From sequence record DRR378314_334: a stretch of 36,540 bases of DNA; one strand, written 5' to 3'. The translations under genes and the position numbers were made by a program. Numbering within the stretch: position 1 is the stretch's first letter; each line of letters opens with the position of its first letter. The notes beneath the pieces were generated by a model. It had not been told where the DNA came from, did not search any database, and saw nothing but the letters and a program-made list of their open reading frames with translations. Below, piece after piece: positions 1-36,540 of this stretch.

Positions 1-30
1 TCGGAGGTTCGAATCCTCTCGCTCCGACCA
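1..30 (+). tRNA. 3' part of a tRNA, probably tRNA-Pro (truncated by window start)
   Basis: T-arm GGAGG-TTCGAAT-CCTCT followed by CGCTCCG-A-CCA. G72/A73 and the position before the ETC complex I subunit gene fit tRNA-Pro; the anticodon is outside the window. Confidence 0.75.
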
Positions 31-58
31 TTCACTTTCGCAGCGGTGAGGTCGATCA

Positions 59-367
59 ATGCAAGCGCGTATTTACAAGCCCGCCAAAAGCGCGATGACC
101 TCAGGACGCGGCAAGACCAAGGCCTGGGTGCTGGAATTCGTGAAGAATGACGCGAAGCGCTCTGCCGACCCGGTCATGGGCTGGACCAGCATCGACGACA
201 CGTCTGGCCAGGTCCGCCTTTCCTTCGATACACAAGAACAGGCCATCGAATACGCCAAGAGCGAAGGCCTCACCTTCACCGTCACGCCCTCTGAGGAGCG
301 GAAACGGCTTGTAAAGTCCTACAGCGCTAATTTCGACGCCAATCGCAAGCAGCCCTGGACACACTAG
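59..367 (+). CDS. ETC complex I subunit (NDUFS4-like) protein
   Basis: ARIYKPAKSAMTSGRGKTKAWVLEF, DPVMGWTS and LSFDTQEQAIEYA...SYSANF motifs; GAGG SD upstream; sits between tRNA-Pro and tRNA-Arg as is common in alphaproteobacteria. Confidence 0.9.
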   Translation: MQARIYKPAKSAMTSGRGKTKAWVLEFVKNDAKRSADPVMGWTSIDDTSGQVRLSFDTQEQAIEYAKSEGLTFTVTPSEERKRLVKSYSANFDANRKQPWTH

Positions 368-388
368 GGTGCCCGCCGGCGGCGTTCC

Positions 389-465
389 GGCCCCGTAGCT
401 CAGCTGGATAGAGCACCCGACTTCTAATCGGACGGTCGCAGGTTCGAATCCTGCCGGGGTCGCCA
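389..465 (+). tRNA. tRNA-Arg (anticodon TCT)
   Basis: Acceptor stem GGCCCCG/CGGGGTC, D-arm GCTCAGCTGGATAGAGC, anticodon loop CT-TCT-AA, T-loop TTCGAAT, encoded CCA; 77 nt. Confidence 0.95.
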
Positions 466-503
466 TTGCGTTGCGATCTGGCTCAATACTCTCTCCAAAA
501 CGA

Positions 504-533
504 GACAAGGCCCCCGAAATCGGGAGCCTTGTC
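504..533 (-). terminator. Intrinsic terminator hairpin between convergent tRNA-Arg and acyl-CoA ligase
   Basis: GACAAGGC-CCCCGAAATCGGGA-GCCTTGTC inverted repeat; a short T tract follows on the minus strand. Confidence 0.6.
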
Positions 534-558
534 GTGGTCTCTCAGTATCGTTCAGCCG

Positions 559-2268
559 TCAGCTCACCTGCGCGCTGTCGAGATCCTTGGTCAATTGCTC
601 CTTCAGATCGCGCTTCACGAATTTGCCGCTTGCGTTGCGTGGAAGTGCGGTGAGGAACCAGACGTATCTCGGCACCTTGTGCTTCGCCATGATGCCGGCG
701 CAATGTTCGCGCAAGGCGTCGGCGGAAACGTCTTCGCCCGGCTTCAGCACGATGGCCACGCCGACTTCCTCGCCCAAGCGGTCATCCGGCACGCCAAACA
801 CGCTACACTCCGCGACAGACGGATGGCGATAGACGGCAGCTTCGACCTCGGCGCAATACACATTCTCGCCGCCGCGCAGTACCATGTCCTTCTTCCGGTC
901 GACGATGAAGATGAAGCCATCTTCGTCGATGCGCGCAATGTCGCCTGTATGCAGCCAGCCATCCGTAATGGATTCAGCAGTCGCCTCGGGACGATTGATA
1001 TAGCCCTTGATGACGGAAGACCCCTTCACCCAAAGCTCGCCTACCTCGCCCTGAGGCAGGGTTTCGCCCAGCTCGTTGACGCATTTCGCCTCGAAGTTCG
1101 GCATGGCCGGGCCAGCACTGTCCGGCTTGTCGATGAAGAAGTCCGCCGACACCGATGTGATGATGCCGCAGGTTTCGGTCATGCCATAGCCGGTATTCGG
1201 GCGAGCCGTTTCAACCGAGGAATCAATCTTGTGGACCAGGTCCGGCGGCAATTGCGCGCCGCCGCCGCCAAGTGTCTGCAGGCTGGATGTATCCGTCGTG
1301 GCGAAGTCTGGATGGTTGATCAGTTCCCGCGCCATGATTGGCACGCCGCTCATCGCCGTGACTTTCTCGGTCTCCACCAGTTTCAGCGCTTCACCGGCAT
1401 CCCAGCGATACATCAGCACGATCTTTCCGCCCGCCGCCGTGATCAGATAGGCCGCGCAATTATTGGCCGTGACGTGGAACAGCGGCGTGGTGATCAGGCC
1501 CACCGGTACGGGTGCCTCTTCCGGTGGCGGTGGCATTTCGCCAGTCGCGCGAGCCGTGGCAAGCGTGGTCGATGCTGCCGAGAACGCCATGTTCAGCAAA
1601 TTGGAGACGCAGCCACGATGTGTCAGCTGCGCGCCTTTCGGGAACCCGGTCGTGCCGGACGTGTAAAAGATGCAGGCGTCGGAATCCGGGTCCACGGTCA
1701 CTTGCGGCAGATCTCCACCATGCGCGAGCACGTCTGACCACTGGATCACAGGCGCAGGCGCGTCCGACGCGCGAACGCCGACCACTTTCATCCGGTCCGT
1801 TACGCCATCGATGGACAGGGCGCGTTCCAGGCGCTCTGAGTCCGCAAAAAGGACTTTGGGTTCGGAATCCTTCAGCGCGTAGTCCATTTCCTCTGGCGTC
1901 CACCAGGCATTCATGCCGACAACGACAACACCCGTCGCCACGCAGGCCCAGTAGAGCAGCATCCATTCAGGATAATTGCGCATGGCAATCGCCACGCGGT
2001 CGCCCGGTTTCACGCCCTGCTCGGCCATCCACGCCGCGGCAGACGCCACATCGCGATGCGCGTCGGCGTAGGTCCAGCGCTCATCTTGGTAAACGAGGTA
2101 GTCCCGCTCAGGGAATTGCAGTGTCGACAGCCAGACTTCCCGCACACTGGGCGGGGCGTTCTTGTAGACGCGGAGCCGGTTGCCCAGAACCTCCGCCTCG
2201 ACGATCTCGAATTCGCCGCCGGGGCCAGTCAGTTCTTCCCGTGCTTTCAGGAGTTCGGTGTAGTGCAT
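559..2268 (-). CDS. Long-chain acyl-CoA synthetase / class I adenylate-forming enzyme
   Basis: YTSGTTGFPKG P-loop, GYGMTET, GWLHTGD and PRNASGK motifs. Start moved to ATG 2268 because a GGAGG SD precedes it. Confidence 0.9.
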   Translation of the reverse strand: MHYTELLKAREELTGPGGEFEIVEAEVLGNRLRVYKNAPPSVREVWLSTLQFPERDYLVYQDERWTYADAHRDVASAAAWMAEQGVKPGDRVAIAMRNYPEWMLLYWACVATGVVVVGMNAWWTPEEMDYALKDSEPKVLFADSERLERALSIDGVTDRMKVVGVRASDAPAPVIQWSDVLAHGGDLPQVTVDPDSDACIFYTSGTTGFPKGAQLTHRGCVSNLLNMAFSAASTTLATARATGEMPPPPEEAPVPVGLITTPLFHVTANNCAAYLITAAGGKIVLMYRWDAGEALKLVETEKVTAMSGVPIMARELINHPDFATTDTSSLQTLGGGGAQLPPDLVHKIDSSVETARPNTGYGMTETCGIITSVSADFFIDKPDSAGPAMPNFEAKCVNELGETLPQGEVGELWVKGSSVIKGYINRPEATAESITDGWLHTGDIARIDEDGFIFIVDRKKDMVLRGGENVYCAEVEAAVYRHPSVAECSVFGVPDDRLGEEVGVAIVLKPGEDVSADALREHCAGIMAKHKVPRYVWFLTALPRNASGKFVKRDLKEQLTKDLDSAQVS

Positions 2269-2370
2269 GTTTCCTCCGGAATGTTTTGTCCGATCATACA
2301 CATTGTCGTTGCGTCACAAAGACCGGACGCAAGGGCAAGATATGCCCAATTTACCTGAACTTTCCTCAGC

Positions 2371-3864
2371 TTAAGGCACGATTGTGACAATCACACGCGC
2401 ATAGCGGGTGAGAGCGGGCGTGCCCTTGTCCGTCACCTTCACAATGAAGTGGGCGGTTTCCGTCTGATCTACCTCCGGCAATTTGAACCAGACATCGAAA
2501 TCATTCACCGCATGTCCCATGTCGATGGGCGCCTCCAGCGTGCCCGCCTCGGCATAGTTGAACCAATGATAGCTGAGGCTGTCGCCATCGGGATCATACG
2601 TGCCGAAGGCATCCAGACCGATGTGCTCGCCTGATTTTGCCGTCAGCCGCGCTTCATGGGCCAGTTTCACCACGGGCGGGTGGTTGGCGTCCTCATAATC
2701 AGAAATGGTCCAATCCATACGCGCCGCGAAGTCGCGCTGGAAATCACTCTTCCAGCGCAGCAGCGTAACCTTGTTGCCTTCATACGTCTCATCTGACGGG
2801 CCGATAGCACGGCCATCCTTTTGCGGCACCCAGGGCGTGTAGGTGTCGGTCGCATTCGTCCAGATCGGGCGCGGCTCAGGCTCCAGCGGCACGCCGCCCG
2901 ATCCGAGTTCTCCGGGGCCAACACCAATCTCATCCGCGCTCGGTGTATAAAGTTCATACCGGCCACCCCAGCCGCCCCAGTCCGGATGGTCCGGCACATT
3001 CAAGCCATTGGGGATCAGGGAAAGGTAGGCCGGCGTATCGCCTTCCATGCCCCAGACAACGTCAGGATAATGCGCGCCAAGCGGTCCGTGGTCCTGCTGG
3101 ATGTTCTCGGCAATCCACTGGTTCGAGATGTGATCTTCAAAGCCGGGGAACGAACGGGTAATGGCTGTCCAGGTAGAGAGATCATACTTTCCGGGGCTGA
3201 CAATGTAGAACAGGTCTGGAAACTCCCTGCGGATCCAGATGCCACTGTCGTCCTGATCAGAGATTGTATAGACACGAAGCTTTGAAATCATCCGCGCAGC
3301 TTCTGTTTCTGAGCGCGTCTCGCGAATATCATGCAGCGCCTGCGCCAGCGTGTTGGCCCCGCCCCAAACGGAAATCCAAAGCGGCCGCGCGTCTTCCTCT
3401 TCCAGCAGGCGGATAATCGCGTCTGACCCCTCCGTCGACTGGCCAGTCCCGACGCTCTCCATTCCGTAGCCGGGTTGGCCATTCATCACGAGACCTTGCA
3501 ACTCTGCCTCGGTTGGATAGTTCGGGGCATGCTGGCTCAGCGTGTCATAGACCTTGCCATACTTTCCCAGCGTTGCACGGATAGAGTCCGGGCGGAGATT
3601 CTCCTGCTTCCAGATGGAAGTCGTGGCGACCAGCGCCCTGATGTCGATTTCGTTGGCGTAGAGCAAGAGGCGGATCAGGGATTGCGTATCGTCCGGATCA
3701 GCTTCCATATCCGTCAGGATCACAACCCGGTGCTGTTCCAGCGCGGCCTCCGTCGGCGCTTCCAGCGGCGCGGCAGTCGGCAAAGCCTCTCCCATCGCGT
3801 TGCAGCCGCCGAGCGCCAAACCGGACGCAAGCCCTACCATTCCCGCCAGAATACGCTTCACCAT
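2371..3864 (-). CDS. DUF1593 (nucleoside-hydrolase-like) lipoprotein with C-terminal beta-sandwich domain
   Basis: TDMEADPDDTQSLIRLLLYANE, WGGANTLAQAL, ISDQDD, EGDTP, WGGWGGRY, DFAARMDW and DPDGD motifs; lipobox LGGC; GGAGG SD. Confidence 0.85.
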   Translation of the reverse strand: MVKRILAGMVGLASGLALGGCNAMGEALPTAAPLEAPTEAALEQHRVVILTDMEADPDDTQSLIRLLLYANEIDIRALVATTSIWKQENLRPDSIRATLGKYGKVYDTLSQHAPNYPTEAELQGLVMNGQPGYGMESVGTGQSTEGSDAIIRLLEEEDARPLWISVWGGANTLAQALHDIRETRSETEAARMISKLRVYTISDQDDSGIWIRREFPDLFYIVSPGKYDLSTWTAITRSFPGFEDHISNQWIAENIQQDHGPLGAHYPDVVWGMEGDTPAYLSLIPNGLNVPDHPDWGGWGGRYELYTPSADEIGVGPGELGSGGVPLEPEPRPIWTNATDTYTPWVPQKDGRAIGPSDETYEGNKVTLLRWKSDFQRDFAARMDWTISDYEDANHPPVVKLAHEARLTAKSGEHIGLDAFGTYDPDGDSLSYHWFNYAEAGTLEAPIDMGHAVNDFDVWFKLPEVDQTETAHFIVKVTDKGTPALTRYARVIVTIVP

Positions 3865-3883
3865 GACAATCCTCCGCTATTTT

Positions 3884-3899
3884 ATGATAGCGGTATCAT
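3884..3899. promoter_or_regulatory. LacI-family (XylR-like) operator
   Basis: Palindrome ATGATA-GCGG-TATCAT about 20 bp upstream of the DUF1593 start codon. Confidence 0.6.
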
Positions 3900-3969
3900 T
3901 ATCGGATGAAGCTCTCTTTGCAAGGCACCAGGCCGTGGCCCTTTCCTCGCTCAACTTGCTGTTCGAATT

Positions 3970-5787
3970 CTATTGTTCGCAACTTTCCTCGACAAACTCT
4001 CGCCAATCATCAAGCGTGCCACCCACGCGGCTGACCATGTCGATCACCATATTCGCCGTCTTGCAGCGCTGGTGATCCGTCTTCATGCGTGGGTCGCTCA
4101 GAAAGCTCTCAAACAGAGTGTCCGGGGTCGGGGTGGCCGGCCCCATTCGCACGCCGCCATCCTTCTCGCCATCCAGCAGCATCAGGCTCTGCTCTACAGG
4201 AGACTCCGCCCAAGCGGTCCAGCGCGGCAAGGTGCCAGACAAACCGCGCCCCGGCGCACCATGATGCGCGAAGGCGGACCAGTATTCTATCATCTGTGCC
4301 GACAGCGTTTCGCGGCTGGCCTTGTTCTTCTTCGAGAAAAAGATGCCAGCCGGGTCTGTCTCTTTCTGGTCAAACCCATTGATGATGAAGGGCATCTCCA
4401 GCGAGTGTGAAGCCCCCACAAGAAAGCTGATATCTGTCAGCAGTTTCTTTCCCTGCTCGTCCCAGTCAAAGCGGTACGTATAAACCGGCGCTATACGCAC
4501 AGAGGCCCAGGCTTCGGCAGGTGCGCGCACACCATGATACGCCCAGACCGTATCGGGATAATCTCCAAAGGCCGCGTAAACGCCCTTGTCCCTTGGCCAG
4601 AAGGCAAGGTTGAACAGACTACGCATCATCTCCTTGTCTGCAAAACCAAGCCCGCGAAGTTCATTGCGATTGGTGCCGATCAGCAATGGGAGGTCCCTTA
4701 ACCCGCCTGTCTCACGCAGGGCGTCCTGGATACCCATCTCGGGTACGACGATCCCGTCATTCGCGGTATCCACGGGACTGATCAGGCCGGGCATGTCCAT
4801 CGCCGCCGGAAAGGATTGGTAAGTGTCGAAGATGTCCTTGAGGGGAAGCGCGCGCAAATGTTCGGCCAGCGTTTCTGGCGTCACCTCGTTCTGAGGCGGC
4901 AACGCGCCTGCCTCCACCATGGCCTCAATGAAGGAATTGGCTGAAACACTATTCGCAAGATTGCTGGCGGAGCCACTCACCGCGTCTCCATAGGCGGCGC
5001 TCTGGAACCCGCCGCTCTGCATGATTGCCTTGTGGAACAAGCCATCGGAGAGGGGCGAACTCATCAGCGCGGCGATGTTGAACGCGCCTGCTGATTGTCC
5101 GAACACTGTGACATTTTCAGCGTCGCCCCCAAAAGCTGAAATATTCTCCTGCACCCATTCCAGCGCAGCGATCTGATCCAGCAGCGCGAAATTCATGGAT
5201 CGGTCCAGATCGGTCTCCGCCGTCGCGACCAGGGACGGATGCGCGAACCAGCCCAGCATGGCGAGGCGATAGTTTATGGCGACGACGATCACATCTCCCT
5301 GCGCCGCCAGATGGCCCATTTCATACATGCCCGCCGAGCCGCCAATATTTGCACCACCGTGAATCCAGACCATCACCGGCAAAGGCTGGTCACCCGCATC
5401 GGATGGCGCCCACACATTCAGATAGAGGCAGTCTTCCGAGCCGGTCAGCGTCCAGTCCGCATCAACGCCATCAAACAGATTGTCGTACTGAACGCATTCG
5501 CGGTCGGGTTTGATAGCTTCATATCGGCCTGCCCAAGCCTCCGCCGGACGCGGCGCGCGCCAGCGCAATTCTCCGACCGGCGGCGCAGCAAATGGAATTC
5601 CATACCAGGCCATCGTATCCGCCGCGCCAGATGTGCCAATCACCTCACCCTGCGCGATCGTCCGGATCGCTGAGGCCTGAGGTACGCGGTCAAGCGAGGC
5701 GGTGTCGCCTTTCGTCGCCGCGGACCCACACGCAACCAAAAGAGCGCAAGCCACTATCAGGCCCGCCCAAAAAGCAGGTCTCAGCAT
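3970..5787 (-). CDS. Type-B carboxylesterase/lipase family lipoprotein
   Basis: GIPFAAPPVGELRW, SEDCLYLNVW, WIHGG oxyanion motif, GQSAG nucleophile elbow, GTNRNE and ASHSLE; lipobox LVAC. Confidence 0.9.
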   Translation of the reverse strand: MLRPAFWAGLIVACALLVACGSAATKGDTASLDRVPQASAIRTIAQGEVIGTSGAADTMAWYGIPFAAPPVGELRWRAPRPAEAWAGRYEAIKPDRECVQYDNLFDGVDADWTLTGSEDCLYLNVWAPSDAGDQPLPVMVWIHGGANIGGSAGMYEMGHLAAQGDVIVVAINYRLAMLGWFAHPSLVATAETDLDRSMNFALLDQIAALEWVQENISAFGGDAENVTVFGQSAGAFNIAALMSSPLSDGLFHKAIMQSGGFQSAAYGDAVSGSASNLANSVSANSFIEAMVEAGALPPQNEVTPETLAEHLRALPLKDIFDTYQSFPAAMDMPGLISPVDTANDGIVVPEMGIQDALRETGGLRDLPLLIGTNRNELRGLGFADKEMMRSLFNLAFWPRDKGVYAAFGDYPDTVWAYHGVRAPAEAWASVRIAPVYTYRFDWDEQGKKLLTDISFLVGASHSLEMPFIINGFDQKETDPAGIFFSKKNKASRETLSAQMIEYWSAFAHHGAPGRGLSGTLPRWTAWAESPVEQSLMLLDGEKDGGVRMGPATPTPDTLFESFLSDPRMKTDHQRCKTANMVIDMVSRVGGTLDDWREFVEESCEQ

Positions 5788-5828
5788 TGCATGTTCCTCC
5801 CATCATCGTTTCACGCGACGATAGCCAA

Positions 5829-5850
5829 AAACATTTCAATTGCAATGTTT
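5829..5850. promoter_or_regulatory. Candidate operator (22-bp near-perfect palindrome)
   Basis: AAACATTtCAATTGcAATGTTT with 10 of 11 pairs matching, about 40 bp upstream of the esterase start. Confidence 0.5.
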
Positions 5851-5863
5851 CTGTGAGCGCGCC

Positions 5864-6349
5864 CTATCCCGCGGCGCGGGTTTGTCCGGCGTGGAGGGCG
5901 CAGATCAGCGTGAACAGGCGTCGGGCCGTGGAAAAGTCGACGTCGATCTTCCCTTCAAGGCGCTCGGCGAGGAGTTCAGACCCCTCATTGTGAATGCCGC
6001 GCCGTGCCATATCGATAGCTTCGATCTGGTGAGGTGATTGCGTCCGGATCGCGTCGTAATAACTATCGCAGATCATGAAATAGTCGCGGATCACGCCCCG
6101 GAACGGGCCAAGCGACAGGATAAAGGTATGCACATCTTCGCCCGCTTCGTTGCGGATGGCGAAGACGAGCCGGCGTTCGGCCTTGGAGAGGTTGAGCTGA
6201 TACGGCCCCTCATCCTTGTCGATCACTTTGAACTGATTGTCTTCCAACAGGTCAAAGATGGCGACACGGCGCTCATGCTCAGCGTCCGGGCCGGAAGCGC
6301 CCAGGGTCTCATCGTCGATATTGACACCGATGAGCCTGTCCGAACTCAC
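5864..6349 (-). CDS. UPF0262 family protein
   Basis: [30 protein letters not shown] and [15 protein letters not shown] motifs; overlaps the hisD stop codon. Confidence 0.9.
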
Positions 6350-7650
6350 CCGTCGGCGTCCCGGTTCGTTCGGATGGAAATGGATCGCGCATGCGCCGGC
6401 AAGCGCTCAGCCTCGGCAAGGCGCAAGGCGGCTGGCGCGATCGCAGCGAAGCCTTGCGGCCCGGCCCGCTGTACGCTCATCCGTTTTAAAAAGTCATATA
6501 GCCCCAGACCGGACGAGAACCGCGCGGCGCGGCTGGTCGGCAGCACGTGGTTTGACCCGGTGACATAGTCGCCCAGCGCTTCCGGCGTGTGGTGGCCGAG
6601 GAACACCGCCCCCGCATGACGTACCAGCGGAAGAAGCGCGTCCGGATCCTCAATGCAGAGCTCCAGATGCTCGGCAGCAATACGGTTGGCAATGCTTGCT
6701 GCAGCGTCCAGATCAGGCGCCACGACGATGGCGCCATTATTGGTCCAGCTCTCCCGCGCTCGCTCACCTGTAGCGAGGGAATTTAACTGGTTTTCCACAG
6801 CCTTTTCCACAGAATCTCCCACAGCCTCATCCACAACAATCAGAATGGATTGGCTGCTCGGATCATGCTCTGCCTGCGAGAGCAGGTCTGCGGCCACCCA
6901 GTCCGGGTTTGCCGTATGGTCTGCGATGACGAGAATCTCTGAAGGCCCGGCGATCGTATCAATACCCACTCGCCCAAAGACCTGGCGTTTGGCCTCAGCG
7001 ACAAAGGCATTTCCCGGCCCGACAATCTTGTCGACTGGCGCAAGATTGGACGTGCCATAGGCCAGTGCCGCCACGGCCTGTGCTCCGCCCATCGGGTAAA
7101 ACTCTTCAACGCCAGCCTTCAGCGCCGCATAGGCGACAGCGGGCGACAATTCGCCTTTCGGGGCTGGCGCGACCATTACGATGCGATCCACTCCGGCAAT
7201 CTTGGCCGGAACGACATTCATCAATACGGATGACGGATAGCTGGCTCGCCCGCCCGGCACGTAAACGCCAACGCTTTCCAGCGCGGTCCAGCGCCAGCCG
7301 AGTTCAACCCCGGCATCGTCGGTGAATTTGTGATCGTTCGGGCGCTGGGCCGAATGATAGGCCGCGATCCGGTCATGCGCGAAATCAATCGCGTCGCGCA
7401 AGTCCTGCGGGCATTCAGCCGCCAGCGCGTGCAGATCTACATTGTCCGACTTCAGCGTGGAGGGATCCAACTGCAAGCCATCGAATTTCGCCGTGTATTC
7501 CGCAACAGCTTCACCGCCGCGCTTGCGCACGTCCGCAATGATATCCGCCACGATTTTAGCCACATCGGCGCCTGTGCCGCGTTCCTGTTCCAGGAATTGG
7601 GCAAATTCGCCATTGAAGGCATCAGTGGAGGCGTAAAACCTGCGGACCAT
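6346..7650 (-). CDS. hisD: Histidinol dehydrogenase
   Basis: [39 protein letters not shown] and GSNHVLPT motifs. Confidence 0.97.
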
Positions 7651-7652
7651 GT

Positions 7653-8102
7653 CTATCTCCGGCGCCGCTCATGATTGGGCAGATGGCGCGTCGGCCACAC
7701 ATAGTCACTGTCGAGCAGGGTTGCATCCAGAACTTCAACGTCCAGTTCGATTTCCCCATCACCAGCAAACAGCAGCGTCACCTTCCCGCCCGGCGGTTCA
7801 TCCGCCGGAGTAAAGCTGACCTGAAGCAGCGATAGGATCATTTCCGGGTCGATCTTGTTCACGGCGCGGGTTTTCACACCCATCACACCATCGAACGCCA
7901 ACAGGGAACGCACGCGTTCGCCATCGCCCCGTTTCGCGCCAGCTTCCCAGCGGAACCTGTTGATTTCCAATGTGAACCGGTTGCGCCGGGACTCATATTT
8001 CAGGTTTCCGGCCTTCACGACGCTGTCCTGAATGGCGGCCGAAATGACTTCCAAATCCTCCGCTGTCTCAGCGAGGAGTCTCAGTGAAGTTTGGTCGGCC
8101 AT
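7653..8102 (-). CDS. DUF2948 family protein
   Basis: EDLEVISAAIQD, NRFRWE and LLFAGDGEIELDVEVLD; usual position between murA and hisD. Confidence 0.85.
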   Translation of the reverse strand: MADQTSLRLLAETAEDLEVISAAIQDSVVKAGNLKYESRRNRFTLEINRFRWEAGAKRGDGERVRSLLAFDGVMGVKTRAVNKIDPEMILSLLQVSFTPADEPPGGKVTLLFAGDGEIELDVEVLDATLLDSDYVWPTRHLPNHERRRR

Positions 8103-8122
8103 CAGCGCCCCTTGATCAGTTC

Positions 8123-9403
8123 TCAGTCTTCATCCTCGGACCGGCGTTCAATGCTCGCCCCGCAGGCGTTAAGTTTCTCTTCCAGTCGCTCAAATCCGCG
8201 ATCCAGATGATAGATACGGTTCACCACAGTCTCCCCCTCTGCGGCAAGCCCCGCAATCACGAGTGAGACTGAAGCACGCAGATCTGTTGCCATGACGGGC
8301 GCAGCGGTCAATTGCGGCACCCCTTTCACGACAGCTTCCTGCCCGCGTACAGTTATGTCGGCGCCAAGGCGAGACAATTCCGGCGCATGCATGAACCGGT
8401 TCTCGAAAATCGTCTCGCGAATGATGCTCGTGCCATCGGCAAGGCTCATCAGCGCCATGAACTGCGCCTGCAAGTCAGTCGGGAAACCGGGGTGCGGCTG
8501 GGTCGACACGCTGACGGATTTCAGACGCGATCCGTTGCGTACGATGCGCAACGTGCCGGCCTCTTCATCCGCCTCGACCGTCACGCCTGCTTCGCGCAAT
8601 TTCGCATTCATCGCACCGAGCGCAGCAACCGGCGCGCCCTCAAGCGTGACATCCCCGCCGGCAGCCGCGGCTGCCATCGCAAATGTGCCCGCCTCGATCC
8701 GGTCCGGCATCACGGCGTGGGTAGTGCCGCCAAGCGTCTCGACGCCTTCGATCCGGATCTTGGAGGTGCCCGCCCCCGTAATCCTGGCGCCCATCGAATT
8801 GAGGCAATTCGCCAGGTCTTCGATTTCCGGCTCGCGAGCCGCGTTTTCAAGGACCGTCACGCCCTGCGCCAGCGTCGCCGTCAGCATGGCATGCTCGGTC
8901 GCGCCAACGCTTGGCATGGCAAAATTGATATGCGCGCCTTTCAGGCCGTGAATGGCCGCCGCCTTCACATAGCCCTGCTCAACCCGCAAATCCGCACCCA
9001 TGGCTTCCAGCGCTTGAAGGTGTAAATCCACAGGTCGCGCGCCGATAGCGCACCCGCCCGGCAGCGATACCGTGGCGTGACCAGACCGCGCGATAAGCGG
9101 GCCAAGCACGTTGAAGCTCGCCCGCATTTTGCGGACCTGATCGTAAGGCGCGATCGTGCTTTTCAGCTCTGCGGCATTCAGATGGCAGGTCGACTCGCCT
9201 TTCGGCCAGTACACTTCCACGCCTAGCGTCTCCAGCAGCTGCGCCAGAAAGCGTGTATCAGCGAGGTTTGGCATATTGGTGAGCGTGATCGGCTGATCCG
9301 TCAGCAGGCACGCAACCATCAGCTTCAGGGCGGAGTTCTTCGCGCCGGAAACCGGAATGCGGCCGTTCAGCTGAGCGCCGCCCTTGATGTGCAATCTATC
9401 CAT
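8123..9403 (-). CDS. murA: UDP-N-acetylglucosamine 1-carboxyvinyltransferase
   Basis: [21 protein letters not shown] (catalytic Cys present), [16 protein letters not shown] and ATDLRA motifs. Confidence 0.97.
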
Positions 9404-9469
9404 GACTTGCCCTTATACAGCGCTTCGCGGCTTTGGAAGGGCCTGAATGTGGCATCTGCTGCACAGAGT

Positions 9470-10675
9470 TTATCCAAATATTACCGGCAGTTGTTTCAGG
9501 CCACGCAGGCCGGATCGCGGGATCCATTTCAACCTGTCTGGATCAACGCCCAGCGTCAGGCCCGGCCATCCGTCCAGAAGGCTGTCGAACGCAGCCTGCG
9601 CCTCGGCGCGCGCCAGATGCAGGCCGAGACAGATATGCGGGCCGCCGCCCCATCCCATGTGCCGGTTCGGGCGGCGCGTCAGGTCTAGCGACACAGGGTC
9701 TTCAAAGACGCGGGGATCGAGATTTGCCGCAGCCAGCATCCCCACCAGCCGATCCCCCTGTTTCAAGTGCAGGCCGTGAAATTCCGTGTCTTCCCGTGCG
9801 TAGCGCGGCTTGGTCATCTGAACCGGCGCGCAATAGCGGACAAGTTCGTCCACAGCGATGCCGCGCCCATCCTCGTCCATCGCGCGGTAAGCGTCCGCCG
9901 CCCCCGGCGTCGTGAGCAACGTATACAGCCCGGTCGAGATGAGATGCTTTGTCGTTTCGTGCCCAGCGATGAAGAGGACGAACACCATCGCGACAAGCTC
10001 ATCGTCGCTCATGCGCTCGCCATCCGCCTCTGCATGGACCAGTTCCGTCACAAGTCCCGGCCCCGGCTCCCGGCGCACGCGCTCGAATTCGTCTTCCAGC
10101 ATACGCTGGACCGGGCCGAGCAGGGTCAGTCCTCGCAGCACATTGAAGATGTTCGCGGTCGCTGTGAGGCCCTGAAGCAGGGAGTCCAGACGCTCGCGCA
10201 GCGCTCCCGAAAAACCCAGCAGGTCATAGATCACGATCAGAGGCAGCTGTCGGCACAGGCCTTCTACCAAATCCGGCTCTCCTGATTTGACCATGTCATG
10301 CACCAACGCGTCACAAGCCTCACGAATACGCGGCTTCAGCTCATCAATGGAGACGCGCCGGAAAGGCTGGTCGACCAATCGCCGGAGCCGTCGATGGTCC
10401 GGATCGTCGAGTGACAGCAGATTGTTTGACAGGCGCTTCAGGGATTTCGGCAGGAGTTTCATGCCAAAGGGCGAGTCCGCGCCCGCATTGCGCGCGTCCA
10501 CGGCAAAGCGGTCGGAATCCTTCAGGAATTCCTGGCACTCCGCATGGCCCAGCACCAGCGTGCAGCGGCCCAGAAAGGGCAGTTTCTGAGTGACGAACAA
10601 GCTTTCACCTTGCGCAGGCACGAGGAAATCCTGCGGCGCACGCAGATAGGCCTGCGAGTTGAGCGGAAGGCTCAC
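9470..10675 (-). CDS. Cytochrome P450
   Basis: DDPDHRRLR, I-helix AGHETT, ExxR (ELVR) and heme loop WGGGPHICLG; GTG start overlaps the upstream small ORF stop (GTGA). Confidence 0.92.
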   Translation of the reverse strand: MSLPLNSQAYLRAPQDFLVPAQGESLFVTQKLPFLGRCTLVLGHAECQEFLKDSDRFAVDARNAGADSPFGMKLLPKSLKRLSNNLLSLDDPDHRRLRRLVDQPFRRVSIDELKPRIREACDALVHDMVKSGEPDLVEGLCRQLPLIVIYDLLGFSGALRERLDSLLQGLTATANIFNVLRGLTLLGPVQRMLEDEFERVRREPGPGLVTELVHAEADGERMSDDELVAMVFVLFIAGHETTKHLISTGLYTLLTTPGAADAYRAMDEDGRGIAVDELVRYCAPVQMTKPRYAREDTEFHGLHLKQGDRLVGMLAAANLDPRVFEDPVSLDLTRRPNRHMGWGGGPHICLGLHLARAEAQAAFDSLLDGWPGLTLGVDPDRLKWIPRSGLRGLKQLPVIFG

Positions 10676-10812
10676 CCCTTTTCACCGCTGTCTGGCTTTG
10701 TCGCCGAGGGCGCCTTCTCCTTGCGAGTCGCGGCCTTGCGCCGGCGCAAATTGGCCCTCAACGCCTCTGCCCGGCGTGCGGCTTTTTCCTGTTCGTTTGG
10801 CTTGTCTGTCAT
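10672..10812 (-). CDS. Small basic hypothetical protein (46 aa, MTDKPNEQEKAARRAEALRANLRRRKAATRKEKAPSATKPDSGEKG)
   Basis: Translated by hand (below the ORF-track cutoff). ATG at 10812, TGA at 10672 coupled to the P450 start. The 'AEALRANLRRRK' core resembles small proteins I recall upstream of murA in alphaproteobacteria. Confidence 0.7.
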   Translation of the reverse strand: MTDKPNEQEKAARRAEALRANLRRRKAATRKEKAPSATKPDSGEKG

Positions 10813-10891
10813 GTGAGGTGCTTTTCGCGGCAAAACGGTCTTTTCATGTCTGCCAGCATAAGCTAAAGCCCGCTTTCCATTCCTGCAATGT

Positions 10892-10966
10892 GCCGCGGTA
10901 GCTCAGTGGTAGAGCGCATCATTGGTAATGATGAGGCCGGGAGTTCAATTCTCCCTCGCGGCACCA
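10892..10966 (+). tRNA. tRNA-Thr (anticodon GGT)
   Basis: GCCGCGG/TCGCGGC acceptor stem, CATCA-TTGGTAA-TGATG anticodon arm, TTCAATT T-loop, CCA end; 75 nt. Confidence 0.95.
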
Positions 10967-11194
10967 GGATTTCCCCTCATTTCGCAAGAGATCGCTGACG
11001 CGGATGTGGTCCCTCTCGGGAAACGCTGAGCCTCAGTTCGATTTGGCGAAATGGACGTGCATGAGAGACGAGCACGTCGCATGAAATCATGCGCACTCAG
11101 GCTCAACAATAAAACTTTGGTATATCTTTTGTCTTGCCCTCGCGCGACGCCCGTGAAAACAATTGCCGATCAGTCACGGAAGGAAGCAGCCCAC

Positions 11195-12235
11195 ATGAAG
11201 GCGTACGTCATTGGAGACTACATCAACACCAAACAATTGGCGCCGGTAGACCGTCCCGATCCGACGCCCGGCCCCGGTGAAGTCCTCATGAAAGTGCGTG
11301 CGACCGGTCCAAATGCGCGTGACTTTCAGATCTGGACAACCGGCACCGCCATGGGACCTCCGCCCAGCGAGCGGGTTGTGTGCGCAGACAATGCCGGCGA
11401 AGTTCTGGCCGTCGGTGAAGGCGTCACCAATGTAAAGCCTGGCGACCGCATCTCGACGATCCATTACAATCAATGGATCGATGGCCCGTGGGACTTTGAA
11501 ATGCGGCACATTGATCATGGGCAAACAATTGATGGGTTCATGCAGGAGAAGGCCATTGTATCGGCCGAGGCTGTGGTCAAGCTGCCCGAGAATATCTCCT
11601 TTGAAGATGCATCCACCCTGCCCAGCGCAGGACTGACGGCATGGAACGCCGTGGTTGCCACCGGCCAGGTCAAGGCGGGCGAAACCGTTGTCACGATCGG
11701 CACGGGCGGGGTTTCCGTTTTCGCCATGCAATGGGCAAAGATGCTGGGTGCACGCGTCATCGTTACCTCGTCCAGCGACGAAAAACTGGCAAAGATGGAA
11801 GAGCTGGGCGCGGACGATGTCATCAATTATCGGACGCATCCGGAATGGTCCAAACAGGTGATGGAATTAACGGGTGGCCGCGGCGCTGAAGCTGTCATCA
11901 ACAATGTCGGCACATCTGAAATGGATCAGTGCCTGGAATCCTGCGCATCGTGCGGCCGGGTGATGTTTCTTGGGCACAGCCCGGTTTCCTCTGACCGCGA
12001 AGCCCGCGCGATGCCCCCGCTCCTGCGCCTTCCTTTGCTCATCATCAAGAACATCGATATTCGCGGTGTGATTGTTGGTAGCCGGAAAATGTACGAAGAT
12101 CTGATCAACGCAGTCTCAAAGCACAACATCAAACCGATCATCGACCGCGTCTACGATTTCGACCAGGCCAACGAAGCCGTCGCCTATATGGCCAGCACCG
12201 ACAAGATCGGGAAAGTCGTCATTCGCGTGAACTGA
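11195..12235 (+). CDS. NAD(P)-dependent MDR-family (alcohol dehydrogenase/quinone reductase-like) oxidoreductase
   Basis: PTPGPGEVL, AGEVLAVGEGV, AGLTAWNA, GTGGVS and GKVVI motifs; no complete Zn-Cys cluster. Start moved to ATG 11195 (AAGGAAG upstream). Confidence 0.85.
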   Translation: MKAYVIGDYINTKQLAPVDRPDPTPGPGEVLMKVRATGPNARDFQIWTTGTAMGPPPSERVVCADNAGEVLAVGEGVTNVKPGDRISTIHYNQWIDGPWDFEMRHIDHGQTIDGFMQEKAIVSAEAVVKLPENISFEDASTLPSAGLTAWNAVVATGQVKAGETVVTIGTGGVSVFAMQWAKMLGARVIVTSSSDEKLAKMEELGADDVINYRTHPEWSKQVMELTGGRGAEAVINNVGTSEMDQCLESCASCGRVMFLGHSPVSSDREARAMPPLLRLPLLIIKNIDIRGVIVGSRKMYEDLINAVSKHNIKPIIDRVYDFDQANEAVAYMASTDKIGKVVIRVN

Positions 12236-12300
12236 TCCCTTGCAAATCATCAAGCGCACCGAGCCGATCCCACATCGCCGACGTGTTAGGATTTCAAACT

Positions 12301-12338
12301 AGAAAGGGTGGTGCCTCCGGGCCCGCCCTTTTTCTTTT
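12301..12338. terminator. Intrinsic terminator between convergent MDR gene and glpK
   Basis: AAAGGGTGG...CCGCCCTTT hairpin followed by TTCTTTT. Confidence 0.7.
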
Positions 12339-12359
12339 GTCTCTGACAATGTGCAGGGA

Positions 12360-13841
12360 TCAGGCCAGAGTTTTTTTCAGGGCGGTTGCCCAGCCGCGGC
12401 GGAGGCGGGCGGACGCGGTCTTTTCCATTTGGGGCTCGAACCGCGTGCCTGGTACGGTGCGGCTGGCCCAGTCATCGACGGATAGCCAGCCAAGCTGCAT
12501 CGCTGCCAGAGCTGCTGCACCAAGCGCTGTCATCTCGCGATAGTCCGGCCGCAGAATAGGCCGTTCGCAAATGTCGGCAATGAACTGCATCAGCCAGTCA
12601 TTCGCCACCATGCCGCCATCAACGCGCAGCTCCCTGATCGCGACACCGTCTGCCTCGAATGCGTCGAGCAGATCCCGCGTCTGATATGCAACGGATTCGA
12701 GGCCCGCGCGGACCAGATGCTCCGCAGTCGTGGCCCGCGTGATGCCCGTAATTGTGCCGCGGGCATCCGCTTCCCAATGCGGCGCCCCGAGTCCGGTAAA
12801 GGCCGGCACGATGTAGACACCGCCATTGCCCGGCAGGCTGGCCGCTATTTCCGCGCTTTCCGCTGCATCCTCGATCAGGCGCAAATCATCGCGAAGCCAT
12901 TGCACGATTGTGCCGGCGTTGAAGATCGACCCTTCCAGCGCCATTGCCCCCCTGCCCGGCGCTTCATAACCAATTGTGCCCAGCAGGCGGTTGACCGATT
13001 GCGGACGATCCTGCCCGCAATTGGCCACCAGGAACGCCCCGGTGCCATATGTAATCTTGGCGGTTCCCACATCCAGGCAAGCCTGACCAACAAGCGCAGA
13101 CTGCTGGTCGCCCGCCGCTGACAGAATCGGCAATGCCTTTCCGAGCAAGGCCGCATCACCCGTTCCAAAATCATCCGCATTCTGTCTTATCTCTGGAAGC
13201 AGGGATTTCGGCACCCCCAGAAGGCTGCACATGGAATCGCTCCAGCCAGCATCCCCGCCCAGGCCAAGCCGGTAGAGCAAGGTCCGCGATGCATTGGTCA
13301 CGTCCGTCACATGGGATGCGCCGCCGGTCAGCTTCCATATCAGGAAGCTCTCGATTGTGCCGAAGGCCAACTCTCCCGCCTCGGCACGCGCGCGAGCGCC
13401 ATCCACATTGTCCAGTATCCAGCCAATCTTCGTGCCGGAAAAATAGGGATCGACCAGAAGGCCCGTCTCTTCGTGCACGGCGGCTTCATGACCCTGCTTG
13501 CGCAGGCGGTCACAGGTTTCTGCCGTGCGACGATCCTGCCAGATAATGGCCGGGGCGACGGGCTTTCCAGTCACACGATCCCAGACGAGCGTCGTTTCGC
13601 GCTGATTGGTAATGCCGATGCCGGCAATACGCTCTACGCCGCCCGCCTCCGCAATCGCAGAGCGGCACACGCCGAGCGTCTTCTCCCAGATCTCCTCGCC
13701 GTCCTGCTCGACCCAGCCATCATTCGGATAAGTCAGCGGCACCTCTTCCTGCGCCAGCGCGACTTCATTCAGGTCGCGGTCGAACACGATTGCCCGCGTG
13801 GATGTGGTGCCCTCATCAATGACGAGAATATAGTCGCCCAT
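12360..13841 (-). CDS. glpK: Glycerol kinase
   Basis: IDEGTTSTRA, GITNQRET, WQDRRT, DPYFSGTK, GDQQSAL, TYGTG and LRVDGG motifs. The real start is ATG 13841; the ORF-track extension overlaps the upstream gene. Confidence 0.93.
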   Translation of the reverse strand: MGDYILVIDEGTTSTRAIVFDRDLNEVALAQEEVPLTYPNDGWVEQDGEEIWEKTLGVCRSAIAEAGGVERIAGIGITNQRETTLVWDRVTGKPVAPAIIWQDRRTAETCDRLRKQGHEAAVHEETGLLVDPYFSGTKIGWILDNVDGARARAEAGELAFGTIESFLIWKLTGGASHVTDVTNASRTLLYRLGLGGDAGWSDSMCSLLGVPKSLLPEIRQNADDFGTGDAALLGKALPILSAAGDQQSALVGQACLDVGTAKITYGTGAFLVANCGQDRPQSVNRLLGTIGYEAPGRGAMALEGSIFNAGTIVQWLRDDLRLIEDAAESAEIAASLPGNGGVYIVPAFTGLGAPHWEADARGTITGITRATTAEHLVRAGLESVAYQTRDLLDAFEADGVAIRELRVDGGMVANDWLMQFIADICERPILRPDYREMTALGAAALAAMQLGWLSVDDWASRTVPGTRFEPQMEKTASARLRRGWATALKKTLA

Positions 13842-13893
13842 GTCGCCTGCCCTCTGGTGTTTGAGACAGGATGGACCGGTGCGCGCCTGCCGG

Positions 13894-14361
13894 TCAACGC
13901 GCGTTTCGCTGTGCCCCGCGATCCCCGAACCACCAAAGTGTCGCCGCGGTTGCCGCGAATGTGGCTGTCTCGACGATCTTCGCCTGCTCGGTCTCAGGCG
14001 ACGCGAGAAACACAAGCCACGTGATCAGCCATAGTAGCAGGGTCAGCACGGGCCGGGTCAGCGCGCGCACGGCATTCACCCAGGCATAGCTTTCGCCGAT
14101 GGAGGCCTCTGCCTGCATCGACGCCGCCAGCCCCTGCCAGCGACCAGAGGTTTCGGCCTGCCGCTCTGCTGCTTCGCTCTCTTCCCGGCGCGCCTGCAAT
14201 TCGAGCCCGGCAAGGTGGGCCTCATGTTGCCACCGGGCCCGCTCATGCGCCTGCGACTGGCGCTGTTCGAAGTATCCCGCGGCCCGACCGATCACCGTAC
14301 CGAGCAGGCCGAACACGCCGCCCCCTGCCGCGCTTGCGGCCAGACCGATCAGCTCCGCCAT
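13894..14361 (-). CDS. Holin-like membrane protein (resembles 3TM gene-transfer-agent/phage holin family)
   Basis: Gly/Ala-rich hydrophobic N-terminal helix, charged coiled coil, WVNAVRALTRP followed by a TM segment, second hydrophobic helix ending WWFGDR with a basic tail; overlaps the peptidase stop; AGGAG SD. Confidence 0.6.
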   Translation of the reverse strand: MAELIGLAASAAGGGVFGLLGTVIGRAAGYFEQRQSQAHERARWQHEAHLAGLELQARREESEAAERQAETSGRWQGLAASMQAEASIGESYAWVNAVRALTRPVLTLLLWLITWLVFLASPETEQAKIVETATFAATAATLWWFGDRGAQRNAR

Positions 14362-14768
14362 TTCGACCGGCTCCTCTTATAGTACCAGCGCGCGGGCTGT
14401 TCGCGCCGGTCCAGATGCAGGAAGTTTCGCCCAAGACCCATGCCGGTGAACCCGAGCTCCCCCGCCGCAGAGAGGAGCGCGAACCGGTCATGGCCGATCA
14501 GGGAAATGTCGACGGCCAATTCCAGATGTCGGGATTGCCGCGCGCCGCCAATCTCTGTGTTCCATCCTTCACACCGATGACCGGAATTGATGAACAAGGG
14601 TCGCCCGACCCGTGCGCGCAATGCCTCCAGTGAGTCGAGAAAGTCGGTGTCATGCCAATATTCGCCTTCGCAGAACTGACCCGCACATTTGCAGGCAAGT
14701 TCTCTGGGCGGAAAATGCGGCCAGCGCCAGCCATGCGCATCGAACAGGGAAACAGACGGGATCAACAT
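14349..14768 (-). CDS. Peptidase M15 family Zn metallopeptidase (endolysin-like)
   Basis: WPHF..RELACKC, LEALRARVGRPLFINSGHRC..WN..IGGA..SRH...AVDI and FLHLD motifs (H, D, H Zn ligands); no signal peptide. Confidence 0.85.
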   Translation of the reverse strand: MLIPSVSLFDAHGWRWPHFPPRELACKCAGQFCEGEYWHDTDFLDSLEALRARVGRPLFINSGHRCEGWNTEIGGARQSRHLELAVDISLIGHDRFALLSAAGELGFTGMGLGRNFLHLDRREQPARWYYKRSRSKWRS

Positions 14769-14815
14769 GTCCCGAGGCTGACACGGGCCAGCCTCTGCCG
14801 GATTGGAAACGGTGC

Positions 14816-14858
14816 AAAAAATACAACGCCCCTGAAATCACTCGGATCTCAGGGGCGT
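14816..14858 (-). terminator. Intrinsic terminator after nitronate monooxygenase gene
   Basis: ACGCCCCTGA/TCAGGGGCGT 10-bp stem followed on the minus strand by TGTATTTTTT. Confidence 0.75.
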
Positions 14859-14889
14859 CTTCAATGTAGAGAGCGGGGAGAAGAGGAAT

Positions 14890-15885
14890 CTACTCCGCAG
14901 CCACCGGAGCAACGCCGAACGCCTGACGATTGGCAAGGGCCGCGCGGGCCTCGTCATATTCCCTTGCCAGCTTGTCGACGAATTCCGCCGTCGGCATCCG
15001 CTTGTCGATGGCACCAATGCCTTGGCCACACCCCCAGATATCTTTCCAGGCCTTGGCTTCCTGATTGCCGCCGGATCCGAAATTCATCGCGCTCGGATCA
15101 CTCTCAGGCAGATTGTTGGGGTCAAGCCCGGCCTTTGAAATGGATGGTGCGAGGTAATTGCCATGCACGCCGGTGAACAGGTTCGAATAGACAATGTCGC
15201 CCGCTTTGGAATCGACAATCATGTCCTTGTATCCATCAACAGCGTTCGCTTCGTCGCACGAGATGAAGGCCGAGCCGATATAGGCGAGATCCGCGCCGAG
15301 CGCCTGCGCCGCTGCGATGGACCCGCCATTGGCGATGGAGCCCGACAGCGCAAGTGGTCCGTCAAAGAATTGGCGGATCTCCTGAATCAGCGCGAAAGGC
15401 GACAGGGTGCCTGCATGGCCACCTGCCCCGGAGCAGACGGCAATCAGACCATCTGCGCCCTTCTCCAGCGCCTTGTGCGCGAAGACCACATTGATGATGT
15501 CGTGCAGCACGATACCACCATAGGAGTGGATGGCATCGTTCACTTCCTGACGCGCGCCCAATGATGTGATCACCACTGGCACCTTGTACTTCACGCACAT
15601 TTCCACGTCATGATCGAGGCGGTTGTTCGTCTTGTGGACAATCTGGTTCACCGCAAAGGGCGCCGCCGGGCGATCCGGGTTCTTTTCATTATATTCGGCC
15701 AGTTCTGTCGTGATCTTGTCGAGCCACTCGTCAAGCACGTGTTCCGGTCGGGCGTTCAGCGCCGGGAAACTGCCGACCACGCCCGCCTTGCACTGGGCGA
15801 TCACGAGGTCCGGATTTGAGATGATAAACAGTGGCGACCCGATGACCGGGATGCGCAGGTTCTGGAGAATGGGGGGCAGTGCCAT
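14890..15885 (-). CDS. Nitronate monooxygenase family (FabK/2-nitropropane dioxygenase-like) flavoprotein
   Basis: PVIGSPLFIIS, GSFPALNAR, AVNQIVH, GAGGHAG and WKDIWGCGQG motifs; GAGGT SD. Confidence 0.9.
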   Translation of the reverse strand: MALPPILQNLRIPVIGSPLFIISNPDLVIAQCKAGVVGSFPALNARPEHVLDEWLDKITTELAEYNEKNPDRPAAPFAVNQIVHKTNNRLDHDVEMCVKYKVPVVITSLGARQEVNDAIHSYGGIVLHDIINVVFAHKALEKGADGLIAVCSGAGGHAGTLSPFALIQEIRQFFDGPLALSGSIANGGSIAAAQALGADLAYIGSAFISCDEANAVDGYKDMIVDSKAGDIVYSNLFTGVHGNYLAPSISKAGLDPNNLPESDPSAMNFGSGGNQEAKAWKDIWGCGQGIGAIDKRMPTAEFVDKLAREYDEARAALANRQAFGVAPVAAE

Positions 15886-15914
15886 GAGAAATTACCTCAC
15901 CTGATAACGACGTC

Positions 15915-15932
15915 GTTTACGTAAACGGAAAC
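15915..15932. promoter_or_regulatory. LiuR-like (MerR family) binding site
   Basis: GTTTACGTAAACGGAAAC, one mismatch to GTTTACGTnnACGTAAAC; 30 bp upstream of the NMO start. Confidence 0.65.
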
Positions 15933-16059
15933 TATCGCTTGATCCATGTTGGGCAAGGCGTGACGTTGCGGAGACCTCTTGCCCTCAACTGCTGTTCAGG
16001 CCAGAGTACCGGGCATCCACAACAGTGCCAAAAAATTTTGTCCGAGGGAGAAAAACGGA

Positions 16060-17235
16060 ATGCGAAACTTGAGCCTGACTTTTGGTAGCGCTATCATACT
16101 GGCGGCAGCGGCTGCCTGTTCCGGCGAACCGGCAGACCAGGGCGCCGACACAGAGGTCGCCACACCACCCGCCGAAGTCTCAGAAACAGCTGACACCGAA
16201 CTATCGGAGTCGAAATATCTTGTCCAACCGCTTGTCTCCGAAATCTTCACCGCAGACCCGTCGGTGCACGTTTGGGACGATGGCCGCATCTATGTCTACC
16301 CAAGCCACGACTATGACGCCGGCATCCCTGAAGATGATCTCGGCAGCCAGTATGCGATGCGCGACTATATCGTCCTCTCGATGGATGAAGTCGGCGGCGA
16401 CGTGACCATCCACGATGTTGCGCTGGATGTGGACGATGTCGCCTGGGCCGCGCAGCAGATGTGGGCCCCGGATGCCGCGCACAAGGATGGCAAATACTAT
16501 CTCTATTTCCCGGCCAAGGATGCGGACGGCGTCTTCTATATCGGCGCCGCCGTCTCTGACAGTCCGACCGGCCCGTTCACCGCTGAGCCGGAACCAATCG
16601 AAGGTTCGTTCTCGATGGACCCGAGCGTCTTCGAAGATACGGATGGCGAATACTACATGTATTTCGGCGGCATCTGGGGCGGCCAGCTGCAACGCTGGGC
16701 GACAGGTGAATACAATGCTGATCCCGGCCTCAACACCGATCTCGTCAATGATGATCCCCTGACCAATGATGACGAAGCCGGCCAGCCGGACGATGTCGCC
16801 CTGATGCCGAAAATCGCCCGCATGGGTGACGACATGGTGTCCTTTGCAGAAGCCCCGAAGGACGTGATGATCCTTGATGAGAATGGCGATCCGATCAAAG
16901 CGAAGGACCATGCACGTCGCTTCTTCGAGGCGGCCTGGGTCAACAAGATTGGCGACAAATACTACCTCTCCTATTCAACAGGCGATACGCATCTGATCGT
17001 CTATGCGACAGGCGACAGTCCCTATGGCCCATTTACCTATCAGGGTGTCGTCAATCAGCCAGTTGAAGGTTGGACCAATCACCATTCAATCTTCGAGCAT
17101 GATGGGAAATATTATCTGGCCTATCACGACGTTCAGCTGAGCGGGAAAAGCCATTTGCGCAATGTGAAGATTGCCGAACTGACGATCAACGAAGACGGCA
17201 CGATCGAGCCCATCGATCCGATGCCGGGCGAATAA
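16060..17235 (+). CDS. Glycoside hydrolase family 43 (beta-xylosidase/alpha-L-arabinofuranosidase-type) lipoprotein
   Basis: TADPSVH, YVYPSHD, QMWAPD, SMDPSVF, RFFEA, YSTGDTH and GWTNHHS motifs; lipobox AAAC; GGGAG SD before ATG 16060. Confidence 0.92.
   Translation: MRNLSLTFGSAIILAAAAACSGEPADQGADTEVATPPAEVSETADTELSESKYLVQPLVSEIFTADPSVHVWDDGRIYVYPSHDYDAGIPEDDLGSQYAMRDYIVLSMDEVGGDVTIHDVALDVDDVAWAAQQMWAPDAAHKDGKYYLYFPAKDADGVFYIGAAVSDSPTGPFTAEPEPIEGSFSMDPSVFEDTDGEYYMYFGGIWGGQLQRWATGEYNADPGLNTDLVNDDPLTNDDEAGQPDDVALMPKIARMGDDMVSFAEAPKDVMILDENGDPIKAKDHARRFFEAAWVNKIGDKYYLSYSTGDTHLIVYATGDSPYGPFTYQGVVNQPVEGWTNHHSIFEHDGKYYLAYHDVQLSGKSHLRNVKIAELTINEDGTIEPIDPMPGE
16083..16096. promoter_or_regulatory. 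LacI-family (XylR-like) operator inside GH43 signal-peptide codons
   Basis: TGGTAGCGCTATCA palindrome; 12 of 14 positions match the site before the DUF1593 gene. Confidence 0.5.
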
Positions 17236-17255
17236 TCACGCCCGCCTGTCCGACG

Positions 17256-17294
17256 AAAAAGAAGCCGGTACGGAATTCCCGTACCGGCTTTTTC
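17256..17294. terminator. Bidirectional intrinsic terminator
   Basis: AAGCCGGTACGG-AATTC-CCGTACCGGCTT stem flanked by A and T tracts between convergent genes. Confidence 0.85.
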
Positions 17295-17354
17295 AGTTTG
17301 CGCGACTAATAACTCTCACGCATTGGAGAGAACTTCCGACTGGCCGGGGATCCC

Positions 17355-17576
17355 TCATCCCCCGACCAGCCGGTCCTGCATCATGGCCAACCAGCTTTGC
17401 TGGCGATGAAGCATGGATACGATGTCCTCTGAATCCCCGTCTTCAATGAGACGATCCATCCAGAAGCCTAGAATGCGGGTGTGCGTTTCCATCCAGTCCC
17501 TCAAGGCTTCATGCCGGGCTCCTGCCGCCGCGAGCGGCTCTGAAACAGGCTGAAACGGCAAGAGCTTGGCGGACAT
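17355..17576 (-). CDS. Hypothetical protein (73 aa)
   Basis: Fills the intergenic gap; GGGAG SD, upstream sigma70-like promoter and downstream terminator; predicted helical. Confidence 0.65.
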   Translation of the reverse strand: MSAKLLPFQPVSEPLAAAGARHEALRDWMETHTRILGFWMDRLIEDGDSEDIVSMLHRQQSWLAMMQDRLVGG

Positions 17577-17605
17577 GACTCACTCCCTATCTGCGAACAA
17601 TTCTC

Positions 17606-17634
17606 ATTCTCATGGAGTCGAGGAAGAGAGTCAA
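17606..17634 (-). promoter_or_regulatory. Sigma70-type promoter for the 73-aa gene
   Basis: Minus strand TTGACT-N17-GAGAAT. Confidence 0.5.
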
Positions 17635-17702
17635 GCGACCAAGTGTCCTTGACCTATCGTCAGCAGTTCACAAGCGCCCCCGGATTGGACTAAATCCCCG
17701 GC

Positions 17703-19625
17703 ATGGCAGATGATCTCCTTCCCCTGAGCAGCGGGTTTCCCGACGCCACCGAAGCCGAATGGCTCGCCAGCGTCGACAAGGTCCTGAAGGGCCGCGGCAT
17801 TGATTCGATTACACGCAAGACCGTGGACGGGCTGGAGATCCACCCGCTCTATCGAGAGAGCAATTTCCCCGCAGCCACCGACCCGCTGGGCACACCAGGC
17901 GCGGCCCCGTATCTCCGCGGGCCCACCGCCGCGCCAGACCGGTTTGCGCCCTGGGATATTCGTCAGGCATTCGCGCATCCATCACCGGTCACAACGAATG
18001 AAGAAATCCTGCGTGATCTTGAGCGCGGGGTCATGTCCGTCGAACTGAAGCTCGATTGCACCGGCGCAAATGGCGTACAGATCACCACGCTGGAAGATCT
18101 CCGCACAGCGCTGAAAGGCCTTCGCGCCGACATCGCTCCCATCGCACTGGACCATGGCGCAGGCTCTGGTGTCACCGCGGCCACGCTGCTCGGCCTGTGG
18201 GGACAGGAGCAAGATACTCCCGCCAGTCAGAAATTCGATTTCAACATGGACCCGCTCGGCTGCCTTGCCCGCACGGGCAAGCTGTCCGGGGGACTGAACG
18301 CCACCTTTGCGCGCCTCTCGGCAGCGGCCAACAGCCTTGGCGACGCCTATCCGGAAGCCGGCCTGATCCGCATTGATGCCCGCATGGTGCATGAAGCTGG
18401 CGGCTCCGACGCGCAGGAGCTGGCCGCCCTGATCGCCAGCGCCGTGGACACGCTGCGCCGGCTGGACAATCGCACGGATATTTCTGCGCTTGTCCCACGC
18501 ATGAGCTTCGCAATTGCGCTCGACAGCAATTACGGTCTCGGTGTCGCAAAACTGCGCGCAGCCCGTCGTCTCTGGGCGCGTATTCTTGACGCCATGGAGC
18601 TGCAACCTGTTCCCATGCGTTTGCAGGCTGTCTCGTCTGGTCGCATTTTGTCGCGTTATGACGCCTGGACGAACATGCTGCGCACGACGGCGGCGGCGTT
18701 TGCGGGTGCAGTGGGCGGCGCAGACATTCTCACCATCCGCCCCTTCAACGAGGCTCTCGGCATTCCCGAAGGCCTCGGCCGGCGCATCGCGCGGAACACG
18801 CAATTGATCGCGATGGAGGAAAGCCAGCTTGGCCGCGTGGCCGACCCGACCGGCGGCGCATGGTTTACCGAAACCTTTGCGGACGATCTGGCCGAAGCAG
18901 CCTGGAAGGAATTCCAGACCCTCGAAGCCGAAGGCGGCTATGCCGGCTCCCTGATCGCGGGCAGCTTCCAGAAACGGATCGCCGAGAAGCGCGAGGCCCG
19001 CGCCAAGGACATCGCCAAACGCAAGGTGCCGATCACGGGCGTCAGCGAGTTCCCGCTGTTGGACGAGATCGCCGCGCCGGTCGCGGACGCGCCCTCCGTC
19101 ACGCCAAAGGACGGCATCTCGAACGAAGGCTTTGCGCATTTCGTGACGGCTGACCTGCCCACAGACGAGGCCGATGCCACTGCCGAAGCCCTGCCGCGCA
19201 TTCGTCTTGCGGAAGACTATGAAGCCCTGCGCGATGCGGCGAGCGCTGCGCCCAAGCGCCCAAGCATCTTCCTGGCGACGCTCGGCCCGCTTGCCGAACA
19301 CAATGCCCGCGCAGACTTTGCCCGAAACCTCTTCGCCGCTGGCGGCCTTGAGGCGACGCAGCCCCCTGTGCCGCCGCAATCCCCATCCGAAGCCGCCGCC
19401 GCGTTCAAGGCCTCCGGCAGCAAGATCGCCTGCATCTGCGGTGCTGATGCGCGCTACGAAGACGAAGCCGTCGAAACCGCCAAGGCGCTGAAAGCCGCTG
19501 GCGCACTGCATATCTGGCTCGCTGGTAAGTTCGAAGGCGACAGCATCGATTCCAACATCTTCATGGGCTGCGATGTGCTACACACGCTGAAACTCGCCCA
19601 CGCAAATTTGGGAGTGGCCCAATGA
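17703..19625 (+). CDS. mutA: Methylmalonyl-CoA mutase small (non-cobalamin-binding) subunit
   Basis: [41 protein letters not shown] and RRIARNTQL motifs; C-terminal domain lacks DxHxxG; ATGA overlap with the large subunit. Confidence 0.85.
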
Positions 19626-21781
19626 CCAATTTCCCCGACTTCACGAAACTCGATCTCGGCACGCCAGATGCAAAGGCCAAGTCGCCAGACCTTGGCGAGG
19701 CTTGGGAGACGCCGGAAGGTGTCGCCGTCAAATCCACCTATACCGCCGACGACCGCAAGGGGCTCGACTTTCTGGACGATTATCCAGGCCTTGCCCCCTT
19801 CGGACGCGGGCCTTACCCGACCATGTATACGAACCAGCCCTGGACGGTTCGTCAGTATGCTGGCTTCTCCACGGCGGAAGACTCCAACGCCTTCTATCGC
19901 CGCAACCTCGCCGCCGGCCAGAAAGGCCTCTCGGTCGCCTTCGACCTGGCCACACACCGCGGTTATGATTCCGACCATGTCCGCGTGTCCGGGGATGTCG
20001 GCATGGCGGGCGTCGCCATCGACTCCATCTATGACATGCGCACCCTGTTCTCGGGCATCCCTCTGGACAAGATGTCCGTCTCGATGACGATGAATGGCGC
20101 GGTGCTCCCCATCCTCGCGCTCTACATCGTCGCAGCCGAGGAACAGGGTGTCGGCCCGGAAAAGCTCGCGGGAACCATTCAGAACGACATTCTGAAAGAG
20201 TTCATGGTACGGAACACCTATATCTATCCGCCCAAGCCATCGATGCGGATCATTTCGGATATCTTTGCCTACACCTCGCAGAACATGCCGAAATTCAACT
20301 CGATCTCGATTTCCGGCTATCACATGCAGGAAGCGGGCGCCTCGGCGGATCTGGAACTGGCCTACACCCTCGCCGACGGCATTGAGTACATCCGCGCCGG
20401 TGTCGCTGCCGGCCTCGATGTCGATGCCTTTGCGCCGCGCCTGTCCTTCTTCTGGGCCATCGGCATGAACACCTTCATGGAAGTCGCCAAGATGCGCGCC
20501 GCGCGCCTGCTCTGGGCAAAGCTCGTGAAGGAAGAGTTCAACCCGAAGAACCCGAAATCCCTCAGCCTGCGGACACACTCGCAAACCTCCGGCTGGTCCC
20601 TGACCGCGCAGGACGTCTACAACAATGTCATCCGCACCTGCCTTGAGGCCATAGCAGCCACGGGCGGCCAGACCCAGTCGCTGCACACGAACAGCTTCGA
20701 TGAGGCCCTCGCCCTGCCGACCGACTTCTCTGCCCGGATCAGCCGCAACACGCAGCTCTTCCTGCAACAGGAAGGCGGCGCCTGCCAGACGATCGACATG
20801 TGGGGCGGCTCCTACTATGTCGAACGCCTGACGCACGACCTTGCCGAAAAGGCCCTCGCCCATATCGCCGAAGTCGAAAAGATGGGCGGCATGGCCAAGG
20901 CCATCGAGGAGGGCCTGCCCAAGCTGCGCATTGAAGAAGCCGCGGCCAATACGCAGGCGCGCATCGACAGCGGCACGCAGACCGTGGTCGGCGTGAACAA
21001 ATTCCTTCTGGACGAGGAAGAAGACGTCCCTGTGCTGAAGGTAGACAATGCCGCCGTGCGCCGTATGCAGCTGGACAAGCTGGCCCGCCTGAAATCCGAA
21101 CGCGACGAGGCCGAAGTCACTGCCAAGCTGGACGCAATTGCCAAGGCCGCCGCTGGCACCAAAGGTAACTTGCTCGCGCTGGCCGTGGACGCCGCCCGCG
21201 CGAAGGCCACGGTGGGCGAGATTTCCGAAGCTGTTGAGCGCAGCCAGGGTCGTCACCAGGCCGTCATCCGGTCCATCAAGGGCGTTTATGGCGGCGGCGT
21301 GAAGGGCGACGACAAGGCCGAGGCCGCCGCAACGCTTGCTTCGGATTTCGAGAAGAAACATGGCCGCAAACCGAAGGTCTACATTGCCAAGATGGGCCAG
21401 GACGGACACGACCGTGGACAGAAGGTTGTCGCCTCCGCGCTGATGGACCTTGGCTGGGATGTCGAGATCGGCCCGCTTTTCCAGACACCGGAAGAGGCCG
21501 CCGCTGACGCTCGCAAGGCCGGGGTCGACATTGTCGCCGCCTCCTCGCTCGCGGCGGGCCACCTCACGCTGGTGCCGGAACTGAAACGCGCACTCGGCAA
21601 TGAAGGCGCGGCGCATACGCAGATCATTGTCGGCGGCGTCATCCCGCCACAGGATTTCGACGCGCTCTACGCCGCTGGAGCCTCCGCCATCTTCCCACCG
21701 GGCACCGTCATCGCCGACAGCGCCATCCGCATGCTGGAAGTGCTGGACGGAGACGACGGCGCGAAGACAGCGGCGGAGTGA
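19622..21781 (+). CDS. scpA: Methylmalonyl-CoA mutase large subunit (adenosylcobalamin-dependent)
   Basis: [16 protein letters not shown] (specificity Tyr), [20 protein letters not shown] and GQDGHDRG B12-binding motif. Confidence 0.95.
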
Positions 21782-22392
21782 AGGAACGGGCGTCCACCGC
21801 AGGTTATGCCGAGGAGGCGCCCGACCTGTTTGTGCGCTATGAGGCGCGCGACGCGGCGGCGGTGCATGCGCCGTGGGCGGAGTTCCTGCCCAAGCCGCCT
21901 GCTCGCGTCCTGGACATTGGCGCTGGCACGGGACGGGATGCGGCCTGGTTCGCACGCACGGGTCATTTCGTGCTCGCGGTCGAGCCTGTCGACGCCCTGC
22001 GTACTGGCGCAGCCGAGCTTCATCCTGAGCCCAGCATCATTTGGCTGGACGACGCATTGCCCGACCTGACCGCCACCCGCGCACGGGGAGAATCCTTTGA
22101 CATGATCCTGATGCATGCCGTCTGGATGCATTTGACCGAAGCAGAACGCGCCGCCGGCATGGCAAACGTCGCAAGCCTGCTGAAGCCCGGCGGACGCCTG
22201 TTCATGAGCCAGCGCCACGGGCCGATCCCGGAAGGCCGCCGCATGTTCGACATTTCCGGCGACGAGACCATCGCCCTCGCCGCCCCGCACGGCCTGACCA
22301 ATCTCTATTGCAACCGGGCTGGCTCGATCCAGGCCGAGAACATGGCGATGGGTATTGAATGGACGAAACTGGTTTTCCAAAAAAACTCTTGA
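21778..22392 (+). CDS. Class I SAM-dependent methyltransferase
   Basis: [12 protein letters not shown] motif I, DDALPDL, AVWMHL and LLKPGG; GTGA coupling to the mutase stop. Confidence 0.85.
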
Positions 22393-22413
22393 AAGCCCTC
22401 TCGGCCCACCCCA

Positions 22414-22438
22414 ATTATTATTGATAATCAATAATAAT
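22414..22438. promoter_or_regulatory. Perfect 12-1-12 AT-rich inverted repeat (operator candidate)
   Basis: ATTATTATTGAT-A-ATCAATAATAAT immediately upstream of the GGAG SD of the ybjQ-like gene. Confidence 0.65.
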
Positions 22439-22448
22439 GGAGCAAGAC

Positions 22449-22778
22449 ATGATCGTTTCGACCACCCCGACCCTGCAGGGCCATGACATCACTGAGTACA
22501 AAGGCCTCGTGACCGGCGAAGCCATTATCGGCGCGCATATCTTCAAGGATCTGTTCGCCGGCATTCGCGATGTTGTGGGCGGCCGCTCGGAAGCCTATGA
22601 GAAAACGATCCGCGAAGCCCGCGAAGTCGCCACACGCGAAATGTGCGAGGAAGCCGCCCGGCGCGGCGGGAATGCCGTGGTCGGCGTGGACATCGACTAT
22701 GAAGTCGTCGGACAGGGCGGCTCCATGATGATGGTGTCAGTGTCCGGTACGGCGGTGACGATCAAGGCCGGCAGCTAA
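22449..22778 (+). CDS. ybjQ: YbjQ/UPF0145 family (putative heavy-metal-binding) protein
   Basis: [39 protein letters not shown] and VSGTAV motifs. Confidence 0.9.
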
Positions 22779-23176
22779 TCCTTTGACTTGTGGGCCAGTG
22801 CTGCTGCATTGGCCTCCCAGTTCTGCCCGTCGAACTTGTTCACGGTCACGTCCAGTGTCTGCCAGTCATCAAGGCATCGCCACGTCACGGCGAAGCCATC
22901 CTGGTTTGAGCGCGGCACGTAGAAACTCTTGATGCCGCATGTCTTGCAGAAACGGTGCTTCGCGCCGCCCGTGTTGAACGTGTATTCGGCAAGGTTCTCC
23001 GCCCCCTGAAGAAGACGAAAGCGACTGGCTGGCACGATGACATGAATATTTCCGCTCATCGCGCAGATCGAGCAGTTGCAATCCTCGACCTCGAAGGCCG
23101 CCGGCACATCCACCTCGAACCGCACCGCGCCGCAATGGCACCCGCCCGCCTGCGTGTTTAGTCCGGGCAAGGTCAC
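22775..23176 (-). CDS. GFA/CENP-V family Zn protein
   Basis: [16 protein letters not shown] and FCKTCGI motifs. Confidence 0.9.
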
Positions 23177-23652
23177 TCTTCTTTGCTCATATGGCCCACA
23201 TAAGCGTCGAGAATGGCCATGAACTTATCCACATCCTCGGTATCGAAATTGGCCTCATGCTTCAGGTCGAGGGAATAGTCGACGCCCACCGCAAAGGACT
23301 GCTGGTCCGGGCGCGGCAGGATGAAGGCGCGGCCAAACGGGTAACTGTCGTTGAAATGGTTGGTTTTTTCATGCATGGCGAGGTCTGGCACCCCTGCCAT
23401 TTCAAACGTCGCAAAGATCATCGCGCTCGCGCAGGTCTTCGTTTCGTCGCAATCCATCATGCGCACCGAATACTTGAAGTTACCCTTGGTTGCATCGAGG
23501 AGAGCAACATCATCGCGTACCCACGTAAGCTCCACGTCTTGGCCGCCGGCGCGGGTCAATATGGTTGAGGCATTCTCCGGAGAAATTGGCCAAGCCAGCA
23601 CAGGCAGAGCCATCATCACGGCGAGTGCCGCGCAAATTCCGCTTCTGATCAT
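23173..23652 (-). CDS. Secreted YbjN-domain-like protein
   Basis: Signal peptide (PVLA-W), C-x5-C pair and N.FN..YPFGRAF pattern typical of periplasmic YbjN-like proteins; AAGGAAG SD before ATG 23652. Confidence 0.6.
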   Translation of the reverse strand: MIRSGICAALAVMMALPVLAWPISPENASTILTRAGGQDVELTWVRDDVALLDATKGNFKYSVRMMDCDETKTCASAMIFATFEMAGVPDLAMHEKTNHFNDSYPFGRAFILPRPDQQSFAVGVDYSLDLKHEANFDTEDVDKFMAILDAYVGHMSKEE

Positions 23653-23672
23653 GTTGTATCGTCTTCCTTGTT

Positions 23673-25121
23673 TCATCCCATCCAGACTGGCGGGCACCGG
23701 TCAATCCAGGGCTTTGCCCGTTCCAGCTGGCCAGCCAGCGAGAACAGCAATTCCTCGCTACCACACCGCCCGCCAAACATCATACCGATCGGCAGGCCCT
23801 GCGGTGCAGTTTCTGTCGGATCTGTCCAATGAAGTGGCACAGACATGGCGGGCGCGCCAATCTGATTGAACAATGGGCACAGCGGCGCAAAGCTGCCAAC
23901 CGCCTCGCTCATCTGGTCTGGCGGCGCCGTCAATGCCAGCACGCCCAGCTCATCCGGCGCACGGAAGGTCGTCGGGGTCAGGATCAAATCGATGCCCTGA
24001 TCCTCCAGGAATTGTTCGAACTGTATGGCGGTCAGATTGAACAGATTGTTCGCCCGTGCCAACTCCACCATCGGCACAGTCCGTCCCAGCCCCGCCATCG
24101 CGAACGTGATCGGTTCCAACTCATCCTCGCGCACGTCCCGGCCAAGCATGGCGGCCCGCGCATCAATCGCCGCGGCGACATTGGCCGAGATGGTGAACAG
24201 CGCCGCCTTGCCAAGCGCCTCACCGTCCAGGGATGGGGCGGCTTCAACCACTTCATGGCCCAGCTCTTCCAACAGGCGAGCTGTGGCCTCGGCACCCTCT
24301 TTCGCCTCGGCGCTCATTTCCGTGCCGTTCGGTGCGGTTCGCCAGAGCGCAATCTTCAGCTTCTTCGGATCGCGCGAGACCGCGTTGAGATAGGTGCCCT
24401 CCGGCGCCGGCGCGACATAACGACTGCCAGTCTCCCGGCCATGCGAGGCGTCGAGCAGGGCGGCATTGTCGCGCACGGCCTGGCTGACGGCATGGACCGT
24501 CGACATGCCGTTCCAGTTTTCTGTCTGAAGCGGCCCCATAGGGGTGCGCCCGCGTGAAGGCTTCATGCCGAACAGGCCCGTGCAGGACGCCGGAATACGG
24601 ATTGATCCGCCGCCATCGCTGGCCTGCGCCAAGGGCACAACTCCTGCCGCAACCGCCGCCGAGGCGCCGCCGGACGATCCGCCAGACGTCCGCGTTACAT
24701 CCCACGGGTTGCGCGTCTGGCCGTAGAGCGTGGATTCCGTCGTCGTGGTCAGTCCGAATTCAGGGCTGGTCGTCTGCCCGAACATGACCAGGCCCGCCTT
24801 GCGATAACGCTCTGTCAGGACCGAATCCCGCTCGGCAACATGCCCCTTCCAGCTGACGGACCCATTGGTGAGCGGAGCGCCCTTCAGGGCAACACCCAAA
24901 TCCTTTGTCAGGAACGGGACGCCTGCAAAGGGGCCATCCTTGGGCACATCTGCCAGCTGCGTCTCTGCCATGTCCGGATAGAGCGCGGAAAAGCAATTCA
25001 GCTGCTCCTGCGCGGCACGGGCGCGGGACACCGCCTCGTCCAGCAACTCTTTTGACGATACTTCCCCAGTTCGGACCAGCTCCGCCAGTCCCATCGCATC
25101 AAACGCCGCATATTCCTTCAT
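23673..25121 (-). CDS. Amidase signature family protein
   Basis: [14 protein letters not shown] and [13 protein letters not shown] (Ser-cisSer-Lys triad) motifs. Confidence 0.93.
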
Positions 25122-25175
25122 TCCGCCCTCCTGTTTTGAAGGCAGTTTGGAACGTGAAGGCAGAGAAGGAAACCC

Positions 25176-25664
25176 CTAGTCCTGTGGTGGTGGCGGAGGA
25201 TCACGCCGATCACGGCTGCGCCGGTCCGGCCCGCGCGCCAGCAAGTCCGCCATGGCGGCGCGCTGATCTGATGGCAGAGCCTCCAGACGCCCGATCATGG
25301 CTTCATGTGTTGCGGCGTGCACGTCCTGCTCACTGGACCGCAGAGCGGCAAACGCTTTGCGAACCTGCTCTGCGTTGAAGGGTTCTGTCTTGAGGGCCTT
25401 TGCAAGCTCCTCCCGCGCTGCGTTGCGCACTTCGCGTTCAGGCCGCGATTCCCGATAGGATTCACGCATCAAGCCGAACATGGCCCGGCGAGTGTCTGGT
25501 GAAATGTCGCGCTCGACACTCGGGCGATCCCTGCCCCGGTCACGATCCGGCATCTGGCGCACGAGCATTCCGGCAATCAATCCAAGCAAAAGCAGGTTGA
25601 ACAAGAGGGAGACCGTCAACCAGAAGGAAATGCGGCGCGGTTTCGGCGCGGACGTATCGCTCAT
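25176..25664 (-). CDS. Periplasmic heavy-metal sensor / CpxP-ZraP-like helical protein
   Basis: VSLLFNLLLLG anchor, EPFNAEQV and LPSDQR motifs; coupled to the anti-sigma gene. Confidence 0.75.
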   Translation of the reverse strand: MSDTSAPKPRRISFWLTVSLLFNLLLLGLIAGMLVRQMPDRDRGRDRPSVERDISPDTRRAMFGLMRESYRESRPEREVRNAAREELAKALKTEPFNAEQVRKAFAALRSSEQDVHAATHEAMIGRLEALPSDQRAAMADLLARGPDRRSRDRRDPPPPPQD

Positions 25665-26104
25665 TGCATCACCTCTTCTTCAAGTTCCAGCGTGTACGTA
25701 TCAAACCCGAGCGCAGCATAGACAGCTGCTTCGGCTTGTTCGTCCTGCGTCGTGACTGGCTGCGCAACGCTCATCCCGGCGAACAGGCCAACCGTGAGGG
25801 AGGCCAGAGCCCCTGCCGGAATCCAGACCGGCAGCTTCCAGCGAGATGACCGGGCCGACCGGGGTTTCGGTGCAGATGCAATCAACGTTTCGCGCAAGGC
25901 AGGCGATGGCAAGACATGAGGAATGTCTGCAAACAGACCATCCAGAGCCTGCGCCTCAGACAGCGCTGTTGCAAACCGGGCGGGGTGGTCTGCCATGCGC
26001 GCTTTCGCGGCGGCTCGCTCGGCCTCCGGGAACATGTCCGGATCTGCCCCATAGGCTTCGATCAGGGCCAGAACCCGCGCGTCTGTGATCATCTGTCCGC
26101 TCAT
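25661..26104 (-). CDS. Putative single-TM anti-sigma factor
   Basis: N-terminal 'ALIEAYGADPDMFPEAERAAA' domain then one TM helix; ATGA overlap with the sigma factor stop. Confidence 0.7.
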   Translation of the reverse strand: MSGQMITDARVLALIEAYGADPDMFPEAERAAAKARMADHPARFATALSEAQALDGLFADIPHVLPSPALRETLIASAPKPRSARSSRWKLPVWIPAGALASLTVGLFAGMSVAQPVTTQDEQAEAAVYAALGFDTYTLELEEEVMQ

Positions 26105-26643
26105 GATGCGGCCCTCTCCAACAGGCTGGCTCTCAATGTGCGACGTGCACGGGCCAGCAAACTTTCCAGCGCCTCCACGCTGACATCCATGATGTCTGCC
26201 GCTTCGGCTTGTGAGTGTCCCTGCAATGCGCACAGCGTCAAGGCAGCGGCCTGGCGTTCCGGCAAGTGGGAGATTGCATCCTCCACGGCGCGGACGCGCT
26301 GGGACTGGTCCAGCAATTCTGCTGGTGTCATGGCCGGATCGGTGCGTTCCGGCAGGTGTTCCATCGTTACTTCCCGGCGCTTGCGCAGCCGATCATAACA
26401 GAGATTGAGCGCCACCCGGTGCAGCCAGGTGGAGAATTTCGCCCGTGGCTCCCAGGTCGGAAGCGCTTTCCAGGCGCGGAGGAAGGTTTCCTGCGTCACG
26501 TCTTCCGCCTCCGCGGCATCCCCCAGCATCCGGGTTGCCAAAGCGAGGACGCCGCTGCTGTAGCGGTCGACAAGGCTGGAGACAGCAGCGGGATCGCCCG
26601 CTGCCGCTCGTGTAATCCGGTCGAGGTCTGAACTGAAAGCCAA
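26101..26643 (-). CDS. ECF RNA polymerase sigma factor
   Basis: Region 2 AEDVTQETFLRAW...FSTWLHRVALN and region 4 LPERQ...EAADIMDVSVEALESLLARARR; TTG start is uncertain. Confidence 0.9.
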   Translation of the reverse strand: MAFSSDLDRITRAAAGDPAAVSSLVDRYSSGVLALATRMLGDAAEAEDVTQETFLRAWKALPTWEPRAKFSTWLHRVALNLCYDRLRKRREVTMEHLPERTDPAMTPAELLDQSQRVRAVEDAISHLPERQAAALTLCALQGHSQAEAADIMDVSVEALESLLARARRTLRASLLERAAS

Positions 26644-26741
26644 GACAGGTTTCTTAACCGAAGACGGGCCGGAAGAGGTTGGTCATCTCGTGAGTCACGC
26701 GAACACATCACACGCTTCCGGCCCATTCAGCAAGTCCTACC

Positions 26742-27281
26742 CTATTCCGGGCGTGGGCCGTCGCCCCGCTTGTGCCACTTGCCGTGACGCTTGCCCTTCA
26801 TCTTGGACTTCATGTCCTCCATTTCTTCGGCGGTGATCACGCCATCGCCATCCGCATCAAGCTTGTCGAAACCAGGATGCCCGCGATCATCGAGTTCGTC
26901 GATGCTGATCGTGCCATTGCCGTCTGCATCCAGCTTGGCGAACATCTCAGCCTTGCGCTCGGCTCGACGTGCTGCGCGTTCAGCTTCACGTTCCGCCTTT
27001 TTGGCTTCGTGATGCGCATCGAGTTCGGCCTGCGTCACGGCGCCATCGCCATTTGCGTCGATTTCAGCGAAACGCGCCGTGCGGTGCGCTTCCATTTCTG
27101 CTTTGCTGATGTTGCCGTCAGCATTGGTGTCGATCTGCTTGATCATTTCTTCCATGCCACCGCGAGGGCCATGTGGGCGGTCTCCACGCGGACCATCACC
27201 CGGCTGGGCCAGAGCCACAAGCGGCAGGGTCAGCGCCGCAATGGCGGCAATCGAAGCAGTTGCGAGAGTAGTGCGTTTCAT
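26742..27281 (-). CDS. Secreted EF-hand calcium-binding protein
   Basis: Signal peptide ending ALA-Q; four EF-hand loops DTNADGNISKAE, DANGDGAVTQAE, DADGNGTISIDE and DADGDGVITAEE. Confidence 0.9.
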   Translation of the reverse strand: MKRTTLATASIAAIAALTLPLVALAQPGDGPRGDRPHGPRGGMEEMIKQIDTNADGNISKAEMEAHRTARFAEIDANGDGAVTQAELDAHHEAKKAEREAERAARRAERKAEMFAKLDADGNGTISIDELDDRGHPGFDKLDADGDGVITAEEMEDMKSKMKGKRHGKWHKRGDGPRPE

Positions 27282-27337
27282 TTGGAAAAACTCCGTTCGT
27301 TTTACTCACCCATCGCGTATTGAACGGACCGGCCCGC

Positions 27338-30013
27338 CTAATCCGTCGCGGGCAAATGAAGTTTTTCTGCGCAAAGCGCATGAACCCTTGATTTCAATGA
27401 AGATATTTCTGCTTCCAGCGCTGCAAAACTGTCGACGCCCACTGAACGACACAGGCGATCCTTGAGGCCTTCCGGCATCACGCCAGCCTGCACATCGCTG
27501 CCCAGTGCAAGGCGATGCACCTGTTGAAGCGATTGCAGGAAAGTCACGCCCTCGATCAGCATGGATCGTTCAGCGTCCGGCAGGGTAGAATGCGCAATCG
27601 CCTCGCGCGTGTTGGCACGGATCGCCTCCGGCTTGCCACTCAACAACATGTCCTGCTGCACGACAAACTCGGCGTCCACCAATCCGCCTTCGGCTGTTTT
27701 CAGATCCCACAATCCCTTGCCGGGTTTTTCGCGGTAGAGCCGCTGGCGCATATCGCTGACGTCTCTTGCGATGGTGCCGTCATCCTTTGCGGCCCGCGAG
27801 ACAATCGCCTCGCATGCAATCGTCATGATCTGATGACTGAGCGCCTCATCCCCCGCAACGGGGCGCAGCCGTGTCAGGGCCATATGCTCCCACGTCCATG
27901 CGTCTTTATTCTGGTACCGCTCAAAGGCAGGCACACTCACCGCCACCGGGCCTGCCCCGCCAGATGGGCGCAGCCGCATGTCCACTTCGTAGAGATCACC
28001 CTCCGCCGTCGGCGCAGTCAGCGCGGTGATCAGGCGCTGGGTAAACCGTGTATACCAGGTCTGGGCCTCCATCGGGTCGGCGTCGTAGATCACGATCAGG
28101 TCGAGGTCCGATCCGGCGGTCAACTCCCGTCCGCCCAGCTTGCCCATTGCGAACACCGCCCAGCTGCCCGGCCTCGGCCCATACCGATTGGCCGTTTCCC
28201 GCTCCGCCGCAGCGGCCATCTCCCGAATGGTGTCATCGGCCAGGTCAGACCAATGCGTTCCGGCGTCCCGTGCCTGAATCAACCCGTGCAGCAGACGGTG
28301 TCCGATCAGGAAATTCTGTTCACGGTGATAGCGCCGCCACGAATCCAGTGCGCCGTCAAAGCTGACATGCTCATCAATCACCGGGCGGGACGGCTCCTGA
28401 TTGCTGACCAGTGCCTCCAGCAGGTCTGGACGCCTCGACAGGATCTGTGCCAGGCGCGGAGCCAGGGCCAGGGTGGAGACAAGATCGTCCAGCAATGTCT
28501 GCTCTGCCAGCAGCATCGACAACGTCTGCACACCCGATGACAAGCCCTCGAAAAATCGGGAGAACCAGCGAAACGCCTCGTCCGCCTCCCCCGTCTTGCC
28601 CATGGCCGCCAGCATGCCCGGCAGCAAGGCCGTCAGCAATTCCCGCCCACGCGCCGTGCGGGTGGCGGGGACGCGGCCCCGGTGCCAACTCCGGATCGTG
28701 TCGATCGCGGCGCTCGGATTGCTGAAGCCAAGTGACGCCAGGGTTTCGATTGTACCCGGATCATCATCCACACCCGTGAAAACGAGATTTCCAAGCGAAT
28801 GATCCTCCAGCGCGCGATCCTCATGCGCGAACAGGCGATCATAATGCGCCTGCACACAGCGGCGCGTGGCTTGAAGATCGCGGTCGAAGGCGGCGAGGTC
28901 GTCGTAGCCGCACATCAACGCCACATCGCGGCGGTCGTCTTCTCCGGCGGGCACAATATGGGTCTGCTCGTCGCGGCGCATCTGGACCCGGTGCTCCAGA
29001 TTGCGCAGGGCCAGATAGGCCGTATTCAGCTCATCCGCCGTGTCCGGCTCGACAACACCCGCCTTCGTCAGGGCTGCCAGCGCGCCGAGCGTGGAATTGT
29101 CCCGCAATTCAGGCTGGCGTCCGCCAAGGATCAGCTGCTGTGTCTGCGCGAAAAATTCGATCTCTCGAATGCCGCCCGGCCCCAGCTTCACATCGGGTGA
29201 CACGGTTTCGAAATCGGCCCGCCCCACCTTGCTGTTGATCATGCGCTTGATGGCCTGAATGTCGCCAATCGCCCAATAGTCCAGATTGCGCCGCCAGACG
29301 AAAGGCGACAGGATCTTCAGGAAGCGCGCTGCGCTCTCCCGATCGCCCGCCGTGGGCCGCCCCTTGATCCAGACCATGCGCTCCCAATTCTGCCCAACAC
29401 TCTCATAGTAGAGGTCCGCCATCCGTGTAGAGACAGCCAATGGTGTGGAGGATGGATCTGGACGCAGGCGCAGATCGGTCCGGAACACATACCCGTCTCC
29501 GGTCAGTTCCTGCATGATGCGGACAATATCGCGCGCGACACGCTGCGCGGTCTCCCCGGCTTCATAGTCCCCGGCCATGAACACGCCGGGTTCGTAGAAG
29601 ACACAGATGTCGATATCGCTGGAATAGTTCAGCTCATACGCGCCCATCTTGCCAAGCGCGACAGCAAAGATGCCCGCCCCGTCCGCACCGCGGCGCGCCA
29701 GTGTCACGCGCAGGGCCGCTTCAAGACAGGCTTCGGCAAACTCGCTCAGCGCCCGCGTCACACTCATCACGGGCAATATGCCGGACAGGTCTTCTGCCGC
29801 CAGCGACAGGTGCAATTGCGCCTTTGCCTTGCGCATCACGGTCATGGCCTCGGCCTCTGGCAAGTCCGCCGGAATATCTCTCACCGCCTGCAGCGCATCG
29901 CGCCAATGGCCGCATGTGCCCGTCTCGTGAAGGCGGCGCAGATAAGGCGCAGATGGCAAGACCCGCTCCAGCGCAGCTTCTGGCGTGTCGGCGATGGGCG
30001 AAATCGTCAGCAT
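27338..30013 (-). CDS. glnE: Bifunctional glutamine synthetase adenylyltransferase/adenylyl-removing enzyme
   Basis: Two nucleotidyltransferase motifs (GKMGAYELNYSSDID and GKLGGRELTAGSDLD); DLRLRPDP, GGIREIEF and DMRLRPSG. Confidence 0.93.
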   Translation of the reverse strand: MLTISPIADTPEAALERVLPSAPYLRRLHETGTCGHWRDALQAVRDIPADLPEAEAMTVMRKAKAQLHLSLAAEDLSGILPVMSVTRALSEFAEACLEAALRVTLARRGADGAGIFAVALGKMGAYELNYSSDIDICVFYEPGVFMAGDYEAGETAQRVARDIVRIMQELTGDGYVFRTDLRLRPDPSSTPLAVSTRMADLYYESVGQNWERMVWIKGRPTAGDRESAARFLKILSPFVWRRNLDYWAIGDIQAIKRMINSKVGRADFETVSPDVKLGPGGIREIEFFAQTQQLILGGRQPELRDNSTLGALAALTKAGVVEPDTADELNTAYLALRNLEHRVQMRRDEQTHIVPAGEDDRRDVALMCGYDDLAAFDRDLQATRRCVQAHYDRLFAHEDRALEDHSLGNLVFTGVDDDPGTIETLASLGFSNPSAAIDTIRSWHRGRVPATRTARGRELLTALLPGMLAAMGKTGEADEAFRWFSRFFEGLSSGVQTLSMLLAEQTLLDDLVSTLALAPRLAQILSRRPDLLEALVSNQEPSRPVIDEHVSFDGALDSWRRYHREQNFLIGHRLLHGLIQARDAGTHWSDLADDTIREMAAAAERETANRYGPRPGSWAVFAMGKLGGRELTAGSDLDLIVIYDADPMEAQTWYTRFTQRLITALTAPTAEGDLYEVDMRLRPSGGAGPVAVSVPAFERYQNKDAWTWEHMALTRLRPVAGDEALSHQIMTIACEAIVSRAAKDDGTIARDVSDMRQRLYREKPGKGLWDLKTAEGGLVDAEFVVQQDMLLSGKPEAIRANTREAIAHSTLPDAERSMLIEGVTFLQSLQQVHRLALGSDVQAGVMPEGLKDRLCRSVGVDSFAALEAEISSLKSRVHALCAEKLHLPATD

Positions 30014-30020
30014 ACAGGTC

Positions 30021-31421
30021 TCACACTCTTGGCAGGCGAAGCGTGGCTTTCAGGCCCGGTGCGTCCGCGGGTCCGTCCGCATCATCCAGGATCAGTGCGC
30101 CGCCATGCATGTCCGCCACCGAATCCACCAGTGCCAGACCAAGGCCCGAGCCCGGCTGGGTCCGCGCGGAATCCATGCGCTGGAACCGTTGCACAACGCG
30201 TTCACGCGCCTCAACCGGCACGCCGGGCCCGGAATCGATCACAATCATGTCCACCGTCCCATTTGGTCCGCGCGTGATGGAAAAGCTGATCTCGCCGCCT
30301 TCGGGCGTATACTTCACGGCATTGTCGAGCAGGTTCGAGAGCGCCTGCCCCACAAGGTCCCGGTCAGCAAGCACGACCAGATTGCGCGAAATCTGGCTCT
30401 TGAAGCCGAGCCCGGCCTCCTCGCACGCCGGATCAAACAGTTCGGCCAGCTCTTCACCCAGTTCGGAAACATCCATCCGCACCCGCTCGCCTTCTGCGCC
30501 CGCCTCAAGCCGGGCAAGGCGCAGGATGGCGTTGAAGGTGCCCAGCACGCGGTCCACCTCCAGCACGGTCTCTTCCAGAGTGGCTTCCGCGCTTTCCCTC
30601 GTCATCGGCTCTGACAGGGCAATCTCCAGCCGGTTGCGCAGACGAGACAGGGGCGAGCGCAGATCATGTGCGATGGCGTTGCCGGTGTGGCGGGTGGAAT
30701 CGACCAGCTTCTCGATCTGGTCCAGCATGGCATTGAGGCGTGAGGCGAGACGGTCAAACTCGTCACCAGACCCCCGCACAGGCGCGCGGCGCCCCAGTTC
30801 TCCGCCCATCACGGCCTCCGCCGTCCGGGCCAGTTCATCCGCTCGTCGCGCAGCCCCGCGGGAGATCAGGATACCGCCCAGCAAGGAGAAGATCAGCCCG
30901 ATCGGCGCGGCGATGAAGATTGCCCGCTGGATCCGTCCGACAATCGCAGTCTGCTGTTCGGTGTCAAACGCGACCAGCAAGGCCCCGCCATTGTCGCGCA
31001 GGCGCACGATGCGGCCCGCCGCTGGCCGGAATATCTCCGTACCGTCCGGTTCATGTTGCAGGAATTCGAAATAGACGGTCTGCACATCCTCTTCCGGCGG
31101 CGTGGTTGGCATTCGTCCGAAATGGCCGGCAATCTTCCGGCCCGAGGAATCTTCGAGATAATAGAAATAGGTGGAGCCCGTCCGCGTCATGCGCTCCAGA
31201 ACTGACTGGCTGAGCCGCTCCATACCGCCGGTGAAGTAGGCATTGCCGAGCTGCTCGAATTCAAGGTCCATCCGCCGCTCGCTCTCCGCGCGGATGTAGT
31301 AGACCGTCGAATAATAGAGATAGACCAGCAACGCAGCCGAGAACGCCGCAAACATGGCGCTGTAGATCAGCGCCAGTTTGAACGTTGTCGTCTTCAGGAA
31401 AGTCGGCAGGGCAAGTTTCAT
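30021..31421 (-). CDS. HAMP-domain sensor histidine kinase
   Basis: Two TM helices, HAMP (GDEFDRLA), H-box AHDLRSPL, N-box NLLDNAVKY, DSGPG and GSGLGL. Confidence 0.93.
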   Translation of the reverse strand: MKLALPTFLKTTTFKLALIYSAMFAAFSAALLVYLYYSTVYYIRAESERRMDLEFEQLGNAYFTGGMERLSQSVLERMTRTGSTYFYYLEDSSGRKIAGHFGRMPTTPPEEDVQTVYFEFLQHEPDGTEIFRPAAGRIVRLRDNGGALLVAFDTEQQTAIVGRIQRAIFIAAPIGLIFSLLGGILISRGAARRADELARTAEAVMGGELGRRAPVRGSGDEFDRLASRLNAMLDQIEKLVDSTRHTGNAIAHDLRSPLSRLRNRLEIALSEPMTRESAEATLEETVLEVDRVLGTFNAILRLARLEAGAEGERVRMDVSELGEELAELFDPACEEAGLGFKSQISRNLVVLADRDLVGQALSNLLDNAVKYTPEGGEISFSITRGPNGTVDMIVIDSGPGVPVEARERVVQRFQRMDSARTQPGSGLGLALVDSVADMHGGALILDDADGPADAPGLKATLRLPRV

Positions 31422-31454
31422 ACAGCGCTTGGTGCCAGCCGCCTGCGCGGGCGT

Positions 31455-32126
31455 CTAGCCCTGCAGGCGATACCCGGCGCCGCGCACCGTATGAAGCAGA
31501 GGCTCATCGAATTCCTTGTCGATCTTCGCGCGCAGGCGAGAAATATGCACGTCGATGACATTGGTCTGGGGGTCGAAATTGTAATCCCACACCTTCTCCA
31601 GCAACATCGTGCGCGTCACGACCTGTCCGGCATGGCGCATCAGATACTCCAGCAGGCGGAATTCGCGCGGCTGCAGGTCAATCTTCTGACCAGCCCGCGT
31701 CACCTTGCGGGTCAGCAGATTCATTTCCAGGTCGCCCGCCTTGAGAACAGTGATTTGCTGCTCCACCGGCAGGCGGCGGCCCAGCGCCTCAACGCGCGCG
31801 GCCAGCTCCGCCGGGGCAAACGGCTTGGCCAGGTAATCATCCGCGCCAACCTTCAGGCCCTGCACCCGGTTCTGGACATCGCCCAGCGCCGACAGGAAGA
31901 GGGTTGGCGTCTTGCCGCCAGCCTCACGGTATTCCTTGACGAGCGTCAGGCCATCCTTCTCCGGCAGCATGCGGTCGACCACAAGCGCATCGAACTCCGA
32001 TGACCTTGCCAGGGCCAGGCCACTGTCGCCATCTGTGGCCATGTCGACGCGGTGGCCCGCCTCAACCAGAACCTTTTCGATAAAGCTGGCCATTTCAATA
32101 TCGTCTTCAATCACGAGTACATGCAT
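31455..32126 (-). CDS. OmpR-family response regulator
   Basis: VIEDD, DRMLP, GADDYLAKPF and winged helix TNVIDVHISRLRAKID...TVRGAGY. Confidence 0.93.
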   Translation of the reverse strand: MHVLVIEDDIEMASFIEKVLVEAGHRVDMATDGDSGLALARSSEFDALVVDRMLPEKDGLTLVKEYREAGGKTPTLFLSALGDVQNRVQGLKVGADDYLAKPFAPAELAARVEALGRRLPVEQQITVLKAGDLEMNLLTRKVTRAGQKIDLQPREFRLLEYLMRHAGQVVTRTMLLEKVWDYNFDPQTNVIDVHISRLRAKIDKEFDEPLLHTVRGAGYRLQG

Positions 32127-32162
32127 GGCGTCTTCCTGAACTGTCTGCAGCATCAGACCCTC

Positions 32163-33695
32163 CTATTCGGCGTCCGACAAATCAATTGTGCGATAATTCG
32201 TGATCTGCCCGATACGGACGGCGACCAGAACTTTCGTGCGATTGGCCCGCTTTGCATCGCTGATGGCCTTGCGCAGGGCATCAACGCTCGTTGCGGGCTT
32301 ATTGTTCACTTCGAGGATCACCATACCGGCCTGGAAGCCAGCTTCCTCAAGCACGCCATCCTTTGAAACCTTGGTGATCACGAGGCCGTTCTCCCCGGCT
32401 TTCAGGCCAAGGCGTTCGCGCAATTCGTCGTCCATCTGCTCGAACGTGCCACCGACTTCGGAAACCACCTGGCCATCCTCGACCGCATCATCCGATGGAG
32501 ACGAACTGGAAGGTGTGATGTTCGCATTCGGATTGCTCGGGCGTTCTCCGACGGTCACGTTGATCGTCTGTTTCTTGCCGCCGCGAATGATTTCAAACCG
32601 GTTGGCGGTGTTCGCAATCAGCTTTCCGACAAGGCGCGTGGTGGAGGTTGCGTCCGTCACCTTGTCGCCATTGACGGACAGGATGATGTCGCCGCGTTCC
32701 AGTCCGCCCTTCTCGGCCGGGCTGCCGCTGGTCACGTCAGCGATAATCGCCCCTTTGGCATCCTTGATGCCCTGGGCTTCCGCCATATCCTCGGTCAGAT
32801 CCTGAATCGCAACGCCCAACCAGCCACGGGACACTTTCCCGTCCTTGATCAGGGCTTTGGTGACTTCATCGGCCAGTTCTGCCGGAATGGCAAAGCCGAT
32901 GCCAACCGAACCACCTGTTGGAGAAAAGATCGCGGTATTCACACCGATCACATTGCCGTTCAGGTCAAAGGTCGGACCGCCGGAATTGCCGCGATTGATC
33001 GAGGCGTCAATCTGAAGGAAGTCTGTGTACGGGCTGTCAGGGCCAATCTCGCGCCCGTCTGCTGACAGGATGCCCGCGGTGGCTGTTCCGCCGAGGCCGA
33101 ACGGGTTGCCCAGCGCCACGACCCAGTCACCTTTGCGCATGGTGTGGGAGTCGCCGAAATTCACGAAGGGGTATTCGCCCTCTTCCGTCACGCGCAGCAC
33201 GGCGAGGTCTGTCTGGGCGTCCTTGCCGACCAGTTCCGCGTCCAGTTCGCGGCCATCCTGCAAGACAACCTGAATTGCGGTCGCGCCATCCACGACGTGA
33301 TTGTTGGTGACGATGTAGCCATTTTTCGAGATGAAGAAGCCCGAGCCGAGCGAACGCCCTTCCTGGGTTTCCGGCTCTTCTTCCTCTTCCTGGCGGCGTT
33401 GTTCCATGAACTCGTCCAGGCCAGGCATGCCGCGGAATTGTTCGAAGAATTGCTGCATGTCTGCCAGGCGGCCAACTTCGCGCTCCGTGGTAACGTTCAC
33501 GCTGACAACCGCAGGCTCGACCTGCTCGATCAGATCCGCAAAGCTGAGCGGTGCACCATGTGGAGCTTCAATCTGAATCGGCTGGGCGCCGGCCTCCGGG
33601 CTGAAGACCTGTGGGGCCAGAGAGAAAGAGCCCACCATCGCGACGCCTACCAGCGCTGCTACCATGGCCTGTCTCGATATGCCGATTGTCTTCAT
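32163..33695 (-). CDS. degP: Do/DegP (HtrA) serine protease with two PDZ domains
   Basis: GSGF, TNNHV, DLAVL, GNPFGL and INRGNSGGP motifs; two PDZ domains; GGAG SD before ATG 33695. Confidence 0.92.
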   Translation of the reverse strand: MKTIGISRQAMVAALVGVAMVGSFSLAPQVFSPEAGAQPIQIEAPHGAPLSFADLIEQVEPAVVSVNVTTEREVGRLADMQQFFEQFRGMPGLDEFMEQRRQEEEEEPETQEGRSLGSGFFISKNGYIVTNNHVVDGATAIQVVLQDGRELDAELVGKDAQTDLAVLRVTEEGEYPFVNFGDSHTMRKGDWVVALGNPFGLGGTATAGILSADGREIGPDSPYTDFLQIDASINRGNSGGPTFDLNGNVIGVNTAIFSPTGGSVGIGFAIPAELADEVTKALIKDGKVSRGWLGVAIQDLTEDMAEAQGIKDAKGAIIADVTSGSPAEKGGLERGDIILSVNGDKVTDATSTTRLVGKLIANTANRFEIIRGGKKQTINVTVGERPSNPNANITPSSSSPSDDAVEDGQVVSEVGGTFEQMDDELRERLGLKAGENGLVITKVSKDGVLEEAGFQAGMVILEVNNKPATSVDALRKAISDAKRANRTKVLVAVRIGQITNYRTIDLSDAE

Positions 33696-33941
33696 TCCTG
33701 TCTCCAAGTCACTGAAAAATTTGCCGGTATTGGGCATGTGGTCCAAACATTAACCTGCCACAAGCATTGTGGTCATTAAAAGACAGCAAGGTTATTTTGC
33801 CTGAATTCCCCATAATTGGCACCGCACCACACGGTGTTCCCTCAACTGCCCGATGACTGCGGCGAAATCAGGGTAAATCTGAGGGTAATCCTCCACCGCG
33901 CTGTTTCCCCAATAAATTTTTCGCATCCCCGGTGAATTCCC

Positions 33942-33970
33942 TTGTAAGACTCGAATTTTCGGCCCATTCT
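33942..33970 (+). promoter_or_regulatory. Candidate sigma70-type promoter
   Basis: TTGTAA-N17-CATTCT in an AT-richer stretch. Confidence 0.35.
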
Positions 33971-34366
33971 GTAATAACAACAGGCTTTGGGGGGTATTTC
34001 CGCAATCACGCCATGTCTCTTTTGCCGCCAGTCGGCACCAGGGACCGGGCGTTTGCATTCGGTCGTGGAGGGCTGCCCCCAAACAAGTTGCCGGCGTCGC
34101 ACAGGCCCTTACGGGAACTGCGGCATATGCCTCCGGAGGCAAAGGTCCCTGCCAGGACTCACCTTCCGGGCCATTGCAATCGTCAAGCGCGTCCCCACCC
34201 AGCTGACGAGTGTTATGGAGCGGCGTCGGCATCCCACGACAGGAAGACTCCCCCACTCACCGCCGCGCGTTTTCTGGCGCGCCTCGTTTGCTGGCCACTC
34301 TTGATTTCCCCAAGCGCGAATGCTCTTGAGCGAGCATTGCCCCGACCGGGGAAAGGACAGACACGC

Positions 34367-34924
34367 ATGTCAAAACCACTTTCTCTCTTGCTGACAGCGC
34401 TGGCCACAGTCGCGCTTGGCATCTCTGCCTGGATGTTCGCGCCGCCGGGAACGCTGCTTCTGACACTCTGCCTCGGCGCGCTCCTTCTGGCGCTCAGCAT
34501 CATCGACATTCGCAGCTTTACATTGCCCGATCCTCTTACAGCCGGAATTGTCCTGCTGGGCATCGCCATGGTCTGGCTGACACGCCCGGAGGAATGGCGA
34601 GCGCATGCCATTGGCGGCCTTGCCGGATATCTCGTGCTGGTCGCCATCGAAGTCGGCTATCGCCGCCTGCGCGGGCGGGACGGCATCGGGCGCGGTGACG
34701 CGAAACTCCTCGGCGGTCTTGGCGTCTGGACGGGGTGGATGGGCCTTGCGCCCATCATGCTTGTAGCGTCTGCTTCCGCCTTGATCGGCGTCATAGCGCT
34801 GGCCGTGACAGGCATTCGCAAGGCAGATGCCGACACAGCCATCCCGTTCGGGCCGTTCATTGCGCTTGGTGGATGGGTGGTCTGGCTTGGGGCGCCATAC
34901 CTTCTGCCGGCTGGCGTCTACTAG
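34367..34924 (+). CDS. Prepilin peptidase, A24 family (no N-terminal Cys-rich domain)
   Basis: IIDIRSFTLPD, GIGRGDAKL and IPFGPFIALG motifs; multiple TM helices; AAGGA SD before ATG 34367. Confidence 0.88.
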   Translation: MSKPLSLLLTALATVALGISAWMFAPPGTLLLTLCLGALLLALSIIDIRSFTLPDPLTAGIVLLGIAMVWLTRPEEWRAHAIGGLAGYLVLVAIEVGYRRLRGRDGIGRGDAKLLGGLGVWTGWMGLAPIMLVASASALIGVIALAVTGIRKADADTAIPFGPFIALGGWVVWLGAPYLLPAGVY

Positions 34925-35340
34925 ACGTCTTCCGGCGCGATCGGTTCAACCGGTGCTGCCTTGCGAGAGCGGGCAATCTGCAGGCCGATCCAGCCGCCGA
35001 TCAGCAATAATGCGAATGGCAGGCTCCACAGCATCCAGCCAGCCACGCCCTCCGCCTTCGGACGGAACAGGACAAACTCGCCATAGCGATCTTCAAACCA
35101 GGTGCGAACCTCTTCGTCGCTTGCGCCTTCCTCCACAAGGGTGCGAACACGCGCGCGCATGTCCTCGGCAATCGGCGCAGAGGATTGCGAGATTGGCTCA
35201 TTCTCGCACGCCACACAGCGCAGCTCCCGCATCAGATCCTGCGCGCGGGCCTCTTGTTGCGGATCGTCCAGCGCCACGTCTTCGGCAAACGCCGCACCCG
35301 CCAACACGACACTGATCAGGATAATGATGATCTGCTTCAT
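34921..35340 (-). CDS. ccmH: Cytochrome c-type biogenesis protein CcmH/CycL
   Basis: LRCVACENE (CxxC), SSAPIAEDMR, RYGEFVLFRP and C-terminal TM; ATGA overlap with the ccmF stop. Confidence 0.9.
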   Translation of the reverse strand: MKQIIIILISVVLAGAAFAEDVALDDPQQEARAQDLMRELRCVACENEPISQSSAPIAEDMRARVRTLVEEGASDEEVRTWFEDRYGEFVLFRPKAEGVAGWMLWSLPFALLLIGGWIGLQIARSRKAAPVEPIAPEDV

Positions 35341-36540
35341 GCTTTCCGCCTCGGCCACAGGCTGAACACACCGCCCAGCGCCATCAGGAGTACGCCGAAG
35401 TATAGCAGATCAATCATCGGGTTGTAGTAGACGCGGAACACCCAGCGCGGTTCGCCCTCCACCATGCGCTGTTCGCCCAGTGCCGCATAGAGATCGCCCG
35501 TGCCGGTCTTGTGGATCGCGGTTTCCGTGGTCGGCATCTGCGCGGCCGGGTAATAGCGCTTCATCGGGGTCATCACCGCGCGGGATCCACTGCGCGCTGC
35601 CGTCAGAACCGCGCGGTCAGCATACCAGTTCGGTCCCTCAATCGCGCGCACTTCGTCCAGTGTCAGCGTCCAGCCGATCACCTCGGCCGAGCCGCCCTCC
35701 GCCAAGGCCACCGTGGTTTCATAGCGTCCGGTCGTCTCCACAACGGCCCCGATCACGAACAGGCCCAGCCCCAGATGCGCCAGCGTCATGCCCCACACAC
35801 GCGGCGGCAGTCGGAAGATGCGGCCCGGCGTGATCCCCCGGCGCTTCAATTCCCAGACAGAGCCGAACACCAGCCACACGCCCAGCGCAAGACCAAGCGC
35901 CGCGCCGATGGAAATGCTCCACAGGCCAACGCCCAGCGCAACGAAGACAAGCGCCAGCGCCGCGCCGCCGACGGCCCATTTGGTCCAGGATTTCAGGTCT
36001 GCCTTGCCCCAGGCCCAGGCCTGCACGACCGGCAGGATGATCAACAACACGCCCAGCATCGGCGTGAAGGTCAGATTGAAGTAAGGCTCCCCGACAGAAA
36101 TCGTGCGCCCTGCGGCCTCCGCCATCAGCGGGAACAGCGTGCCCAGCAGCACGGTCAGTGTCGCCACGATCAACACGATATTGTTCGCCATCAGCGCGCC
36201 TTCACGGCTGAGCAGCGCCCAGGGTTTGCCACCCGCCAGCTTCGGCGCGCGCATCGCGAACAGGACCAGCGCGAAGCCGCCATAGGCCAGCAATCCGCCC
36301 AGCAGCAGCATTCCCCGTTCCGGGTCGACCGCAAAGGCGTGTACAGAGGTCAGGATGCCCGAGCGCACGAGGAATGCGCCCATGATCGAAAACAGGAAGG
36401 CCAGCACCGCCAGCAAGGCAGACCAGGCCGCAAAGCCTTCGCGCTTTTCCGTCACGACCACCGAATGCAGCAATGCCGCCCCGATCAGCCACGGCATCAG
36501 GGACGCATTCTCCACCGGGTCCCAGAACCACCAGCCGCCC
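35337..36540 (-). CDS. ccmF: Heme lyase CcmF/CycK (5' end outside window)
   Basis: GGWWFWDPVENASLMPWL WWD domain, VRSGILTSVHAF, GTLFP and ISVGEPYFN motifs. Confidence 0.95.
   Translation of the reverse strand, partial: GGWWFWDPVENASLMPWLIGAALLHSVVVTEKREGFAAWSALLAVLAFLFSIMGAFLVRSGILTSVHAFAVDPERGMLLLGGLLAYGGFALVLFAMRAPKLAGGKPWALLSREGALMANNIVLIVATLTVLLGTLFPLMAEAAGRTISVGEPYFNLTFTPMLGVLLIILPVVQAWAWGKADLKSWTKWAVGGAALALVFVALGVGLWSISIGAALGLALGVWLVFGSVWELKRRGITPGRIFRLPPRVWGMTLAHLGLGLFVIGAVVETTGRYETTVALAEGGSAEVIGWTLTLDEVRAIEGPNWYADRAVLTAARSGSRAVMTPMKRYYPAAQMPTTETAIHKTGTGDLYAALGEQRMVEGEPRWVFRVYYNPMIDLLYFGVLLMALGGVFSLWPRRKA

What the first reader, a model, noticed from the sequence alone, without database searches (positions are those of the whole stretch)
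13894..14768. Orphan endolysin + holin-like pair in core chromosome: candidate GTA lysis module or holin/hydrolase secretion system
Seen: a signal-peptide-less M15 Zn peptidase overlaps a membrane protein with 'W..A.RAL.RP', TM and 'WWFGDR' architecture. The pair sits between nitronate monooxygenase and glpK with no integrase, capsid, tail or spanin gene in the window. Known: peptidoglycan hydrolase + holin pairs are phage lysis cassettes; the Rhodobacter capsulatus GTA holin/endolysin lie outside the GTA structural cluster; Serratia ChiW/ChiX (holin + M15-type peptidase) drive protein secretion. Inference: this is a domesticated lysis or export module, possibly for GTA release or for release of enzymes/vesicles, in a lineage where I know of no characterised example.
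Basis: partly seen in the sequence, partly recalled or inferred. Interest (0 to 1): 0.75.

Follow-up and report, generated by a model that had tools for sequence, protein, structure and literature searches.

The report
Likely GTA cell-lysis gene pair
Two overlapping genes in a Hyphomonas chromosome, a wall-cutting enzyme and a membrane protein distantly related to the Rhodobacter gene-transfer-agent holin, are most likely the cassette that bursts the cell to release gene transfer agent particles, in a lineage where that step is undescribed.

Summary
On the minus strand, a signal-peptide-less Peptidase_M15_3 gene (14349-14768) overlaps by 13 nt a 155-aa membrane-protein gene (13894-14361), between a nitronate monooxygenase gene and glpK. 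No phage gene was found among the 20 other window ORFs scanned.

The membrane protein falls below Pfam's GTA_holin_3TM cut-off. Its family is nevertheless a remote homologue (hhalign 94%, E 1.4e-7) of the subgroup holding the ccmE/ccmF-flanked Rhodobacter-type GTA holin. Elsewhere its relatives sit beside M15 peptidases or phage lysozymes.

- **Conservation:** single copy, syntenic, in 82 of 121 Hyphomonadaceae genomes; dN/dS about 0.04-0.25.
- **Nearest genome (95% identical):** a complete RcGTA-type head-tail cluster lies 31 kb away. Its first gene carries the same promoter-like motif as the pair (26 of 34 bases; 0 of 2000 shuffles).
- **Hyphomonas genus:** all 10 GTA-positive genomes keep the pair intact. 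Of 9 with decayed GTA clusters, 2 lost it, 2 broke it and 5 keep it.
- **Against:** family-wide co-occurrence is weak (odds ratio 1.8), and two GTA-bearing genera lack the holin.

Best reading (about 0.6): a domesticated GTA lysis cassette with a swapped endolysin. This is a new variant of a known kind.

The parts
14349..14768 (-). Cytoplasmic Peptidase_M15_3 zinc peptidase (139 aa), the candidate endolysin. SxHxxxAxD (S79-D87) and HxD (H118-D120) motifs are intact.
   Evidence: Pfam PF08291 69.3 bits. phrog_894 endolysin. 489 phage records match by tblastn, many annotated endolysin. Aligns to the zinc D-Ala-D-Ala carboxypeptidase 1LBU across SRH...AxD.
13894..14361 (-). 155-aa membrane protein, the candidate holin. 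It has an N-terminal Gly-rich hydrophobic helix, a long charged helix, then a helical hairpin carrying the RP and WWFGDR motifs.
   Evidence: PF11351 19.2 bits, below the 24.8 cut-off. phrog_6637 E 4.9e-12. hhalign to rcc00556-type holins 94%, E 1.4e-7. AF2 pLDDT 91, helices 2-87, 93-120 and 126-145. Hydropathy segments about 4-25 and 101-122.
14349..14378 (-). 13-nt gene overlap plus a Shine-Dalgarno-like AAGAGGAG (14378-14371) inside the end of the peptidase gene. This is a translational-coupling layout.
   Evidence: Read from the sequence.
14775..14806 (-). Promoter-like bipartite motif: CCAATCC, 19 nt, then CAGCCT. It ends 6 nt before the peptidase ATG, so a leaderless mRNA is inferred.
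   Evidence: Core located at 14793-14804. The G001 orthologue of this motif is 26/34 identical to the region upstream of GTA g1 in G001, 0 of 2000 shuffles; the window's copy differs from G001's at a few bases. A PWM from 9 pair-upstream regions hits g1 upstream in 4 of 5 Hyphomonas genomes, 0 of 5000 shuffles each.
14815..14859 (-). Intrinsic terminator of the upstream NMO gene (15-pair stem plus T-run). It insulates the pair from read-through.
   Evidence: Terminator scan. The hairpin is conserved in the Hyphomonas orthologous regions.

Best explanation
The pair is the domesticated lysis cassette of the RcGTA-type gene transfer agent of Hyphomonas.

Proposed mechanism, with each step marked as shown or inferred:

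1. A GTA-specific promoter (AATCC, 19 nt, CAnnCT) lies just downstream of the NMO terminator. It drives a bicistronic and probably leaderless mRNA, together with the head-tail cluster. The shared motif is shown; the activator, the transcription start and the co-expression are inferred.
2. The signal-less M15 peptidase accumulates in the cytoplasm. The translationally coupled membrane protein accumulates in the inner membrane. This is inferred from the sequence.
3. The membrane protein is a distant relative of the RcGTA holin. It opens the membrane so that the peptidase reaches and cuts peptidoglycan peptide stems. The cell lyses and releases particles. This is inferred by analogy with rcc00555/rcc00556.

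The holin is the old, constant part of the locus. The endolysin is a non-homologous replacement: M15 peptidase here, GH108 muramidase in Rhodobacterales.
For: **Homology**
- The window protein's top Pfam hit is GTA_holin_3TM, although below cut-off.
- The profile of 110 relatives aligns to the about-190-aa PF11351 subgroup at 94%, E 1.4e-7, over 114 columns. RP aligns on RP and WWFGDR on FYFGAR.
- That subgroup includes a locus with the order ccmE, GH108/PG_binding_3, holin, ccmF. This is the context published for rcc00555-rcc00556 (PMC5026251, passages read).
- One ORF (G406) matches both PF11351 over its cut-off and the A1 profile.

**Holin-like neighbourhoods**
- I scanned 10 neighbouring ORFs from 9 of the 13 fetched class-level loci other than G001 itself.
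- Beside the A1-type gene these were: 3 M15_3 peptidases, 2 phage lysozymes, 3 DUF5675 proteins and 2 DUF2793 tail-fibre proteins.

**Domestication**
- Found in 82 of 121 Hyphomonadaceae genomes, nearly all single copy.
- The NMO-[x]-holin-glpK locus is kept across genera.
- Pairwise dN/dS is 0.06-0.17 for the peptidase and 0.04-0.25 for the membrane protein.

**GTA link**
- G001 has terminase, portal, capsid and g12-g15 genes 31-46 kb from the pair.
- The pair and g12 lie on one contig, roughly 27-64 kb apart (one case 122 kb), in the genomes where both were placed on one contig.
- In genera g3 and g13 a DUF2793 gene sits directly upstream of the holin. DUF2793 is the RcGTA tail-fibre family (PMC5026251 and PMC10883770, passages read).
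- The promoter motif is shared with g1.
- In genus g1, 10 of 10 GTA-positive genomes have the pair intact. Of 9 GTA-defective genomes, 2 lack it (one is a clean NMO-glpK junction), 2 have it broken and 5 have it intact.
- All 4 clearly broken holins lack g12/g13, against 17 of the 78 others.
- The GTA-defective genomes carry different remnants of the cluster, so the losses look recent and independent.

**Catalytic state**
- The peptidase motifs are intact here. In G104, where the holin is broken, the motif histidine is replaced.
Against: - **Weak co-occurrence:** family-wide counts are holin+/GTA+ 61, holin+/GTA- 21, holin-/GTA+ 24 and holin-/GTA- 15. The odds ratio is 1.8 and Fisher p is 0.2, uncorrected for relatedness.
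- **GTA without the holin:** genera g5 (8 of 18 with GTA) and g8 (7 of 7 with GTA) have no such holin, even by profile search, and no PF11351 holin.
- **Holin without GTA:** 17 apparently intact holins sit in genomes lacking g12. Two GTA-defective relatives (G078, G109) still give dN/dS of 0.12-0.16.
- **Pfam membership not met:** only 6 of 110 relatives touch PF11351, and weakly.
- **Holin without the peptidase:** the holin stands without the M15 peptidase in several genera. The peptidase is frameshifted in GTA-positive G114.
- **Motif similarity is uneven:**
  - The long motif similarity is significant only in G001: 19/34, 17/34, 18/34 and 18/34 in four other species, none significant.
  - The PWM fails for g1 of G089 and for the DUF2793 gene of G001.
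  - The motif also precedes an unrelated paralogous gene that does not track GTA presence.
- **No spanin seen.**
- **Own GTA cluster unseen:** the window's own genome is not held.
- **No expression or lysis data.**
Confidence: 0.6

Rival explanations
1. A domesticated phage lysis cassette kept for a GTA-independent purpose. This could be programmed autolysis of a subpopulation (eDNA, vesicles, nutrient release), or serving another phage-derived element. The link to the GTA would then be only chromosomal neighbourhood and a common stationary-phase or stress promoter type.
For: - 17 intact copies sit in genomes lacking g12/g13, and the overall odds ratio is only 1.8.
- dN/dS is 0.12-0.16 between two GTA-defective genomes.
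- The motif also precedes a non-GTA paralogous gene.
- 24 GTA-positive genomes do without it.
Against: - All 4 broken copies and the 2 losses in genus g1 are in GTA-defective genomes, and none of the 10 GTA-positive g1 genomes lacks it.
- GTA decay looks recent and independent, which explains copies that are still intact.
- A GTA tail-fibre-family gene is fused into the same locus in g3 and g13.
- The holin's homologue has a tested GTA release role in Rhodobacter (PMC5026251, passages read).
Confidence: 0.2
2. The membrane protein is not a holin. It would instead anchor, regulate or chaperone a peptidoglycan peptidase used in normal wall remodelling, for example stalk or bud growth, so the pair would be housekeeping.
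For: - It is below the Pfam holin cut-off.
- It has an unusually long charged helix for a holin.
- It is conserved, syntenic and under purifying selection.
Against: - It was not found in 39 of 121 genomes, including whole genera.
- The peptidase is missing or broken in many genomes that keep the membrane protein.
- The peptidase has no export signal.
- Relatives occur in multiple copies beside phage lysozymes and M15 endolysins.
- All 110 relatives match a phage protein family, phrog_6637.
Confidence: 0.1
3. A holin/peptidase protein-secretion device of the Serratia ChiW/ChiX kind. It would let folded enzymes cross the wall without killing the cell.
For: It combines an M15-type peptidase with a holin-like protein outside any prophage. 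The ChiWX resemblance is recalled from knowledge and comes from no call.
Against: - No cargo gene and no spanin-like partner sits at the locus in any genus examined.
- By its sequence, the nearby GH43 enzyme starts with a lipoprotein-type signal peptide, so it would not need such a device.
- The locus partner varies between peptidase, tail fibre and nothing.
Confidence: 0.05
4. A decaying prophage relic with no function.
For: It is of phage origin. A few copies are broken.
Against: - dN/dS is 0.04-0.25.
- It is a single syntenic copy across at least 12 genera.
- Catalytic motifs are intact.
- Composition resembles the flanks.
- There are no other phage genes nearby.
Confidence: 0.03

Closest known systems
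RcGTA lysis cassette rcc00555 (endolysin) / rcc00556 (holin) of Rhodobacter capsulatus and its Rhodobacterales orthologues
   Same: - It is a two-gene endolysin-then-holin cassette in the core chromosome, away from the head-tail cluster and inherited vertically.
- The holins are remote homologues sharing the RP and FxFG(A/D)R motifs.
   Different: - The endolysin here is an M15_3 zinc peptidase, not a GH108 muramidase with PG_binding_3.
- The locus lies between NMO and glpK, not between ccmE and ccmF. In G001, ccmE and ccmF abut with nothing between them.
- The holin is shorter, lacks the C-terminal extension and does not reach the Pfam cut-off.
- The host is a Hyphomonadaceae member, not a Rhodobacterales member.
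Phage holin-endolysin cassettes with M15 endolysins (phrog_894; T5-type and Vibrio/Escherichia phage M15 endolysins) and phrog_6637 proteins
   Same: - The enzyme family and gene order are the same, with overlapping genes.
- Phage relatives of the membrane protein exist: 110 of 110 family members match phrog_6637.
   Different: - There is no prophage context, integrase or spanin.
- It is single copy, syntenic and selected across a bacterial family.
- No tblastn match of the membrane protein was found in 50,697 phage records at E 0.01 or better.
LypABC CARD-NLR-like lysis hub of the Caulobacter crescentus GTA (PMC13236601, passages read)
   Same: It has the same proposed task, which is release of an RcGTA-type particle from a related order. 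The genes also lie outside the head-tail cluster.
   Different: - The proteins and mechanism are entirely different.
- That paper reports no holin or endolysin homologue in C. crescentus. It also reports lypABC in only 4 of 11 GTA-encoding Caulobacter species.
- I did not search for LypABC in Hyphomonas.
Serratia ChiW/ChiX holin-peptidase secretion system (recalled, not searched)
   Same: A holin-like protein is paired with an M15-type peptidase outside a prophage.
   Different: There are no cargo or spanin-like genes at the locus. The GTA-related neighbours and the promoter motif point elsewhere.

Membership tests
Pfam Peptidase_M15_3 (PF08291) | HMM score above the gathering cut-off | tested here: met
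   69.3 bits against 23.2, covering residues 18-120 and the whole profile.
Pfam Peptidase_M15_3 (PF08291) | Zinc-ligand and catalytic motifs (SxHxxGxAxD-type and HxD) | tested here: met
   S79-x-H81...A85-x-D87 and H118-x-D120 are present in the sequence. SRH...AxD aligns with 1LBU. The roles of these residues are recalled from knowledge of the M15 family.
Pfam Peptidase_M15_3 (PF08291) | Peptidoglycan peptidase activity | not testable with these tools
   Needs an enzyme assay.
Pfam GTA_holin_3TM (PF11351) | HMM score above the gathering cut-off | tested here: not met
   19.2 bits against 24.8. The G001 orthologue scores 15.5 bits. Only 6 of 110 relatives match at E 0.01 or better, best 4.5e-4.
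Pfam GTA_holin_3TM (PF11351) | Detectable homology to bona fide members (rcc00556 type) | tested here: met
   hhalign of A1 against A2 gives 94%, E 1.4e-7, over 114 columns. Against the other 22 PF11351 proteins (A3) only a 30-column N-terminal match at 77% appears. A3 includes one sequence from genome G361, which is flagged unpublished.
Pfam GTA_holin_3TM (PF11351) | Three transmembrane helices | tested here: inconclusive
   Two clear hydrophobic segments, about 4-25 and 101-122, plus a weakly hydrophobic third helix at 126-145. No topology predictor was available.
RcGTA lysis cassette (rcc00555/rcc00556 orthologue) | GH108 + PG_binding_3 endolysin | tested here: not met
   The enzyme is M15_3. 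The GH108 type is seen in the Rhodobacter-type loci L021 and L025.
RcGTA lysis cassette (rcc00555/rcc00556 orthologue) | Position between ccmE (cycJ) and ccmF | tested here: not met
   The locus lies between NMO and glpK. ccmE and ccmF abut in G001.
RcGTA lysis cassette (rcc00555/rcc00556 orthologue) | Co-regulation with the head-tail cluster | tested here: inconclusive
   A promoter-like motif is shared with g1 in 4 of 5 Hyphomonas genomes. There are no expression data. Metatranscriptome contigs only show that the sequence is present in RNA libraries.
RcGTA lysis cassette (rcc00555/rcc00556 orthologue) | Required for particle release | not testable with these tools
   Needs genetics.
Prophage lysis cassette | Embedded in phage structural, integrase or spanin genes | tested here: not met
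   None of the 20 other window ORFs scanned is a phage family. No spanin-like ORF was seen, but no dedicated spanin search was made.
ChiWXYZ-type secretion system | Adjacent cargo and spanin-like genes; homology to ChiW/ChiX | not tested
   Neighbours are metabolic genes. No ChiW or ChiX sequence was available for comparison.

The most novel reading that the evidence does not exclude
The 155-aa protein and rcc00556 descend from the holin of the ancestral alphaproteobacterial GTA. On this reading, holin-based release is ancestral and Caulobacter's LypABC is a later replacement.

The motif AATCC(G)-N19-CAnnCT would be the recognition site of the GafYZ-type GTA activator. It would define a small GTA regulon in Hyphomonadaceae: head-tail cluster, lysis pair and tail fibre. 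Some of its mRNAs would be leaderless.

No GafYZ binding motif could be predicted in Caulobacter (PMC9632790, passage read).
Probability: 0.3. Interest if true: 0.7.

Novelty: new variant of a known kind. Interest (0 to 1): 0.55.

Why it matters
How GTA particles leave the cell is known for only two models. Rhodobacter uses a holin plus a GH108 endolysin. Caulobacter crescentus uses LypABC, which most GTA-encoding Caulobacter species lack (PMC13236601).

This locus gives a concrete, testable candidate for a third lineage. Hyphomonas neptunium has genetic tools (cited in PMC7200025).

It also shows three further things:
- The holin is the conserved core of the locus, while the wall hydrolase is swapped or lost.
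- There is a candidate GTA promoter motif.
- The lysis genes appear to decay after the GTA cluster decays. This bears on how selection maintains GTAs.

Tried and rejected
- **Own genome:** it is not held. The nearest genome, G001, was used instead.
- **NCBIfam:** nothing for either protein.
- **Phage records:** tblastn of the membrane protein against phage records gave no match.
- **Structure search:** Foldseek of the AF2 model against viral structures gave 1 hit at E 0.001 or better, an uncharacterised protein of an uncultured marine virus. Everything else was noise.
- **Long promoter pattern:** the 32-nt pattern across the family matched in 6 of 121 genomes. Five are Hyphomonas, where it hits the pair's own upstream region and, in G001, also g1. 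The sixth is a 3-mismatch hit in a g5 genome. The pattern was too specific to be useful.
- **Ungapped 34-nt comparison:** comparing pair-upstream with g1-upstream was not significant in G072, G117, G006 or G089.
- **PWM misses:** no significant hit for g1 of G089 or upstream of the G001 DUF2793 gene (2453 of 5000 shuffles). By eye that region does contain GATCCGACGG followed by TAAGCT.
- **Regex motif scan upstream of terminase genes:** it found the motif only in G006. The g1 gene could not be located by tblastn in 8 of 13 fetched regions.
- **Third motif-bearing locus (G001 C8):** its gene is a three-copy family found in 10 of 121 genomes and does not track the GTA. I do not count it as part of a GTA regulon.
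- **RNA libraries:** only assembled contigs were available.
  - They cover the holin gene in 3 runs (X2, X5, X8), and the X2 contig also reaches the peptidase's 3' end.
  - They cover the peptidase in a fourth run (X6). The four runs come from 3 studies.
  - Such contigs cannot show transcription, strand, ends or level.
- **Rows not counted as broken holins:**
  - G046: split across two contigs of a 72%-complete assembly.
  - The second, split copy in G011.
  - G032 and G119: the single stop flagged there was taken to be the gene's own terminator. I did not inspect these loci.
- **Supplementary tables of the cited papers:** not seen. The CtrA regulon lists for H. neptunium in PMC7200025 could bear on regulation of this locus.
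Full report
**What is there**

On the minus strand a 139-aa ORF (14349-14768) overlaps a 155-aa ORF (13894-14361) by 13 nt. AAGAGGAG lies 9 nt upstream of the second ATG.

The first protein is a Peptidase_M15_3 member: 69.3 bits against a cut-off of 23.2, and phrog_894 'endolysin' at E 4.4e-24. It has no N-terminal hydrophobic segment. Its SxH...AxD and HxD motifs are intact and align with the zinc carboxypeptidase 1LBU. It matches 489 phage records, many annotated endolysin. The best is Rhodobacter phage Jorvik at 45.7% identity.

The second protein's best Pfam hit is GTA_holin_3TM, but below cut-off: 19.2 against 24.8 bits. It matches phrog_6637 (function unknown) end to end, at E 4.9e-12.

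Its AlphaFold2 model (pLDDT 91, from 110 aligned relatives) is three helices: 2-87, 93-120 and 126-145. Hydropathy gives two clear membrane segments, about 4-25 and 101-122, and a weaker third.

The flanks are an NMO-family gene and glpK. None of the 20 other window ORFs scanned is a phage family. GC content of the pair (0.61-0.68) is close to that of the adjacent glpK (0.60-0.64).

**Whose genome**

Close relatives of the membrane protein are named Hyphomonas by their sources. The window's own assembly is not held. The nearest genome, G001, is 95% identical over 3.7 kb around the pair.

**Is the membrane protein a holin relative?**

A search of 1.84 billion representatives found 642 clusters at E 0.001 or better. 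I aligned 110 full-length ones as alignment A1. R103 is invariant, and W94, P104, W143, W144, F145, G146 and R148 are nearly so.

Only 6 of the 110 touch PF11351 (best E 4.5e-4), while 110 of 110 match phrog_6637. So it is not a Pfam member.

I then took true PF11351 genes from a sample of 301 genomes of the class, of which 79 had a hit. They fall into two groups.

- **Main group (A3, 22 sequences; one from genome G361, flagged unpublished):** it aligns with A1 only over 30 N-terminal columns, at 77%.
- **About-190-aa subgroup (A2, 6 sequences):** it aligns over 114 columns at 94%, E 1.4e-7. RP aligns on RP and WWFGDR on FYFGAR.

A2 includes locus L021, with the gene order ccmE, GH108 + PG_binding_3, holin, ccmF. 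That is the published context of rcc00555-rcc00556 (PMC5026251, passages read). One ORF (G406) matches both PF11351 and A1.

The A1 profile found relatives in 23 of the 301 class genomes, often in several copies. I scanned 10 neighbouring ORFs from 9 of the 13 fetched loci other than G001. They were 3 M15_3 peptidases, 2 phage lysozymes, 3 DUF5675 proteins and 2 DUF2793 tail-fibre proteins. Recurrent adjacency to unrelated wall hydrolases is what one expects of a holin.

**Domesticated, not a relic**

In a sample of 121 genomes of the family, the membrane protein is found in 82, by single sequence and by profile. It is nearly always single copy. The M15 peptidase is found in 63.

The locus is syntenic across genera as NMO, [x], holin, glpK. 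The partner x varies:
- the M15 peptidase (g1, g2, g4 and part of g11);
- a DUF2793 protein (g3, g13), once followed by a protein carrying an endosialidase-chaperone (Peptidase_S74) domain;
- nothing (part of g11, g18).

Pairwise dN/dS is 0.06-0.17 for the peptidase and 0.04-0.25 for the membrane protein. glpK gives 0.03-0.16.

**Link to the GTA**

G001 carries terminase, portal, HK97 capsid, DUF2460 (g12), a baseplate hub (g13), NlpC/P60 (g14) and a 1207-aa g15, on the same contig. The cluster spans about C7:41.9-57.0 kb, while the pair is at 10.3-11.2 kb.

In the genomes where both were placed on one contig, the pair and g12 lie roughly 27-64 kb apart, with one case at 122 kb. This may simply reflect conserved synteny.

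DUF2793 is the RcGTA tail-fibre family (PMC5026251 and PMC10883770, passages read). Its fusion into this locus in two genera ties the locus to GTA accessory genes.

**Promoter**

A strong NMO terminator (14859-14815) leaves only 46 nt before the peptidase ATG, and no Shine-Dalgarno sequence is visible. That stretch holds CCAATCC, 19 nt, then CAGCCT, ending 6 nt before the ATG.

- **In G001:** the orthologous 34 nt are 26/34 identical to a site 57 nt upstream of GTA g1. None of 2000 shuffles reached this; their maximum was 23.
- **Genome-wide in G001:** the derived 32-nt pattern, with up to 3 mismatches, occurs only at these two places. The reversed control gives 0.
- **12-nt core:** it occurs 27 times in five genomes, against 2 for the reversed control. 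Most of these sites lie inside genes.
- **PWM from nine pair-upstream regions:** it hits the g1 upstream region in G001, G072, G117 and G006, with 0 of 5000 shuffles each. It misses G089.
- **Spacing:** in G006 and G089 the g1 ATG lies 36 nt from the AATCC box, the same spacing as at the pair.
- **Other genera:** 5 of 8 loci carry ATCC(G/A/C)AC, a spacer, then (C/T)AnnCT by a strict pattern.

The limits are as follows. The long similarity is not significant in four other species. The DUF2793 gene of G001 fails the PWM test. The motif also precedes an unrelated three-copy gene family that does not track the GTA.

**Co-occurrence**

GTA presence was scored by g12 (85 of 121) and by g13 (84 of 121). 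The two markers agree in all but one genome.

| | GTA+ | GTA- |
|---|---|---|
| holin+ | 61 | 21 |
| holin- | 24 | 15 |

The odds ratio is 1.8 and p is 0.2, uncorrected for relatedness. Genera g5 and g8 have GTAs but neither this holin nor a PF11351 holin.

Within Hyphomonas the pattern is sharper. All 10 GTA-positive genomes have an intact pair. The 9 GTA-defective genomes divide as follows:
- **Pair absent (2):** G121 shows a clean NMO-glpK junction, and G051 is rearranged.
- **Pair broken (2):**
  - G058 has a deletion across the gene junction.
  - G104 has a holin frameshift and has lost the peptidase motif histidine.
- **Pair intact (5).**

In genus g4, G063 (frameshift) and G092 (5 stops, plus a stop in the peptidase) also lack the GTA markers. 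So 4 of 4 broken holins, against 17 of 78 others, lie in GTA-defective genomes.

The defective genomes hold different remnants of the cluster:
- G043 keeps capsid and terminase.
- G113 and G099 keep terminase only.
- G109 has terminase fragments.
- G078 has nothing.

The losses therefore look recent and independent. This can explain the copies that are still intact, and the dN/dS of 0.12-0.16 between G078 and G109.

**Literature**

R. capsulatus releases its GTA with rcc00555/rcc00556 (PMC3423380 and PMC5026251, passages read). C. crescentus has no holin or endolysin homologue (PMC9632790, passage read). It uses LypABC, which is present in only 4 of 11 GTA-encoding Caulobacter species (PMC13236601, passages read).

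My searches were:
- 'gene transfer agent' + holin + endolysin;
- Hyphomonas + 'gene transfer agent';
- 'peptidase M15' + 'gene transfer agent';
- Hyphomonadaceae + 'gene transfer agent'.

Judged from the listings, and from passages of PMC7200025 and PMC5721377, they found no account of GTA lysis genes in Hyphomonadaceae. Supplementary tables were not seen.

**Verdict**

The most likely reading (about 0.6) is a domesticated GTA lysis cassette. Its holin shares ancestry with the Rhodobacter GTA holin. Its endolysin has been replaced by an M15 peptidase.

The main rival (about 0.2) is a GTA-independent autolysis role. Function, expression and the outer-membrane step remain untested.

Noticed in passing
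G001:C8:11147 (L102 1501-2224): A third copy of the promoter-like motif (CCAATCCGGCAGGG...TGTCAG, ATG at +37) sits next to purD. It precedes two in-frame ORFs (69 and 143 aa) with no Pfam match. The 143-aa ORF belongs to a three-copy family found in 10 of 121 genomes, and it does not track GTA presence.
   Followed up: partly
Genomes G043, G113, G099, G109, G078: Hyphomonas genomes lacking GTA g12/g13 hold different remnants of the cluster. G043 keeps an intact capsid and terminase, G113 and G099 keep terminase only, G109 has terminase fragments, and G078 has nothing. This points to recurrent, recent GTA decay within one genus.
   Followed up: partly
L062 13700-15850 (G001 GTA cluster): About 2 kb between the portal and terminase genes holds ORFs with no Pfam match. 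That is an unusual insertion for an RcGTA-type cluster.
   Followed up: no
window 35337-36540 and L136 1-1982: ccmF lies at the window's right end. In G001, ccmE and ccmF abut (4-nt overlap) with no lysis cassette between them. They sit between the pair and the GTA cluster. In Rhodobacterales the GTA lysis cassette is inserted exactly between these two genes.
   Followed up: partly
L136 5227-6162 (G001, about 4 kb from GTA g15): An ORF whose translation ends in what looks by eye like a LuxR-type HTH, plus a GGDEF/EAL-like protein, lie between ccm genes and the GTA cluster. Neither was scanned against Pfam. RcGTA is quorum-regulated in Rhodobacter (recalled).
   Followed up: no
window 13894-14768 versus flanks: Synonymous divergence between the window and G001 is higher in the pair (dS 0.33-0.37) than in NMO (0.08) or glpK (0.19). 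This could reflect recombination or a locally different history.
   Followed up: no
L120, L121, L123, L124: DUF5675 proteins sit directly upstream of, or overlapping, A1-type holin genes in other alphaproteobacteria. This position suggests an unrecognised endolysin family.
   Followed up: no
L012 (G114) and L054, L061, L051: In genus g11 the peptidase is frameshifted or absent while the holin is intact, including in GTA-positive genomes. The wall hydrolase for lysis must then come from elsewhere, or the holin acts alone.
   Followed up: partly
window 17355-17576 (-): A 73-aa ORF with no Pfam match lies between the GH43 gene and the methylmalonyl-CoA mutase genes.
   Followed up: no
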